Source of the DNA: an uncultured Clostridia bacterium
GTDB lineage: Bacteria; Bacillota; Clostridia; Christensenellales; CAG-138
Direction of reading: 5' to 3'
DNA length: 57,194 bases
NCBI GenBank assembly: GCA_947306125.1
Contig: CAMZFO010000003.1
Location: 1 to 57,194 of the forward strand
Shown: positions 1 through 57,194 of the stretch, piece by piece
Layout: every line of letters starts with the position of its first letter
How positions within the stretch are numbered: position 1 is the first letter of the stretch
The notes under the pieces: model-generated
The model's database searches: none
Seen by the model: only the letters and a program-made list of their open reading frames with translations
What the model was told of the DNA's origin: nothing
Made by a program: the position numbers and the translations under genes

Positions 1-2
1 CG

Positions 3-170
3 AACGTGCTCTATGAGCCGGGTGAGTATCAGGCGGGCACGCTCGAATATGACGATTCCGAGGTGGATTATTCGACCCCGGGCATATACCGCATCTACTA
101 TACCTGCGACAACAGGGAGTATGACGGCACCGCCGCGCTCATAGTTGTCGTAACGGAGGTCCAGCGCTGA
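3..170 (+). CDS. 3' end of a CDS truncated by the window edge; tail resembles a bacterial Ig-like domain
   Basis: Open frame runs from the window edge to TGA at 168-170. The tail ...VDYSTPGIYRIYYTCDNREYDGTAALIVVV has an Ig-like strand pattern. The stop overlaps the next ATG (TGATG). Confidence 0.4.
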   Translation, partial: NVLYEPGEYQAGTLEYDDSEVDYSTPGIYRIYYTCDNREYDGTAALIVVVTEVQR

Positions 171-1735
171 TGGCAGCACAGAATTTGAACAATAACACAG
201 ACGCCGAGCTCAATGATTCCGGTTCCGGTGTGGATCTTGAGGTCATAGTCTTCAATATCGCCCGAAATTGGTGGATGATACTCATCGCGTTCATTATCGC
301 CGCGATGGCTTCCTATATCGTCGTCTCGGAGCGGTACAGGCCCTCCTATTACGCAGAGGCGACCCTCGTCGTTTCCAGCAAGGACGGCAGCGCGGACGTC
401 GTTTATTCGAACCTCGTCGTCGCGGAAAAGCTCGCGCAGTCGCTGTCGTACGTTCTGGAAAGCCCGGTGCTCCTGCAGAAGGTCGGCGAGACGCTCGGCA
501 TGCCCACCTTCTACGGCAAGGTGTCCGCCAAGAGCATCGAGAATACCAATCTGATACAGATAGGCGTGGAGACGACCTCGCCGCAGCTCGCTTTTGACGA
601 GATATCGGGACTTATCAAGTACCACCATATCGTTTCGGACAACGTGCTGGGCAACGCCGTCATAGACCTTCTGAAGGCTCCCACCGTTCCCACCGCTCCC
701 GTCAGGAGCATGAACAGGACCTCCAAGGTATTGATGTATGCCGGCCTTGCCGCCGCCGCGGTAATAGCGCTCATCGTCATCGCTTCCGTCACGAGCGACG
801 AGATCATGACCGAGAACGATCTTGTCACCAGGGTCGACTGTCCGCCCCTTGCGACTATCTACCATGAGAGGAAGAATCTGCCCCTCCGCGCGAGGATACA
901 GGGCGTGAAGACGAGCATGCTCATCACGAACCCGACGACGAGCTTCCGATTCGCCGAGACCTACAGGCTGTTCAGGACCCGTCTCGAGTATCTGATGAGG
1001 CAGAAGAATTATAAGGTGCTGATGGTGTCCTCCGCGGTTGAGAACGAGGGCAAGACCACCTCCGCCGCCAATACCGCCATAATACTTGCGCTGAACAATA
1101 AGAAGGTGCTCCTGATGGACGGCGATATGCTGCGCCCCGCGCTTTATAAGGCCATGACCATGAGGATCACCCGCGGCAAGTCGATCGACGAGCTCATCAA
1201 GGGCAGCGTCGATATGAGCGAGATACCGACCCTTGAGGGCCTGCCCACGCTGAGCCTGCTTTTAGGCAAGACCGCTCTTCCCAATTCGACCGAGATAATC
1301 GGCTCCAAGGAGATGAAGAGCTTCCTTGACAGGGCGAGGGCTTACTTCGACTATATCGTTATTGACACGCCGCCCATCGCGGTCGCCACGGACGCGGAGT
1401 GCTTTGCGGAGGTCGCGGACTGCATGATACTCGTTATCAAGCAGGGCGGCACGAGGGCGAAGCGCATCAACGAGTGCATAGATTCCATGAGCCAGAGCGG
1501 TATAGATATACTCGGCTGCATATTCAATAACGTGTATCCCCTCGAGTTCCTCAGCACAGCTTCCCGGAATATCGACAATTACCGTCCCATACACGGTGAA
1601 AGCTCGAGGAATGGCTACGGCGGCTACGGCGCTTACGGCAGCTATGGCGCATACGGCGCCTATGGCGGAGGCTACGGCTATTCCGCCGGCTCCGGGAATA
1701 CCTCCGGCGCGGAGAAGGGAGGCGACAGAGCATGA
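170..1735 (+). CDS. Fused Wzz/CpsC-like chain-length modulator plus BY-kinase (polysaccharide tyrosine autokinase)
   Basis: N-terminal TM, Wzz-like loop, second TM, then Walker A VENEGKTT, Walker A' LLMDGDMLRP and Walker B YIVIDTPP. C-terminal Tyr cluster GYGGYGAYGSYGAYGAYGGGYGYS. Confidence 0.85.
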   Translation: MAAQNLNNNTDAELNDSGSGVDLEVIVFNIARNWWMILIAFIIAAMASYIVVSERYRPSYYAEATLVVSSKDGSADVVYSNLVVAEKLAQSLSYVLESPVLLQKVGETLGMPTFYGKVSAKSIENTNLIQIGVETTSPQLAFDEISGLIKYHHIVSDNVLGNAVIDLLKAPTVPTAPVRSMNRTSKVLMYAGLAAAAVIALIVIASVTSDEIMTENDLVTRVDCPPLATIYHERKNLPLRARIQGVKTSMLITNPTTSFRFAETYRLFRTRLEYLMRQKNYKVLMVSSAVENEGKTTSAANTAIILALNNKKVLLMDGDMLRPALYKAMTMRITRGKSIDELIKGSVDMSEIPTLEGLPTLSLLLGKTALPNSTEIIGSKEMKSFLDRARAYFDYIVIDTPPIAVATDAECFAEVADCMILVIKQGGTRAKRINECIDSMSQSGIDILGCIFNNVYPLEFLSTASRNIDNYRPIHGESSRNGYGGYGAYGSYGAYGAYGGGYGYSAGSGNTSGAEKGGDRA

Positions 1736-3474
1736 GCGAAGAAAGGCATGAGCACGAAGCCGAGCTGAGGCATTCCGGCGAAAACGGCAGGCTGGAGCAG
1801 TCCCCGCACGAGACCGAGATGGCGGAGATCTACGAGAGAGCGTGGAATTCCACCGGCATGAATGAAAAGGTGTTCAGCTTCACCGATTTCATGGAGGCTC
1901 TCGGCGACGCTTTCAGGAGGCTTTACATTCTCCCGATCATATTCTCGGTCGTCGTCTGCGTGATACTCTGCATCAGGGAAAGGGTCAGGTTCAATCCCGT
2001 CTACCGCGCATCCGCGACCTTCACCGTCAATATCGCGAACGTCAGCGCCCAGGCCAACTCCAGCTATTCGGTCGGCCTTGCGGGGCAGCTTTCGCAGACC
2101 TTCCCCTATATTTTCAACAGCGACGTTCTGAATAACCTTATCCAGCAGGATCTGGGTCTCAACAAGATCCCCGCGACCATCACGGCCGAGGCGGTAGGCG
2201 AGACCAACCTTTTCATAATCAACGTCTATTCAAGGACGCCTCAGATGTCCTATAACGTGCTGCAGTCGGCCATCAACAACTACCCGAGGGTGGCGGATTT
2301 CGTTATCGGCAACACCTCGCTCTCGCTCATATCGGAGTCGGGCATACCCAAGAAGCCGATCAACAGCATATCGTATAAGACTCAGATATTGAAGGGCGTG
2401 CTCATAGGCTGCGTAGCCGCGCTCGTCGTGGTCGTGATAGCCTCGCTCACCAAATCCACCGTCCGCAATACAGAGGACCTTAAATCCATGCTCAATCTCC
2501 GCTGTATAGGCACAGTGCCCTACATCAGCCGCAGGCGGCGCGGGGAGGGCGGCATGATAGAGATACTGAACGAGGATACCTCCAAGAGCTTTTCGGATTC
2601 TATAAGGCTTATCCGCTCCCGCGCGGCGAAGATGTGCGAGGACAGGAATTACCGGGTGATCCTTATCGCCAGCTCAATGCCCGGCGAGGGCAAGACCACC
2701 GTCGCCGCCAATTTCGCGACTTCGCTGGCGCTTGCCGGCAAGCGCACGGTGCTCATCGACTGCGACCTGAGGAAGCCCTCCGATATCGGCGACCTCACCA
2801 AGCAGAAGGAGCACGGCCTTGCGGAATACCTGAACGGCATGGTCGGCGTGGACGACATAATCAACGTCCCGACAGAGGACCTTATGGTCATAAACGGCAA
2901 GACCCCCTCGGACGAGGCCGCGGAGCTTTTGGGCACAGAGCGCATGAAGGAGCTCATTGACGAGCTGCTTGAGAGAGCGGATTACGTAGTGCTCGATTCC
3001 CCGCCCGCTTCGGTCATAGCGGACGCCGTCGTGCTTGCGGATATCGCGGACTGCGTTATTTACGTCATCCGTCAGGAGTACACCAGGAAGAGCCGCATAT
3101 TGGACGGCCTCAACCACCTCTCGAACGGCAGGGCGGCGTTCCTGGGCTACGTGCTGAACAGCGCGGACGCTCCCGGCAGCTACGGTTACAGCTACGGCGG
3201 CTACGGCTCGTACAGCAGGTATTCCCGCTACGGCAAGTATTCGAGGTACGGCAAGTATTCCCGCTACGGCAAATACTCCCGCTACGGCAAGTATTCGAGG
3301 TACGGCAAATACTCCCGCTACGGCAAGTATTCCCGCTACGGCAAATATTCGAGGTACGGCAATTATTCGAGGTACGGCAGCTACTCAAGGTACGGGAGCT
3401 ATTCAAGATACGGCTCATACTCAAGGTACGGCTCCTACTCGAAGAACTCCGGACGCGGCAAAAAGAAGAGTTGA
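1732..3474 (+). CDS. Second fused Wzz-like modulator plus BY-kinase with a greatly expanded C-terminal tyrosine repeat
   Basis: ATGA start/stop overlap with the upstream kinase. Walker A SMPGEGKTT, A' VLIDCDLRKP, B YVVLDSPP. The tail has about 100 residues of YSRYG[KNS] repeats. Confidence 0.85.
   Translation: MSEERHEHEAELRHSGENGRLEQSPHETEMAEIYERAWNSTGMNEKVFSFTDFMEALGDAFRRLYILPIIFSVVVCVILCIRERVRFNPVYRASATFTVNIANVSAQANSSYSVGLAGQLSQTFPYIFNSDVLNNLIQQDLGLNKIPATITAEAVGETNLFIINVYSRTPQMSYNVLQSAINNYPRVADFVIGNTSLSLISESGIPKKPINSISYKTQILKGVLIGCVAALVVVVIASLTKSTVRNTEDLKSMLNLRCIGTVPYISRRRRGEGGMIEILNEDTSKSFSDSIRLIRSRAAKMCEDRNYRVILIASSMPGEGKTTVAANFATSLALAGKRTVLIDCDLRKPSDIGDLTKQKEHGLAEYLNGMVGVDDIINVPTEDLMVINGKTPSDEAAELLGTERMKELIDELLERADYVVLDSPPASVIADAVVLADIADCVIYVIRQEYTRKSRILDGLNHLSNGRAAFLGYVLNSADAPGSYGYSYGGYGSYSRYSRYGKYSRYGKYSRYGKYSRYGKYSRYGKYSRYGKYSRYGKYSRYGNYSRYGSYSRYGSYSRYGSYSRYGSYSKNSGRGKKKS
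3220..3435 (+). repeat. 12 tandem 18-nt units encoding (YSRYG[K/N/S])12 within the second BY-kinase
   Basis: Direct reading shows tattcccgctacggcaag / tattcgaggtacggcaag variants. The units differ mostly at synonymous positions (tcc cgc versus tcg agg). Confidence 0.9.
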
Positions 3475-3514
3475 AGATGCGGACTGCCTTGAAAGAGGCA
3501 GTCCATATTATTAT

Positions 3515-4555
3515 ATGCGTATCAGCGGTTTCAAAAAAATCATATCGCTCGTTACTGCGGCGCTCATGCTGGCGGCGCTTGTTCCCGGCTGCGCAAAAGC
3601 GGCGAAGCGGACGGTCTCGTGGTTCGAGTATTTCGATACCGTGATCACCCTGACGGCATACACTGAGGACGCCGTGAGCTTCAAAGAGGCAGCCGAGGAG
3701 ACGGAGGAGGTGTTCCGCCGGTATCACCGCCTGTTCGATATCTATAATGAATATGAAGACATAGTCTCGCTTGCCGCCGTGAACAGGCTCGCCGGCGAAA
3801 GCGTGCAGGTCGATCCTGAGCTGATAGAGCTTATCGAGCTCGGCAGGCGCTTTGAGGAGCTGACTGGGGGCGCCGTCAATATCGCCATGGGAGCGGTGCT
3901 GAGCCTCTGGCATGACGCAAGGACGGCGGCGGAGGCGGGAGGCCCCGCCGGGACGCCCGATCCGGCGCTTCTTCAGGAGGCGGCGAAGCACTGCGGCATA
4001 TCGGACGTGCAGACGGACAGGGCCGCCTCGCGCGTGAGGCTCGCGGATGAGGGTATGAGCCTTGACGTCGGAGCGATCGCAAAGGGCTTCGCGGCGGACA
4101 GAGCGGCCGAAAAGCTCAAAGCCCGCGGCTTCCCATTTCTGCTCAACTGCGGCGGAGCGGTGCTGGCTTACGGCGAAAAGCCCGGCGGCGTGAGCTGGAC
4201 GGCGGGAATAGCCGACCCGAAGGGCTCAGGCGGCTTTGCCGCGACGGTGGAGCTGAACGGCGAAGCGCTGTCCACGAGCGGCTCGTATCTGAGGAGCTTC
4301 ACGGTGGACGGCGTGGAATACGGCCATATTATAGACCCCGAAACGCTCTTTCCCGCAGAGCTTGACGGCGCGGAGGGGGAGAGGCTTGCTTCCGTCTCCG
4401 TAAAATGCGGGGGAGAAGGCTGCGCATGCCTTGCCGACGCGCTTTCCACGGCTTGCTGGATAATGGGCGCAGAGCGCGGGGCGGAGCTTGTAAAGCGCGT
4501 CGGAGCCTCCGCCGTGTTCATACTCGCCGACGGCGAAACGATAAGCGTACCGTAA
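3515..4555 (+). CDS. apbE: FAD:protein FMN transferase (ApbE family) lipoprotein
   Basis: Lipobox LVPGC. ApbE-like motifs AIAKGFAADRAAEKL, SGSYLRSF and GHIIDPETL. Confidence 0.85.
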   Translation: MRISGFKKIISLVTAALMLAALVPGCAKAAKRTVSWFEYFDTVITLTAYTEDAVSFKEAAEETEEVFRRYHRLFDIYNEYEDIVSLAAVNRLAGESVQVDPELIELIELGRRFEELTGGAVNIAMGAVLSLWHDARTAAEAGGPAGTPDPALLQEAAKHCGISDVQTDRAASRVRLADEGMSLDVGAIAKGFAADRAAEKLKARGFPFLLNCGGAVLAYGEKPGGVSWTAGIADPKGSGGFAATVELNGEALSTSGSYLRSFTVDGVEYGHIIDPETLFPAELDGAEGERLASVSVKCGGEGCACLADALSTACWIMGAERGAELVKRVGASAVFILADGETISVP

Positions 4556-4837
4556 TAATCGACGGCGGCGCTGATCGCCCGCGCGGGCGCAGGGCCGCCG
4601 TACGGCCGTACGACAGGCCCGCGGAAGAGGTTTTGGCAATATATCTTCAAATATAATATCGGGCCCCGAAGGTTAGCATTTCCGTTTTTTGCGGTTTGCG
4701 CAGGCGCAGGCCGACATAAAAAATCAAGCGTACTATTGAAAAAATTCAAGGTTTCAAAAACTCTCGTACGCTCGTCCGAAGCGGTTAAAACCGCTCACTT
4801 TTCCAAAATTTTTTTATGCATATTTCAGGATTCCCTA

Positions 4838-4866
4838 TTGCAAGTTAAATGAATCTGTGGTATATT
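4838..4866 (+). promoter_or_regulatory. Sigma-A-type promoter for the cohesin gene
   Basis: TTGCAA, 17 nt spacer, TGg-TATATT (extended -10), about 100 nt upstream of the ATG. Confidence 0.45.
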
Positions 4867-4975
4867 GTAACCGTAATTGTGTACCCTTGTTGAATTGGGC
4901 GAAAAGCGTTTCGCGCCGATTCGCACAATTCGGCACTCGGTTACAAATATTTTTCAGGAAGGAGTATATTCCAAC

Positions 4976-6604
4976 ATGAAGAAATTCCTCGCTCTCCTCA
5001 TATCGGTAGCTATGGTGATCGGTTTTGCCGCCGTTCCCGTTGCTGCTGAGGGTGAGGTCACATTCACAGTGGCCACTGTGAATGATGTCAATCCCGGCGA
5101 TACCGTTGCGATCCCCGTAACGATCGGCGGAGCGGATTTCGAGGCTCACAGCATCGTAACTCATCTGTATTTCGATACCGCCAACCTCGAGCTCGTATCC
5201 ATCACCAATGGTGAGGTCATCGCGAATCGTCCCGATGACGCTATGCTCATCAAGGATTATCAGACCAATCCCGGCGACATAGCCATCGGCTTCATTTGCC
5301 CGACCGAGCCCGCGACCACCCACGGCGTGTTCTACACCGCCAATTTCCGCGTTAAGGAAAGCTGCACCACCGACCAGATCCTTGACTTCAACGTTGACGA
5401 GTTCTATAACATGCCCGTCGGCCAGACCACTCCGAATCCCTATCCCGTGATAGTGACGGACGGCGCGATCAATCTGGTGCATCAGGAGGTAACTCCCGCT
5501 CCCACCGCGGCTCCCACCGCTGCTCCCACTGCGGCTCCCACCGCCGCTCCCACCGCTGCTCCCACTGCTGCTCCTCAGCCCGACAAGGCTTACTTCGAGA
5601 TGGAGAGCATGGACAACGTTGTTCCCGGCAGCACCATCACCCTTGACTTCACGGTATCCGGCAATTACGCCGCTCATATCCTGAATGCCAGGATCCTGTA
5701 TGTCGATGACGATCTCGAGGTCGTCAACGTGCAGGCCGGTCCTGTCCTCAACTCCGTTGAAGACGCTATGGTCGTTCTCGACTATGCGACTCCCGGCGTC
5801 ATCAGCATCGGCGCTATCATGCCCACCGAGCCCATGACTGCGGAAGGCGCTGTCGTATCCATAACCTTCAAGGTATCCGCGGGCTTCAAGGTTCCCACCA
5901 TGCTCCCCGTTGAGATCGTTGAGTTCGGTTATCTGCCTGTTGGCGAGTCCTTCGCCGAGCCCGTTGATTACGAGGTAGAGGATGGTCTCCTCACCCCCGC
6001 TGAGGGCGTCACTCCCGAAGCTCATATCGTAATGGGCAGCCAGTATGAGGTACCCGGCGGCACCAGGATCACCCTGCCGCTCACCATCGACGGTAATTAC
6101 GAGATCCACACTATGAACCTCTTCCTCAACTATGACGCTGACGTGCTCACCGTTGTAGGCGTTGAGAAGGGCGAAGTTCTCAATTCCGTTGAGGATGCTG
6201 CTGTTATCATCGATTACACCACCGTTCCCGGTTCCATCCGTATCGGCGCTGTCATGCCCACCGACGGCATCACCGCTGAGGGTGTTATCGCTTACGTCAC
6301 CTTCGACGTAGCCGAAGATTTCGCTGAGCCCACCGTCATCGAGGTTCAGGTCAACGAGCTCGGCTATATGCCCGTTGGTCAGGCCAATGCCGAGGATATC
6401 AATTACACTGCCGATAACGGCATCGTAACTCCCGTAGGCATTCCCGGTCCGTCCGATGAACCCGGCCCCGGCCCGTCCGATGAACCCGGCCCCGGCCCCG
6501 GACCTAATCCGCCTATCACCGGTGCTGCCAGCCTCGTTGGTCTTGGTATCGCCGCTATCGTAGCCGGTGCGGGCATCGTCATCTTCCGCAAGAAAGAGGA
6601 CTGA
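4976..6604 (+). CDS. Cell-surface scaffoldin-like protein with three cohesin-like modules and a C-terminal sorting signal
   Basis: RBS aggaaggag precedes ATG 4976 and a signal peptide MKKFLALLISVAMVIGFAAVPVAAEG follows. Three modules of about 140 aa have a cohesin pattern (G.T..IPV...., LEL/LEVV, G.I.IG, AEGV...TF.V). PT and GPSDEP linkers separate them. The tail is PPITG, a hydrophobic stretch, then RKKED. Confidence 0.8.
   Translation: MKKFLALLISVAMVIGFAAVPVAAEGEVTFTVATVNDVNPGDTVAIPVTIGGADFEAHSIVTHLYFDTANLELVSITNGEVIANRPDDAMLIKDYQTNPGDIAIGFICPTEPATTHGVFYTANFRVKESCTTDQILDFNVDEFYNMPVGQTTPNPYPVIVTDGAINLVHQEVTPAPTAAPTAAPTAAPTAAPTAAPTAAPQPDKAYFEMESMDNVVPGSTITLDFTVSGNYAAHILNARILYVDDDLEVVNVQAGPVLNSVEDAMVVLDYATPGVISIGAIMPTEPMTAEGAVVSITFKVSAGFKVPTMLPVEIVEFGYLPVGESFAEPVDYEVEDGLLTPAEGVTPEAHIVMGSQYEVPGGTRITLPLTIDGNYEIHTMNLFLNYDADVLTVVGVEKGEVLNSVEDAAVIIDYTTVPGSIRIGAVMPTDGITAEGVIAYVTFDVAEDFAEPTVIEVQVNELGYMPVGQANAEDINYTADNGIVTPVGIPGPSDEPGPGPSDEPGPGPGPNPPITGAASLVGLGIAAIVAGAGIVIFRKKED
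5492..5578 (+). repeat. 12-nt tandem repeat encoding a (APTA)n Pro/Thr linker between cohesin modules 1 and 2
   Basis: gctcccaccgcg-type units occur six times, translating to TPAPTAAPTAAPTAAPTAAPTAAPTAAPQ. Confidence 0.85.
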
Positions 6605-6633
6605 TGATCTGACAGCTTAATGCTGAAAACAAA

Positions 6634-6654
6634 GGGGCTATATAGCCCCTTTTT
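6634..6654 (+). terminator. Rho-independent terminator after the cohesin gene
   Basis: GGGGCTAT/ATAGCCCC palindrome followed by TTTTT. Confidence 0.7.
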
Positions 6655-6658
6655 CCAT

Positions 6659-6694
6659 GCAAAAAAAGAGCGCGGCGTACGATCGCCTGCGCTC
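6659..6694 (-). terminator. Rho-independent terminator after aroQ (minus strand)
   Basis: AGAGCGC...GCGCTCT stem, with the A-run on the plus strand giving a U-tract on the minus strand. Confidence 0.6.
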
Positions 6695-6710
6695 TTATCT
6701 TATCTCCAGA

Positions 6711-7145
6711 TCATTCTTCGAGCCTGTCCTTCATCATCCGCAGACCCGTTTCATAGCTTGCTTCGCCCAGGCCCATAACCCGGAAGGCGCAGACGTCCTC
6801 AATAACGTCCACGGCGCGGAAGGGCTCGCGGCTCAAGATATCGCTCATATGCACCTCGCCCACGGGTATCGGGCAGCACGCAATGGCGTCCCGCAGGGCG
6901 TAGGAGTAGTGCGTCAGCGCGCCGGCGTTGAGCATGACGCCGTCAAAGCTCAGCGGCGCCGCCTGCAATTCGTCGATAAGCACGCCCTCGTGATTAGTCT
7001 GCAGATGCGTGATGCTCACACCGAGCCCCTCCGCGACCTCGGAAAGCCGCGCTATGATCTCGTCGAGGCTCCGCGTGCCGTATATCTCGGGCTCCCGCCT
7101 GCCGGTCATGTTGAGATTCGGGCCGTTCAAAACAAGCAGTTTCAT
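6711..7145 (-). CDS. aroQ: Type II 3-dehydroquinate dehydratase
   Basis: MKLLVLNGPNLNMTGRREPEIYG...HLQTNHEG. The start is moved to the second ATG because GAAGGAG lies 7 nt upstream of it. Confidence 0.9.
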   Translation of the reverse strand: MKLLVLNGPNLNMTGRREPEIYGTRSLDEIIARLSEVAEGLGVSITHLQTNHEGVLIDELQAAPLSFDGVMLNAGALTHYSYALRDAIACCPIPVGEVHMSDILSREPFRAVDVIEDVCAFRVMGLGEASYETGLRMMKDRLEE

Positions 7146-7233
7146 GCTCATGCTCCTTCGCCTTTGCTGTATTCCATAAAATTATACCACAGCGGAACGA
7201 TATGTGGTATAATTATTTTTGGAGGTGAGATAA

Positions 7234-8001
7234 ATGCTGCATTACGGCGTCATAGGCTGCCCCATAGCGCACAGCCTTTCTCCCGAGATCTACGGGCAGC
7301 TTTTCGAAAAATACGGCGTCAGCGCGGATTTTTCCCGCATTCTGATAGAGCCGGGGGATATTGGTATGCTGCGTGAGATCACGGGCGGGCTATCGGGCTT
7401 TGCGGTGACTATGCCGTATAAGCGGGCCGTCATGCAGTATCTCGACGGCATAACGGATACCGCCGCGGAATGCGGCGCGGTGAATATAGTCGAGCGGAGG
7501 GACGGCTTGCTCATAGGCCACAATACGGACGGCATGGGGCTCGTCGACGCGCTCGATGAAGCCGGAGCCATGCCCGAGCCCTGCCGCGTATTCATACTGG
7601 GCAGGGGAGGAGCGGCGGTCTCGGCGGCCTGCGCAATAAGGCGCAGGGGAGGGGAGCCCGTGCTCCTCGTCAGGACCCCGGGAGCTCCCGCGGACTTTGA
7701 CCGGCTGCTTTTCGATAAGGAAGACCTCGCGGGCAAAAGCTGCGGAGTGTTCATCAACGCCACGCCGCTCGGCATGGGAGGCGCGGAAGGGTTCGCCTCG
7801 TTCGATTTTCTTGATGAGCTCTCGCCTCGCGCCGTACTCGACATGGTCTATCTTCGCGGCGGGGAAACGCCCCTTATCAGCGAGGCGAGATCGCGCGGTA
7901 TGATCGCCGTGGACGGCAGCCGCATGCTGTTGATGCAGGCGCTCCGCGCGTTCCGGATCTGGACCGGGATCGAGGCGCATCCGGAGGATGTGACGATATA
8001 A
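7234..8001 (+). CDS. aroE: Shikimate dehydrogenase
   Basis: YGVIGCPIAHSLSPEIY N-terminus, MPYK motif, a Rossmann-like stretch ILGRGGAA, and RBS GGAGG. Confidence 0.85.
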   Translation: MLHYGVIGCPIAHSLSPEIYGQLFEKYGVSADFSRILIEPGDIGMLREITGGLSGFAVTMPYKRAVMQYLDGITDTAAECGAVNIVERRDGLLIGHNTDGMGLVDALDEAGAMPEPCRVFILGRGGAAVSAACAIRRRGGEPVLLVRTPGAPADFDRLLFDKEDLAGKSCGVFINATPLGMGGAEGFASFDFLDELSPRAVLDMVYLRGGETPLISEARSRGMIAVDGSRMLLMQALRAFRIWTGIEAHPEDVTI

Positions 8002-8002
8002 A

Positions 8003-8305
8003 AAAACGGCTTTTAGGCGCATTCACTTAAGGATACACCGCCTCAAAAGGTATCTTTTTGCGCCGGGCTTCGTCAAAAATGCTCGAAAGACTTTCCAAGT
8101 CTTCCGAAAAACTCTTTGAGTGTTTCTCGCTTTTTTCCTTGCCTGGCACAAAAATCTCCTCTTTTGAGACGCTTCGCGGTTTTCAGCCGTCAAAATGAAA
8201 ACAGATCCGAGGATCGTTCCGTCCCCGGATCTGTTGTTTTTCTGTTGGTCCTATCGGCCGAAAACCTGCATCTCCTTAAGTGAATGCACCCAATAGAGCC
8301 GTTTT
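8003..8305. repeat. About 300-bp intergenic element bounded by about 31-nt imperfect terminal inverted repeats
   Basis: aaaacggcttttaggcgcattcacttaagga (8003-8033) versus the reverse complement of tccttaagtgaatgcacccaatagagccgtttt (8273-8305). A second internal inverted repeat pairs 8041-8066 with 8143-8170. Confidence 0.6.
8192..8241. terminator. Bidirectional rho-independent terminator inside the IR-bounded element
   Basis: ACAGATCCG ... CGGATCTGT stem flanked by aaaatgaaa upstream and ttgttttt downstream. Confidence 0.6.
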
Positions 8306-8315
8306 CAGATCGTTA

Positions 8316-9050
8316 TCACCTTCCGAAGAAAGCCCTGAGCTTTTCTATCGTCTGGGTCATGTATTCGCTGATCACGTTGGGATCGGTCGTGATAAGGAAA
8401 TAGATCACGGTTATGATCGCGGCGATAAGGGCGATGAGCTTCAGAATGAGCACAGCGGAAGCGAAATGCTTGCTGTTCTTGTTGATGCCCTTCGAGAAAG
8501 CCATTACGAAGAGCGGGATTATGCAGATCACGGGGATCATGAAGAGCAGTATGCGCCAGAAGTAACCCCAGGTGGAGAGGGGCTTGTCAAGGCGGGTCAT
8601 GACCTCGGGCTCCTCCTCAAGATCGGGATCGGGTACATAGGCGGGCTCGTCATCCCTGATACGCTCGTAAACATGTTTGGGCTCGGGCTTGGGCTCCGGT
8701 ATGGGAGCGGGGATGGGCTCGGGCTTGGGCTCGGGCTTGGGTTCGGGTATGGGCTCCGGCTTGGGCTCGGGAACGGGTTCGGGTACGGGCTCGGGAACAG
8801 GCTCCGGGATGACCTCGTTCACGGTCTCGCGAACGATCTTCTCGGCCTTTTCGGCTTCCGCATCGACTGCGGCGCCGACGGCTGCAGCTTCCTGTGCCGC
8901 CGCGTTCTCAACGGCCTCTATAACGGGAGCCGCCTCGGGAGCGGGCTTGGGCTCGGGAGCGGGAGGCTCTGGCATTCTCAGCGGCGAACCGCATCTTATG
9001 CAGAACCTGTCATTGTCTTGGGCAACGTAGCCGCATTTTGAACAAATCAT
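8316..9050 (-). CDS. Zinc-ribbon membrane protein with a Pro/Glu-rich repeat linker
   Basis: MICSKCGYVAQDNDRFCIRCG zinc ribbon preceded by RBS GGAGG. A (PEP[VKI])n low-complexity region lies at about 8680-8830. Two C-terminal TM helices. Confidence 0.7.
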   Translation of the reverse strand: MICSKCGYVAQDNDRFCIRCGSPLRMPEPPAPEPKPAPEAAPVIEAVENAAAQEAAAVGAAVDAEAEKAEKIVRETVNEVIPEPVPEPVPEPVPEPKPEPIPEPKPEPKPEPIPAPIPEPKPEPKHVYERIRDDEPAYVPDPDLEEEPEVMTRLDKPLSTWGYFWRILLFMIPVICIIPLFVMAFSKGINKNSKHFASAVLILKLIALIAAIITVIYFLITTDPNVISEYMTQTIEKLRAFFGR

Positions 9051-9155
9051 TTTTTTACCTCCGTTCAAGTTTTGTTTATTATATCACAGCGCACCCCGTT
9101 TGTATATAGTTTTTGGATAACTTTTTCATGAATTTCGATTAATTGCAAATTGGGC

Positions 9156-9184
9156 TTGACTTTCGCGCACTCTTGGGCGATAAT
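9156..9184 (+). promoter_or_regulatory. Sigma-A-type promoter for glnS
   Basis: TTGACT, 17 nt spacer, GATAAT. Confidence 0.45.
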
Positions 9185-9218
9185 CTATACTGTATTATTA
9201 TGCACGGAGGCTCTTTGT

Positions 9219-10865
9219 ATGGAGGAGAACAACGAATACCGCAGCTTTATTGAGGAATACATTGCGGAGGATTATAAGAATTATCCCGTCGTAAAGACCC
9301 GCTTTCCCCCCGAGCCCAACGGATATCTGCACATAGGCCACGTCAAGGCGATGTGGGTCGATTTCTCCATGGCGGAAAAATTCGGCGGCACCTGCAATCT
9401 GAGGTTCGACGATACCAACCCCGTCAAAGAGGGCGTCGAGTACGTCGAGGCCATCAAGCGCGATATCAGGTGGATGGGCTTCGAGTGGGATAAGCTCTGC
9501 TTCGGCAGCGATTATTTCGATAAATGCTACGAGCTGGCGGTCAAGCTCATCAAGAAGGGCGTCGCCTACGTCTGCGATCTTGACAAGGATCAGATCAGGG
9601 AATACCGCGGCACGCTGACCGAGCCCGGTATAAACAGCCCCTACAGGGACAGGTCCGTGGAGGAGAACCTCGATCTGTTCGAGCGCATGAAGAACGGCGA
9701 ATTCCCCGACGGCGCAAGGACATTAAGGGCGAAGATAGACATGGCTTCCCCCAATATCAATATGCGCGACCCCGCCCTTTACCGCATACTGCACCGCAGC
9801 CATCATCAGACGGGCGACAAGTGGTGCATTTACCCCATGTACGATTTCGCGCACCCCATCCAGGATGCGATAGAGGGCGTGACCCATTCGCTCTGCTCGC
9901 TCGAGTATGAGGCGCACAGGCCGCTTTACAACTGGGTGGTCGATCAGTGCGAGTTCGAGCACAAGCCCCGCCAGATCGAGTTTGCGAGGCTCAATATCAC
10001 CAATACCGTAATGAGCAAGCGCTATCTGCGCATGATGGTCGAGAACGGAGCCGTCGCGGGCTGGGACGATCCCCGCATGCCCACGCTCTGCGCCATGCGC
10101 AGGAGGGGCTATCCCGCCGCCGCCATACGCGATTTCCTTGCGAGGGCGGGCATCGCTAAGGCAGATTCCGTGGTCGATTCCGCCATGCTCGAGCACTGCG
10201 TGAGGGAGAATCTCAACTTGAACGCCGTGAGGGCGATGGCCGTCGCCGATCCCGTTAAGCTCGTTATCGAGAACTGGGAGGAGGGCCGCACAGAGGATAT
10301 AGAGCTTGAAAACCTTCCCGTCGACAGCGCCGAGGATAAGGGCGTACACACGGTCCCCTTCGGACGCGAGCTCTATATTGAGCGCGAGGATTTCATGGTC
10401 GAGCCTCCCAAAAAGTTCTTCAGGCTCAAGCCCGAAGGCGAAGTCCGTCTCAAGGGCGCCTACATAATCAAGTGCACCGGCTGGGAGACGGACGGGGACG
10501 GCAGAGTGACGCTCATACGCGCCGAGTACGATCCGGAGAGCCGCAGCGGCGAATGCACCCGCAAGGTCAAGGGCACCATACACTGGGTCCCCGCGGCAGA
10601 GGCCGTTCCCGCCGAATTCAGGATCTACGAGCCGCTGTTTGATACGAGCGAGATCGACACCGAGCATCTTATCGAGAGCATTGCTCCCGATTCCGTTGTG
10701 ATCAGGCAGGGCTTTGTCGAGCCCTTCCTCAGGGGCGCGGAGCCCGGCGTGCCGTATCAGTTCATGCGCGTGGGCTATTTCACCGCCGATTACGATACGA
10801 CCTGTGAAAAGCCCGTGTTCAACCGCACGGTAGGCCTGAAGGACAGCTACAAGCCGCAGAACTGA
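9219..10865 (+). CDS. glnS: Glutamine--tRNA ligase
   Basis: [15 protein letters not shown] (HIGH motif) and VMSKR (KMSKS motif), with GlnRS-type length. GGAGG precedes ATG 9219; the longer ORF-track start has no RBS. Confidence 0.9.
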
Positions 10866-10877
10866 TCGGATCGGGTA

Positions 10878-12065
10878 ATGGAGCAGGAACGCTTAAAGCT
10901 GAATGAACCGCCGAAAAAAAGCAGCAGGCTGTGGATCGCGGTGCTCGCGTTCATGGTCCTTTTGGCGTTGCTTACCGCCGCCATAGCCTCCTCGCGCAGC
11001 GCGGATATAGGCAGGTCTGCGGCGATACCCACTCAGCCCGTTCCCGAGGCGTTCCAAACCGAAGCCCCGGGCGAGACGCCGGAGCCCACTCCCGAGCCGA
11101 CTCCCGAGGCGACGGAGGAGCCCGCGACGCCCGCACCCACACAGCAGGAGTATTCCAGGACGAGAATGATCGTCGACGGAAAGACGGCGGCGGTATTTGC
11201 GAGCCGCGAGGCCGCCGAGGAGCTGCTGTCCAGCGTGCAGAAGTATTTTGAGGAGCAGGGAGGCATACCCGGCGATTCCGTAACGGAGCTTGTAAACGAC
11301 GTGGAGTTCGCGGAAGCCGAAGCGGATGAGGCGACTATGAGCGTCGACGATGCGTTCGCTCTCTTCACGGGCAAGAGGACTCCCCTGAGATTCAAAAGCA
11401 CCGCCGCCTATTTCGAGGACGAGCCCATACCGCATACCGACGCTTACAGCAGCGACAGCACGCTGCCCGTGGGCTCGCGCATTGTGAAGATAGTCGGGCG
11501 CGACGGCCTTCTGCGCAAGGCGTACGTCGCGGTATACGTAAACGGCGTAAAGCAGTCGACAAAGGTCACGGAGACGAGGGTCGTGATAGCCCCCGTCGAC
11601 GGCAGGATCGTATTGGGCTCCCGCAGCTTCGGGGACGATTTCAGGCTCGGGCCCGATTTCGGCAGCAACCCGATAGCCGCGTACGCGCTTAAATTCGACG
11701 CTCCCGCAAAGGGAGATATATTAAGGTTCTTCGGGCCCTTCAACGGCGGGTTCCATCACGGTGTGGACATAGGCGTTCCCGCCGGCACGGAGGTCAGGGC
11801 CTCCTGCTCGGGCACGGTCGTTTCCGTCATGGAAAGGGGCTCGTACGGGCTCATGGTCGAGATAGAGCACGGCTACAGCGTATCTACTAGGTATGCGAAG
11901 CTTCAGGACGTCACCGTGCAGATCGGCGACAGCGTAGAGCTCGGGGACCTCATAGGTCACGTTTCCGGCAGCGAGCTCGTGCCCCATCTGCATTTCGAAT
12001 TAAGGATCAGGGGCATGGCATATAATCCACTGAAAGTCGTGCCCGTGAACGATATTATTGGCTGA
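10878..12065 (+). CDS. M23 family peptidoglycan metalloendopeptidase with a G5-like domain
   Basis: N-terminal TM and PT-rich linker. G5-like segment VGSRIVKIVGRDGLLRKAYVAVYVNG. M23 motifs HHGVDIG and HLHFELR. Confidence 0.85.
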   Translation: MEQERLKLNEPPKKSSRLWIAVLAFMVLLALLTAAIASSRSADIGRSAAIPTQPVPEAFQTEAPGETPEPTPEPTPEATEEPATPAPTQQEYSRTRMIVDGKTAAVFASREAAEELLSSVQKYFEEQGGIPGDSVTELVNDVEFAEAEADEATMSVDDAFALFTGKRTPLRFKSTAAYFEDEPIPHTDAYSSDSTLPVGSRIVKIVGRDGLLRKAYVAVYVNGVKQSTKVTETRVVIAPVDGRIVLGSRSFGDDFRLGPDFGSNPIAAYALKFDAPAKGDILRFFGPFNGGFHHGVDIGVPAGTEVRASCSGTVVSVMERGSYGLMVEIEHGYSVSTRYAKLQDVTVQIGDSVELGDLIGHVSGSELVPHLHFELRIRGMAYNPLKVVPVNDIIG

Positions 12066-12151
12066 AAAAGCTTTTTGGCATAATGAATTTATAACATTTT
12101 CCGATTATTCGGATCCGGAGGTACCCCTTAAAGCAGAGGGGAAGAAACAGT

Positions 12152-13420
12152 ATGGCATATTACAAAATCAACGGCGGAAAGCCCCTTGAGGGCCAGGTCA
12201 CCATAAGCGGTGCGAAGAACGCCGCCCTCGCAATAATCCCTGCGGCGATACTCGCAGGTCAGCCCTGCGTGATAGAGAATCTGCCCATGATCGAGGACGT
12301 CCGCGTATTGACGGAGATACTCCGCCTCATGGGAGCCAAGGTCGAGCTCTTCGACAACGGCTGTATGAGCATAGATCCCACCGGGATCGACAATTACGAG
12401 GTCACTTTCGAAATGGTCAGCAAGCTGCGCGCTTCCTATTACCTGCTCGGAGCCATGCTCGGCAGGTACGGTCACGCCGCGCTCGCGCTGCCCGGCGGCT
12501 GCTCCATTGGCAACCGCCCTATCGACTTCCATATAAAGGGCATGAGGGCGCTCGGCGCGGACGTCGAGATCAGGAACGGCAACGTCTACGCGCACGCCGA
12601 TAAGCTCGTCGGAGCCGAGATCTATCTCGACATGGCGAGCGTCGGAGCGACCATCAACATAATGCTCGCCGCCTGCCGCGCGGAGGGTCAGACAGTCATC
12701 ACCAACGCCGCAAAGGAGCCGCACGTCGTCGACGTCGCCAATTTCCTCAATATGATGGGCGCTTCCATTAAGGGCGCGGGCACCGACGTTATAAGGATAA
12801 AGGGCAGGCAGGAGCTCCACGGCTGCAGCTACGCGATAATCCCCGACCAGATAGAGGCCGGCACGTTCATGATCGCCTCCGTTGCGACCAAGGGCAATAT
12901 AGTGCTTAACAACATAATCCCCACTCATCTGGAGGCCATCTCCGCAAAGCTCATGGAGTGCGGAGCGAAGATCGCCGAGGGCGACGACGGCACCGAGTTC
13001 TTCATGCAGGTGCAGGGCGGCGGCAGGCTGCGCGCCGTCAATATCAAGACTCTGCCTTACCCCGGCTTCCCGACCGACCTGCAGCAGCCCATGATGGCGC
13101 TTCTGACGCTTGCCAAGGGCAACAGCTACATAGTCGAAAACATATTCGAGGACAGGTTCAATCACGTTCCCGAGCTCGTCCGCATGGGCGCTTCCATCAA
13201 CGTCAACGGCAGGACGGCGACAATAGAGGGCGTCGATAAGCTTTACGGAGCCAACGTCAGGGCGACCGACCTGCGCGCGGGCGCCGCGCTCATCGTCGCC
13301 GCGCTCAGCGCCGAGGGCACGACCATAGTCCGCAACATCCACTATATCGACCGCGGCTACGAGCATTTCGAGCAGAAGCTCCGCGCTCTCGGAGCGGATA
13401 TCGAGAGGGTGGAAGAATAA
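12152..13420 (+). CDS. murA: UDP-N-acetylglucosamine 1-carboxyvinyltransferase
   Basis: INGGKPLEGQVTISGAKNAAL N-terminus. Active-site loop LPGGCSIGNRPID. Confidence 0.95.
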   Translation: MAYYKINGGKPLEGQVTISGAKNAALAIIPAAILAGQPCVIENLPMIEDVRVLTEILRLMGAKVELFDNGCMSIDPTGIDNYEVTFEMVSKLRASYYLLGAMLGRYGHAALALPGGCSIGNRPIDFHIKGMRALGADVEIRNGNVYAHADKLVGAEIYLDMASVGATINIMLAACRAEGQTVITNAAKEPHVVDVANFLNMMGASIKGAGTDVIRIKGRQELHGCSYAIIPDQIEAGTFMIASVATKGNIVLNNIIPTHLEAISAKLMECGAKIAEGDDGTEFFMQVQGGGRLRAVNIKTLPYPGFPTDLQQPMMALLTLAKGNSYIVENIFEDRFNHVPELVRMGASINVNGRTATIEGVDKLYGANVRATDLRAGAALIVAALSAEGTTIVRNIHYIDRGYEHFEQKLRALGADIERVEE

Positions 13421-13435
13421 CCGCAGGCATAATAA

Positions 13436-13472
13436 GACCCGCTTTGACAAGGTCTGTCAAGGCGGGCTTTTT
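13436..13472. terminator. Bidirectional terminator between murA and the amidohydrolase gene
   Basis: ACCCGCTTTGACA ... TGTCAAGGCGGGC long stem followed by TTTTTT. Confidence 0.65.
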
Positions 13473-13483
13473 TATATTCGGCG

Positions 13484-16082
<2,599 letters not shown>

Positions 16083-16097
16083 TCTGACTGAACTATC

Positions 16098-16130
16098 GGG
16101 CGCTCTGCAGTGATGCGGAGCGCCCATTTT
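16098..16130 (+). terminator. Rho-independent terminator after gap
   Basis: GGGCGCTC ... GAGCGCCC stem followed by ATTTT. Confidence 0.55.
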
Positions 16131-16142
16131 GAAAGGAAAGCC

Positions 16143-17360
16143 ATGAAAGCATACGAAAGACTTTTAAACTACGTCAAGGTCTTTACGACGAGCGACGACG
16201 ATTCCGAGTCCGTGCCTTCCTCCGCGCGCCAGTTCGATCTTGCGAGGCTGCTCGTTGAGGAGATGAAGGCGATAGGCGTTTCGGACGCGCGCGTGGACGA
16301 TAAGTGCTACGTTTACGGCTCCATCCCCGCCACCCCCGGCTGTGAGGATAAGCCCGCGATAGGCTTCATAGCGCATATGGATACCGCCCCCGATTTCAAC
16401 GGCGATAACGTGCATCCCCGCATTATAGAGGATTACGACGGGGGAGAGGTCGTGCTCGGCGAAAGCGGCAGGGTGCTGAAGCCCGCCGATTTCCCGCATC
16501 TGCCGGGTCTCAAGGGCCGCACGCTCATAGTCACCGACGGGACCTCGCTCCTCGGCGCGGACGATAAGGCCGGCGTCGCGGAGATAATGACCGCCGCAGA
16601 GCGCATCATTTCCGAAGGGATCCGTCACGGCAGGCTGCTTCTGGCCTTCACTCCCGACGAGGAGGTCGGCAGGGGTGCGGATCATTTCGACGTCGAGGGC
16701 TTCGGCGCTGATTTCGCCTATACCGTCGACGGCGGGCAGGAGAATATAATAGAGTACGAGAATTTCAACGCCTCCGCCGCGAGCATCGAGATAAACGGCT
16801 TCAACGTGCATCCCGGCTCCGCGAAGGACATTATGATAAACGCTCTGCACGTCGCCTGTGAGATAGAGGGGATGCTCCCCGCGGGTCAGACCCCGCGCGA
16901 TACCGAGGGGTACGAGGGCTTCTTCCACCTCTGCGATATCTCCGGCACCACCGAGCACGCGACCATGTACTATATCCTGCGCGATCACAGCGCCGAGATA
17001 ATGGCCGCGCGCAAGGCGACCCTCAAGCATATCGAAAAGCTGCTCAACGCCAAGTACGGCGCGGGCACCGTTGCGGTAACGATAAAGGATCAGTATCAGA
17101 ACATGGTCGAAAAGATCAAGCCCTGCTTCCATCTTATCGAGAACGCCTGCGCCGCGGTCAAAGAGCTTGGGCTCGAGCCCGTCACGGAGCCCATCAGGGG
17201 CGGCACGGACGGAGCGAGATTGAGCTTCATGGGTCTGCCCTGCCCGAATCTCGGCACCGGCGGCTATGCCTATCACGGCCCCTATGAGCATATCACCGTG
17301 GAGGGCATGGAGCTTGCGACGGAGATAATACTCGGCATAATCGCAAAATACAGGGCGTAA
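16143..17360 (+). CDS. pepT: Peptidase T (tripeptide aminopeptidase, M20B)
   Basis: MKAYERLLNYVKVFTTSD N-terminus, HMDTAPDF, and the GADDKAG metal site. Confidence 0.9.
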   Translation: MKAYERLLNYVKVFTTSDDDSESVPSSARQFDLARLLVEEMKAIGVSDARVDDKCYVYGSIPATPGCEDKPAIGFIAHMDTAPDFNGDNVHPRIIEDYDGGEVVLGESGRVLKPADFPHLPGLKGRTLIVTDGTSLLGADDKAGVAEIMTAAERIISEGIRHGRLLLAFTPDEEVGRGADHFDVEGFGADFAYTVDGGQENIIEYENFNASAASIEINGFNVHPGSAKDIMINALHVACEIEGMLPAGQTPRDTEGYEGFFHLCDISGTTEHATMYYILRDHSAEIMAARKATLKHIEKLLNAKYGAGTVAVTIKDQYQNMVEKIKPCFHLIENACAAVKELGLEPVTEPIRGGTDGARLSFMGLPCPNLGTGGYAYHGPYEHITVEGMELATEIILGIIAKYRA

Positions 17361-17371
17361 ACGAACGATAA

Positions 17372-17397
17372 AGGGAGCCTTTGGCTTCCTTTTTTTT
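17372..17397 (+). terminator. Rho-independent terminator after pepT
   Basis: AGGGAGCC/GGCTTCCT stem followed by TTTTTTT. Confidence 0.55.
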
Positions 17398-17466
17398 GCC
17401 CCTTTGTGACCTTGGCTTCCGAAACGGTGTTATATAGGGTGAGGATCGAAAAAAGGAGGTTGCCCA

Positions 17467-18039
17467 ATGGATGATAATGCGATCATCGAGCTTTTCCTTG
17501 CAAGGGATGAATCGGCTATCGCCATGACCGCCGAAAAATACGGCAGGAGCCTCAGGAGCATAGCAAGATCCGTTGTCCGTGACGAACGGGAGGCCGAGGA
17601 ATGCGAGAACGATACCTATCTCAAGGCGTGGAACAGCATCCCGCCAAACGAGCCGCGTGAGCATTTTTTCGCGTATCTCGGCGCCATCACCCGGAGGCTT
17701 GCGCTGAACTGCGTCAGGGATTCCGGAAGGCTCAGGCGCGGAGCAACGGTCGTTGAGCTCACGAAGGAGATGGAGGAGTGCATACCGGATATCGGCGAAG
17801 CCTCCGAAAGAGCCGAGCTTAACGAATTGAAGGCGGAGCTCAACGGGTATCTTGCGGGCGTTTCGGAGCGCAAGCGAAGCGTGTTCATAAGGAGATACTG
17901 GTATTTCGAGGAGATAAGGACCATTGCCCGCGAGCTGAAATGCTCCGAGAGCAGTGTGAAAACGACGCTCCTCAGGATGCGCAGAGAGCTCAAGGCGATC
18001 CTCATTGAGAAAGGTTACAGTTTCGATGAAAGGGGATAG
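17467..18039 (+). CDS. Sigma-70 family (ECF-like) RNA polymerase sigma factor
   Basis: Region 2-like EAEECENDTYLKAWNSI and a region 4 HTH (IARELKCSESSVKTTLLRMRREL). RBS AGGAGG. Confidence 0.8.
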   Translation: MDDNAIIELFLARDESAIAMTAEKYGRSLRSIARSVVRDEREAEECENDTYLKAWNSIPPNEPREHFFAYLGAITRRLALNCVRDSGRLRRGATVVELTKEMEECIPDIGEASERAELNELKAELNGYLAGVSERKRSVFIRRYWYFEEIRTIARELKCSESSVKTTLLRMRRELKAILIEKGYSFDERG

Positions 18040-18043
18040 AAAA

Positions 18044-19555
18044 ATGGATGGTATGGACAGACTTGACGACGTGATAGGCGGAGTCGATCCGTCGTTCGTG
18101 GAGGCGGCGAAGAAATATAAGCCCGCGGGAAGAAGAGCGGTTATTTGGATAGCCGCAGCGGCATGCGTTGCTCTTGCAGCCGTATTCGCCACGAAACTTG
18201 CGCTTAAACGGAACGAGCTCCCGCCCGAGGAACACGCGGCGGCCCCCTCTCCTTCGGCTTCCGCGGAGCGGCCGAGTACAGAGCCTTCCGGGGAGCCGAC
18301 AGCCGCCCCGACGGCTCAAAAGGAGGCCTTCGTGATACCGCCTTATTCGCCTGAAAACTCGGACGTCACGGACGGAGGGGTCGTCAGATATATACTGTAC
18401 GGCGGGAGATACTACTTCCCGTATATCGTGCTTCCGCAGGATACGCCGCTGCTGGGCGAAAAAATAGGAGCTATAGCATCGCCCTGCGGCATAGGTTCCA
18501 CGGGGCACGAAGGGGCGGACGGCAATTTCGGATCGCCCGGAGCCGATGAAGCGGCGGAGGGGCAGGGCGAAGGCGGAACCGACGAGCCCTCAGAAGGCTT
18601 ATTCGTCGGCTGCAGAGCAGGAGCGGTATTCTCCGCCGTTGGATACGATCCCGAATTCATGCTCATCCAAAGGAACGATAACGGCGCCGCGGAGGTCTAC
18701 GTAAACGGCGAGGGCAGGAGGATCGATTCCGCCGCCGATCTTCTTGAAAACTGCTTCCGTTTATCAGAAGATACGGGTCAGCTCGGGTATTCCGTATGGA
18801 ACAACGAGATAGACCCGGTATGCCTGCTGCATTATTTCGCGCTTTCGGGCACCGAGTATGACGACAAGGCGGCGGCGTTCATTTCCGCCCTGCTCGATTC
18901 CGAGATCGTGGAGGGCGTGGCGATCCCGGAGCACAGTGCTGTGCGCAAAGTCATAGTAAAGCTCCCCGGAGGAGCCGAGCTGCTGCTTGACCTGTTCGAC
19001 GACTGCACGGTATCCTTGAGAAAAGGCGATTTGAATTTCCTCGGATTCAGGCTCAAGCTCGCGCCTGAGGCGGCGGAGCCGATAATGGAATTGATCGACG
19101 GCTTAAAGGGATGCGATATGGGCCGCATATGGGATGAGGAGCATCTTTCGCTCGACTGCGTCAGGACAGACAGCGTTTTCGGAAGCGCGGTACCCGGCGT
19201 CGTTCCGGAGGGATACGAGATACAGCACTGCATGATCCATTATGACGTCGACCGCGAAAACGGTACGATCATCCGGGAAAGAGCGCTCGAGATCGTGTAC
19301 TATAATATGGGAAGGTTTTTCGCGCTGGAGATAATGCCGGCTTCCGAATCGGGGGAGATTATGGAATACTACGGCATAAAAAAGCTCATTCCCGTTGAGG
19401 AGCTCACGTTAGATGATCTTGAAGGAGGACGCTCCAAAACCGATTTTTACACCGGAGAATGCGGCGCAGTAAAGGGCGATACGGCGATCATAGTCCTTAT
19501 GTACGAATCCGCCCCGGAGGACGTGTTCGCGGCCGTCGCGAGCATAGCGAACTGA
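18044..19555 (+). CDS. Single-pass membrane protein encoded next to the sigma factor; candidate anti-sigma/sensor
   Basis: Starts 5 nt after the sigma stop. About 35 cytoplasmic residues, TM VIWIAAAACVALAAVFA, a P/S/E-rich linker, then a roughly 400-aa outer domain with no motif I recognise. Confidence 0.5.
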   Translation: MDGMDRLDDVIGGVDPSFVEAAKKYKPAGRRAVIWIAAAACVALAAVFATKLALKRNELPPEEHAAAPSPSASAERPSTEPSGEPTAAPTAQKEAFVIPPYSPENSDVTDGGVVRYILYGGRYYFPYIVLPQDTPLLGEKIGAIASPCGIGSTGHEGADGNFGSPGADEAAEGQGEGGTDEPSEGLFVGCRAGAVFSAVGYDPEFMLIQRNDNGAAEVYVNGEGRRIDSAADLLENCFRLSEDTGQLGYSVWNNEIDPVCLLHYFALSGTEYDDKAAAFISALLDSEIVEGVAIPEHSAVRKVIVKLPGGAELLLDLFDDCTVSLRKGDLNFLGFRLKLAPEAAEPIMELIDGLKGCDMGRIWDEEHLSLDCVRTDSVFGSAVPGVVPEGYEIQHCMIHYDVDRENGTIIRERALEIVYYNMGRFFALEIMPASESGEIMEYYGIKKLIPVEELTLDDLEGGRSKTDFYTGECGAVKGDTAIIVLMYESAPEDVFAAVASIAN

Positions 19556-19570
19556 AAACGGAAGGACGAA

Positions 19571-19606
19571 CAGGGCGCGTTGGGCAATACTGCCCGCGCC
19601 CTGTTT
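19571..19606. terminator. Bidirectional terminator between convergent genes
   Basis: CAGGGCGCG ... CGCGCCCTG stem followed by TTTG. Confidence 0.55.
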
Positions 19607-19626
19607 GCTCGTTCGCTGTTCCTTTT

Positions 19627-19842
19627 TCAGTCTACGTCCGCGTTGATCGCGTCCTGATTGTGTCTGCGGAAGAGCAGAGTGATGCCCCATATGCCGGCGA
19701 GTCCCACGAGGGTGTAAATGATGCGGGAAACGACTCCGCTCATCCCGCCGCAGATCGCGGCGACGAGGTCGAATTGAAAGATCCCGATAAGCCCCCAGTT
19801 GAGTGCGCCGATCACGATTAGTATGAGTGCAAGAGTATCCAT
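19627..19842 (-). CDS. DUF378 family small membrane protein
   Basis: MDTLALILIVIGALNWGLIGIFQFDLVAAICGG is typical of DUF378. RBS AAGGAG. Confidence 0.8.
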   Translation of the reverse strand: MDTLALILIVIGALNWGLIGIFQFDLVAAICGGMSGVVSRIIYTLVGLAGIWGITLLFRRHNQDAINADVD

Positions 19843-20087
19843 TGATCAAATCTCCTTTCATGCCCGCTGGTAAGCCGCGGAGCATTTGAAGACAGCATCT
19901 GCGGGAAACGCTTCGGCTATTCGTTCCATATCCCGGAAATCCATTGCAGGGCAGGCAGTTTTGCCCATTTTCGACTCAAAACGACCTTTCTCCAAAGCCG
20001 GAAACCGCCGTGGAAACTTATGCCGTGAATAAATAACATATACTCTTGCGCGGCAAACGAGTGTTCGCACGCCTGCTGCACGGGGAG

Positions 20088-20166
20088 TTTTCCACATATT
20101 CCACATAGTTATCCACTTTTCATGGAAGCGTCGGGGATTTTGCCCGCTGAAAACTCATGTGGAAAA
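20088..20166. promoter_or_regulatory. Cluster of four DnaA-box-like 9-mers
   Basis: TTTTCCACA (20088), TATTCCACA (20097) and TTATCCACT (20109) are direct and nearly contiguous. TGTGGAAAA (20158) is inverted. Each has 1-2 mismatches to TTATCCACA. Confidence 0.45.
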
Positions 20167-20319
20167 AATGAGGAGCTTATTCGATACGGCAAATCGCTGT
20201 AAATAATTCATCGGAGCGCCCCGAAAGGCTCCGCGGCAGGGCGTCGGAGGACAGCCGGAAAGCCTTGACCGGCTCCGAAACGGCCCCGTCATCCGAGGCG
20301 CGCCCCGGGAAACCTCCCA

Positions 20320-21138
20320 TCACATGCCCGCACGCTTGAGCGCGGGCGCCTCCGCGGGGTCCTGCGCGCCGCGGCCGTCCTCGATTATGAGCTTGTCCGC
20401 CACGAGCGCTATGAACTCGCCGTTCGTCGGCTTCTCGTTCTTGCCGTATATGTTGAAGCCGAATAGCTTGTTCACGTTCTCTATCTTGCCGCGCGTCCAG
20501 CTCACCTCTATCGCGTGCCTTATCGCGCGCTCCACCTTGGAGGGGGAAGTGTTGAAGCGCATTGCGATGCCGGGATAGAGCTCCTTTGTTATGTGGCTGA
20601 TGAGCTCGGGCTTGTAGAACACCATGCGTATCGCCTCGCGCAGATAATGATAACCCTTTATATGCGCGGGGATGCCCACGGAAAGGAATACGGCGGTGAT
20701 CTTTTCGTCGAGCGTCTTCGCGGTGGGGGAGAAGGCGGCGCTCTTTTCCGCGTCCGCCGCGCTCGTGCTGCAAAGGTCGAGCATGCGCTTGTAGAGGTAT
20801 TCGGGCTCGATGGGCTTGAGCATAACGTAGCTCGCGCCCTTTGCAAATGCGCGCTGCAAAAGCCCGTCGCTGCGCATATAGGAGACGATGATTATTACGT
20901 CGGGCTTCGCCGAGGGCTCCTCCGCAAGCGCCTCGAGCAGATCGAGCCCGTCGAGCTTGGGCATAACGAGCTCAGATATGAGCACGTCGAAGCGCTCCTC
21001 CCTCAGCTTGTCCAAGGCTTCCTGACCGTCCGCGGCCTCCACGAAACGGATCACGTCCTTATCCGTCCTGAACATCTCCGCAGCCGCTCTGCGGAAGGCG
21101 GCGTTCCCGTCCGCCAAAAGTACGCGATATTCGCTCAT
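20320..21138 (-). CDS. spo0A: Sporulation master regulator Spo0A
   Basis: Receiver domain with DVLISELVMPKLDG. Spo0A-specific C-terminal domain IPAHIKGYHYLREAI, SKVERAIRHAIEV and EKPTNGEFIALVADKL. Confidence 0.95.
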   Translation of the reverse strand: MSEYRVLLADGNAAFRRAAAEMFRTDKDVIRFVEAADGQEALDKLREERFDVLISELVMPKLDGLDLLEALAEEPSAKPDVIIIVSYMRSDGLLQRAFAKGASYVMLKPIEPEYLYKRMLDLCSTSAADAEKSAAFSPTAKTLDEKITAVFLSVGIPAHIKGYHYLREAIRMVFYKPELISHITKELYPGIAMRFNTSPSKVERAIRHAIEVSWTRGKIENVNKLFGFNIYGKNEKPTNGEFIALVADKLIIEDGRGAQDPAEAPALKRAGM

Positions 21139-21258
21139 ATGATCTTTCCTCCGGTAAAATAATAAATATCGTCGACGGCATTAAACATTAAAGGCGCCGC
21201 CCTACGCTGAAATTGTAATGCCGCATTTTTTGCAAGTCCATAGGAGTGTTTGTTCCGA

Positions 21259-21275
21259 TTCGTCGTCTTTCGTCG
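21259..21275 (-). promoter_or_regulatory. Two direct 0A-box-like heptamers upstream of spo0A
   Basis: On the minus strand, CGACGAA-AGA-CGACGAA. Each matches TGNCGAA at 6/7 positions with 10-bp spacing, about 120 nt upstream of the spo0A ATG. Confidence 0.35.
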
Positions 21276-21431
21276 GAAAAAATACGATTTTTGCGGTTTT
21301 TATGAAGCTTTCGCAGTTTTTCTCCGGTTTTGTCCTGCGCGAAGCCGGGAAAAGTGCTGCGGCGGCGGGGCGCGGTTTTGCCCCGGAGGACGGCGGCTTT
21401 ATCTTTTTTGAGGGTTTTTTCAAAAAAAGCC

Positions 21432-21460
21432 TTGCAAAACGGGGCAAACCGTGTTATATT
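21432..21460 (+). promoter_or_regulatory. Sigma-A-type promoter of the rimP-nusA-infB operon
   Basis: TTGCAA, 17 nt spacer, TATATT. Confidence 0.5.
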
Positions 21461-21546
21461 ATTATGTGTGCTGCAGAGGCTCGGTATTGTCTTCGGGTAA
21501 TGAGCCTCGTGTGTTTGGTGAAAACGAGCTTTCAGCTTGTTTTGTA

Positions 21547-21575
21547 AGAGTGGGCGAAACCCGCTCTTTAATTTT
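21547..21575 (+). terminator. Leader hairpin with a weak U-tract just upstream of rimP; candidate attenuator
   Basis: AGAGTGGG-CGAAA-CCCGCTCT stem-loop followed by TTAATTTT. It sits between the promoter and the rimP RBS. Confidence 0.35.
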
Positions 21576-21595
21576 GAGAAGGGAAGTAAACTGCA

Positions 21596-22063
21596 TTGAA
21601 GCTGCTTGAAAGGGTCGCCGGGATAATCGGGCCGAAGATATCGGAGCTGGGTTATGAGCTTTACGATATCGAGTTTCGCAAGGAATACGGTAATTGGGAG
21701 CTCCTCGTCACCGTTGACCGCGAGGGAGGCATAACGCTCGACGACTGCGAGCGCGTCAGCCAGGCGATCGAGCCCGAGCTCGACAAAGCCGATCCCATAG
21801 AGCAGGCCTATTACCTCACCGTCAGCTCGGTCGGGCTCGACAGGCCGTTCAGGCTCGAAAAGGATTTTGACAGGAACATCGGCAATAAGATCGACGTCAA
21901 GCTCTATTCCGCCCCTTCCGAGAAGGCTCTCGGAGGCAAAAAGAATTTCGTTGCCAGGCTCGTTTCGCATGACGGCGAAAGCTTCACTTTCGAGACCGAA
22001 AAGGGCAGCTTTACCCTCCCCAAGAAGGCCGCGGCGCTTATAAGGCCGCATATCGACTTTTAA
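21596..22063 (+). CDS. rimP: Ribosome maturation factor RimP
   Basis: LLERVAGIIGPKISELGYELYDIEF N-terminus. TTG start with a GAAGGGAAG RBS. Located upstream of nusA. Confidence 0.85.
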   Translation: MKLLERVAGIIGPKISELGYELYDIEFRKEYGNWELLVTVDREGGITLDDCERVSQAIEPELDKADPIEQAYYLTVSSVGLDRPFRLEKDFDRNIGNKIDVKLYSAPSEKALGGKKNFVARLVSHDGESFTFETEKGSFTLPKKAAALIRPHIDF

Positions 22064-22088
22064 ATAATTGATCGAAGGAGATAAAAAC

Positions 22089-23225
22089 ATGAACTCGAAC
22101 GAGCTTATACTTGCAATGAAGCAGATAGAGAAGGAGCGCAATATCAAGAGCGAGGTCCTGATCGACGCGATCGAAGCCGCCCTCGTTTCCGCATATAAGC
22201 GCAATTATAACGTCAATACCAACGTCCGCGCCACGATGGATCCGGAGACCGGCGCAATCGGCATATTCGCCTCCAAATCCGTAGTCGACAAGGTCGAGAA
22301 CCCCAATTCCGAGATCTCCGTCGCCGAGGCGAAGAAGATCAATCCTCTTTACGACGTCGGCGACGTGCTCGAGGTCGAGGCGTTCACAAAGGATTTCGGC
22401 CGCATAGCCGCGCAGACCGCCAAGCAGGTGGTCATCCAGCGCATCAGGGAAGCGGAGCAGGGCGCCATTTTCGACGAGTTTGCCGAGAAGGAAGGCGAGA
22501 TACTGACCGCCATCGTGCAGCGCGTTGAAAAGAACGGCGTTTACGTCGAGTTCGGCAAGACCGACGGCATAATCCCCTTCAACGAGGTCATCCAGGGCGA
22601 GACCTACGCTCCCGGCGACAGGATCAAGGCTTACGTCCTCAAGGCGCAGCGCAATAACAAGGCGCCCCAGGTGCTCATCTCGAGGACCCATCCGGGCCTT
22701 GTAAAGCGCCTTTTCGAGCTCGAGGTGCCCGAGATACAGAGCGGCGTCGTGCAGATCAAGTCCATCGCCCGCGAGGCGGGCCAGAGGACGAAGGTCGCCG
22801 TCGTCTCGTTCGATCCCAACGTGGACGCGGTAGGCGCCTGCGTGGGCCCCAAGGGCATCAGGGTGGAGCGCATAGTGCAGGAGATACATAACGAGAAGAT
22901 AGACATCATCGAGTGGGATCCCGATATCGCCGTCTATATCGCCAAGGCGCTGAGCCCCGCCCGTGTCATAATGGTCTATATAAACGAGGACGAGAAGGCC
23001 GCGAAGGTCGTCGTTCCCGACGCGCAGCTCTCCCTTGCGATAGGCAAGGAGGGCCAGAACGCCAGGCTCGCCGCGAAGCTGACCGGCTGGAAGATAGATA
23101 TCAAGTCCAAGTCCGCCGCGGACGAGGAAATGGGCGAAGCGGCCGAAGACGAATTCGACGCGGAGCTTGAAGAGGATCCGGGCGATGAGTTCGCCGTGGA
23201 AGAGGCCGCCGAGACCGAGGAATAA
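22089..23225 (+). CDS. nusA: Transcription termination/antitermination factor NusA
   Basis: S1 and KH domains (GACVGPKGIRV and AIGKEGQNARLAAKLTGWKIDI) and an acidic tail. RBS GAAGGAG precedes ATG 22089. Confidence 0.95.
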   Translation: MNSNELILAMKQIEKERNIKSEVLIDAIEAALVSAYKRNYNVNTNVRATMDPETGAIGIFASKSVVDKVENPNSEISVAEAKKINPLYDVGDVLEVEAFTKDFGRIAAQTAKQVVIQRIREAEQGAIFDEFAEKEGEILTAIVQRVEKNGVYVEFGKTDGIIPFNEVIQGETYAPGDRIKAYVLKAQRNNKAPQVLISRTHPGLVKRLFELEVPEIQSGVVQIKSIAREAGQRTKVAVVSFDPNVDAVGACVGPKGIRVERIVQEIHNEKIDIIEWDPDIAVYIAKALSPARVIMVYINEDEKAAKVVVPDAQLSLAIGKEGQNARLAAKLTGWKIDIKSKSAADEEMGEAAEDEFDAELEEDPGDEFAVEEAAETEE

Positions 23226-23243
23226 GCTTTTTAGAGGTTTGAT

Positions 23244-23516
23244 TTGGCAAAGAAGATACCGATGAGGATGTGCGTCGGATGCCGCACCATGAAGGAAAAG
23301 AGGAGCCTTGTCAGGGTGGTCAGGACCGAGGAGGGCTCGGCCGAGCTCGATCTGACCGGCAAGAGGAACGGCAGGGGAGCTTACGTCTGCCCCTGCGCCG
23401 AGTGCCTTAAAAAGGCGGTCAGGAGCCGCGCTCTCGACCGTGCGCTCGAGACCTCGATATCGCCCGAAGTCATGGAAAGGCTCGCCGCCGAGATCGAAAG
23501 ACGGGAGGGCGCCTGA
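23244..23516 (+). CDS. ylxR: YlxR/RnpM family RNA-binding protein (DUF448)
   Basis: MRMCVGCR...RNGRGAYVCP motif. The start is either TTG 23244 or ATG 23262. Confidence 0.8.
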   Translation: MAKKIPMRMCVGCRTMKEKRSLVRVVRTEEGSAELDLTGKRNGRGAYVCPCAECLKKAVRSRALDRALETSISPEVMERLAAEIERREGA

Positions 23517-23517
23517 G

Positions 23518-23856
23518 ATGAGCGGACCGGCTGATCAAACGGTTTTGACCGCGCTGGGCTTCGCCATGAAGGCGGGGAAGGTGCGCTCCGGGAATCTCGC
23601 CGCGGAAAAGGCGCTGAAGAGCGGCAAGGCGCGCATGGTGCTGATCGATTCAAGCGCCGCGCCAAACACCGTGGAACGCTGGAAGGGGCTCTGCGAAAGG
23701 AATCGGGTCCCCCTGGCGGTCGCCGAAAATGTCGGCAGGGCGATAGGGCATGAAGCCCATATCGTGGCCTGCGTTACAGATAGCGGCTTCGCCGATATGA
23801 TAATGCGAAGCCAAGCAAATCCTGATTTGGGAGGGAATTCAAATGGCAAGAACTGA
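23518..23856 (+). CDS. ylxQ: L7Ae/YlxQ family ribosome-associated protein
   Basis: [42 protein letters not shown] lies 2 nt after the ylxR stop. The 3' end overlaps infB by 14 nt. Confidence 0.8.
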
Positions 23857-26431
23857 ACTTATGGAATCCGCAAAGAAGATCGACTCGAGGGCGGCGGAGC
23901 TTTTGGAGCGCATTAAGCAGCTCCACGGCGACGTCAGCGCCTCGCTTCAGGTCGCCAAGCGGCAGGAAAGCAAGCTGATAGAGAAGGAGAAGGCCGAAAA
24001 GAAGGCCAGAGAGGAGCGCGAAAGGGAAGAGCGCCGCATGGAATACCTCGCTTCGGACGAGCAGCGCGGCGTTTACTCCAGCGGTCCGGATGAGGAAGAG
24101 CCCGCCGAAAAGAAGGAGGAGGCACCTGCAGCTCCCGCCGAGCCCGAGAAGGAGCCCGTCAAGGAGCCCGAGGCCGCTCCCGTAAAGGAGCCCGAGAAGG
24201 AGCCCGCCAAGCAGGAGGAGCCGGCGAAGGAGAAGCCCGCCGAGCCCAAAAAGCCCGCCGAGCCGCGCTATGAGAAGCGCCCCATCGGAGATAACCGCTC
24301 CGACAGGCCTCAGGACAGGACCCGTCCCCGCGGCGACAAGCCCCAGGGCGACCGTCCTCCCAGGCAGGGCGATAAGCCCTACGGCGACAAGCCCTACGGC
24401 GATAAGCCCAAGCAGGGCGACAGGAAGCCCGGCCAGCAGGGCGGCAAGCGTACCCAGGGTCAGCCCACGGTAATGCCCCAGCCCGCCAACAGGCACGAGA
24501 ACAAGGGCCAGTACGTAAGGACCTTCGACAACGACAAGAAACAGCCCAAGAACAAGAAGACCATTATGAAGGAGACCGCTCCCTCCGCCAACGCATGGGA
24601 TGACGAGGGCGCATACGGCAACCGCAGGAAGATGAAGAAGCAGCAGACGCAGCATAAGCCCGAGCCCGTCAAGATCGAGAAGGCCGTACTGACCTCCGAG
24701 AACATCACGGTCCGCGAGCTCTCCGAAAAGATCGGCAAGCCTGCCGCCGAGATCATCAAGAAGCTCTTCATGATGGGCACTATAGCCACCATAAACAACG
24801 AGATCGACTTCGAGACCTGCGAGCTCATCGCCGCCGATTACGATATCGAGCTCGAGCTCCAGCTCCCCAAGACCGCCGAGGAAGCGCTCGCCGAGGCCGC
24901 GGGCGAGGACGACAGCGAGGAGAACCTCGTCGAGCGTCCTCCCGTAGTCACCATAATGGGTCACGTCGACCACGGCAAGACCTCTCTGCTCGACGCCATA
25001 AGGCACAGCTCCGTCACCGCGGGCGAGGCCGGCGGCATCACGCAGCATATCGGCGCTTACACCGTCACCTGCAACGGCAGGAAGATCACCTTCATAGACA
25101 CCCCGGGTCACGAGGCGTTCACCGCAATGCGTGCCCGCGGCGCGCAGGTCACGGACGTCGTCATACTCGTAGTTGCGGGAGACGACGGCATAATGCCCCA
25201 GACCGTGGAGGCGATCAACCATTCCAAGGCGGCGGGAGTTCCCATCATCGTCGCCATAAACAAGATGGATAAGCCCGAGGCCAATCCCGACCGGGTCCTC
25301 CAGCAGCTCACCGAGCACGGTCTGCTCTGCGAGGCGTGGGGCGGCGACACGATCACCGTGCCCGTCTCCGCAAAGACCAAGATGAACCTCAACACGCTGC
25401 TCGAAATGGTACTGCTCCAGGCCGACATACTCGAGCTCAGGGCGAATCCCGACCGCAAGGCGAAGGGCACCATCATCGAGGCGCAGCTTGACAAGGGCCG
25501 CGGCCCCGTGGCGACTGTGCTCGTGCAGAACGGCACGCTCCGCATCGGCGATCCCATCGTAGCCGGCGTCGCGTTCGGCAAGGTCCGCGCGATGATGGAC
25601 GATAAGGGCAAGCGCGTCAAGGAAGCCGGCCCCAGCACGGCCGTAGAGGTGCTGGGCTTCAACGAAGTCCCCTCCGCGGGCGACGAGATGATTGTCGCCG
25701 ATATGGATAAGCTCTCCAAGCTCGTTGCAGAGGAGCGCCGCAATAAGATCCGCGCGGAGCAGATGAAGAAGCTCTCCAAGGTATCGCTCGAGGATCTGTA
25801 TTCCCATATCGCAGAGGGCGAGGTAAAGGACCTCAATATCGTCATAAAGGCGGACGTCGACGGCTCGGTCGAGGCGGTCAAGCAGGCGCTCGAGAAGCTC
25901 TCGAACGAGGAAGTCCGCGTCAAGTGCATTCACGGCGGCGTCGGCGCCATCACCGCTTCGGACGTCATGTTCGCCTCCGCTTCCAACGCGATCGTCATCG
26001 GCTTCAACGTCCGTCCCGACTCCGGCGCGAAGGCGCTCTCCGAGCAGGAGAAGGTCGACATCCGCACCTACAGGGTCATCTATCAGGCGATAGAGGACGT
26101 CGAGAACGCCATGAAGGGTATGTTCAAGCCCGTATATCAGGAGGTCACTCTCGGCACAATAAGCGTCAGGAACACCTTCAAGGTCCCCGGCGTCGGCATT
26201 ATTGCGGGCGCGTACGTCTCCGAAGGCAAGGTCCAGCGCAACGCGCAGGTACGCGTCGTGCGCGACGGCATAGTCATCCACGAGGGCAAGATCGCCTCGC
26301 TGCGCCGCTTCAAGGACGACGTCAAGGAGGTCGCGCAGGGCTACGAGTGCGGTATCGGCATAGAGAACTTCAACGACATCCATGAGGGCGACGTCATCGA
26401 AGCCTTCGTAATGGAGGAGGTAAAGCGCTGA
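23843..26431 (+). CDS. infB: Translation initiation factor IF-2
   Basis: Low-complexity K/E/P-rich N-terminus. G domain [24 protein letters not shown] and NKMD. Confidence 0.95.
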
Positions 26432-26476
26432 TCGGGCCGACCGGTCAGGGCTTCCGCCGGATAAAAAGAGGTATAA

Positions 26477-26839
26477 ATGGCATTTACGAGATTTGACAGG
26501 ATAAACGAGGAGATCAGGAGGGTATTAAGCGAGGTCATCCGCGACATGAAGGATCCCCGCATCTCCCCTCTGACCACCGTCATGCGCGCCGAGGCGACCA
26601 ACGACCTCAAGCAGTGCAGGGTGCTGATCTCCGTTTACGATAAGGACGATGAGGTGAGGCGGGAGACCGTCGACCAGCTCAACAGGGCGGAGGGCTTCAT
26701 CGCCAGGGAGATGGGCCGCAGGATAGATCTGCGCCATATCCCGACCTTTGAATTCCGCCTTGACGATTCGATCGAGTATTCGGTGCATATCGCCGAGATA
26801 ATCGATAGGCTCGGCAGGGAAAGGAACGGCAATAACTGA
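26477..26839 (+). CDS. rbfA: Ribosome-binding factor A
   Basis: RINEEIRRVLSEVIRDMKDPRI...VTVMRAEATNDLKQCRVLISV. Confidence 0.95.
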   Translation: MAFTRFDRINEEIRRVLSEVIRDMKDPRISPLTTVMRAEATNDLKQCRVLISVYDKDDEVRRETVDQLNRAEGFIAREMGRRIDLRHIPTFEFRLDDSIEYSVHIAEIIDRLGRERNGNN

Positions 26840-26876
26840 CGGTGATTCTTCAGCCGGGAAAGGTGAAGGAAACGAA

Positions 26877-27848
26877 ATGAAAGACCGCAAAGCTTTTGAG
26901 CCTATTATCGCGGGGCTTAACGAGTATGATGCTTTCAGCATACTCACCCACGTTTCTCCCGACGGAGACACGCTGGGTTCCGCCCTTGCGCTTTACGCTC
27001 TTATAAGGGATATGGGCAAGACGGCCGAGGTGATATGCGAGGAACCGGTCCCCCATATCTACGGCTATCTTCCCAATGCCGAAAAGGTCGTGCTGCCGCA
27101 GGATGCGGTGGGCTATGAATGCGTGATCACCGCGGACTGCGCCGATATGTCCCGCTTCAAGAAGGCGGAGCATATCTTCGAGGGCGCGAAGTACACAATG
27201 GTCATAGACCATCATTTTACCAATAAGGGCTACGGCATGGCCAATCTTATCATGGCGGACGCCTCCGCCGCGTGCGAGGCGGTCTATTACCTGTATAAGC
27301 ATATGGACAAGCCGATCACTCCGGAGGCTGCGGTGTGCCTTTACACCGGCATCGTCACCGATACCGGCAATCTCACCTATTCGAACACCACCCCCGCCTG
27401 CATCAGGATGGTGGCGGAAATGTATGAGAACGGCCTGAATATCACCGAGATCAACCGGAATATCTACAGGACGGTCCCCTTCTCCAAGACGAGGCTCCAG
27501 GGGCACGTGCTCGCCAATATGAAGCTCGAAAGGGAGGGCACTATAGGCATCGCGACCCTCACCGTGGCGGAGATGGATTCCTTCGGCGCGACCAACGAGG
27601 ACTGCGAGGGCATAGTCGACAGCGTGCGCGACGTCGAGTGCGTTAAGGTCGCCATATTCATAAGGGAGGGCCGCGACGGCACCTTCAAGGTCAGCCTCCG
27701 CTCGAAGGACTGCGCCGACGTGGGCAGGATCTCCAAAAAGTACGGCGGCGGCGGTCATGCGGCCGCGGCGGGATATACCTCCGCCGAGCCTCTTTCCACC
27801 ACCATCGCGAACGCTCTTCGGGATGCTTCCGAAGTATTGAGCGAATGA
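26877..27848 (+). CDS. nrnA: DHH/DHHA1 phosphoesterase (NrnA-like oligoribonuclease/pAp phosphatase)
   Basis: HVSPDGDTLGS, VIDHHFTN, TDTGN and GGGHAAAAG motifs. Confidence 0.8.
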   Translation: MKDRKAFEPIIAGLNEYDAFSILTHVSPDGDTLGSALALYALIRDMGKTAEVICEEPVPHIYGYLPNAEKVVLPQDAVGYECVITADCADMSRFKKAEHIFEGAKYTMVIDHHFTNKGYGMANLIMADASAACEAVYYLYKHMDKPITPEAAVCLYTGIVTDTGNLTYSNTTPACIRMVAEMYENGLNITEINRNIYRTVPFSKTRLQGHVLANMKLEREGTIGIATLTVAEMDSFGATNEDCEGIVDSVRDVECVKVAIFIREGRDGTFKVSLRSKDCADVGRISKKYGGGGHAAAAGYTSAEPLSTTIANALRDASEVLSE

Positions 27849-29143
27849 TAAACGCAGAAGGTGTAATTTGCATTTTGAAGCCTCCGGGGATGAGCTCCTC
27901 GGACGCTGTGACAGACGTCAGACGGGTCTTTGAAGAAAAGCGAGTCGGGCATACAGGCACTTTGGACCCCGCGGCTGCGGGAGTCCTGCCCATCTGCATA
28001 GGCCGCGCGACCCGTCTTTTTGATTATCTCGTGGATAAGCGGAAGGAGTACATTGCCGAGCTCGTTTTCGGCTGCGCTACCGATACCGAGGACGCGACGG
28101 GTACCGTCACGGCCGTTTCGGACAGGACGGTGGAGCCCGAGGAGCTTTCGGCGGCGCTCCCGCGCTTCATAGGCGATATCGAGCAGGTCCCGCCGCTGTA
28201 TTCCGCTTTGAACGTGAACGGAGTAAAGCTTTATAAGCTCGCCCGCTCCGGCGAGCTCAACGAGGCGCTTGAGGAAAAGCGCCGCACCATCACGGTATAC
28301 GGGCTCGAGCTCATAGAAAGGACGGGGGAGAACAGGTTCCTCATAAGGATCGAATGCTCGAAGGGGACCTATATAAGGACGCTCTGCAAGGATATCGGGG
28401 AGGCGATAGGCTGCCCGGCGCACATGGCGTTCCTGCTCCGCACGAGGTCGGGCGCGTTCACGCTCGAAAACTCGTATTCCATAGCCGAGCTTGCCGAAAT
28501 GAAGGAAAGGGGCGAGCTTTTATCCGCCCTCATACCGATGGACAGGGCGATAGAGCATATCCCGAAGCTCGAGCTTAACGGCCTTTCCCGGAAAAACGCA
28601 CAGCTTCTGATACACGGCGCGGGGATAAAATGCGCGGACGGCAGGCAGGGGAGGCCCCTGAGGGTGTATCTCGACGGCGAATTCATGGGGCTGGGCGAGA
28701 TAAAAGAAGGCGAGCTGAGGATCACAGTATGGCTCGGCGGCGACGCGCACCAGATAAAGGGCATGAAGATATCCGGCAGGATAGCGCACCATAACCGCAT
28801 CGGCACGGAGCTCGGCTTCCCGACTGCCAATCTTGAAGGGTACGACAAAAAGCAGCTCCCCTCCGAGGGCGTTTACGCCACCGCCGCGGAGCTCGAAGGC
28901 AAAAGATACGCCGCCGTCACCTCGATTGGCAGGAACCCCACCGTGGGCGGCAGGGAGCTCACTGTCGAGACCCACATACTGGATTACGAGGGCGACTGCT
29001 ACGGCAAGCCCATGACGGTCGTGTTCATAAAGCGGCTGAGGGGGATGATAAAGTTCGGCTCGACCGAGGAGCTCAAAAGCCGCATCGCGCGCGACTGCGA
29101 GGAGGCACGCCGCATAGCCGCCGATTCAAAATATACCGAATAA
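27845..29143 (+). CDS. truB: tRNA pseudouridine(55) synthase TruB fused in frame to a riboflavin kinase (flavokinase) domain
   Basis: Residues 1-300 are TruB (GHTGTLDP catalytic Asp, KGTYIRTL, PUA-like end). Residues about 305-432 are ISGRIAHHNRIGTELGFPTANL...GVYA...GRNPTV...ETHILDYEGDCYG...FIKRLRGMIKFGSTEEL, which is the RibF C-terminal kinase domain. No FMN adenylyltransferase domain is present. Confidence 0.85.
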   Translation: MINAEGVICILKPPGMSSSDAVTDVRRVFEEKRVGHTGTLDPAAAGVLPICIGRATRLFDYLVDKRKEYIAELVFGCATDTEDATGTVTAVSDRTVEPEELSAALPRFIGDIEQVPPLYSALNVNGVKLYKLARSGELNEALEEKRRTITVYGLELIERTGENRFLIRIECSKGTYIRTLCKDIGEAIGCPAHMAFLLRTRSGAFTLENSYSIAELAEMKERGELLSALIPMDRAIEHIPKLELNGLSRKNAQLLIHGAGIKCADGRQGRPLRVYLDGEFMGLGEIKEGELRITVWLGGDAHQIKGMKISGRIAHHNRIGTELGFPTANLEGYDKKQLPSEGVYATAAELEGKRYAAVTSIGRNPTVGGRELTVETHILDYEGDCYGKPMTVVFIKRLRGMIKFGSTEELKSRIARDCEEARRIAADSKYTE

Positions 29144-29158
29144 TATTGAAAAAAACCT

Positions 29159-29188
29159 TTACAAACGCGATCGCGCTGTGTTATAATA
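29159..29188 (+). promoter_or_regulatory. Sigma-A-type promoter for rpsO
   Basis: TTTACA, 18 nt spacer, TGt-TATAAT. Confidence 0.45.
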
Positions 29189-29305
29189 CCTTGCCTATGT
29201 GTGGATAGGCGTTCAGCCCGCAAGGGCAAACTGTTTGCTTCGTTCGGCGAGTACTCCGGCGTCTTACGCAGCGTACAGGGATACTAATTTATTTGGAGGC
29301 AAAAT
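29189..29305 (+). promoter_or_regulatory. Structured rpsO 5' leader; candidate S15 autoregulatory element
   Basis: About 110-nt leader with hairpins GCCTAT-GTGTGG-ATAGGC and GCCC-GCAA-GGGC ahead of RBS GGAGG. Confidence 0.3.
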
Positions 29306-29569
29306 ATGGAAAAAGATCGCAAGAACGAGATCATCACCACTTATGCTCTGCATGAGGGTGACACCGGTTCCCCCGAGGTCCAGATCGCTCTTCTGACCGA
29401 GCGCATCAACCACCTCACCGCACACCTGCAGGAGCACAAGAAGGACAATCACTCCCGTCGCGGCCTGCTCAAGATGGTCGGTAAGAGGCGCGGCCTGCTC
29501 AACTACCTCAAGTCCACGGACATTGAGCGTTACAGGGCCATCATCGCAGCTCTTAACATCAGGAAGTAA
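29306..29569 (+). CDS. rpsO: 30S ribosomal protein S15
   Basis: [38 protein letters not shown]. Confidence 0.95.
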
Positions 29570-29585
29570 ACATTTAAGATCAATG

Positions 29586-29616
29586 GAAAGTGGGCGGGAG
29601 TACCCACTTTCTTTTG
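29586..29616 (+). terminator. rpsO terminator / pnp leader hairpin
   Basis: GAAAGTGGG ... CCCACTTTC stem followed by TTTTG. Confidence 0.65.
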
Positions 29617-29688
29617 AAAAAGAGCGAAAAGAATACTCCAGTTAAGGATAGATAACAATAAAAGTACATATAAAGGAGCATTAGGAAA

Positions 29689-31779
29689 ATGCAGAGAACA
29701 TTCGAAATGGAGCTTGCGGGCCGCAGGATATCCGTCGTTACCGGCAAATATGCCGAGCAGGCGGGCGGTTCCGTTATGATCTCCTGCGGCGGCACGGCGC
29801 TTCTCGTGTGCGCGACCGTCGCCAAGGCCCCCCGCGAGGGAGCCGACTTCCTCCCCTTAAGCTGTGATTACGAGGAGAAGATGTATGCGGCGGGCAAGAT
29901 CCCCGGCGGTTTCATCAAGCGTGAGGGCCGTCCCTCCGAAAAGGCTGTTCTGACCAGCCGTCTTATCGACCGTCCCCTTCGTCCGCTGTTCCCCAAGGGC
30001 TTCTATAACGACGTTCAGGTAGTCGCTACCTGCATGTCCGTCGAGAAGGACGTTCAGCCCGAGATACTCGCCATGATCGGTTCCTCCATCGCCCTTTCCA
30101 TCAGCGAAGCGCCCTTCATGGGCCCCATCGGCGCCGTTTCCGTCGGCTTTGTCGACGGCGAATACGTCATCAATCCCGATTCCGAGCAGCGTGAGAAGAG
30201 CCGTCTCGCCCTCACCGTCGCCGGCACGCGCGACGCGGTCATGATGGTCGAGGCCGGTGCGAACGAGGTCACCGAGAAGGAGATGCTCGACGCCATACTG
30301 CTTGCCCATAACTACATCAAGGAGATCGTTGCCTTCATTGACGGCATTCAGGCCGAGGTGGGCAAGGAAAAGATCGTTCCCGATATCCACGTTCCCGATG
30401 AGGAGCTCAAGGCAAAGGTCGTCGAGTACGCCCGCGAGAAGGTCGTCTGGCAGCTCGATACCTTCGACCGCAAGGAGCGCGAAGCGAGGACCGCGGAAGT
30501 CACCGCCGACGTCAAGGCGCACTTTGCCGAGGAGTATCCCGAAGCGGGCTCCGATATCGACGCCATCCTCTACAACCTCATGAAGGAGATCCTTCGTGAT
30601 AAGATCATCAACAAGGGCATCCGCCCCGACGGCCGCAAGATGGACGAAGTCCGTCCCATCTGGTGCGAGGTGGGCGTTCTGCCCCGCACTCACGGTTCCG
30701 CCGTATTCACCAGGGGCCAGACCCAGGTCATGACCATGACCACCCTCGGCACCCTCGGCGACGGCCAGACCCTCGACGGCATTGGCGAAGAGGATTTCAA
30801 GCGCTATATCCATCACTACAATATGCCGCCCTACAGCGTTGGCGAGGTCAGGCGTCTCGGCAGCCCGGGCAGGCGTGAGATCGGCCACGGCGCTCTTGCC
30901 GAAAGGGCTCTGCTTCCCATGATCCCCTCCGAGGATGATTTCCCCTATGCGATCCGTCTGGTCTCCGAGGTCATCTCCTCCAACGGTTCCACCTCGCAGG
31001 CCTCCATCTGCGCCTCCACAATGTCCCTTATGGACGCGGGCGTTCCCATCAAGAAGCCCGTCGCGGGCGTTGCAATGGGCCTTATCAAGGACGACGCCAA
31101 CGGCAATATCGCCATCCTCACCGACATACAGGGTCTTGAGGACTTCATGGGCGATATGGACTTCAAGGTCGCCGGCACCAGGGAGGGCATCACCGCCATC
31201 CAGATGGATATCAAGATCAAGGGCATCAATGAGGAGATCCTCACCAGGGCTCTCGAGCAGGCGCGTCAGGGCAGGCTCTTCATACTCGATAAGATGATGG
31301 AATGCATCTCCGAGCCCCGTCCCGAGCTTTCTCCCTATGCTCCCCGCATACTCCGCTTCACCATCAATCCCGATAAGATCCGCGAGGTCATCGGCTCCGG
31401 CGGCAAGACCATCAACGGCATCATTGCCAAGACCGGCGTCAAGATCGACATCGAGGACGACGGCAGGGTGTTCATCGCCTCCACCGACGCCGCGGCTTCC
31501 GCTGAGGCAAAGCGCATGATCGACGCCATCGTCAAGGATATCGAGGTCGGCGACGTCATACTGGGCAAGGTGGTCAATCTGCTTCCCATCGGCGCTCAGG
31601 TAGAGGTCAAGCCCGGCAAGAAGGGTCTCGTCCATATCTCCAGGCTCGCCAATCACCGCGTCGAAAAGGTCGAGGATGAGGTCGCAGTCGGCGACGAGAT
31701 ACTCGTCCGCGTTATCGACATCAAGCCCGACGGCAAGATCGATCTTACCCGCAAGGGCCTCATCCCCGGCGATAAATAA
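29689..31779 (+). CDS. pnp: Polyribonucleotide nucleotidyltransferase (PNPase)
   Basis: Two RNase PH domains, KH ([11 protein letters not shown]) and S1 ([15 protein letters not shown]) domains. Located downstream of rpsO. Confidence 0.95.
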
Positions 31780-31799
31780 TTCATAACCGAACGCACTTC

Positions 31800-31830
31800 G
31801 CTCCCGCCTGACCCCGGCGGGAGCTTTTTT
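31800..31830 (+). terminator. Rho-independent terminator after pnp
   Basis: GCTCCCGCC-TGACCCC-GGCGGGAGC stem-loop followed by TTTTTT. Confidence 0.8.
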
Positions 31831-32018
31831 GTGCCCGCGCCTCCCGATTGAGCGGCGTGCGGGCAAAAGCACTTGCCGCATATGCTGTTGATGGACGTTT
31901 CTTAAATACACGCACAATTATGTAAAATTCATTATTGACAAAATAATGAAGGGGGTATAATTAAATTAGGGGGGAAATAATACAGCGGCAAAACAATATG
32001 TGTTCAGGAGGTAATTCT

Positions 32019-32444
32019 ATGAAAAAGAAGACGCTGTTTATCATTTTGGCCGTGCTGGCTGTCATTTTGGCTGCGGTTTTCGCGGTGAAGGCTGTTGAAA
32101 GAGCCAAACAGAGGCGGATCGCCGAAGCGCGCTTCAACGTCGCCGGCGATATCGTCCGCGTCGAATATAAGGATCTCATGAGCGGCGCCGTCGCCGTCAC
32201 CGATAGGCAGGAGGATATAAAGGTGCTGCTTGAATGCATCGAGCTTGCAAGGCTCAATTATCGAACTGCAGATCATCAACTGGCAGCGATGGCGGACAGC
32301 CCGAGCATCACCTATAAGTATGCCGACGGAAGCAGAAAACAATATGATTATATAGTTAAGCCCAACGAGAAGTATCCGCAGCCGTTCAAGGCTTTCTGCG
32401 AGATACCCTATATCGCCGGGCAGCTTGCTGCCAAGGACGATTGA
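32019..32444 (+). CDS. Hypothetical membrane-anchored protein
   Basis: AGGAGG RBS precedes ATG 32019. N-terminal TM MKKKTLFIILAVLAVILAAVFAV. No motif I recognise. Confidence 0.55.
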   Translation: MKKKTLFIILAVLAVILAAVFAVKAVERAKQRRIAEARFNVAGDIVRVEYKDLMSGAVAVTDRQEDIKVLLECIELARLNYRTADHQLAAMADSPSITYKYADGSRKQYDYIVKPNEKYPQPFKAFCEIPYIAGQLAAKDD

Positions 32445-32539
32445 GCCTTTCATTGATCCCTGCGCCCCTCCTTTTCAGGCGAGGCGCTTTTTTGCGCCCC
32501 AAACAAAAAAATTTTTTTCTCCGGGGGCTCTTATATGGG

Positions 32540-32568
32540 GTGACAAAGGAGCTCTTCTGTGATAGAAT
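32540..32568 (+). promoter_or_regulatory. Sigma-A-type promoter for the dockerin-protein pair
   Basis: GTGACA, 17 nt spacer, TGa-TAGAAT. Confidence 0.4.
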
Positions 32569-32594
32569 ATACTCGGGAAAATCCATTATAGAAA

Positions 32595-34583
32595 GTGAGA
32601 AAACCAAAAGTGAAACGTATCTTATCCATTGTAATCTCAGCATTGATGCTCTTTGCTCTCGTCCCCGCCGCGGCGCTCGCCGAAGACGCCGCGTATGCCG
32701 TGCGGGAAGCCGCCGCCATGAGGCGCTGGGACGACGTGTGGAGCGCGCTGGACCCCGTTGAAAAGGAGATGCTGGCCCTTGGCGCCACTCCCGCCGAGGT
32801 CACGAACGCCGTTTATAAGGCGGCGCTCAACTGCCCCCTCATCGACGAGGGCAGCATAACCGATCTCTGCTCCAACGAGTTTACCTTCACCACCGCCGGA
32901 ATGCTCGGCGGCTACAACTACCGCGTGAGGAACTATGATAAGGCTCCCGCGAGGATGACCGCTCCCTCCTCCGCCGCGAAGTCGGTCGAGAGGATCAACG
33001 CCGTCAAAAACGGTCCCTCGAGCATAAACGTGCTCCTCGTCGGCCCCTATTACGGCTCCGACAGCAGCTTCACCGATCAGTACAGGCGCGAGGCGCAGTC
33101 CCTCGCCGAGGCGACCGGCGGTCAGCTCACCGTGCTCCAGGGTTCGCAGGCGACCGGCCCGAATATCGCCGCCAATTACCCCAATAAGGGCATAGTCATT
33201 TATGACTCCCACGGCAACTGCATCTCCTCGAAGCAGACCTCCTATCTGGATCTGACCTCGAGCACGGGCCTCACCTCGACCGACTATTCCAACGGATGGG
33301 CGTATAACGGCGGTTCCTTCTACGGCATCGACGGGCGCTATATCCAGAACCACGTGACGGAGCCCCTCTCCAACTGCTTCGTTTGGATGGCCATTTGCGA
33401 GGGCATGAAGCTCGGCGGCAGAGGTACTACGGGCACCGCGCTGCTTGCCGCGGGCGCAGCGGCTGTTTACGGCTATTCCCAGTCAGTCACTTTCGCGGGC
33501 GATTACGAGTATGAAGCGACCTTCTGGGATCTCATGAAGGAGGGCGCCATAGTTTCCGAGGCGCTTGAAGAGATGAAGGAGGTCCACGGCATTCCCGATC
33601 CCTATGGCGACGCTTATCCCATTCTGATGAGCCCCGTCGATCCCTTCCCCTCCAACCCCGACGGTGCGCAGGAGGTCTCCTGCGATTGGAATATGTATTC
33701 AAGCGAGCCCGTCGCGCTCGAGAGCTATTCCTTAAGCGATACCTCGATCGACGTTTACGAGAGCTTTACAAGGGTCGTCACGTTCGACCGAGTGCCCTTC
33801 AATGCGAATGAGTATGAGCTCGCCTGGAGCTCCGCCGATGAGAGCGTCGCGGCAGTTGCCGGCAATAACCGCAAGGTCAGGATCACCGGCGTCGGTGAAG
33901 GCGCGACCGAGATCGTCTGCACCGTGCTCGTCGACGGCAGCGTAATAGGCACTGAGAGCGTCTCCGTTAACGTACTGCGTCTCCCGACTCTCAACGAGGC
34001 GGCGAACGCTCCCGGCGGCAGCCTTGAATTCACCTCCGCTACGGCCGCTTACCCCTGGACGGTCGGCGTCGTGGACGGCATGCCCGCCGCCATGTCCGGT
34101 AACGCGGGCGTCAATAATTCCACCTCCACGCTGCAGCTCGCGGTCCATATGGAGGCCGGCGATCAGCTTACGTTCAGGATGAAGGCGAGCAGCGAGGACG
34201 ATTACGATTTCCTCCGCTTCTACGTCAATAACTCCATATACGGCTCCCAGATGAGCGGCGACAGCGAGTGGAGGGAGGTCACCTACACCGCGCAGACGAG
34301 CGGCAGCTACACCTTCCAGTGGAGATTCGTCAAGGATCAGTACGTCGGCAGCTATGACGACTGCGGCTATCTCTGCGGCGTGAGGCTCATATCGAGCGTC
34401 GTTCCCGGCGACGTCAATTACGACAGCGCCGCGGACAGCGCCGACGCGCTCCTCGTGCTGCGCTACTCGATGGGCCTTGAGGAGCTGACCGCCGATCAGC
34501 TCGCCCGCGCCGACGTCAACGGCGACGGCGCCGTCGATTCCGCGGACGCCCTCCGCATACTCCGCGATTACCTTCTCGGCTGA
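32595..34583 (+). CDS. Secreted dockerin-containing protein with a putative clan-CD cysteine peptidase domain, a Big_2-like Ig domain and an uncharacterised beta-sandwich
   Basis: Signal peptide. His-Gly (VIYDSHGN) and Cys (VWMAICEGMKL) dyad in caspase/gingipain/legumain-like strand context. Ig-like VAAVAGNNRKVRITGVGEGATEIVCTV. C-terminal dockerin DVNYDSAADSADAL...DVNGDGAVDSADAL at 34398-34580. The start is GTG 32595 or GTG 32610. Confidence 0.7.
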   Translation: MRKPKVKRILSIVISALMLFALVPAAALAEDAAYAVREAAAMRRWDDVWSALDPVEKEMLALGATPAEVTNAVYKAALNCPLIDEGSITDLCSNEFTFTTAGMLGGYNYRVRNYDKAPARMTAPSSAAKSVERINAVKNGPSSINVLLVGPYYGSDSSFTDQYRREAQSLAEATGGQLTVLQGSQATGPNIAANYPNKGIVIYDSHGNCISSKQTSYLDLTSSTGLTSTDYSNGWAYNGGSFYGIDGRYIQNHVTEPLSNCFVWMAICEGMKLGGRGTTGTALLAAGAAAVYGYSQSVTFAGDYEYEATFWDLMKEGAIVSEALEEMKEVHGIPDPYGDAYPILMSPVDPFPSNPDGAQEVSCDWNMYSSEPVALESYSLSDTSIDVYESFTRVVTFDRVPFNANEYELAWSSADESVAAVAGNNRKVRITGVGEGATEIVCTVLVDGSVIGTESVSVNVLRLPTLNEAANAPGGSLEFTSATAAYPWTVGVVDGMPAAMSGNAGVNNSTSTLQLAVHMEAGDQLTFRMKASSEDDYDFLRFYVNNSIYGSQMSGDSEWREVTYTAQTSGSYTFQWRFVKDQYVGSYDDCGYLCGVRLISSVVPGDVNYDSAADSADALLVLRYSMGLEELTADQLARADVNGDGAVDSADALRILRDYLLG

Positions 34584-34624
34584 TCGCGCTGATAAAGCTA
34601 ATCTTAATTAAGGAGATAAAAACT

Positions 34625-36628
34625 ATGTTTACCAAAAGGATCGCCGCAGTCATACTCTCTCTGCTGATGGTTCTGGCTCTTGTCCCCGCGGCAGCGCTTG
34701 CCGGGGACGTCAGCTCCGCCGTACATGAGAAGAGCATGCTCGCAAAGCTCGATTCCGCGTGGAGCGTGCTTGAGGACGTCGAGTCCGAAGCCATCGCCTC
34801 CGGTGCGGAGATGAGCGAAGTCACAAAGGCCGTCTATAAGGCGGCTCTGCAGCTCAAGCTGGTCGATGAAAAGAGCATCAACAGCTTGACCTCGAAGAGC
34901 TTCTTCTTCAAGGTCAACGGCATGGAGTGCTGCTATGATTACGTCGCCCGCAACATTCCCCATGTCTCCGCCGTCAGCGGCGAGACCGTCAGCGCCATCT
35001 CCGCCGCTGTGGGCGCTTCCCAGCCCAAGAACGGCCCCACGAGCATGGACGTTTTGCTCGTCGGCCCCTATTACGGCGAGGACTCCAACTTCACGAATCA
35101 GTATAGGAACGAAGCCAATTCCATCGCCAATTCCGTTGGCGGTGAGATGACCGAGCTTGCTCATTACGCTGCGACCGGTCCCGCCATCGCGGAGGCCGTC
35201 GTCGAAGCCGGCGTAGTCATCTACGACTCCCACGGCACCGCAAGCGGCACTTCTTCCTATCTCTGCCTCACCACCAACAGCGGTATCACCTCCGAAGACT
35301 ATCAGAACGGCTGGGCGGTCAACGCCGGCGGCGCCGCTTATATCGACGGCAGGTATATCCAGAACCACATCACGCAGGAGCTTCCCAACAACATTTTCTG
35401 GATGGCTATCTGCGAGGGCATGAAGCTTTCCGGCCGCGGCACCACCGGCTACGCTCTGCTTGATGCCGGCGCAGGCTGCGTTTACGGTTATTCTCAGTCA
35501 GTCACCTTCTCCGGCGATTACAGGTACGAGGCGCACTTCTGGAATAACATGAAGAACAACGACATGACCGTCGCCGAGGCTTTCAACGCCATGACCGCCG
35601 CGCTGGGCAACTGGGATCCCGCTTATTCCAGCTCCTCCGGCGCCGCGTGGCCCATCGTTATGAGCCCGGACGATCCCTTCCCCACGAATCCCGACAGCCA
35701 CCAGACCGTGTACTGCGACTGGGCCCTGAGGGGCGGCAGCCTTGAGCCGGTCGAGCTGACCGAATGGAGCCTCAGCGAAGAGGCCGTCGAGCTTTACGAG
35801 ACCACCACGGTCAACGTCAAGTTCGAGCGCATCCCCGACAATGCGAACCACTACGAGCTCGTATGGCACAGCCAGGATGAGAGCATCGCAGCCGTTTCCG
35901 GCAATAACCGCAGGGTCGCCATCACCGGCGTCGGCGAGGGCGCGACCAATATCTATTGCGAGATACTGGTGGACGGCGAGTGCATCGGCACCGCCTTCTG
36001 CGCCGTCAACGTCATCCACTTCCCGACTCTGAACGAGGCGGCGAACGAGGAGAACGGCACTCTCGAATTCACCTCCACGACTCCCAACTATCCCTGGGCG
36101 TGCGCTATCATCGACGGCGAGGCAGTTGCCAAGAGCGGCAACTCGGGGCAGGACAGCACAGTTTCGACCATGCAGCTCGTGCTCGATATGGAAGCAGGCG
36201 ATAAGCTCGTATTTGATTGGAGGGTCAGCTCCGAGTCGAATTACGATATGCTCGGCTTCTACGTGAACGGCACGCAGAACGGCTCCCGCATCAGCGGCGA
36301 GACCGATTGGGCGACCATCACCTATACCGCCGCCACCTCCGGAACCTTCACCTTCCAGTGGCGCTATGAGAAGGATTATTCCGTGAGCAGGAACGACGAC
36401 TGCGGCTATGTCAACAACGTCAGGTTCGTGCCCGAAGCCTATCTGCCCGGCGACGTCAACAACAACGGCGCCGTTGAAAGCGACGACGCGCTTATCGTGC
36501 TCCGCTACAGCCTCGGCCTCGCGAATCTCACCTCCGCTCAGCTTGCCCGTGCGGACGTTAACGGCGACGGCTTAGTCAACAGCACCGACGCTATAATGAT
36601 CCTGCGCAGCGCTCTCGGCGCGGCATGA
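34625..36628 (+). CDS. Paralogous dockerin-containing putative clan-CD peptidase
   Basis: Same architecture as the upstream gene (VIYDSHGT, FWMAICEGMKL, Ig-like domain, beta-sandwich, dockerin DVNNNGAVESDDAL...DVNGDGLVNSTDAI at 36440-36625). RBS AAGGAG. Confidence 0.7.
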   Translation: MFTKRIAAVILSLLMVLALVPAAALAGDVSSAVHEKSMLAKLDSAWSVLEDVESEAIASGAEMSEVTKAVYKAALQLKLVDEKSINSLTSKSFFFKVNGMECCYDYVARNIPHVSAVSGETVSAISAAVGASQPKNGPTSMDVLLVGPYYGEDSNFTNQYRNEANSIANSVGGEMTELAHYAATGPAIAEAVVEAGVVIYDSHGTASGTSSYLCLTTNSGITSEDYQNGWAVNAGGAAYIDGRYIQNHITQELPNNIFWMAICEGMKLSGRGTTGYALLDAGAGCVYGYSQSVTFSGDYRYEAHFWNNMKNNDMTVAEAFNAMTAALGNWDPAYSSSSGAAWPIVMSPDDPFPTNPDSHQTVYCDWALRGGSLEPVELTEWSLSEEAVELYETTTVNVKFERIPDNANHYELVWHSQDESIAAVSGNNRRVAITGVGEGATNIYCEILVDGECIGTAFCAVNVIHFPTLNEAANEENGTLEFTSTTPNYPWACAIIDGEAVAKSGNSGQDSTVSTMQLVLDMEAGDKLVFDWRVSSESNYDMLGFYVNGTQNGSRISGETDWATITYTAATSGTFTFQWRYEKDYSVSRNDDCGYVNNVRFVPEAYLPGDVNNNGAVESDDALIVLRYSLGLANLTSAQLARADVNGDGLVNSTDAIMILRSALGAA

Positions 36629-36642
36629 TCTGCCGATGACAT

Positions 36643-36670
36643 AAGGGACGGCCCCGCGCCGTCCCTTTTC
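36643..36670 (+). terminator. Rho-independent terminator after the dockerin-protein pair
   Basis: GGGACGGC-CCCGC-GCCGTCCC stem-loop followed by TTTT. Confidence 0.7.
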
Positions 36671-36694
36671 GTCACAGAAAATGAAATTTCACTA

Positions 36695-36723
36695 TTGCAA
36701 AACCCGCCCAAAGGGTGTATAAT
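36695..36723 (+). promoter_or_regulatory. Sigma-A-type promoter of the tRNA-Val locus
   Basis: TTGCAA, 17 nt spacer, TATAAT, about 19 nt upstream of module A. Confidence 0.55.
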
Positions 36724-36741
36724 AATCAAGCACGGAAACCT

Positions 36742-36856
36742 TGGTCGCATGGCTCAGTTGGTAGAGCATATCGTTCACATCTATGGAGCATTGCGACTCG
36801 CGCATCCTGCGGATGAAGCAGCGAGGCGCAATGGGTTCGAGTCAAAAGACTCGAAC
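36742..36856 (+). pseudogene. tRNA-derived module A: tRNA-Val 5' half, a 51-nt hairpin insert, then a T-loop palindrome; no 3' acceptor strand
   Basis: 36742-36780 is identical to 36875-36913 of the intact tRNA. A G-to-T change breaks the anticodon stem. The insert is CATTGCG-A-CTCGC...GCGAG-G-CGCAATG. It ends with GGTTCGAGTC-AAAA-GACTCGAACC. Confidence 0.5.
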
Positions 36857-36874
36857 CGTAGGAAGAACTCAATA

Positions 36875-36950
36875 TGGTCGCATGGCTCAGTTGGTAGAGC
36901 ATATCGTTCACATCGATGGGGTCACAGGTTCGAGTCCTGTTGCGACCACC
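36875..36950 (+). tRNA. tRNA-Val (anticodon CAC), CCA encoded
   Basis: Manual cloverleaf: acceptor GGTCGCA/TGCGACC, D arm GCTC-AGTTGGTA-GAGC, anticodon arm TATCG-TTCACAT-CGATG, T arm ACAGG-TTCGAGT-CCTGT, discriminator A73, CCA. 76 nt. Confidence 0.85.
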
Positions 36951-36953
36951 AAA

Positions 36954-36977
36954 AGACGCTTGAAAAAGCGTCTTTTT
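36954..36977 (+). terminator. Rho-independent terminator after tRNA-Val
   Basis: GACGCTT-GAAA-AAGCGTC stem-loop followed by TTTTTT. Confidence 0.75.
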
Positions 36978-36980
36978 TCG

Positions 36981-37085
36981 TGTCGCGGAAAGAGCATATC
37001 GTTCACATCGATGGAGCATTGCGACTCGCGCATCCTGCGGATGAAGCAGCGAGGCGCAATGGGGGAGAGTCCTGTTGCGACCACC
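36981..37085 (+). pseudogene. tRNA-derived module C: degenerate 5' end without D arm, anticodon arm, the same 51-nt insert, and an authentic tRNA 3' end with CCA
   Basis: The 72-nt block 36991-37062 equals 36763-36834 with one mismatch. It ends ...GAGAGTCCTGTTGCGACCACCA. The 5' T-arm strand is missing. Confidence 0.5.
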
Positions 37086-37088
37086 AAA

Positions 37089-37109
37089 AGACGCCGAAAG
37101 GCGTCTTTT
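37089..37109 (+). terminator. Second rho-independent terminator, a near copy of the first
   Basis: GACGCC-GAAA-GGCGTC stem-loop followed by TTTTT. Confidence 0.7.
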
Positions 37110-37116
37110 TATTGCG

Positions 37117-37132
37117 TCAACAGGACTCGAAC
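37117..37132 (-). repeat. Inverted copy of the tRNA T-arm/acceptor 3' segment
   Basis: CAACAGGACTCGAACC is the reverse complement of GGTTCGAGTCCTGTTG. It forms a long inverted repeat with 37066-37080 around the terminator. Confidence 0.7.
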
Positions 37133-37149
37133 CAAAAGAAAACTCGATA

Positions 37150-37216
37150 TGACAGGCTGTTTTGCCCGTATAGCATATCGAACCATCGATGGGGAGAGTA
37201 TTGCCCCGGATCCCAC
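37150..37216 (+). pseudogene. tRNA-derived module D: decayed tRNA-Val copy
   Basis: Aligns to the intact tRNA through ...TAGCATATCG-AACCAT-CGATGGGG.... The preceding spacer AACTCGATAT matches AACTCAATAT before the intact tRNA. No cloverleaf can be drawn. Confidence 0.35.
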
Positions 37217-37220
37217 CTCG

Positions 37221-37249
37221 CTTTACAAATACAGCCCTGTGCGTTATAA
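37221..37249 (+). promoter_or_regulatory. Sigma-A-type promoter for the GNAT gene
   Basis: TTTACA, 17 nt spacer, TATAAT. Confidence 0.5.
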
Positions 37250-37279
37250 TTTGCCTGCATAACATAAGGAGGCGATAGA

Positions 37280-38017
37280 ATGGGCTACATCAGGATAACC
37301 GAAGAGAACATCGACAGGGAGCATATCTGCTGTGCAATGTCGAACAAGCAGAGCGACATGAAAAAGCTCTGGCTCAAGGAGCGCTTTGCGGAGGGGCTGG
37401 TATTCTACCGCAGCGAGGAGCGCGGCAAGTGCTTTATAGAATACATGCCTGCCGAGGCCGCGTGGCAGCCGCTCGAGGCGGATGGGTATATGCATATCAA
37501 CTGCCTTTGGGTCTCGGGCTCGCTCAAGGGGCACGGGTACTCGAACGACCTGCTGAACGAGTGCGTGCGGGACGCGAAGGAGCAGGGGAGGAAGGGCCTG
37601 ACGATACTCTCCTCGGCCAGGAAGAAGGGCTTCCTTGCCGATCCGAAGTATTTGAAATACAAGGGCTTCCGATTGGCGGACGAGTCGGATCCCGGCATAC
37701 AGCTTTACTATCTGCCGTTTGATGAAGGCGCGGAGGCGCCCCGCTTCAAGGAGTGCGCGAAGCACCCGCATATCGACGAGAGCGGCTTCGTGATCTATTA
37801 TACCGATCAGTGCCCGTTCACCTATTATTGGGTGCCGAGGCTTGCGGAGGTCGCCGCGGAAAACGGCGTGCCTCTCAAGGTGATAAAGATCGACACGCGT
37901 GAAGCCGCGCAGAACGCGCCCTCGCCCGTTACCAATTTCACGCTGTTTAAGGACGGCGTATTCGTTACGCACGAGATACAGTCCGATAAGAAATTCCTCG
38001 CGCTCGCGGGCAAGTAA
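37280..38017 (+). CDS. GNAT family N-acetyltransferase with a YoaP-like C-terminal domain
   Basis: RBS AAGGAGG. GNAT core CLWVSGSLKGHGYSNDLL. C-terminal thioredoxin-like YYTDQCPF segment, as in YoaP-type proteins. Confidence 0.7.
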   Translation: MGYIRITEENIDREHICCAMSNKQSDMKKLWLKERFAEGLVFYRSEERGKCFIEYMPAEAAWQPLEADGYMHINCLWVSGSLKGHGYSNDLLNECVRDAKEQGRKGLTILSSARKKGFLADPKYLKYKGFRLADESDPGIQLYYLPFDEGAEAPRFKECAKHPHIDESGFVIYYTDQCPFTYYWVPRLAEVAAENGVPLKVIKIDTREAAQNAPSPVTNFTLFKDGVFVTHEIQSDKKFLALAGK

Positions 38018-38028
38018 GCATAACGACG

Positions 38029-38070
38029 CAAAAAAGCTCCCACGCATCATCGAGCGCGGGAGCTTTGCTT
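38029..38070. terminator. Bidirectional terminator between convergent genes
   Basis: A-run, then GCTCCCACGC ... GCGCGGGAGC stem, then TTTGCTTT. Confidence 0.6.
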
Positions 38071-38077
38071 TAACTTG

Positions 38078-39634
38078 TCATTCCGCGGTGAGGTCGAGCT
38101 TCTTTCCGCCGCCGTCGAGCTTCATCCAGCCGGCGTCGGTGCGGCAGTAAAGCCCGCTTGCGTCCGCGGCGAGCGCCGAGGCGGTGCCTTCATAGACGAA
38201 GCTGCGCTTGGGGTTGCCGCCTGTATTGGAGCAGAGCCTGCCGCCGCTGATGAAAAGCGCTTCCTTGCCGGAGGGGGTGACGACGAGGTCGGTCACGTCC
38301 TTTGCGATGAGCTTTTCGGCGGAGCCCTTCCTGTACATCAGGTCGCCTTCGCCGGTCAGATACCACTGCACGGAGCCGCTGCCGGAGATCCTGAAATCGG
38401 CGCAGTTCTCCGCGAGGGTCTCGGTCGATATGGTCTTGCCCTTCGTGGAGAGGCTCATGAGGCGCGCGCCGTTCAAATAATAGACGTGATCGAAGGCTTT
38501 GTTCGCGACAGCGCTGCCGCAGTCACCGGCGCCGTCAATGGTGACGGTGCCGTCGCGGAAGCTGTATTTGACGAGCTTGCCGCCGGCAAAATAAGCGTTG
38601 TTGAAGCTCTTTACGGGGTACGTGACCGCGCCTTGCGCGCCGGAGCCGCTCATGCAGACTGCGCCGACGGGGATGACGGGGGCGAGGCCGCTGACGGAAT
38701 CGGCGATCTCCTTGGGCTCGGCTCCGTTCACGCTTATCAGAGTAACCGCCCTGTCGGAATCCGCGTTCCCGCCGAAGCCGCAGGTGAATACCGCCTCCTC
38801 ATGGGTGCTGTTGAGGCAGACGCCGCCGCGCAGACCGCTGCGCAGTATGACGCTCTTGCCGCGCCTGTTGATATAGCAGAGCGCGTTGTCCTTGGCGGAA
38901 TATGCGTAAACATGCTTTGCGCCGTTGGAAACGGAGACGGGCTCGAAGCCCTCGCCGAGCTCCTTATACTTGCCGCTGCTGAAGAGGTGCATAACGGGGT
39001 CGCCCTCGACGCAGTATGCGACGGACTTGCCGTCGGGGGAGACGGCGTATCCGTCCTTCACGACCGAATTGCAGATGCAGACGGGAGCGCCGTCCTTCTT
39101 GGCGCAGGCGTGGCTCCAGAGCAGGCCGTTCACGTCCTTGTATATGAGGTATTTCCCGTTGCGGGAGAGGGTGAAGCTTGCGACGTTCCTCGCGACGGGC
39201 GTATCGCGCTCGGGCAGGCAGTAAAGCTCGCCGTTTTCCGCGAGCACGGCGACCTTGCCGCCGCTCATATCCGTTTTGGCGTCGGCGATCTTAAGCTCGG
39301 GGAGCACGGGCGCGCCCTTCCTGAATACCGCCGTACCGTCGGTCACGTTATATGCGCCGGAGACGGGGGAGATGTAATTCCCGCCCCTGCCCGCGAGAGC
39401 TATTATGAGGGCGCAGAGCAGTATCGCAAGAAGCGCAGCGCAGACGGCGACCAAAGTGCGCTTCCCGGAGCTCTTATTCCCGGAGGGGCCGCCGGAGCCG
39501 ATATCTACCGAGCCCAGATCGTCGTCGCCGCCGTCGTTCCTTACGGGGGGCGGGGTAAGGGGGAGAGCCATTCCACAGCGCTTGCAGGTTATGGCTCCGT
39601 CCTTGTTATGCTTGCCGCAGTATGCACATTTCAT
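38078..39634 (-). CDS. Zinc-ribbon, single-pass membrane protein with a Cys-rich beta-propeller-like (TolB-style repeat) outer domain
   Basis: MKCAYCGKHNKDGAITCKRCG preceded by RBS GGAGG. TM LVAVCAALLAILLCALIIALA. Repeats such as SPDGKSVAY. About 13 Cys residues outside the membrane. Confidence 0.65.
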   Translation of the reverse strand: MKCAYCGKHNKDGAITCKRCGMALPLTPPPVRNDGGDDDLGSVDIGSGGPSGNKSSGKRTLVAVCAALLAILLCALIIALAGRGGNYISPVSGAYNVTDGTAVFRKGAPVLPELKIADAKTDMSGGKVAVLAENGELYCLPERDTPVARNVASFTLSRNGKYLIYKDVNGLLWSHACAKKDGAPVCICNSVVKDGYAVSPDGKSVAYCVEGDPVMHLFSSGKYKELGEGFEPVSVSNGAKHVYAYSAKDNALCYINRRGKSVILRSGLRGGVCLNSTHEEAVFTCGFGGNADSDRAVTLISVNGAEPKEIADSVSGLAPVIPVGAVCMSGSGAQGAVTYPVKSFNNAYFAGGKLVKYSFRDGTVTIDGAGDCGSAVANKAFDHVYYLNGARLMSLSTKGKTISTETLAENCADFRISGSGSVQWYLTGEGDLMYRKGSAEKLIAKDVTDLVVTPSGKEALFISGGRLCSNTGGNPKRSFVYEGTASALAADASGLYCRTDAGWMKLDGGGKKLDLTAE

Positions 39635-39681
39635 AAGCTGCCTCCTGGTTCGTTTTTCTTTTGCCGCTGTATTTTACCCGA

Positions 39682-40068
39682 TCATTCCTCGGGGTCGTCG
39701 CTTCCGTAAACGCCCTTGAGCTCGTTCAATGAGGCGCGGTCGGTCTCTTCCATGACCTCTTTTATCAGCGAGACGATCTGCTCGGGCTTTAACACCTTGC
39801 CCGCCGAAACGAGCCTGCCGTCGACGATGAGCGAAGGCGTGGTCATTACGCCGAGCTTTGCGATCCCGGCAAAATCCGATATGCATTCGAGCTCATGCTC
39901 GAGTCCGAGCTCGCGCACGGCCTGCTTAGTGTTTTCGCGCATGGCGGAGCAGTGCGAGCACCCCGTCGCGCAGATCTTGATCCTTGCGCCGCCGACAGCG
40001 TCGGGAAGCAGGGGCCGAGTCTTCGCCCTGCGCTTCTGCTTCACGTCAAGTATCCTGATTATAGCCAT
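39682..40068 (-). CDS. Thioredoxin_3-type small redox protein (CxxC)
   Basis: IKICATGCSHCSAMRENTKQAV...MTTPSLIVDGRLVSAGKV. There is an unusual basic N-terminal extension of about 28 aa, so the start is uncertain. It overlaps the ccdA stop. Confidence 0.7.
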   Translation of the reverse strand: MAIIRILDVKQKRRAKTRPLLPDAVGGARIKICATGCSHCSAMRENTKQAVRELGLEHELECISDFAGIAKLGVMTTPSLIVDGRLVSAGKVLKPEQIVSLIKEVMEETDRASLNELKGVYGSDDPEE

Positions 40069-40814
40069 ATTATCCCTTTCCGGAACAGTACGCCGTGCTC
40101 ATGCGCTTGCCCGAGGATACCTTCGCTGAAGGCCTCCCACAGCAGCCAGAGAGCGGCGAGCAGTATTATTATACCGAGAATTATCTTGATGATCCGCCCT
40201 ATCCTTTCGTATTTGGGGCTTTCCGCGATGCGCTGCACGAGCCCGGTGGAGGTCCCGGCGATAACGGAGAGTATCGCGTGGCCCACGGAGAAGAAGAGCA
40301 GCAGCACTATACCCGAAAGTATGCGGCCCTGGTCTATCACGACCGCCAGCAGGGCGACTATGACGGGAGTCGCGCAGTGTGCGGAGAATACTCCGGCAAG
40401 CAGCCCGGCAACGAAAGCGCCCCAGGCGCCCTTCAGCCTGTTCCCGGCGGCGATGGAGGAGGTGGGAATGAGATCGACGACGCCCCACATCTGCAGCGCC
40501 ATGAGCACGAGTATCACCGCGAGTATCAGATGCATCCATATCTCCGCCTTTTCAAGCAGGAGCCCCGCGAGGGAGGCGATCACGCCGAGGGTGATAAAAG
40601 TGATAGACGAGCCCAGAGCAAAGAGCAGGGAGAGTATCAGCGCCCTCTTTCCCCTCGTTTCCGCGCCTCCGACGCAGCCTATCACGAGGGGCACGGTCGA
40701 GAGCGAGCAGGGCATGAGCGATGTGACTATGCCGCCTAAAAGAGCTATGACGGGAGCGAGCCAGGTGCTCTCCGTAAGCGCGTTGGATATGGCGGTCAAT
40801 ACCTGTTCCATCAT
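40059..40814 (-). CDS. ccdA: Cytochrome c biogenesis / thiol-disulfide transporter CcdA (DsbD family)
   Basis: Six-TM protein with LMPCSLSTVPLVIG and FSAHCATPV conserved Cys motifs. GGAGG precedes ATG 40814. Confidence 0.85.
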   Translation of the reverse strand: MMEQVLTAISNALTESTWLAPVIALLGGIVTSLMPCSLSTVPLVIGCVGGAETRGKRALILSLLFALGSSITFITLGVIASLAGLLLEKAEIWMHLILAVILVLMALQMWGVVDLIPTSSIAAGNRLKGAWGAFVAGLLAGVFSAHCATPVIVALLAVVIDQGRILSGIVLLLFFSVGHAILSVIAGTSTGLVQRIAESPKYERIGRIIKIILGIIILLAALWLLWEAFSEGILGQAHEHGVLFRKGIIWL

Positions 40815-40953
40815 TAAGCCTCCGTTGATGCATATCATCACAACTACCATAATAATACATCGGCCGATAAAATGCAATGCCTTTTTTGCTTTTCACGGGG
40901 AGCGTGCTGTGGTATAATTACATGGAAAGCATCGTGAGAGGAGCGGAACCGCA

Positions 40954-41478
40954 ATGGATACAGACGGACTTTCCCCGATGGAAAGGGGGCCTGAAGAGGC
41001 GCTTGAAAAGGCCGGGATAGGCTTTATAAGGCTCGCCCATCCGGAGGCCGATACGATGGAAAAATGCAGGGGGATAGGGGAGGAATACGGCGCGAGGCAC
41101 TGCAAGAACCTGTTCCTTGCCAACAAGCACGGGACGAATTTCTTCCTGCTGCTTATGGATCCCGATAAGCCCTACAGGACGAGCGAAGTCAGCCGCAAGC
41201 TGGGCTCCACGCGCCTGAGCTTCGGCACGCCGGAGCAGCTTTACGCGGTGCTCGGGCTCAGGCCCGGCTCGGTTTCCGTTATGGGGCTTGTGAACGAATG
41301 CGCGAGGAAGGCATATGATGAAGGGAGGCTCCATATCGCCATAGACGGCGCGCTCCTGTCCCGCGAGCGGATTTGCGTCCATCCCAATACCGGCGAAGCG
41401 ACGCTCGTGCTCGCCACGAAGGATCTTATAAGGTTCCTTGAAAGCGGGGGCTTTGAGTACGCCGAGGTTTCGATATGA
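40954..41478 (+). CDS. YbaK/ProX-type aminoacyl-tRNA editing domain protein
   Basis: HCKNLFLANKHGTNFFLLLM...LGLRPGSVSVMGL pattern of the prolyl-tRNA synthetase-associated domain. Confidence 0.75.
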   Translation: MDTDGLSPMERGPEEALEKAGIGFIRLAHPEADTMEKCRGIGEEYGARHCKNLFLANKHGTNFFLLLMDPDKPYRTSEVSRKLGSTRLSFGTPEQLYAVLGLRPGSVSVMGLVNECARKAYDEGRLHIAIDGALLSRERICVHPNTGEATLVLATKDLIRFLESGGFEYAEVSI

Positions 41479-41550
41479 GGCATTTTGGCTATTGCAGTCG
41501 AAGGTTTTTTGCGATATAATAAAATGTAAGAACGATCGGAGGTGTGCTTA

Positions 41551-41979
41551 ATGGAAGAAGAAAGATGCATGCTGTTCTCTTTCCTGACGGGGAACGTGTT
41601 TGCCGCGATACTGCATTTTATCTGCGCCGTGTCGGGCTGGTGCTGCCTTGTGTTCCCGATCCTTTCCGCGATCCTTTTCCTGCTTGAAAGGAACGGCAAG
41701 GCAAGGGCGGCCTGTATCCATACCGGGCTTATCTCCCTCGTGACTGCCGCGCTCGCCGCCGTGCCGCTGATACTCTGGCTTATAATCAGGGGCGTCACGC
41801 ACGCATCCGGCGCTTTCTACGTGGTCTGCACGGTGCTCTTTGCAGGCGCCGCCGCGCTGATCTGCTTCGCGCTGTTCGTCGTCGAGATCGCCTGCGGGGT
41901 AAAGTCCCTGAAGGGAGAGCCCGTAGAGGTCCCGTTCATCACCGGTTGGGTCGCCGGCATCGCGGAGAAGCTGAGCTGA
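41551..41979 (+). CDS. Hypothetical four-TM membrane protein
   Basis: GGAGG precedes ATG 41551. Hydrophobic throughout, with no motif I recognise. Confidence 0.5.
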   Translation: MEEERCMLFSFLTGNVFAAILHFICAVSGWCCLVFPILSAILFLLERNGKARAACIHTGLISLVTAALAAVPLILWLIIRGVTHASGAFYVVCTVLFAGAAALICFALFVVEIACGVKSLKGEPVEVPFITGWVAGIAEKLS

Positions 41980-41995
41980 GTTTTATGTATTCATG

Positions 41996-42022
41996 CCGGG
42001 GGTGACGAACCCCCGGTTTTTT
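41996..42022 (+). terminator. Rho-independent terminator
   Basis: CCGGGGG-TGACGAA-CCCCCGG stem-loop followed by TTTTTT. Confidence 0.8.
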
Positions 42023-42045
42023 GCTGCAAAGCCCTGCCTGTGCAT

Positions 42046-42074
42046 TTGACAAAGACTTCATTATATGGTAAAAT
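42046..42074 (+). promoter_or_regulatory. Sigma-A-type promoter of the SGNH-DUF4358-MBOAT operon
   Basis: TTGACA, 17 nt spacer, TAAAAT. Confidence 0.55.
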
Positions 42075-42123
42075 GATAGGTAGATTATTCTGGTCAATTA
42101 CAAGATATGGAAAGGATATTGAA

Positions 42124-43062
42124 ATGAAGAAGCTTTTCTGCTTTCTGATCGTCGCCTCCCTGCTGCTGGGCTTTGCCGCCTGCGGGCGCGGGAACGAGGT
42201 CATTATAAATATCGGCGATCCCACTGCCGAGCCCGCGCAGACCGAGCCGGCTTCCGATGCGCCCACCGCCGAGCCCGCCGTGACCGAGACTCCGGCCGTC
42301 ACGGATACCCCCGCTCCCACGGAAGCGCCGGATTTCACTCCCGAGCCCACCGCGGTTCCCGATCTGCCCGCCGGCCAGGTGCTCTGGCTGAACACCATGC
42401 CCCTTGACCTTTACGGCGTGTCCGAAGCGGACGCCGAGGCCTGGTTCTCCGACGCGGTGTTCGTCGGCGATTCCATAATGCTCGGCTGGAAGAATTATAA
42501 CAACACCATGCTCGAGTCCAACCCGAACTTCTTCGGGCAGACGCATTTCCTCTGCGAGGGCAGCTACGGCGCGGGCCACGCGCTCGAGCCCGTGTCCGAT
42601 AAGAGCCTGCATCCCCTCTATCAGGGCAAGCAGCAGCTCCTCTGGGATTCCATAAGCCAGATGGGCGCGAAGAAGGCGTTCATCTGCTTCGGCCTCAACG
42701 ACGTCGCCATATACGGAGTGGAGGGCACGGCGAACAATTTCCGCACTCTCTGCGGCAATATCACCGATAATTCCGCCGATACCGAGATATACATAATAAG
42801 CGCAATGTACCTGATCGACGATTCCAACATGAAGGCGCTCACCAACGCCAATCTCAGGAAGTTGAACGGGCTTTTGAGGGATATGTGCGACGAGCGCGGC
42901 TATACCTTCGTCGATATCGCGAGCCATCTCGTAGGCCCCGACGGATATCTCAAGGCCGAGTACTGCAGCGATAATTACGTTCACCAGACCACCGCCGCTT
43001 ACGTCGTTTGGGCGCAGATATTAAGGAGCGTCGCCGCCCGCGATATCAAGTTCGGCAGCTGA
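42124..43062 (+). CDS. SGNH/GDSL hydrolase-fold lipoprotein
   Basis: Lipobox LLLGFAACG, PT-rich linker, FVGDSIMLGW block I, and GLND block. Confidence 0.8.
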   Translation: MKKLFCFLIVASLLLGFAACGRGNEVIINIGDPTAEPAQTEPASDAPTAEPAVTETPAVTDTPAPTEAPDFTPEPTAVPDLPAGQVLWLNTMPLDLYGVSEADAEAWFSDAVFVGDSIMLGWKNYNNTMLESNPNFFGQTHFLCEGSYGAGHALEPVSDKSLHPLYQGKQQLLWDSISQMGAKKAFICFGLNDVAIYGVEGTANNFRTLCGNITDNSADTEIYIISAMYLIDDSNMKALTNANLRKLNGLLRDMCDERGYTFVDIASHLVGPDGYLKAEYCSDNYVHQTTAAYVVWAQILRSVAARDIKFGS

Positions 43063-43095
43063 CCCAGTTAACAAACCGAAAGGATAAACAATAAA

Positions 43096-43602
43096 ATGAA
43101 GAAGCTCATCACCGTTTTCGCACTTGCTGCGCTCTGCGTGGTCATTGCGCTCGGCTCCGTTGCGTGCAAGGGCAGCGACAAGCCCGCGAACGACGTTCCC
43201 TCCGCCGTTACCACCAAGTCTCCCGCCGAGATCTATAACGCCGTCGCCGCCGTCGCCAAGTTCGACGGCATGACCGTCGTCCCCACCCGCGATTATACCG
43301 ATATCTACGGCATCGATCCCGCCAAGGTCGATTCTTCCGTCTGGTATATGTCCGAAAATCCCTCTCTTAACGCGGACGAGGTCGCCATATTCAAGCTCAG
43401 CGACGAGACCTATGCCGAGGAGCTTTCCAAGCTCTTCAAGGACAGGATCGCCCGTCAGCTCCAGGTCGCCGAGACCTACAGCCCCGCCGAAGCCTCCAAG
43501 CTGGAGAACGCCGAGGTCGTTGTCAACGGCAGCTGGGTGTACTACTGCGTCGGCGCCGAAGCCGAGGCCATGATGAAGGTTCTCAGGAGCGAGATCAAGT
43601 AA
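43096..43602 (+). CDS. DUF4358 family lipoprotein
   Basis: Lipobox LGSVAC. The pattern ...DEVAIFKLSDETYAEELSKLFKDRI... is typical of DUF4358. Confidence 0.7.
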   Translation: MKKLITVFALAALCVVIALGSVACKGSDKPANDVPSAVTTKSPAEIYNAVAAVAKFDGMTVVPTRDYTDIYGIDPAKVDSSVWYMSENPSLNADEVAIFKLSDETYAEELSKLFKDRIARQLQVAETYSPAEASKLENAEVVVNGSWVYYCVGAEAEAMMKVLRSEIK

Positions 43603-43605
43603 CAG

Positions 43606-45087
43606 ATGGTCTTTTCAAGCCTGCTGTTTTTATCGATATTCTTCCCTGCGGTGCTGGCTCTGTATTATCTGATACCGAACCGGCTTTACCGCAATATTGT
43701 GCTGTGCGTAACCAGCCTGTTCTTCTATGCCTGGGGAGAGCCCGTCTGCTTCTTCATCATGGTCTTCTCGATCCTGATGAACTATACGGCGGGCCTGCTC
43801 ATGGGCCGGTTCAGGAGCCGCGGCAGGCACGGCGCCGCAAAGGCAGCGCTTATCACCGCCATCGCTCTGAATCTTTTGATGCTCGGTGTTTTCAAGTACA
43901 CTCCGCTCGTATTCGACACGCTCAAGGGCATTTTCCCCGCGCTCAAGGACGTTCCCACTCCCATCGCAAAGCAGCTCATTTACGACGCGCTTGCCAAAAA
44001 GTTCACCGGGCTTAAGGATTTCGAGGTAGGCGCGGAGGGCATGCTGCCCATCGGCATATCGTTCTATACCTTCCAGGCCATGAGCTACGTTATCGACGTC
44101 TACCGCGGCGATACCGGGGTGCAGAAGAACCCCATGCTCTTCGGCACTTACGTTGCGCTCTTCCCCCAGCTTATCGCGGGCCCCATCGTACGCTATAAGG
44201 ATATAGAGGATCAGCTCAACGGCAGGCATGAGAATATCGTGCAGGCCGCTTCCGGCATAAAGCTCTTTACTGTCGGTCTGGCAAAAAAGATACTCATTGC
44301 GAATCAGATGGCGGTGCTCTGGAACGCCATCCGCGCGACCCCTTCTTCAAACGGCGCGCTGGGCTCTTGGGTGGGCATACTCGCCTACACTCTCCAGATC
44401 TATTTCGATTTCAGCGGCTATTCCGATATGGCTATCGGCCTTGGCAGGATATTCGGCTTCGAATTCCTCAAGAACTTCGATTATCCCTATATCGCCGAAA
44501 GCATCACCGATTTCTGGCGCAGATGGCATATCTCCCTTTCAACATGGTTCAAGGAGTACGTCTATATCCCCCTGGGCGGCAACCGCAAGGGGATGCCCAG
44601 GCAGATACTCAATCTGCTCATAGTCTGGACGCTCACCGGCCTCTGGCACGGGGCGAGCTGGAATTTCGTGCTGTGGGGGCTGTTTTACGGCATAGTCCTC
44701 ATAATCGAAAAGCTCTTCCTCGGCAGGATCGTCAAAAAGCTTCCCAAGGCACTCCGCCATATATACGCCATGGTGATCGTCATGTTCGGCTGGGCGCTCT
44801 TCGATTTCACGCAGACGCAGGAGCTCTTCGGCTTCCTCGGGAGCATGTTCAGCTTCAAAAACGGCCTCATTTCGCATGACGCGCTCACCCTGACCCTCTC
44901 GTATCTGCCAATACTCCTCGCGGCAATAGTCGGCTCGACCCCGCTCCCCGCAAGGCTCAGGCATAAGCTCGACGGAAAGCGCTGGGCGGAATGGCTCGAT
45001 ATCGCGCTCGTGCTCATCGCCCTCGCGCTCTGCATAGCCTCGCTCGTCGGCAGCGGCTATAACCCGTTCATCTATTTCAGGTTCTGA
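43606..45087 (+). CDS. MBOAT family O-acyltransferase (AlgI/DltB/PatA-like)
   Basis: FSSLLFL...FYAWGEP N-terminus. FWRRWHISLSTWFKEYVYIPLGGNR with the catalytic His. Confidence 0.9.
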   Translation: MVFSSLLFLSIFFPAVLALYYLIPNRLYRNIVLCVTSLFFYAWGEPVCFFIMVFSILMNYTAGLLMGRFRSRGRHGAAKAALITAIALNLLMLGVFKYTPLVFDTLKGIFPALKDVPTPIAKQLIYDALAKKFTGLKDFEVGAEGMLPIGISFYTFQAMSYVIDVYRGDTGVQKNPMLFGTYVALFPQLIAGPIVRYKDIEDQLNGRHENIVQAASGIKLFTVGLAKKILIANQMAVLWNAIRATPSSNGALGSWVGILAYTLQIYFDFSGYSDMAIGLGRIFGFEFLKNFDYPYIAESITDFWRRWHISLSTWFKEYVYIPLGGNRKGMPRQILNLLIVWTLTGLWHGASWNFVLWGLFYGIVLIIEKLFLGRIVKKLPKALRHIYAMVIVMFGWALFDFTQTQELFGFLGSMFSFKNGLISHDALTLTLSYLPILLAAIVGSTPLPARLRHKLDGKRWAEWLDIALVLIALALCIASLVGSGYNPFIYFRF

Positions 45088-45104
45088 TCAAAGAACAATC
45101 AAGG

Positions 45105-45132
45105 CGCCCGAATGCAAAGCGGGCGTTTTTTT
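45105..45132 (+). terminator. Rho-independent terminator after the MBOAT gene
   Basis: CGCCCG-AATGCAAAG-CGGGCG stem-loop followed by TTTTTTT. Confidence 0.7.
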
Positions 45133-45176
45133 ATGCCGCAGTCACGGCGCTTTTTGCCCGTTCCATGAATCATGGA

Positions 45177-45205
45177 TTGACTTTTTATCCCCGGGAAACC
45201 ATAAT
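45177..45205 (+). promoter_or_regulatory. Sigma-A-type promoter for the XRE/lipoprotein/ABC cluster
   Basis: TTGACT, 17 nt spacer, CATAAT. Confidence 0.45.
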
Positions 45206-45235
45206 GGAACCGTAAAACGAAAAGGAGAGCAGATC

Positions 45236-46750
45236 ATGGACACGAAACAGACAGGCAGATTCATAGCCGAGCTCCGCAGGGAGAGCGGATTGACGCAGGA
45301 GGCGCTTGCGGGCAGGCTGAGCGTCACGAACAAGGCGGTCTCCAGATGGGAAACGGGAGCGGGCTTCCCGGACGTCGATTCCATGATGGCTCTGAGCGAG
45401 TTCTTCGGCGTTTCGGTGAACGAGCTGCTTCTGGGCAAAAGGAATCCGCTCCCCGAAGCGAAGCTGGATGAAACCGCCGAGCGGGAGCTTAAAAAGAAGG
45501 AGGAGGCCGAGATCGCCTGCGGCAGCCTCGATCTTTCAGTGAAGAAGCGGAGGCTGACTTGGCTGGCGGCCTGTCTTGCGGTGCTGCTCGCGGCGGTCGG
45601 CGTATTCGCCGCCGTCAGATACTTGCCGCGCCGTGCGGCCCGTCCCGTCGTTGGCGAGGCGGAAAACGAGCGCTGGTTCAGCCCGCTTTCCCTTTACGGC
45701 GTCAGCGCGCCGAATGCGCCGGCAAGGGTAATAGACCTGAAAACCGGCGAGGTGTGGACGGCGTGCCCCGATCCCGAATGCAAACACGCGGAGAACGACG
45801 AAAACTGCTTCTTCAACCGCACGAAATACCGCACGGAGGTGTTTGCCGCGGAGTATCTTGATAATCACGTATTCTTCGCTGCGGGCAAGAAAACGGAAGA
45901 GGGACTTACGACAAAGCTTTACGACCACGACATGAGCTCCGGCAGTATAAGCGAGATCTATGCTTACCCCCTCCGGTTCAGCGAAGCAAAGCTTTACAGC
46001 AACGGCAGCAAGCTTTTCTTCACCGTGCTCGACAGCTCGGAGGGCAAGACCAGGCGCGTTTCGCTGCACGCATACGATCCCAAAAGCGGCGCGGTAACGC
46101 TCGTGGACGAGGACGCCTCGTTCACGCTCGGGGATGAAAGCCCGCTCTTTACCGAAGACGGCTATATCTTCTTCGATCATTATGAGCAGGATAAGGACAG
46201 ACTCTGCTATTGCAGGCGCTCCTTCGACGGCTCCGGCGAGGAATACTTCGATGAGCTGCCCGACGGCGCTCCTCTTGAGGTGTTCGGCTATAGGCTGCAA
46301 AACGGCCTGTTTTCAAACGCATTCACGGGCGGCGTATACGTTGAGGAAGAGAAGCGCTGCATTGCCCTTCCGTGCGGAAGCGGCGAGGGCTTGCCCGAAT
46401 ATTCGGAGCTTATCACCCCGCCCGCCGCTTATGACGGAAGCTTCTATTATCAGACGAAGGGCAATGACGCCGAGGATAACGAGCTCTGCGTTTTCAGCAG
46501 GGAAGGGGACTTGAAGCGCTGCTCCATCAAATGCCCGTATCGCTTCCGCATCACGGCCGCTTATAAGAACGTCGTACTCGGCAGGGTCATATCCAAAGAC
46601 CGCGGCGACGGCAGAACAGTCGATATGAGCACGAAGAATTATCTCATAAGGATCGACCTTACTACCGGCGAGACCGAGCTTTACGATACAGCGGCAAGGA
46701 GCGGCTCGGCAATAAAGACATTCGTATCCGAAATCACATTGAAAGGATAA
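45236..46750 (+). CDS. Membrane-tethered XRE-family HTH regulator with a roughly 370-aa extracytoplasmic domain
   Basis: HTH_3 segment LRRESGLTQEALAGRLSVTNKAVSRWETG. TM LTWLAACLAVLLAAVGVFAAV. Outer domain carries the ACPDPECKHAENDENCFFN motif. Confidence 0.75.
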   Translation: MDTKQTGRFIAELRRESGLTQEALAGRLSVTNKAVSRWETGAGFPDVDSMMALSEFFGVSVNELLLGKRNPLPEAKLDETAERELKKKEEAEIACGSLDLSVKKRRLTWLAACLAVLLAAVGVFAAVRYLPRRAARPVVGEAENERWFSPLSLYGVSAPNAPARVIDLKTGEVWTACPDPECKHAENDENCFFNRTKYRTEVFAAEYLDNHVFFAAGKKTEEGLTTKLYDHDMSSGSISEIYAYPLRFSEAKLYSNGSKLFFTVLDSSEGKTRRVSLHAYDPKSGAVTLVDEDASFTLGDESPLFTEDGYIFFDHYEQDKDRLCYCRRSFDGSGEEYFDELPDGAPLEVFGYRLQNGLFSNAFTGGVYVEEEKRCIALPCGSGEGLPEYSELITPPAAYDGSFYYQTKGNDAEDNELCVFSREGDLKRCSIKCPYRFRITAAYKNVVLGRVISKDRGDGRTVDMSTKNYLIRIDLTTGETELYDTAARSGSAIKTFVSEITLKG

Positions 46751-46762
46751 GGGAGAAAGACC

Positions 46763-47974
46763 ATGAAAAGAATGCTCGGAATACTGCTTGCTCTGATGCT
46801 CGTACTTCCTTTCGCGGGGTGCGTACGCGAGCCGAAGAAGATCGAGAGCACCGAGGACGATCTGCTCTGGTTCTGTCCCTACTCGCAGATCGGAGATTCC
46901 CCCGCGAAGGCGATAAACATTGCGACGGGGGAGGTGCTTGTCGCATGCCCCGATCCGCTCTGCGATCACAGCGCCTCGAGCGAGACCTGCTTCTTCAATT
47001 TCGTGCATGACAGGACGAGAATGCGCGACTCGGAATACGTTGGAGGCCATATCTTTTTCGAAGCGGAGAGGACGACGGAGGACGGCGTCGTTATGAAACT
47101 CTATGATTACGACGCGGACGCCGCCCGCATAGACGAGGTTTACACCTTCGATTATATTGATTCGTCGACCCAGATGTATCACAGCGGCAGAAGGCTCTTC
47201 TTCACTGCGATAACGGAGGAGGACGAGAACGAGTCGCTGAACAATATCATCGGGCTTTTTGAATACGACCTCGATAAAAAGAGCGTGACACTGCTCGACG
47301 GCAGCGCGCGGTACGCCCTCTATCCGACCGACGTGGTGTTTTATGAGGATCACTATATCCGCAGCGCGGGTCACGATCCGCAGACCGGGCGATTAAGATA
47401 CTGCAAATGCTCGTATGACGGCTCGGAAGAGGAATACTTCGATTCCCTGCCGGACGGCACGACGTTCGGGGCCTTCGGCTGGCAGCAAAAGCCCTGCGGA
47501 TACTTTATCAATACGGAGCCCGGCGGCGGCATATACCTTTGGGATGAGAACAGGCGTCTCGATTTCCCGAATGAAGGCGCCGTCACCTCGCCGCGCGTCT
47601 ATAGGGACAGCTTCTATTATACAACAAGGAGCGCTGAAATTGAGGAGCTCGGCGTCGACCCCGTAACGAAAAGGCAGGCGCTGGGTTATAGGTATGACAA
47701 CGAGGTGTATGTGCTGAATAAGGACGGCTCTTACAGGCACTACACCGTTGAAAGCGATTATCATTTCATTATACAGGCGGCATATGAGAACGTCATTATA
47801 GGCTCGATCCAGTACCGCATAAGGCCCGACGGCTGCTGCATACAAAACAGCAACAGCTGCGATTATATCCGCATAGACCTTTCAACGGGCGAAACGACGC
47901 TGTATGACACGACGAGAAGGAGCGGCTTTGCCGTAAAAACATACGTGACCGAAGTCAGACTGAACGAAAACTGA
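46763..47974 (+). CDS. Lipoprotein paralogous to the outer domain of the upstream XRE regulator
   Basis: Lipobox LVLPFAGC. Colinear similarity to the regulator's outer domain (ACPDPLCDHSASSETCFFN, KLYDYD, RLFFTA, SYDGSEEEYFDSLPDG, IRIDLSTGETTLYDT). Confidence 0.7.
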   Translation: MKRMLGILLALMLVLPFAGCVREPKKIESTEDDLLWFCPYSQIGDSPAKAINIATGEVLVACPDPLCDHSASSETCFFNFVHDRTRMRDSEYVGGHIFFEAERTTEDGVVMKLYDYDADAARIDEVYTFDYIDSSTQMYHSGRRLFFTAITEEDENESLNNIIGLFEYDLDKKSVTLLDGSARYALYPTDVVFYEDHYIRSAGHDPQTGRLRYCKCSYDGSEEEYFDSLPDGTTFGAFGWQQKPCGYFINTEPGGGIYLWDENRRLDFPNEGAVTSPRVYRDSFYYTTRSAEIEELGVDPVTKRQALGYRYDNEVYVLNKDGSYRHYTVESDYHFIIQAAYENVIIGSIQYRIRPDGCCIQNSNSCDYIRIDLSTGETTLYDTTRRSGFAVKTYVTEVRLNEN

Positions 47975-47979
47975 CCGCT

Positions 47980-50055
47980 ATGCTGTTCCTTTTCGAGATA
48001 AAAAAGCTCATAAAGAACAGGGCGATATCGGTTTCGGCGCTCATATTGCTCGCTCTTACCGCGGCATTGGCGCTGCGCAGCGCGGCGAACGCGGAGCAGG
48101 TGTTCGTCGACTCCGCGGAAGCGGCGGAGGCATATGAGGCGTTCGCGCTCGACACGGAAAACAAGGCGGCAACGGCGCTGCGCCGGGCAAAGAGCGCGTA
48201 TGCGGCGGAGTATTATTCTGCCGCGAAAGAGGAGTATCGCGCCGCGCGTGAGCGTATCGAATTCAAAAGCGGGTGCGTCACGGGCTGGGACGAGCTGTTG
48301 AGCTTCGACGCGCCGCTTTTTGCCGGGCTCTTTATGTCCGTTATGCTCGGCGCCGCGGCCTTTTACGAGGACAGGCGCATAGGCATGGCGAGCGTTATAG
48401 CCGCCTCGAAAAACGGCAGGAGAAGGCTTGCGGCGGACAGGATGCTTGCGGCGATACTGCTTTCCGCGCTCTTCGCGCTTGCGGCGGCGGGCATTACCTT
48501 TATTTGCTTCAAGACGGCCGGGACACTGCAAAACGGGGGCTTCGTACTCCAATCCGCGCCGTCTTTCTTTCATTCCGTTGAAAAGCTCACTCTCGGCAGG
48601 GCGTTCGTTATACTCGCTCTCCGGCGGCTCCCGGTCTGTGCCGCAGTGACCGCGGGCGCCTGCTTTGTCTCAAAGCTTATGAGGGGTTATATCCCGATAC
48701 TGCTCGTTTCGGCCGCCTTCCCCGTGATGGAGTTTGCCGCGTTCTCGCTCCGTTACAACGCGGCAGACGTGCTGCTCAAAAACGCCAACGTATTTGCGTA
48801 TGGGAGCGGGTATCTGCTCGAGCGCTTTTACCGCGTGCGCTTATTCGGTGCGGTGCGGCCAGAAGCGCTCGTATTCGACGCCGCGGCAGGCCTGATAATA
48901 TCGCTTTCCGGCCTTGCCGTATTCCTTCCGGAGCGCGGGAGCGGAGCGCCGAAGAAGCTCCTCCGCCTGCCGGAAAGGATAAAGCTTCCGCATATGAAGG
49001 CAAGACCTCACGGGCTTTTCGCGTGGGAATTCGCTAAGCTCCTGCGCGCGCCCGCAGTGCTTATCCCCGTATGCCTGTGCTTGGGCCTCGGCGTTTGGGG
49101 GATACTCAAAAACGCCCCGCTGAAGCAGAGCGAGGGCGAAAAGCTTTACCGCGGGTACTGCGCGGAGTTTTCGGGCAAAAGCTTTTTTGAGATAGACGGT
49201 CTGATTGCGGAAGAGGAGGGGCGGATCCTCTCCGCCAACGCCCGAATGGATGAAGCGGATCGCCTGTATGACAGCGGGCAGATGGACTTTGACGAATACA
49301 ACGCGGTCAGCGCAGAATACATCGACTGCTTAAGGCGCGAAGGGCTGCTCCCCGTTCTCAGGGCGAGGCTCTATTACCTTATCGGGACCTCTGCGGAGCT
49401 GAATACAAGCCTGGATTATGTTTACGATACGGGGCTCAATAAGCTGATCGGACTTGAGAATGGCATACTTCCCATGCTCGCCGTAATACTGCTCGCGTGC
49501 TGTCCGTTTTTGAAGGAGCGGGAGAGCGGCTTTATAAACCTTCTGCGCACGGGCAAAAACGGGCGAGGCAGGATATACCTCGTGCGCCTCGCGTTCGTGC
49601 TCCTGTGCGCGCTTGCCGTGACGCTCCTCTTTTCCGCCGCAGAGCTTTACGCGCTTTCCGGCGACGGGATATTCGAATGCCTGAAAACCCCCGCGGCGTC
49701 CCTCGAAGCGCTCCGCAAAATGGGGACGACCTCGATTGGCGCGTATCTTGCCGAGGTTTTTGCCATGCGCCTTGCCGCCGCGCTCTGCATGGCGCTCGTA
49801 ACGTACGCGCTCTCGACCCGCTTTGAGAGCCCGTTCGCCGTGCTCGCGCCCGCACTCGGTTGGCTGCTCGTTTCGTTCGCGCTGCGAAGGCTCGGTGTAT
49901 CGTTCCCGCCCGCGGATATTTCGGCATTCGTTTCGGGTCACGCGGCATTCGCAAAAGCGGGGCAGGCGGCATGGCTAAACATGCTGCCGCTTATTGCTAT
50001 AACGGTTTTGTTCGTTGCTTATTCATACAGACGGTTCACAAGGACGGTAAAATGA
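47980..50055 (+). CDS. Large polytopic membrane protein, probable ABC-2-type permease (two TM bundles)
   Basis: At least 12 predicted TM helices in two blocks separated by a soluble region of about 110 aa. Immediately precedes, and is translationally coupled to, an ABC ATPase gene. Confidence 0.6.
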   Translation: MLFLFEIKKLIKNRAISVSALILLALTAALALRSAANAEQVFVDSAEAAEAYEAFALDTENKAATALRRAKSAYAAEYYSAAKEEYRAARERIEFKSGCVTGWDELLSFDAPLFAGLFMSVMLGAAAFYEDRRIGMASVIAASKNGRRRLAADRMLAAILLSALFALAAAGITFICFKTAGTLQNGGFVLQSAPSFFHSVEKLTLGRAFVILALRRLPVCAAVTAGACFVSKLMRGYIPILLVSAAFPVMEFAAFSLRYNAADVLLKNANVFAYGSGYLLERFYRVRLFGAVRPEALVFDAAAGLIISLSGLAVFLPERGSGAPKKLLRLPERIKLPHMKARPHGLFAWEFAKLLRAPAVLIPVCLCLGLGVWGILKNAPLKQSEGEKLYRGYCAEFSGKSFFEIDGLIAEEEGRILSANARMDEADRLYDSGQMDFDEYNAVSAEYIDCLRREGLLPVLRARLYYLIGTSAELNTSLDYVYDTGLNKLIGLENGILPMLAVILLACCPFLKERESGFINLLRTGKNGRGRIYLVRLAFVLLCALAVTLLFSAAELYALSGDGIFECLKTPAASLEALRKMGTTSIGAYLAEVFAMRLAAALCMALVTYALSTRFESPFAVLAPALGWLLVSFALRRLGVSFPPADISAFVSGHAAFAKAGQAAWLNMLPLIAITVLFVAYSYRRFTRTVK

Positions 50056-50056
50056 A

Positions 50057-50926
50057 ATGAAGCTTGAATTTGAAAAGGTAAGCAAATCGTATGGGAAAAC
50101 GAGGGCGCTCACGGGCTTTTCGGCCGTGCTCGAGCCCGGCGTTCACGCGCTCCTCGGGCCGAACGGCTCGGGGAAATCGACGCTCATGAACATACTGACG
50201 GATAACCTCAAGGCCGACGAAGGGCGCATAACCTTCGACGGCGAGGACGTTTTGAAGATGGGCGGCAGATTCCGCGAAAAGCTCGGCTTCATGCCCCAGT
50301 ACCCCGGTATGTACGGCTCATTCACCGCAGAGAGCTTCCTTTGGTACGTCGCGGAGCTTAAAGCCGTCCCGCGCGAAAAAGCGAAAAGGGATATTGCCGA
50401 GGTGCTTGAAGCGGTCGAGCTGTCGGGCGCCGCAAATAAGCGCATTTCCTCCTTCTCCGGCGGCATGAAACAGCGCCTCGCGCTCGCTCAGGCGGTGCTG
50501 GGCGGCCCCGCCGTGCTCGTGCTCGACGAGCCCACAGCCGGGCTCGATCCCAAGCAGCGCATAGCCGTCCGCAATTACATTTCAAAGATCGCCTTCAACA
50601 AGATCGTGATCATAGCAACGCACGTCGTTTCCGATATCGAATACATCGCACGCGACGTGATAATGCTCAAAAAGGGCGTTATAGTCGATAACGCTCCGCC
50701 CGCCGAGCTCATTTCACGCATCGAGGGCAATGTCTGGCGAGTGCCAGCGGCCCCATGCGAGGTGCAGGAGCTCCAAGCCCGCTTCACCGTCACGAGCATC
50801 CGGAAGGACGACCGCGTGGTATCCCTCCGCATCCTCTCGGACGAAGCGCCCGCGCCTGCAGCGGAACCCGTCATGCCCTCGCTCGAAGACTATTACCTTC
50901 ACGTTTTCGGCGAAGCGTCGAACTGA
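50057..50926 (+). CDS. ABC transporter ATP-binding protein
   Basis: Walker A GPNGSGKST, signature FSGGMKQR, Walker B LVLDEPTAGLD. Confidence 0.9.
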   Translation: MKLEFEKVSKSYGKTRALTGFSAVLEPGVHALLGPNGSGKSTLMNILTDNLKADEGRITFDGEDVLKMGGRFREKLGFMPQYPGMYGSFTAESFLWYVAELKAVPREKAKRDIAEVLEAVELSGAANKRISSFSGGMKQRLALAQAVLGGPAVLVLDEPTAGLDPKQRIAVRNYISKIAFNKIVIIATHVVSDIEYIARDVIMLKKGVIVDNAPPAELISRIEGNVWRVPAAPCEVQELQARFTVTSIRKDDRVVSLRILSDEAPAPAAEPVMPSLEDYYLHVFGEASN

Positions 50927-50927
50927 C

Positions 50928-50961
50928 AAAACAACGCCGCCCGGCCGGGCGGCGTTGTTTT
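50928..50961. terminator. Bidirectional terminator between the ABC ATPase gene and groEL
   Basis: Perfect 17-bp palindrome AAAACAACGCCGCCCGG/CCGGGCGGCGTTGTTTT. Confidence 0.8.
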
Positions 50962-50975
50962 ATCTTATACTTTTA

Positions 50976-52622
<1,647 letters not shown>

Positions 52623-52910
52623 TTAGTCCTCGACTACCGCGAGGATATCGTTCTGACGGACGATTATGTATTCCTGCCCGTCCATCTTGATCTCGGTGCC
52701 GGCATACTTGGAATAGAATACCTTATCGCCGACGGATACGTTCATCGTGATCTCCTTGCCGTCCACGACGCCGCCGGGACCTACGGCGATGACTTCCGCC
52801 ATCTGGGGCTTTTCCTTTGCATTGCCTGCGAGAATGAATCCGCTCGCAGTGGTCTCCTCAGCCTCGAGAGACTTGATGACAACTCTGTCAGAAAGCGGTC
52901 TGAGTTTCAT
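52623..52910 (-). CDS. groES: Co-chaperonin GroES
   Basis: [13 protein letters not shown]...[13 protein letters not shown]...[13 protein letters not shown]. Confidence 0.97.
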
Positions 52911-53017
52911 AACGCAATTCCTCCTATGGTAAATATAAATTATTATATGCTTCGGCCGGCCTCTTGATCACGGCTCCGACGCGATGCGACAGCAAGCGCG
53001 GGAAGAGGACCGGGTTT

Positions 53018-53044
53018 GTTAGCACTCAAACAAGCCGAGTGCTA
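53018..53044 (-). promoter_or_regulatory. CIRCE operator (HrcA binding site) upstream of groES
   Basis: Perfect TTAGCACTC-N9-GAGTGCTAA. Confidence 0.9.
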
Positions 53045-53052
53045 ACAAAGCT

Positions 53053-53081
53053 TATTATATGCAAAGAGCCCCCTTATGTCA
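53053..53081 (-). promoter_or_regulatory. Sigma-A-type promoter of groESL
   Basis: On the minus strand: TTGACA, 17 nt spacer, TATAAT, immediately upstream of CIRCE. Confidence 0.7.
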
Positions 53082-53156
53082 ACACCGTAAGCACGAGTAT
53101 TCGGAATATATTTGTGAAAAAGCACAGCGACGATCACAATATATTGTCAAAAGCAC

Positions 53157-53185
53157 TTGCCAAAAAGCGATGAGTGGGTTATACT
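53157..53185 (+). promoter_or_regulatory. Sigma-A-type promoter of the ABC-exporter operon
   Basis: TTGCCA, 17 nt spacer, TATACT. Confidence 0.45.
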
Positions 53186-53218
53186 TGCTTGGAAAACGAA
53201 AGAAAGGAGGCCGCACCT

Positions 53219-53290
53219 ATGCGAATCAGGAATTATAAATACGAAACGAATTCTCTGCCCGGAGTGGTATTCAGTGCGGCCTGCTTATAA
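53219..53290 (+). CDS. Candidate 23-aa leader peptide (MRIRNYKYETNSLPGVVFSAACL)
   Basis: AAAGGAGG lies 8 nt upstream of the ATG. The ORF ends 25 nt before an intrinsic terminator. It is in a different frame from the long ORF-track extension. Confidence 0.4.
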   Translation: MRIRNYKYETNSLPGVVFSAACL

Positions 53291-53314
53291 TATAGGTCGG
53301 ATCATGCAATCATC

Positions 53315-53345
53315 TGCGGGCGCAAGCCCGCATTTTTGTTTATTT
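53315..53345 (+). terminator. Intrinsic terminator in the 5' leader of the ABC exporter genes (attenuator)
   Basis: TGCGGGC-GCAA-GCCCGCA stem-loop followed by TTTTTGTTTATTT. It ends at the exporter RBS. Confidence 0.6.
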
Positions 53346-53351
53346 GGAGGA

Positions 53352-55241
53352 ATGATGGAAGCAACAGCATTAAATACGGATAAGAAGGAAAAGAGGGAAC
53401 GCAAGCCCATAAACTACCGCCTTGCCGCCCGCTTCATGCGCGGCACGTGGGGCTATTTCGTGATAGCCGCGGTCGGGCTCATCGCCGCCGTCATAACGGC
53501 GTATCTCGTTCCCATAGTAACGAGTTTCACCATCGACTACGCGCTCCTGCCCTTTGCGGAGGCGGGGTACGTGCCGGGCGACAACGCCGTTCCCAAGTTC
53601 ATACTCGACTGGGTGGAGTCAATAGGCGGCAAGGAGTTTTTGATAGATCACCTCGTGCTGCTCGCGATACTGCTCGTGCTCGTGAGGCTGCTCAACGCTC
53701 TGAGCACCTTCCTGAGGCAGGGCTTTATAGCGAGGGCGGGCGAGTCGATCGCCAAGAACATGCGCGACGATCTTTACGAGCATCTTGCGAACGTACCCTT
53801 CGATTATCATAAGCACGTTTCAACGGGCGACCTCGTGCAGAGGTGCACCTCCGACGTCGACACCGTCCGCAGGTTCATTCAGAATCAGCTTCTCGAGGTC
53901 ATAAGGACGGTGCTCATGCTCGTCACCGCCGCCGTTATCATGCTCAAGATCGATCCGGAGCTCACGCTCTGGTCGGTCATACTCATGCCCTTCCTGGCGC
54001 TCTCGTCCTTCGTCTATTTCAAGGCCGTCAAGAACAGCTTCGAGGCCTCGGACGAGGCGGAGGGCAGGCTTTCCGCCGCTATACAGGAGAATCTTACGGG
54101 CGTGCGCGTAGTCAGGGCGTTCGGTCAGCAGAAGCGCGAATTCGAGAATTTTACCGAAAAGAACGCCGATTACAAGAAGAAGACGCTGAGGGTGAACGAT
54201 CTCATGGCGTACTACTGGAGCGCTTCGGACGGCTTCGGCTATCTTCAGATAATGGTCTCCCTCTGCGTCGGCGCGCTTTACGCCATTAAGGGCAGGATAT
54301 CGGTCGGCGAGGTGCTCGTATTCGTTTCGTACACCGGCATGCTCACTTGGCCCGTCCGTCAGCTCGGCAGGATACTGGCCGACCTCGGCAAGGCTTCCGT
54401 GTCGCTCGGGCGTATAGACGAGATCATGTCCGCTCCTCTTGAAACGGAGCCCGGCAAGGCGCTCACGCCCGAAATAAAGGGCAGAGTGGAGTTCAGGAAC
54501 GTCGGCTTCCGCTATGAGGACAGCAGCGAGCCCGTTCTGCAGGGCGTCAGCTTCACCGCCGATCCCGGCGAAACGATAGCCATTCTGGGCTCCACGGGCA
54601 GCGGAAAGTCAACGCTCGTCCAGCTCATACAGAGGCTCTATTCCGCCACGGAGGGCGAGATACTGATAGACGGAGTGGATATAAACGACATAGAGCGTCA
54701 TCATCTGCGCCGCAGCATAGGCATAGTCCTGCAGGAGCCCTTCCTGTACTCGCGCAGCATTATGGACAATATCCGCATTGTCGAGCCCGACGCAGACGAG
54801 GAGAAGGTCTTTGACGCGGCAAGGATCGCCGCCATACACGACGTCGTTACCGGCTTCGAGAAGGGCTATGATACCATAGTCGGCGAAAGGGGCGTCACGC
54901 TCTCCGGCGGTCAGAAGCAGCGCGTCGCGATAGCGAGGATGCTGATGCAGTCGGCTCCCATAATAATCCTCGACGACTCCATGTCCGCCGTCGATACCGA
55001 GACCGACGCCGCCATCCGCGAGGCGCTCTCCGGCAGGAGGGACGACTGCACCACGTTCATTATTTCCCACAGAATAACCACTCTGTGCGAGGCGGACAAG
55101 ATACTCGTGCTCGAGCACGGGCGCCTTGTGCAGACGGGCACGCACGAGGAGCTCATAAATCAGGATGGGCTCTACAAGCGCATTGCCGAGATACAGAATA
55201 TGCTCGAAGATGAGCTCGAGTCGGAAAGGGGGGAGGACTAA
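53352..55241 (+). CDS. ABC exporter half-transporter (TMD-NBD), degenerate-site subunit of a heterodimer
   Basis: Six-TM domain. Walker A GSTGSGKST, signature LSGGQKQR. Walker B IIILDD is followed by S, so Asp replaces the catalytic Glu. The start is uncertain (ATG 53352 or 53355 after GGAGG). Confidence 0.8.
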   Translation: MMEATALNTDKKEKRERKPINYRLAARFMRGTWGYFVIAAVGLIAAVITAYLVPIVTSFTIDYALLPFAEAGYVPGDNAVPKFILDWVESIGGKEFLIDHLVLLAILLVLVRLLNALSTFLRQGFIARAGESIAKNMRDDLYEHLANVPFDYHKHVSTGDLVQRCTSDVDTVRRFIQNQLLEVIRTVLMLVTAAVIMLKIDPELTLWSVILMPFLALSSFVYFKAVKNSFEASDEAEGRLSAAIQENLTGVRVVRAFGQQKREFENFTEKNADYKKKTLRVNDLMAYYWSASDGFGYLQIMVSLCVGALYAIKGRISVGEVLVFVSYTGMLTWPVRQLGRILADLGKASVSLGRIDEIMSAPLETEPGKALTPEIKGRVEFRNVGFRYEDSSEPVLQGVSFTADPGETIAILGSTGSGKSTLVQLIQRLYSATEGEILIDGVDINDIERHHLRRSIGIVLQEPFLYSRSIMDNIRIVEPDADEEKVFDAARIAAIHDVVTGFEKGYDTIVGERGVTLSGGQKQRVAIARMLMQSAPIIILDDSMSAVDTETDAAIREALSGRRDDCTTFIISHRITTLCEADKILVLEHGRLVQTGTHEELINQDGLYKRIAEIQNMLEDELESERGED

Positions 55242-57100
55242 TGGAAGATATCACCACCTCCGCACTTCAGGAAGAAGAATTCGACCAAAAGGTCGATATG
55301 AAGATATGGAAGAGGCTTATAAGCTACGGCTTGAGGAGCAGGAACCTCGTCATCACGACCATGATCGCGCTCCTCGTGGTAGCCGCGGTGGATATACTCT
55401 ATCCTCTGCTCTCAAGATACGCGATAGACAATATCATCAACGGCGAGCATACGGAGAGGATACTGCCCTTTGCGATAGTCTATCTCGTGCTCGTTGTAAT
55501 GCAGGGCTTGGGCGTCATGCTGTTCATAAAGGGCTCCGGCAAGCTCGAGATGAATATCGCATACGATATCCGTCAGGACGCCTTCCGCAAGCTGCAGGAG
55601 CTCTCGTTCTCCTATTATGATAAGACCGCGGTCGGCTATATAATGGCCCGAATGGTGTCCGATATCGGCCGCCTCTCCGAGCTTATCGCATGGTCGGTGG
55701 TCGACCTGCTCTGGTCGAGCTCCTACGTGCTCGGCATAGTCGTGATAATGTTCATGATGAAGTGGCAGCTCGCTCTGCTCGTCGTTATCGTGCTCCCGCC
55801 CCTTGCGGTGATCTGTATGTACTTCCAGAAGAAGATACTGAAGCATTACCGCGACGTAAGGAAGCAGAATTCCAAGATCACGGGCGCTTTGAACGAGGGC
55901 ATAATGGGCGCCGTCACGACCAAGACTCTCGTGCGCGAGGAGCGCAATACCGAGGAGTTCCGCGCCGAAACGGGCAGGATGCGCAAGTCCGCCATCCGCG
56001 CCGCCGTGCTCTCCGCCATGTTCACTCCCATTGTCATGTGCCTCGGCTCCATCGGCACCGCTCTCGCGCTCTATGCGGGCGGCATGAGCGTCGCCGCAAG
56101 ATGGACGGCCATCGGCACGATCACCGTGGGTACTTTAAGCACCTTCATCTCCTATTCCGCGGGTATGTTCGACCCCATTCAGCAGCTCGCGGGCATATTC
56201 GCGGAGATGCAGAGCGCGCAGGCGTCCGCGGAGCGCGTCATAACCCTTATCGACACCCCCTGCGATATCTCCGATACGGCGGAGGTGCTTGAAAAGTACG
56301 GCGACAGCTTCGATCCCAAGCGTGAGAACTGGGAGGACATAAGGGGCGACGTTGAGTTCCGCGACGTAAGCTTCGCTTATAAGCAGGGCGAAAAGGTGCT
56401 CTCGCATTTTAACCTTGAGGTGAAGGCGGGGCAGACCGTAGCGTTGGTCGGCGAGACCGGCGCGGGCAAGAGCACGATCGTCAACCTCGTATGCCGCTTC
56501 TACGAGCCCACTGAGGGCAGCGTGCTCATAGACGGCGTGGATTACCGCGAGCGCAGCCAGCTCTGGCTGCAGGCAAGGCTCGGCTACGTGCTGCAGCAGC
56601 CCCATCTTTTCTCCGGTACCGTAATGGATAATATCCGCTACGGCAGGCCGGACGCCACCGAGGAGGAGGTCAGGGCCGCGGCGAAGCTCGTACACGCCGA
56701 CGAATTCATAAATTCCCTTGAGAAGGGCTATCAGACGGACGTCGGCGAGGGCGGAGGCAGGCTCTCCACAGGCCAGAAGCAGCTCATAAGCTTCGCCAGG
56801 GTAATTCTTGCCGATCCCAGGATATTCGTGCTCGACGAGGCGACGAGCTCCATAGACACCGAGACCGAGCAGCTCATACAGAGCGCCATCACAAAGGTGC
56901 TTGAGAACCGCACGAGCTTCATAGTCGCGCACAGGCTCTCCACCATACGCTCGGCGGACAGGATACTCGTCATCCGCGACGGCAGGATAACCGAGTCCGG
57001 CACCCATAAAGAGCTTATCAAGCTGCACGGCTACTATTACGACCTCTACACCACGCAGTTCAGAAGGGACGCCGTCAGCAGGATAATGAAGGACGGCTAA
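55241..57100 (+). CDS. ABC exporter half-transporter (TMD-NBD), consensus-site subunit of a heterodimer
   Basis: TAATG overlap with the upstream gene. Walker A GETGAGKST, Walker B FVLDEATS with the catalytic Glu, and a divergent signature LSTGQKQ. Confidence 0.9.
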   Translation: MEDITTSALQEEEFDQKVDMKIWKRLISYGLRSRNLVITTMIALLVVAAVDILYPLLSRYAIDNIINGEHTERILPFAIVYLVLVVMQGLGVMLFIKGSGKLEMNIAYDIRQDAFRKLQELSFSYYDKTAVGYIMARMVSDIGRLSELIAWSVVDLLWSSSYVLGIVVIMFMMKWQLALLVVIVLPPLAVICMYFQKKILKHYRDVRKQNSKITGALNEGIMGAVTTKTLVREERNTEEFRAETGRMRKSAIRAAVLSAMFTPIVMCLGSIGTALALYAGGMSVAARWTAIGTITVGTLSTFISYSAGMFDPIQQLAGIFAEMQSAQASAERVITLIDTPCDISDTAEVLEKYGDSFDPKRENWEDIRGDVEFRDVSFAYKQGEKVLSHFNLEVKAGQTVALVGETGAGKSTIVNLVCRFYEPTEGSVLIDGVDYRERSQLWLQARLGYVLQQPHLFSGTVMDNIRYGRPDATEEEVRAAAKLVHADEFINSLEKGYQTDVGEGGGRLSTGQKQLISFARVILADPRIFVLDEATSSIDTETEQLIQSAITKVLENRTSFIVAHRLSTIRSADRILVIRDGRITESGTHKELIKLHGYYYDLYTTQFRRDAVSRIMKDG

Positions 57101-57112
57101 ACTGAAAATAAG

Positions 57113-57141
57113 GCCGAAAGCGCGCGCTTTCGGCTTTCGTT
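57113..57141 (+). terminator. Rho-independent terminator after the ABC exporter operon
   Basis: GCCGAAAGCG/CGCTTTCGGC stem followed by TTTCGTT. Confidence 0.6.
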
Positions 57142-57194
57142 GTAGTGAAAAACCACTCGCTGGGCGAGTGGTTCAGGGAAGCCTACAGGCGATG

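Follow-up and report, generated by a model that had tools for sequence, protein, structure and literature searches.

In an uncultured Clostridia bacterium of the ruminant gut, two neighboring, co-oriented genes, located in the 57,194-nucleotide stretch of DNA analyzed here (the window), probably form a bicistronic pair encoding secreted, zymogen-type cysteine peptidases that belong to a new clan CD family and are docked on cohesins. The first gene, ORF1 (32595..34583, 662 aa), was defined by open reading frame, Pfam and AlphaFold analysis, and the second, ORF2 (34625..36628, 667 aa), by open reading frame, Pfam and alignment; both of them, and all features described below, lie on the + strand. 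The two proteins are 55% identical across their full length and share one layout, consisting of a signal peptide, an N-terminal region of ~85 aa, a flexible linker, an alpha/beta domain of ~225 aa, a Big_2 Ig domain, a jelly-roll beta-sandwich and a type I dockerin. The first-pass annotation had described two tandem paralogues of a single architecture, with a signal peptide, a prodomain-like region, His-Gly and Ala-x-Cys-x-Gly motifs, a Big_2-like Ig domain, a beta-sandwich-like module and a canonical two-repeat dockerin, and all of these elements were recovered in both ORFs or in the structural model. Because a caspase/gingipain-type core fold is combined with a dockerin tail, the proteins are probably protein-cutting enzymes of the cell surface.

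The start of ORF1 is ambiguous, either GTG 32595 or GTG 32610; the second fits a database protein of 99% identity (P0001), since that protein is 657 aa long. ORF2 is preceded by a strong ribosome binding site, AAGGAG, 8 nt ahead of its ATG. Upstream of ORF1 a consensus scan returned a putative promoter-like site (GTGACA, 17 nt, TAGAAT, with a TG element; 32540..32568), and 3′ of ORF2 a terminator-like hairpin (GGGACGG-N7-CCGTCCC followed by TTTT; 36645..36669) was read from the sequence, which is absent from the consensus scan because its T-run comprises four T only. The gene neighborhood consists of housekeeping genes (pnp, rpsO, truB), and a relative also has the tandem pair in a syntenic position behind pnp. 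The members of the two pairs show orthologue-like identities of 69 and 63%, as against 55–56% across, and the pair is an old, conserved duplication in which selection acts on both copies. Short bovine-gut metatranscriptome contigs map to both ORFs, each differing at 0–4 positions; being few, short and shallow, with DNA carry-over possible, they could serve as a hint of expression.

The alpha/beta domain spans residues 138–362 of ORF1 (33006..33680; AlphaFold and Foldseek) and residues 138–366 of ORF2 (35036..35722; alignment to ORF1 and family alignment). Pfam, NCBIfam and PDB sequence-profile searches yielded no match to this domain; Peptidase_C25 of Pfam was not matched even at E 10, and neither Peptidase_C13 nor Peptidase_C11 matched it. 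The structural comparison placed the domain in the caspase-hemoglobinase fold. A domain-only AlphaFold model (pLDDT 89.6, pTM 0.89) was used for Foldseek, and the best 23 PDB matches were all clan CD peptidases (CHAT, separase, gingipain), with E values down to 5e-6 and query TM-scores of 0.39–0.56, about 0.5 for the best. These included the CHAT protein DdvA (8rw5, E 5e-6), SAVED-CHAT (8tl0, TM 0.56), the Craspase TPR-CHAT, separases (5fby, 5u1s, 9hn5) and gingipain RgpB (4ief), with the caspases Dronc and caspase-11 ranking lower, and a search with the full-length model independently retrieved 8tl0 and 8rw5. The superpositions are moderate (TM ~0.5, rmsd ~5 Å), and for an alpha/beta sandwich a resemblance to other Rossmann-like folds is also possible. 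The first-pass annotation had proposed a gingipain/legumain-like domain; its assignment to clan CD stands on structure, but sequence profiles gave nothing beyond a single sub-threshold Pfam CHAT trace (E 0.046, in 1 of 19 members), and the nearest structural neighbors are CHAT proteases and separase, not gingipain or legumain in particular. The modeled domain falls into none of the named families and is likely to represent a new clan CD family.

Within the fold, two residues follow the strand order of a clan CD active site. In clan CD the order is His after strand b3 and Cys after strand b4. The core strands of the ORF1 model are b1 146–150, b2 178–182, b3 200–204, b4 262–266, b5 290–294 and b6 342–346; His206 (codon CAC, 33210..33212) in DSHG directly follows b3, and Cys268 (codon 33396..33398) in WMAICEG directly follows b4, the next strand of the core. 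The corresponding codons of ORF2 are 35231–35233 (His203) and 35411–35413 (Cys263). The surrounding motifs read VIYDSHGN and VWMAICEGMKL in ORF1 and VIYDSHGT and FWMAICEGMKL in ORF2, and the clan CD order and context ascribed to them in the first-pass annotation agree with the model. In the alignments, D204, S205, H206, G207 and C268 were invariant in 54/54 close and 32/32 divergent members. Since neither His and Cys nor the residues around them vary in a family of hundreds of proteins, these features are not due to chance, and catalysis would be carried out by the dyad His206/Cys268 in ORF1 and His203/Cys263 in ORF2. Pseudo-proteases do occur in clan CD, and both ORF1 and ORF2 have binding modules of the Ig and CBM-like types, so one may ask whether they are non-catalytic adhesins or structural cargo in which the caspase-like domain binds and His and Cys are structural. 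This we consider very improbable: His, Gly, Cys and the flanks remain invariant down to ~40% identity, which makes the pattern that of an active site and not of a decayed one, and the arrangement of prodomain and linker is typical of zymogens.

That arrangement lies at the N-terminus, where both signal peptides could be read by eye from the sequence, ending ALA|ED in ORF1 (residues 1–29, ...VPAAALA|ED, 32595..32681, by n-, h- and c-region features) and ALA|GD in ORF2. After Sec export, the ~85-aa N-terminal region would serve as a prodomain. In ORF1 this prodomain-like region (residues 30–115, 32682..32939) was delimited by secondary structure in the AlphaFold model, which has helices and a beta-hairpin at about residues 36–113, and by conservation, F96, G102 and Y107 being invariant or nearly so and R112 nearly invariant. 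It is followed by a low-confidence linker (residues 116–137, 32940..33005; pLDDT <50 at residues 116–136). A conserved Lys/Arg, K138 in ORF1, adjoins the end of the linker ~8 residues ahead of the first core strand; as many as 46/54 close members have K/R at column 138 or 139, and 24/32 divergent members have it at column 139. The prodomain may be released by a cut in the flexible linker, possibly after this Lys/Arg, and the K138 region is a candidate autoprocessing site.

C-terminal to the alpha/beta domain, ORF1 carries a Big_2-type Ig domain (residues about 374–461, 33714..33977; Pfam Big_2 E 4.7e-4, all-beta in the model, where it spans residues 377–461). The match is weak in both ORFs (E 5e-4 and 2e-4, slightly below the gathering score), and Big_2 was matched in 52/54 family members with a best E of 2e-11. 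The Ig domain may act as a spacer. The jelly-roll beta-sandwich that follows (residues about 466–600, 33990..34394; residues 479–599 in the model, pLDDT >90) is CBM-like and might present or target the enzyme. With the full-length model Foldseek retrieved CBM51, CBM61, CBM4, CBM22, a Big_2-CBM56 protein and the VesC C-terminal domain; CBM60 was weakly matched in 5/54 members, and ORF2 gave a weak NCBIfam choice_anch_J match. This likeness to carbohydrate-binding modules, together with the often carbohydrate-active dockerin cargo of rumen Firmicutes and the fact that no sequence profile connects the alpha/beta domain with peptidases, would suit a Cys/His pair with a non-peptidase activity on a cell-wall or dietary polymer, such as the splitting of amide or ester bonds in peptidoglycan, glycoproteins or plant matter, with the sandwich targeting carbohydrate. 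Such an activity appears quite improbable, given that the significant structural neighbors are all peptidases, with no esterase or amidase fold in the top 23, that the placement of His-Gly behind b3 and of Cys behind b4 is specifically a clan CD peptidase signature, and that no glycoside hydrolase or esterase domain was found in any family member examined.

Each protein ends in a type I dockerin with two DVNxDxxxDxxD repeats. In ORF1 it covers residues 604–661 (34404..34577; Pfam Dockerin_1 E 8.3e-11 and PDB dockerin matches), with repeats starting at 34410 and 34512, and in ORF2 residues 608–659 (36446..36601; Dockerin_1 E 1.1e-12), with repeats starting at 36452 and 36554. The window also encodes, as had been annotated, a cell-anchored three-cohesin protein (4976..6604), which is a candidate docking partner. 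It is secreted and has three stretches matching Pfam Cohesin (E 4.5e-30) and PDB type I cohesins, and these type-I-like cohesins are accompanied by PT linkers and a C-terminal sorting signal (PPITG, a hydrophobic stretch and RKKED). Its gene lies 26 kb upstream of ORF1/ORF2, and at 80 related loci no cohesin ORF was found within 6 kb of family members. It is plausible that the ORF1 and ORF2 dockerins pair with this protein, and the type I dockerin would insert into a cohesin on this or a similar scaffold anchored to the cell wall.

The domain belongs to a large enzyme family of at least 455 clusters (E ≤ 1e-3, clustered at 50% identity) that is unnamed in current profile libraries. The named matches come from uncultured rumen and gut Clostridia, whose genomes often have several copies, and in the members listed the domain is found close to the N-terminus, preceded by a leader and a prodomain-like region. 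Tails differ between members and include dockerin, three SLH, CUB, InlB B-repeats and Cleaved_Adhesin; such tail types are typical of surface enzymes. The same fold and dyad could also belong to a transpeptidase or maturase that trims, ligates or attaches surface proteins, for example other dockerin or sorted proteins. Clan CD does contain transamidases (the C13 enzyme GPI8, legumain-type ligases and the C25-like PorU, the gingipain-like sortase of type IX secretion), the AICEG context resembles legumain EACESG, the enzymes closest in structure (CHAT, separase) process proteins with high specificity and are not bulk digesters, and the genes lie among pnp, rpsO and truB instead of in a nutrient-uptake locus. 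We nevertheless regard this as unlikely, as the presence of multiple copies in one genome and of binding and anchor modules that differ widely is more in keeping with a degradative family that captures substrates than with a single dedicated maturase, no conserved gene for a partner or a substrate adjoins, and AICEG is specific to the ORF1/ORF2 subgroup, the wider family having AICLG, which is not legumain-like.

Among known systems, the CHAT proteases (PF12770; SAVED-CHAT 8tl0, Craspase TPR-CHAT/Csx29 7y84 and 8d9h, and the CHAT domain of DdvA, a Myxococcus anti-sigma factor, 8rw5) match best in structure (E 5e-6 to 1e-3, query TM 0.41–0.56) and share the strand order, with His-Gly following b3 and Cys following b4; the present domain, however, has no significant sequence match to them and does not belong to PF12770. 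CHAT proteases work in the cytoplasm as processing enzymes that are activated by a signal, in defence or signaling, whereas ORF1 and ORF2 are Sec-exported, with a prodomain-like leader and fused Ig, CBM-like and dockerin modules. In this respect they resemble the gingipains RgpB and Kgp of Porphyromonas gingivalis (MEROPS C25, clan CD; 4ief, TM 0.51–0.52), which likewise combine signal peptide, prodomain, caspase-fold domain, Ig-like domain, beta-sandwich/adhesin modules and a C-terminal surface-attachment module. One relative carries Cleaved_Adhesin (PF07675), a module of the gingipain haemagglutinin regions, and the conserved K/R that precedes the mature domain would fit Arg/Lys-directed autoprocessing. 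In contrast to gingipains, the catalytic domain is ~225 aa versus ~350 aa with two subdomains, the prodomain ~85 aa versus ~200 aa, and attachment would rely on dockerin-cohesin pairing at the surface of a Gram-positive-type cell and not on the C-terminal domain of type IX secretion. Legumain and asparaginyl endopeptidases (C13) and clostripain-like C11 enzymes (PmC11) share the clan and the His...Cys order, and the local motifs DSHG and AICEG are similar to DHG and EACESG of legumain, but neither C13 nor C11 was among the top Foldseek matches. Gut-bacterial C11 enzymes are secreted zymogens activated by self-cleavage.

Dockerins had been introduced in the first-pass annotation as best known on glycoside hydrolases, which undersells the literature, since Firmicutes of the rumen and gut commonly have dockerin-peptidase fusions (PMC4611034; PMC7480376). 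The Ruminococcus bromii amylosome has dockerin-bearing peptidases (CBL16032.1, CBL14836.1); one peptidase dockerin bound 4/4 cohesins tested, and that of a protein labeled cysteine protease bound weakly and to one cohesin only (PMC4611034). In metagenome-assembled genomes of a rumen consortium, no catalytic cargo of dockerins was more prevalent than peptidases (PMC7480376). ORF1 and ORF2 resemble these systems in fusing a probable peptidase to a type I dockerin, to be held by cell-surface cohesin scaffolds; our literature search found no paper naming both a dockerin and clan CD. Dockerin-peptidase fusions as such are already well known. ORF1 and ORF2 would act as proteases at the cell surface, where extracellular protein of the ruminant gut is their most likely substrate.

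The two dockerin genes that the first-pass annotation had described in tandem are present on the + strand: ORF1 (32595-34583) encodes a secreted dockerin protein of 662 aa, and ORF2 (34625-36628) encodes a paralog of 667 aa in the same orientation, with 55% identity between the two end to end. A consensus-type promoter-like site lies upstream of ORF1 at 32540-32568, the gap between the ORF1 stop codon and the ORF2 ATG measures 41 nt and holds a strong AAGGAG ribosome-binding site 8 nt 5′ of that ATG, and a hairpin (GGGACGG-N7-CCGTCCC, then TTTT) stands 3′ of ORF2 at 36645-36669; with these signals, the two genes look like a single transcription unit. Where ORF1 starts is ambiguous, as in-frame GTG codons occur 15 nt apart at 32595 and 32610 with no clear Shine-Dalgarno sequence before either. 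P0001, a 99% identical database entry, is annotated from the second GTG and its length of 657 aa fits a start at 32610. A few short contigs from bovine-gut metatranscriptomes map onto both ORFs with 0-4 differences each and are weak evidence of expression. As to the surroundings of the pair, an ORF of 148 aa with a single hydrophobic helix at its N-terminus and without a Pfam match (31998-32444, +) lies between pnp and ORF1, followed by a terminator-like GC hairpin and T-run at ~32461-32495; the related locus L001 has no called gene at this place. L001 does share a fusion in which TruB is joined in frame to a flavokinase domain, found in the window as a single 432-aa ORF (27845-29143, +) with Pfam matches to TruB_N, TruB_C_2 and Flavokinase. 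Directly downstream of the pair is a tRNA-Val(CAC) gene (36876-36951), within a region (36695-37265) where long ORFs overlap on both strands.

The architecture that the first-pass annotation had drawn for both proteins was right in every part, as judged from Pfam, an AlphaFold model and the sequence itself. Both proteins open with a typical Sec signal peptide, ending in ALA before ED or GD. In the AlphaFold model of full ORF1, built on a 54-sequence alignment (mean pLDDT 87.9), this is followed by helices (residues 36-78; numbering is that of ORF1 unless stated), a β-hairpin (95-108), a low-confidence linker (116-136), an α/β domain (146-346), an Ig domain (377-461), a β-sandwich (479-599) and the dockerin (604-661). 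Pfam searches of both proteins returned a C-terminal type I dockerin (E 8e-11 and 1e-12) and a weak Big_2 match, and nothing else; Big_2 was matched in 52 of the 54 close family members (best E 2e-11), and NCBIfam gave a single weak choice-of-anchor-J match, in the ORF2 β-sandwich. The two-repeat dockerins claimed earlier scored 42.4 and 48.4 bits with the type I dockerin profile PF00404, above its gathering cut-off of 22.9, and matched PDB dockerins also; each contains two calcium-binding loop-helix repeats (DVNYDSAADSAD / DVNGDGAVDSAD and DVNNNGAVESDD / DVNGDGLVNSTD). In a Foldseek search with the full-length model the β-sandwich structurally resembled jelly-roll modules (CBM51, CBM61, CBM4, CBM22 and Big_2-CBM56). 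Since profile searches with it gave only scattered weak matches (choice_anch_J, CBM60, InhA-like MAM), we leave it as a ‘CBM-like jelly roll.’

No sequence method used assigned the core domain (residues ~138-362) to a known family. Pfam and NCBIfam left it unmatched in both full proteins, Pfam gave no significant match to it in ten divergent members, and phmmer and hmmsearch against the PDB, with the single sequence and with the family alignments A1, A2 and A3, returned nothing relevant to the core and no clan CD chain. The peptidase profiles by which the first-pass annotation had proposed to check its clan CD reading (C25, C13, C11, C14 and CHAT) likewise gave no significant match. In Pfam, the full proteins matched none of C25, C13, C11, C14 and C50 at E ≤ 1, nor did any of 19 divergent domain slices at E ≤ 10, while CHAT (PF12770) matched neither window protein and, at the same E ≤ 10, only one of the 19 slices with a non-significant E of 0.046. 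The first core strand is followed by an invariant loop, L-L-V-G-P-Y-Y-G-x-D-S-x-F-T-x-Q-Y (33030-33100, residues ~146-169), which may form the S1 pocket or a substrate-binding wall. Over 23 residues its PYYGxDSxFTxQY part resembles the DPYYGNDSDFETVY loop of low-molecular-weight (LMW) phosphotyrosine phosphatase; the E value of this match (0.16) is not significant and the fold is not that of the phosphatase, so we rejected the resemblance as chance or convergence.

The fold of the core domain was more informative. Because the full-length Foldseek search was swamped by hundreds of Ig and CBM matches, yet included 8tl0 and 8rw5, the core was re-modelled alone (residues 125-365; pLDDT 89.6, pTM 0.89). 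With this domain model each of the best 23 matches in the PDB was a clan CD peptidase (lowest E 5e-6; query TM 0.39-0.56, ~0.5 for the best), and together they place the domain in the caspase-hemoglobinase fold, which is where the first-pass annotation had asked structure prediction to look. Among them were the DdvA CHAT domain (8rw5 and 8rot, E 5e-6), SAVED-CHAT (8tl0, TM 0.56 on the query), Craspase TPR-CHAT/Csx29 (7y84, 8d9h, 7xsq and others), separases (5fby, 5fc2, 5u1s and 9hn5) and gingipain RgpB (4ief, TM 0.51-0.52); the caspases Dronc and caspase-11 ranked lower in the list. Next to matches of this kind, we consider a non-peptidase hydrolase improbable. The modelled elements run in the order b1 (146-150), helix, b2 (178-182), helix, b3 (200-204) with His206-Gly207 after it, an insert of ~55 residues, b4 (262-266) with Cys268 after it, helix, b5 (290-294), two helices and b6 (342-346). 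This order matches what we take to be the clan CD arrangement, in which strand three leads into His-Gly and strand four into Cys. The residues D204, S205, H206, G207 and C268 were invariant in all 54 close homologs and in all 32 members from the divergent end of the listed family, and a non-catalytic protein seems highly improbable to us. Together, the Foldseek matches, the positions of His and Cys after b3 and b4 and their invariance support the earlier clan CD reading at the level of fold and motif: the class of the predicted fold is unambiguously clan CD (caspase-hemoglobinase), and strand order in the model puts His206/Cys268, a putative clan CD-type dyad, at the canonical positions. We therefore treat the core as a new family within clan CD, as CHAT proteases and separase are the nearest folds to the modelled domain, whereas it fails the profile test for each of CHAT, C25, C13, C11, C14 and C50; on the model, it is a sequence-unrecognised family of the clan and a member of none of these.

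On the basis of this model, ORF1 and ORF2 are probably active clan CD-type cysteine peptidases displayed through their dockerins. The N-terminal ~85 aa would act as a prodomain, in which the hairpin residues F96, G102 and Y107 are conserved and R112 is nearly invariant, and the flexible linker would be the activation site, from which the prodomain may be released by self-cleavage. In up to 46 of the 54 close members a Lys or Arg stands ~8 residues ahead of the first core strand, and 24 of the 32 divergent ones have one at the equivalent column; by analogy, this conserved residue would fit the hypothesis of an Arg/Lys-directed self-cleavage as in gingipains and clostripain. The mature enzyme would then stay on the cell by dockerin-cohesin binding and degrade or process extracellular proteins; that the pair might work as transpeptidases or maturases instead, we regard as unlikely. 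In overall build both proteins come close to gingipains, with a prodomain (putative in ORF1 and ORF2), a caspase-fold domain, an Ig domain, an adhesin or β-sandwich and a surface-attachment module.

The core domain belongs to a large family. A word-indexed search gave 649 homologs, the best 120 of the 649 at 57-99% identity, and an exhaustive profile search against 1.84 billion representative sequences found 455 clusters (50% identity) at E ≤ 1e-3 and 229 at E ≤ 1e-30. The named homologs come from ‘MAG: Clostridia bacterium’ and are labelled ‘Ig-like domain-containing,’ ‘dockerin type I repeat-containing,’ ‘InlB B-repeat-containing’ or ‘hypothetical.’ In the listed members the core lies near the N-terminus, mostly from residue ~120-200 to 350-445, with C-terminal parts that reach 2,500 aa. 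Those inspected carried dockerin, triple SLH, CUB, InlB B-repeat or Cleaved_Adhesin tails, and this variety thus suggests a single enzymatic head joined to many surface-anchoring or binding tails, as is usual for extracellular enzymes of Firmicutes. The family was found in 332 stretches of GTDB species genomes, and the 78 loci kept (L003-L080) are all from uncultured gut or rumen Clostridia, including RGIG and RUG MAGs from sheep, goat, buffalo and cattle, ‘Christensenellaceae bacterium Phil7,’ ‘Christensenella sp. UBA1214,’ ‘Clostridium sp. CAG:138’ and a Hadza human-gut MAG; DNA of the window itself is present in bovine and goat gut metagenomes. At least four family copies occur in each of RGIG5933, RGIG8038, RGIG1555 and UMGS453. 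Across the 78 loci, 13 have tandem pairs and about half of the family ORFs carry a dockerin by a strict regular expression; some of the ORFs without a dockerin match carry SLH, CUB or very long repeat-rich tails.

A relative with a tandem pair, 77% identical over the core region and 69% over full length, has it at the equivalent site, 3′ of infB-rbfA-nrnA-truB-rpsO-pnp and 5′ of zinc-ribbon, thioredoxin and CcdA genes. ORF1 is 69% identical to the first gene of that pair and ORF2 63% identical to the second, with cross-comparisons at 55-56%. The identity pattern and the synteny indicate that the duplication is older than the split of the two species and that both copies were kept, and this retention in turn suggests that the two enzymes differ in function. 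The clearest difference between them is in the loop after the candidate catalytic His (His206 in ORF1, His203 in ORF2), which reads HGNCISSKQTSYLDL in ORF1 and HGTASGTSSYLCL in ORF2.

A candidate docking partner is encoded at 4976-6604 (+). The cell-anchored three-cohesin protein reported there by the first-pass annotation was recovered, with three Cohesin stretches (Pfam E 4.5e-30) whose closest PDB relatives are type I cohesins, a signal peptide, and a C-terminus composed of NPPITG, a hydrophobic stretch and RKKED. This PPITG end presumably fits the (S/P)PXTG sortase signal of Clostridioides difficile (SrtB) rather than LPXTG. The 239-aa ORF directly 3′ of the cohesin gene (6657-7376) has no Pfam match and is no recognisable sortase. 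The cohesin gene is 26 kb from the pair among unrelated neighbors (an ApbE-family gene and a ParA-like ATPase gene), and the window has no dockerins other than those of ORF1 and ORF2. With an HMM made from the three cohesins of the window, no cohesin ORF was detected within ~6 kb of the 80 related loci, and the idea of a cohesin-protease operon was dropped for this reason. Genomic context thus gives the dockerin-cohesin link no support. In cellulosome-producing bacteria the genes for cohesins and dockerins often lie apart, so the distance of 26 kb is no argument against binding; it is plausible that the dockerins of ORF1 and ORF2 bind the cohesins of this protein.

Dockerin-tethered peptidases are not new as a concept. 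Four dockerin proteins of Ruminococcus bromii contain peptidase modules; one of them has a dockerin that bound four of the four cohesins tested, and that of a protein labelled cysteine protease bound one cohesin, weakly (PMC4611034). Among the catalytic modules joined to dockerins in an enriched rumen consortium, peptidases were the commonest (PMC7480376). Within the searched library no paper names both a dockerin and clan CD, and searches there on Christensenellaceae and dockerins listed nothing on this family by title or abstract. Clan CD peptidases and cohesin-dockerin display are known kinds; what is new is the family. The pair is further evidence that cohesin-dockerin systems serve as general platforms for display and not as cellulose machines alone, a view already established in the literature. 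Its use lies in annotation and in the study of rumen proteolysis, and it would not greatly surprise a specialist.

It is a tentative idea, which we hold to be possible and not probable, that in one lineage of uncultured Clostridia from ruminant and human guts (MAGs labelled CAG:138 / Christensenellaceae) the cohesin-dockerin system chiefly carries members of this unnamed clan CD family of at least 455 clusters as its catalytic cargo. If true, these cells would bear a surface ‘proteolysome,’ a scaffold of the cellulosome type that holds paralogous caspase-fold proteases and not glycoside hydrolases, the paralogs would differ in specificity and binding modules, and the family would be a new MEROPS/Pfam family with an activation of its own, in which a short hairpin prodomain is released at the conserved Lys/Arg. 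Protein breakdown in the rumen determines how much dietary nitrogen is lost as ammonia, and to our knowledge the rumen protein-degrading enzymes of uncultured Clostridia are largely unknown. This large family occurs widely in ruminant guts, often in several copies per genome. Its present annotation goes no further than ‘Ig-like domain-containing’ or ‘dockerin’ protein and, judged from the models, it is most probably a new family of cysteine proteases with a caspase fold, borne on the cell surface. A name for it would improve the annotation of at least hundreds of metagenomic proteins, and would add a branch to clan CD and a concrete candidate for surface proteolysis.

Follow-up and report, generated by a model that had tools for sequence, protein, structure and literature searches.

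A working tRNA-Val(CAC) gene amid broken copies of itself, probable products of tandem and fold-back duplication, that vary among sister strains of an uncultured Clostridia bacterium

In E. coli, the 3' external transcribed spacer of leuZ sponges sRNAs. Template switching makes quasi-palindromes, i.e. fold-back inverted duplications, and long palindromes lose their centres. For tRNA-integrating elements, an identity block in the 5' half of the tRNA gene is atypical, and to our knowledge split or permuted tRNA genes have no bacterial precedent. tRNA-Other of Bacillus cereus stands free as a cloverleaf and has a reported phenotype (PMC3399842), and genomic islands leave displaced tRNA fragments, as described for Islander and elsewhere (PMC4383910; PMC9897764). 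Here, we analyzed a contig stretch of 57 kb (called the window throughout) in which one working tRNA-Val(CAC) gene stands amid broken copies of itself, probably from tandem and fold-back duplication, and in which these copies vary among sister strains. The features of the array, from the promoter to module D, are collected in Table 1.

ARAGORN called a single tRNA across the whole window, the Val(CAC) gene of module B, which matched the Rfam tRNA family RF00005 well above the threshold of 29 bits. An earlier note on this DNA had singled out module B as the only canonical tRNA of the array, and both programs agreed, except that its coordinates (36875-36950) were off by 1 nt. The sequence of module B is identical in the related loci L003, L017, L122, L125 and L126. 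The sigma-A promoter proposed in the same note was borne out: it was the sole promoter upstream of both modules A and B in the promoter scan, module B having none of its own, and a TTGCAA..TATAAT promoter also heads the locus in L003, L017, L122, L125, L126 and L009. As had likewise been claimed, module B has its own terminator (36951-36976 plus T run), evident by sequence and absent from the list of a simple terminator scan; between A and B neither the sequence nor the scan gave a terminator.

The first part of module A corresponds to tRNA-Val positions 1-39 (5' acceptor strand, D arm, 5' anticodon stem, CAC loop and C39) and lies in a 45-nt repeat (36742-36786 = 36875-36919) with one mismatch at 36782, so that the identity to B reported earlier for the first 39 nt was reproduced. 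The block GAGC, which follows, was invariant in 8/8 aligned module-A copies, with variable neighboring positions. The imperfect hairpin occupies the position of the variable loop, as the earlier note had it, but it is no clean insertion: tRNA positions ~45-51 are replaced, i.e. the variable loop together with the 5' strand of the T stem. The perfect 10-bp hairpin built from the T-loop was recovered as described, and the center of this hairpin, AAAAGAC, is at the same time the start of the terminator, AAAAGACGC. In all lineages with module A the GGTTCG..CGAAC(C) stem is kept, unchanged in 8/8 copies, with differing centers. A-rich spacers ending in TAT and similar to the A-to-B spacer were found in L009, L005 and L125.

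The whole layout consists of two tandem units of ~230 bp, each with a pseudo-tRNA leader, spacer, tRNA and terminator, of which A+B is live and C+D decayed. Since module D is preceded by a spacer copy, GACTCGAACC-AAAAGAAAACTCGATAT, the colinearity of C+D with A+B extends through the whole unit, in line with the rearranged tandem duplication of ~228 bp suggested before. Module C contains an intact anticodon arm, the second hairpin copy (37017-37061) and a mutated T-loop, GGAGAGT. The shared anticodon arm and hairpin had been seen correctly, but the D arm is not wholly absent as then stated: the deletion left a 5' acceptor remnant, GTCGC, and the 3' strand of the D stem. Modules A and C share 81 nt at 95% identity (36763-36843 = 36991-37071), and the 72-nt block with one mismatch was found again. 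A 28-nt repeat at 100% identity (36932-36959 = 37067-37094) connects B with the C side and upholds the claim that C has an authentic tRNA 3' end. The palindrome that follows reads tRNA T-loop, CCA end, terminator half, GAAA, terminator half and an inverted, diverged tRNA 3' end and T-arm; its arms (37067-37095 and 37100-37128) surround the second terminator, which fits the inverted T-arm copy and the terminator at the tip of an inverted repeat described earlier. This 67-nt palindrome (tRNA 3' end, CCA, terminator) stands in C where A has the short T-hairpin. Module D aligned with B and was missed by both ARAGORN and Rfam, consistent with its description as a decayed copy. The strain-variable segment is bounded by a direct repeat, AGCATATCG (36993-37001 and 37172-37180).

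Table 1. Features of the tRNA-Val(CAC) array and the adjoining gene (window coordinates).
Feature	Position	Strand	Basis
Promoter, sigma-70-type	36695-36723	+	TTGCAA-17-TATAAT, 10/12 matches (promoter scan)
Module A, tRNA-identical part	36743-36781	+	45-nt repeat vs B
Degenerate 3' anticodon-stem strand TATG and first GAGC bases	36782-36788	+	GAGC block 36786-36789
Imperfect hairpin copy 1, 45 nt, CATTGCG-A-CTCGC ... GCGAG-G-CGCAATG	36789-36833	+	inverted repeat; exact second copy
Palindromic T-arm hairpin, GGTTCGAGTC-AAAA-GACTCGAACC	36834-36857	+	inverted repeat, 10 bp, 100%
A-to-B spacer GTAGGAAGAACTCAATAT, leader of real tRNA	36858-36875	+	copy at 37134-37150
Module B, functional tRNA-Val(CAC), encoded CCA	36876-36951	+	ARAGORN; Rfam tRNA 67.4 bits
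Terminator of B, AAAAGACGCTT-GAAA-AAGCGTCTTTT and T run	36951-36979	+	inverted repeat, 11 bp, 100%
Module C, second module-A copy with 10-nt D-arm deletion	36980-37066	+	colinear alignment with A
Long palindrome	37067-37133	+	28-nt repeat to B; two inverted repeats
Spacer copy (37134-37150), then module D, decayed copy of tRNA B	37134-37220	+	alignment with 36858-36951, direct repeats
Strain-variable 179-bp segment	37002-37180	+	absent from sister contig L002 (alignment)
Separate promoter (37222-37250) and YoaP-domain GNAT gene (37280-38017)	37222-38017	+	promoter 11/12; Pfam YoaP E = 4.9e-19

Comparison with relatives showed module A between promoter and tRNA-Val(CAC) in L125, L017, L005, L006, L009 and L038, that is in at least six Clostridia MAG or metagenome lineages. 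Copy number ranges from 0 to 2 per lineage (two in L017 and L006), with repeat periods of 126-151 bp. Positions 1-39 of module A are always identical to the resident tRNA, though the tRNA types differ by 21-23% in this part. L003, whose flanking protein is 99% identical, goes from the promoter straight into the tRNA and has no module A, while a C variant (loop AACCAT, CTCG-to-CGAG change) is present; module A is missing as well from L122-L124, with flanks near-identical to those of L017, and from L126/127. As to the empty site for which the earlier note proposed to look, module A keeps its place in at least six lineages and is missing from the sister strains L003 and L122-124. Among lineages with ~70% identity at PNPase fourfold sites, the A-specific region shows 74-78% identity; flanking intergenic DNA is ~50% identical, which is the random level, and the flanks may be non-orthologous. 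An architecture pattern run on metagenomes gave 109 matches, of which only L017 and L038 were true; nearly all remaining matches were discarded as ordinary tRNAs with a terminator that happens to contain GGTTCG..CGAACC. Because the pattern misses variants like L125 (AGTTCG..CGAACA), the module-A family is under-sampled. Contig P0164 carries a paralogous locus from which the tRNA is absent.

Part of the array might be an artefact of metagenome assembly, in which strain variants were fused into a chimera via 40-80-nt repeats: sister contigs do end within repeats (L002 starts in the T-arm, L003 ends at GTATAGC), and several strain variants coexist in public data. We regard this as very unlikely, since the order promoter-A-tRNA recurs in independent NCBI, ENA and JGI-type assemblies, in L003 (with a MEGAHIT-style k141 name) the order B, C, long palindrome appears independently, and common final k-mers exceed the exact repeats in length. 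In L002, whose GNAT protein is 99% identical, the 179 bp between the AGCATATCG repeats are missing. A coding function of the array was considered and dropped: the long ORFs at 36695-37249 (+) and 36726-37265 (-) had no Pfam match. ORFs crossing the array also lose their frame through strain indels of 133 and 179 bp.

The distribution of the hairpin speaks to its mobility. Exactly two copies of the 45-nt hairpin are present in the window, with 0 expected in shuffles, and homologous hairpins were found in L003, L125 and L017; the apical 29 nt are identical at 27/29 positions among the window, L125 and L017. Identity in two modules and related versions at the same tRNA position elsewhere are what a small mobile palindromic element (REP-, MITE- or PATE-like) of 45-51 nt targeting tRNA variable loops would give. 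Against such an element, both window copies lie inside the duplicated unit, the hairpin replaces tRNA positions instead of being inserted cleanly, and the rest of the 57 kb and ~1 Mb of related-locus sequence contained no match beyond the tRNA locus. The fixed-stem pattern of the hairpin hit one chance terminator in 185,579 GTDB species genomes, in an unrelated Eggerthellaceae MAG; IMG/VR had no match to any of three module patterns, and blastn of the A-specific 93 nt against phage and plasmid records gave none. The many scattered copies characteristic of dispersed palindromic elements (REP/BIME, MITE/PATE) were thus not seen. The earlier suggestion that a small hairpin element enters variable loops is largely refuted and hardly credible, as copies occurred only at the tRNA locus in the genomes, loci and viral and plasmid records searched. 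On inspection, the hairpins also fitted no K-turn, attC or dif-like consensus.

Neither did the modules belong to a described RNA family. At gathering score, Rfam 15 returned tRNA only, in keeping with the previous failure to match the array to any known family, and at E <= 10 the sub-threshold matches all overlapped tRNA-derived sequence. Module A scored 26.2 bits against RF00005, below threshold and over 36743-36799 only; modules C and D had no Rfam tRNA match at E <= 10, and ARAGORN called none of A, C and D. We read the array as belonging neither to the mobile hairpins nor to any known RNA family.

A Pfam scan of 40 ORFs across the 57-kb window detected no integrase, recombinase or transposase domain, which extends the earlier observation that no such ORF lies within several kb, and the Pfam families recorded for the stretches around 12 related tRNA loci included none of these either. 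This weighs on the proposal that the array consists of scars left at a tRNA att site by site-specific recombination, i.e. that modules A (and C) are attL-attR remnants or a CIME-type miniature element whose integrase is encoded elsewhere, with tandem accretion and deletion then building the array. Several features favor such an origin: displaced tRNA fragments are known leftovers of islands (PMC4383910; PMC9897764); gain and loss of module A are precise; some lineages have the tRNA block in inverted orientation, and the site hosts three sequence types of tRNA-Val(CAC); and lineages differ in the small genes beside the tRNA (YoaP-GNAT, HTH and beta-lactamase fold, CPT/acetyltransferase, DUF1538 and P-II, and others), which makes the site a cargo hotspot. 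The perfect 28-nt repeat between B and C resembles an att identity block of the T-loop type. The A/B repeat does not, being the 5' half and not the usual displaced 3' fragment. Moreover, the cargo lies outside the A-B interval, and there is no island DNA between gene and fragments, with 92 nt only between the tRNA part of A and B, 107 nt from the 3' end of B to the copy in C, and 90-135 bp between repeats in general. The A-specific sequence was not found in IMG/VR or in phage and plasmid collections, and C+D is colinear with A+B, spacer included, as a plain tandem duplication predicts. Recombination scars are in our judgment distinctly improbable, and they keep a small share of the probability because the site is a cargo hotspot. 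The YoaP-GNAT gene is lineage-specific cargo outside the array; it was rejected as a synteny anchor, as it is 75-84% identical in MAGs labeled as several families and unlinked to the array elsewhere.

The explanation that we prefer, at about an even chance, is that degenerate copies of a single tRNA gene form a cluster prone to recombination here, with debris in the leader of the tRNA. Module A would be an old tandem duplicate of the tRNA gene, the 3' half of which was probably destroyed by fold-back (palindromic) duplications that took in the tRNA 3' end and the terminator, the palindrome centers being deleted later. Such duplications would account for the inverted T-arm and, more tentatively, for the 45-nt hairpin, whose arms resemble acceptor strands. 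Module A separates the only promoter from the single functional tRNA, and its harmless removal would require recombination between A and B within their identical 5' halves. These repeats would also permit gene conversion and unequal crossing-over, which may explain both the match of the first 39 nt to the resident tRNA and the copy number of 0-2. The sigma-A promoter would drive synthesis of module A as a long and structured 5' leader, and a cut by RNase P at +1 of B would detach it for subsequent degradation. The identity of 74-78% in the A-specific region versus ~70% at fourfold sites, the pair-breaking changes and the shifting partners of the acceptor strand all look like signs of neutral evolution. 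Several observations sit badly with debris: a neutral 130-bp pseudogene with a deletion-prone 39-nt repeat is unlikely to last in six lineages ~30% diverged at fourfold sites; GAGC and GGTTCG..CGAAC(C) are invariant, the hairpin apex is conserved, against a random level of identity in the flanking intergenic DNA, and the hairpin stem has one compensatory change and two independent changes to tandem G.A/A.G; and positions 1-5 of A never vary despite abutting non-homologous DNA.

All six folded module-A copies (window, L125, L017, L005, L009 and L038) were far more stable than shuffled sequences (z -3.6 to -5.4), as was the module C stretch (z -5.8). GAGC pairs with GCUC of the D stem in 5/6 single-sequence MFE folds (L038 being the exception) and in both consensus folds. 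The check for covariation in the hairpin that the earlier note had called for gave no significant signal: among 4 distinct sequences, a very small set, there was 1 compensatory pair, an A-U to G-C change, and 122/500 shuffles were equal or better. Six pairs departed by unpaired cells only, and two independent changes turned Watson-Crick pairs of the stem into tandem G.A/A.G. The covariation terms of RNAalifold were ~0 in both consensus folds. Substitutions specific to A in the 3' strand of the anticodon stem are mostly pair-breaking, and the 5' acceptor strand of A has a different folding partner in each lineage. A T-armless tRNA fold, in which GGUCGCA pairs with UGCGAC of the hairpin arm, was discarded, as it forms in the window and L125 only and not in L017 or the type-2 lineages.

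In a functional reading, module A would be a selected, co-transcribed leader that mimics tRNA-Val and would represent a new non-coding RNA family. The mimic would display the D arm and the CAC anticodon arm, with the T-loop turned into a palindromic stem and the acceptor end disabled, which would keep it from entering translation. It might act in cis on the maturation or stability of the downstream tRNA, or serve as a sponge or decoy for ValRS, a modification enzyme, an anticodon nuclease or another factor that recognizes tRNA-Val. Consistent with this are the single promoter and the missing A-B terminator, the persistence of module A in place from promoter to tRNA-Val(CAC) in at least six lineages and with two tRNA sequence types, the invariant GAGC and GGTTCG/CGAAC(C) stem, the recurring GCUC/GAGC pairing, the 27/29 apex and the folding z-scores. 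In addition, the modules of the type-2 lineages close into a pseudo-cloverleaf, and the U.G pairs of its closing stem are U-A in L038. However, the leader is dispensable, being absent from L003, L122-124 and L126/127 and varying between 0 and 2 copies; hairpin stem changes break pairs more than they keep them, on top of the non-significant covariation and the pair-breaking anticodon-stem substitutions; the closing stem is not conserved between subfamilies; the identity of the A-specific region is near that of fourfold sites; and palindromes yield good z-scores even when functionless. Of the earlier idea of a tRNA-like leader co-transcribed with tRNA-Val, the architecture therefore stands (one promoter, no A-B terminator, A conserved in place), and a specific function is conjectural, with A lost in sister strains and covariation not significant. 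We consider a selected mimic unlikely.

If the cluster consists of degenerate duplicates, it offers a worked example of how a single tRNA gene gathers tandem and fold-back duplicates that undergo concerted evolution with the live gene and vary from strain to strain. This would be useful for tRNA annotation, because pseudo-tRNAs and 5'-half copies can mislead gene callers, and in rumen and gut MAGs the array marks a hotspot at which assemblies break. A selected leader would instead be an undescribed tRNA-mimic RNA family, joining the few cases of tRNA precursor spacers with a function of their own, and a new class of tRNA-derived cis/trans regulator in uncultured, cellulosome-bearing gut or rumen Clostridia.

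Compared with known systems, module A resembles class II tRNAs in the extra hairpin between anticodon arm and T arm, but its arm has ~19 pairs instead of 3-7 and replaces part of the T stem, and with the T-loop destroyed neither ARAGORN nor Rfam calls a tRNA. In split or permuted tRNA genes the separate 5' and 3' parts have complementary flanks and rebuild one functional tRNA; modules A (5') and C (3') share a self-complementary hairpin instead, and other lineages have A but lack C. As in the case of the leuZ spacer, a non-tRNA segment of the precursor freed by processing could by analogy carry a function, but module A itself derives from a tRNA that has degenerated, and sister strains are without it. 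Like tRNA-Other (PMC3399842) it is tRNA-like, non-translational and located beside a variable genomic region; unlike tRNA-Other, it lacks a T-loop, in type 1 also the 3' acceptor strand, and is joined to the leader of a genuine tRNA. With fold-back duplications the array has in common that a sequence is followed by its reverse complement, that the turning point differs in each lineage and that the longest version is centered on the terminator loop, the mechanism being read here from the anatomy of the locus. With Islander-type fragments (PMC4383910, PMC9897764), the array shares partial, non-canonical tRNA copies, a direct repeat, an intact tRNA and a variable locus, as well as one 28-nt repeat that runs from the T-loop to past the 3' end. 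It differs from these fragments in that no integrase was found and no island lies between the copies, in that its main repeat is the 5' half, and in that it is built of whole colinear tandem units containing fold-back palindromes.

Of the ARAGORN and Rfam searches envisaged in the earlier note, ARAGORN returned a single tRNA across the 57-kb window, the tRNA-Val(CAC) of module B, and Rfam gave no further family at threshold. ARAGORN called none of modules A, C and D as tRNA; module A scored 26.2 bits against the Rfam tRNA model, under the 29-bit threshold, and modules C and D had no Rfam tRNA match. Together with a promoter scan and a repeat finder, these searches bore out the note's description of the sequence with small coordinate offsets. 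Because of the one-mismatch repeat, module A matches tRNA positions 1-39. The 45-nt hairpin shared by modules A and C occurs in two exact copies in the window and in none in shuffles. None of the three long stop-free frames (159-184 codons) that cross the non-coding array has a Pfam match, and strain indels within them have lengths that are not multiples of three. These frames, probably a by-product of the GC-rich repeats, could mislead gene callers.

Features of the array, its surroundings and related contigs (window positions unless an L-numbered contig is named)
Feature	Position	Strand	Basis or remark
Promoter-like site TTGCAA-17-TATAAT	36695-36723	+	promoter scan
tRNA-Val(CAC), module B	36876-36951	+	ARAGORN; Rfam tRNA 67.4 bits
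One-mismatch repeat	36742-36786 / 36875-36919		repeat finder
95% identical repeat	36763-36843 / 36991-37071		repeat finder
100% identical repeat	36932-36959 / 37067-37094		repeat finder
Perfect palindrome GGTTCGAGTC-AAAA-GACTCGAACC	36834-36857	+	repeat finder
Long palindrome	arms 37067-37095 / 37100-37128		repeat finder; centre is loop of second terminator
Stop-free frames	36695-37249; 36726-37265; 36783-37262	+; -; +	
4-nt inversion, CTCG	36797-36800		
4-nt inversion, CGAG	L003 4275-4278; L125 6167-6170		
YoaP-GNAT promoter	37222-37250		strong
YoaP-GNAT gene	37280-38017		
Cohesin protein	4877-6604		
Spo0A	20320-21138		
Tandem paralogous Big_2 + dockerin proteins	32595-36628		two proteins
tRNA-Val(CAC), same syntenic site	L005 12611-12686; L008 8145-8221; L128 6156-6232		
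73- and 162-bp tandem repeats	L005 12186-12556		also L006, L007

Judged from its sequence, the array is two tandem units rather than four unrelated modules: modules C+D are colinear with A+B (alignment of 36743-36980 with 36981-37249), module C being module A minus 10 nt in the D arm, module D a decayed tRNA copy, and the A-to-B spacer being repeated ahead of D (GACTCGAACC-GTAGGAAGAACTCAATAT vs GACTCGAACC-AAAAGAAAACTCGATAT). The units differ in one large respect, a 24-nt T-hairpin in A versus a 67-nt palindrome at that position in C, which consists of the tRNA T-loop, 3' acceptor strand, CCA and terminator plus a diverged reverse complement of these. Since this palindrome replaces the T-hairpin and since AAAAGAC, the centre of A's short hairpin, also begins the terminator AAAAGACGC, we infer that the "inverted T-arm" is the remnant of a terminator-centred fold-back duplication whose centre was later deleted. 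In the 45-nt hairpin, the arms (CATTGCGAC / GGCGCAATG) look like the acceptor strands TTGCGACC / GGTCGCATG; on weaker grounds than for the inverted T-arm, this hairpin may have arisen earlier by such a fold-back process.

Two sister strains differ from the window at this locus, and the array is thus being remodelled at strain level by recombination among its own repeats. In L003, whose flanking dockerin protein is 99% identical to the window's, the same promoter runs directly into an identical tRNA, module A is absent, and the tRNA is followed by a variant module C (anticodon loop AACCAT; hairpin arm CTCG changed to CGAG) and then a long palindrome. L002, which encodes a GNAT 99% identical to the window's, fuses 36980-37001 straight to 37181 onward, so that 179 bp bounded by the direct repeat AGCATATCG are missing. 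The CTCG/CGAG difference in the hairpin 5' arm is a 4-nt inversion converting two Watson-Crick pairs to tandem G.A/A.G, and L017 carries a second change of this kind at a different stem position; such inversion-type changes are odd for random decay. That the array is an assembly chimera we consider very improbable.

Syntenic loci were gathered from contigs that carry a gene for a homologue of the flanking dockerin protein and from one metagenome scan with an architecture pattern; the sources are MAGs and metagenome contigs whose labels go no further than Clostridia, Clostridiales or Eubacteriales bacterium. The gene order is NusA-InfB-RbfA-TruB-S15-PNPase, dockerin genes, tRNA-Val locus with cargo, a 518-546-aa protein, Thioredoxin_3 and DsbD. 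Module A lies between promoter and tRNA-Val(CAC) in one copy in L125, L005, L009 and L038 and in two in L017 and L006, with periods of 126-151 bp; it is absent from L122-L124, near-identical to L017 in their flanks, from L126 and L127, and from L008 and L128, which carry the third tRNA type. Its architecture comprises positions 1-39 of the resident tRNA, GAGC, one or two hairpins, a palindromic GGTTCG..CGAAC(C) stem and an A-rich spacer. Positions 1-39 match the resident tRNA exactly in each lineage, although the two tRNA types differ at 21-23% of them. The inserts of the two module-A subfamilies are mostly unalignable; they are probably homologous because they share GGAGC(A/T)TTGCGAC and CAA(T/G)GGGTTCG. 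In type-2 lineages the module closes as a predicted pseudo-cloverleaf via a 3' acceptor-strand remnant beyond the T-hairpin (CAGAC in L038, GGGCC in L005 and L009), which indicates that module A began as a complete tandem tRNA gene copy.

The reading we favour, and to which we give an even chance, is that module A is a trapped pseudogene, i.e. a degenerate tandem tRNA gene duplicate caught between the sole promoter and the sole functional copy. Deletions removing promoter or tRNA would be selected against, and clean loss of A would occur only by recombination within the 39-nt repeat. L017 compared with L122 shows the pattern expected for such recombination; the promoter-to-tRNA leader of L003, also without A, is unlike the window's, so a clean deletion between repeats does not describe L003. 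The 39-nt repeat would also be a substrate for gene conversion and unequal crossing-over, and these would account for the concerted evolution and for copy numbers of 0-2. C+D is a further copy of the entire unit, now in decay. From the general principles of tRNA processing, module A would be co-transcribed with the tRNA and released by RNase P, as a mere long structured leader. With a single promoter, no terminator separating A from B and no promoter for B itself, the architecture fits the leader RNA proposed in the earlier note. That this leader is a weakly selected tRNA mimic is the main rival, which we hold to be rather unlikely. Module A persists in six lineages whose PNPase fourfold sites have diverged by about 30%, but it is missing in sister strains with copy number 0-2, and its A-specific region is 74-78% identical, near the ~70% at fourfold sites. 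GAGC and the GGTTCG/CGAAC(C) stem never vary, the hairpin apex is conserved at 27/29, and GCUC/GAGC pairing is predicted in 5/6 single-sequence folds and both consensus folds; however, the 5' acceptor strand pairs with a different partner per lineage and A-specific anticodon-stem strand substitutions are mostly pair-breaking. The hairpin shows one compensatory A-U to G-C change and two independent Watson-Crick to tandem G.A/A.G changes, against six pairs departing solely through unpaired cells (a tally equalled by 122/500 shuffles) and RNAalifold covariation terms of about zero. These comparisons for and against selection draw on no more than 4-6 independent sequences.

Between the tandem dockerin/Big_2 genes and the 518-aa/Thioredoxin_3/DsbD block lies what is clearly a small-cargo hotspot. 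Comparison of window 36629-38077 with L004-L009 and L122-L128 revealed different small genes beside tRNA-Val(CAC) per lineage: YoaP-GNAT; HTH + beta-lactamase fold; another GNAT; CPT/AAA/acetyltransferase; DUF1538 + P-II; a membrane protein. Several are resistance-like (GNATs, CPT-like kinase, beta-lactamase fold), and in L004 the tRNA is lost entirely. Three tRNA-Val(CAC) types occupy one syntenic site in lineages with 92-97% identical PNPase, and L005, L006 and L009 carry the promoter-A-tRNA block in inverted orientation, which suggests that the tRNA gene itself was exchanged or replaced. YoaP-GNAT, with its own promoter, looks horizontally spread, since homologues 75-84% identical occur in MAGs labelled Lachnospiraceae, Erysipelotrichaceae, Oscillospiraceae and Atopobiaceae. 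The GC-hairpin-rich tandem repeats of L005-L007, in a related species, lie directly downstream of the tRNA-Val terminator, with shorter repeats at the matching place in L009 and L126. From the cohesin, dockerin and Spo0A genes in the window, the source is by gene content a spore-forming, cellulosome-carrying Clostridia lineage, known from MAGs only.

The hotspot, the inverted block and the three tRNA types would suit the earlier proposal of scars left by site-specific recombination at a tRNA att site, but Pfam scans of 40 ORFs across the window detected no domain of an integrase, recombinase or transposase, and the genes listed near the related tRNA loci have no such Pfam family on record. The sequence repeated between A and B is the 5' half of the tRNA, and the repeats lie only 90-135 bp apart. 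We regard such scars of recombination acting in trans, left without positive support, as improbable. The suggested small hairpin element inserting into the variable region was rejected, its probability being next to negligible: across 185,579 species genomes a fixed-stem pattern matched once, at an unrelated terminator, the hairpin had no match in IMG/VR, phage and plasmid collections, and its cores occurred nowhere outside this tRNA locus in ~1 Mb of fetched loci.

Functional tRNA-operon spacers are known and are among the closest counterparts of module A. Literature searches brought up no pseudo-tRNA leader that is promoter-proximal and conserves the 5' half. Also among the closest are the pseudo-tRNA tRNA-Other of B. 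cereus (PMC3399842) and the displaced tRNA fragments known from sites of island integration (PMC4383910, PMC9897764). Having no integrase and no island, the array does not class as an att scar, nor does it class as a dispersed palindromic element or any Rfam family. We rate it as a variant of tRNA pseudogene or duplication debris.
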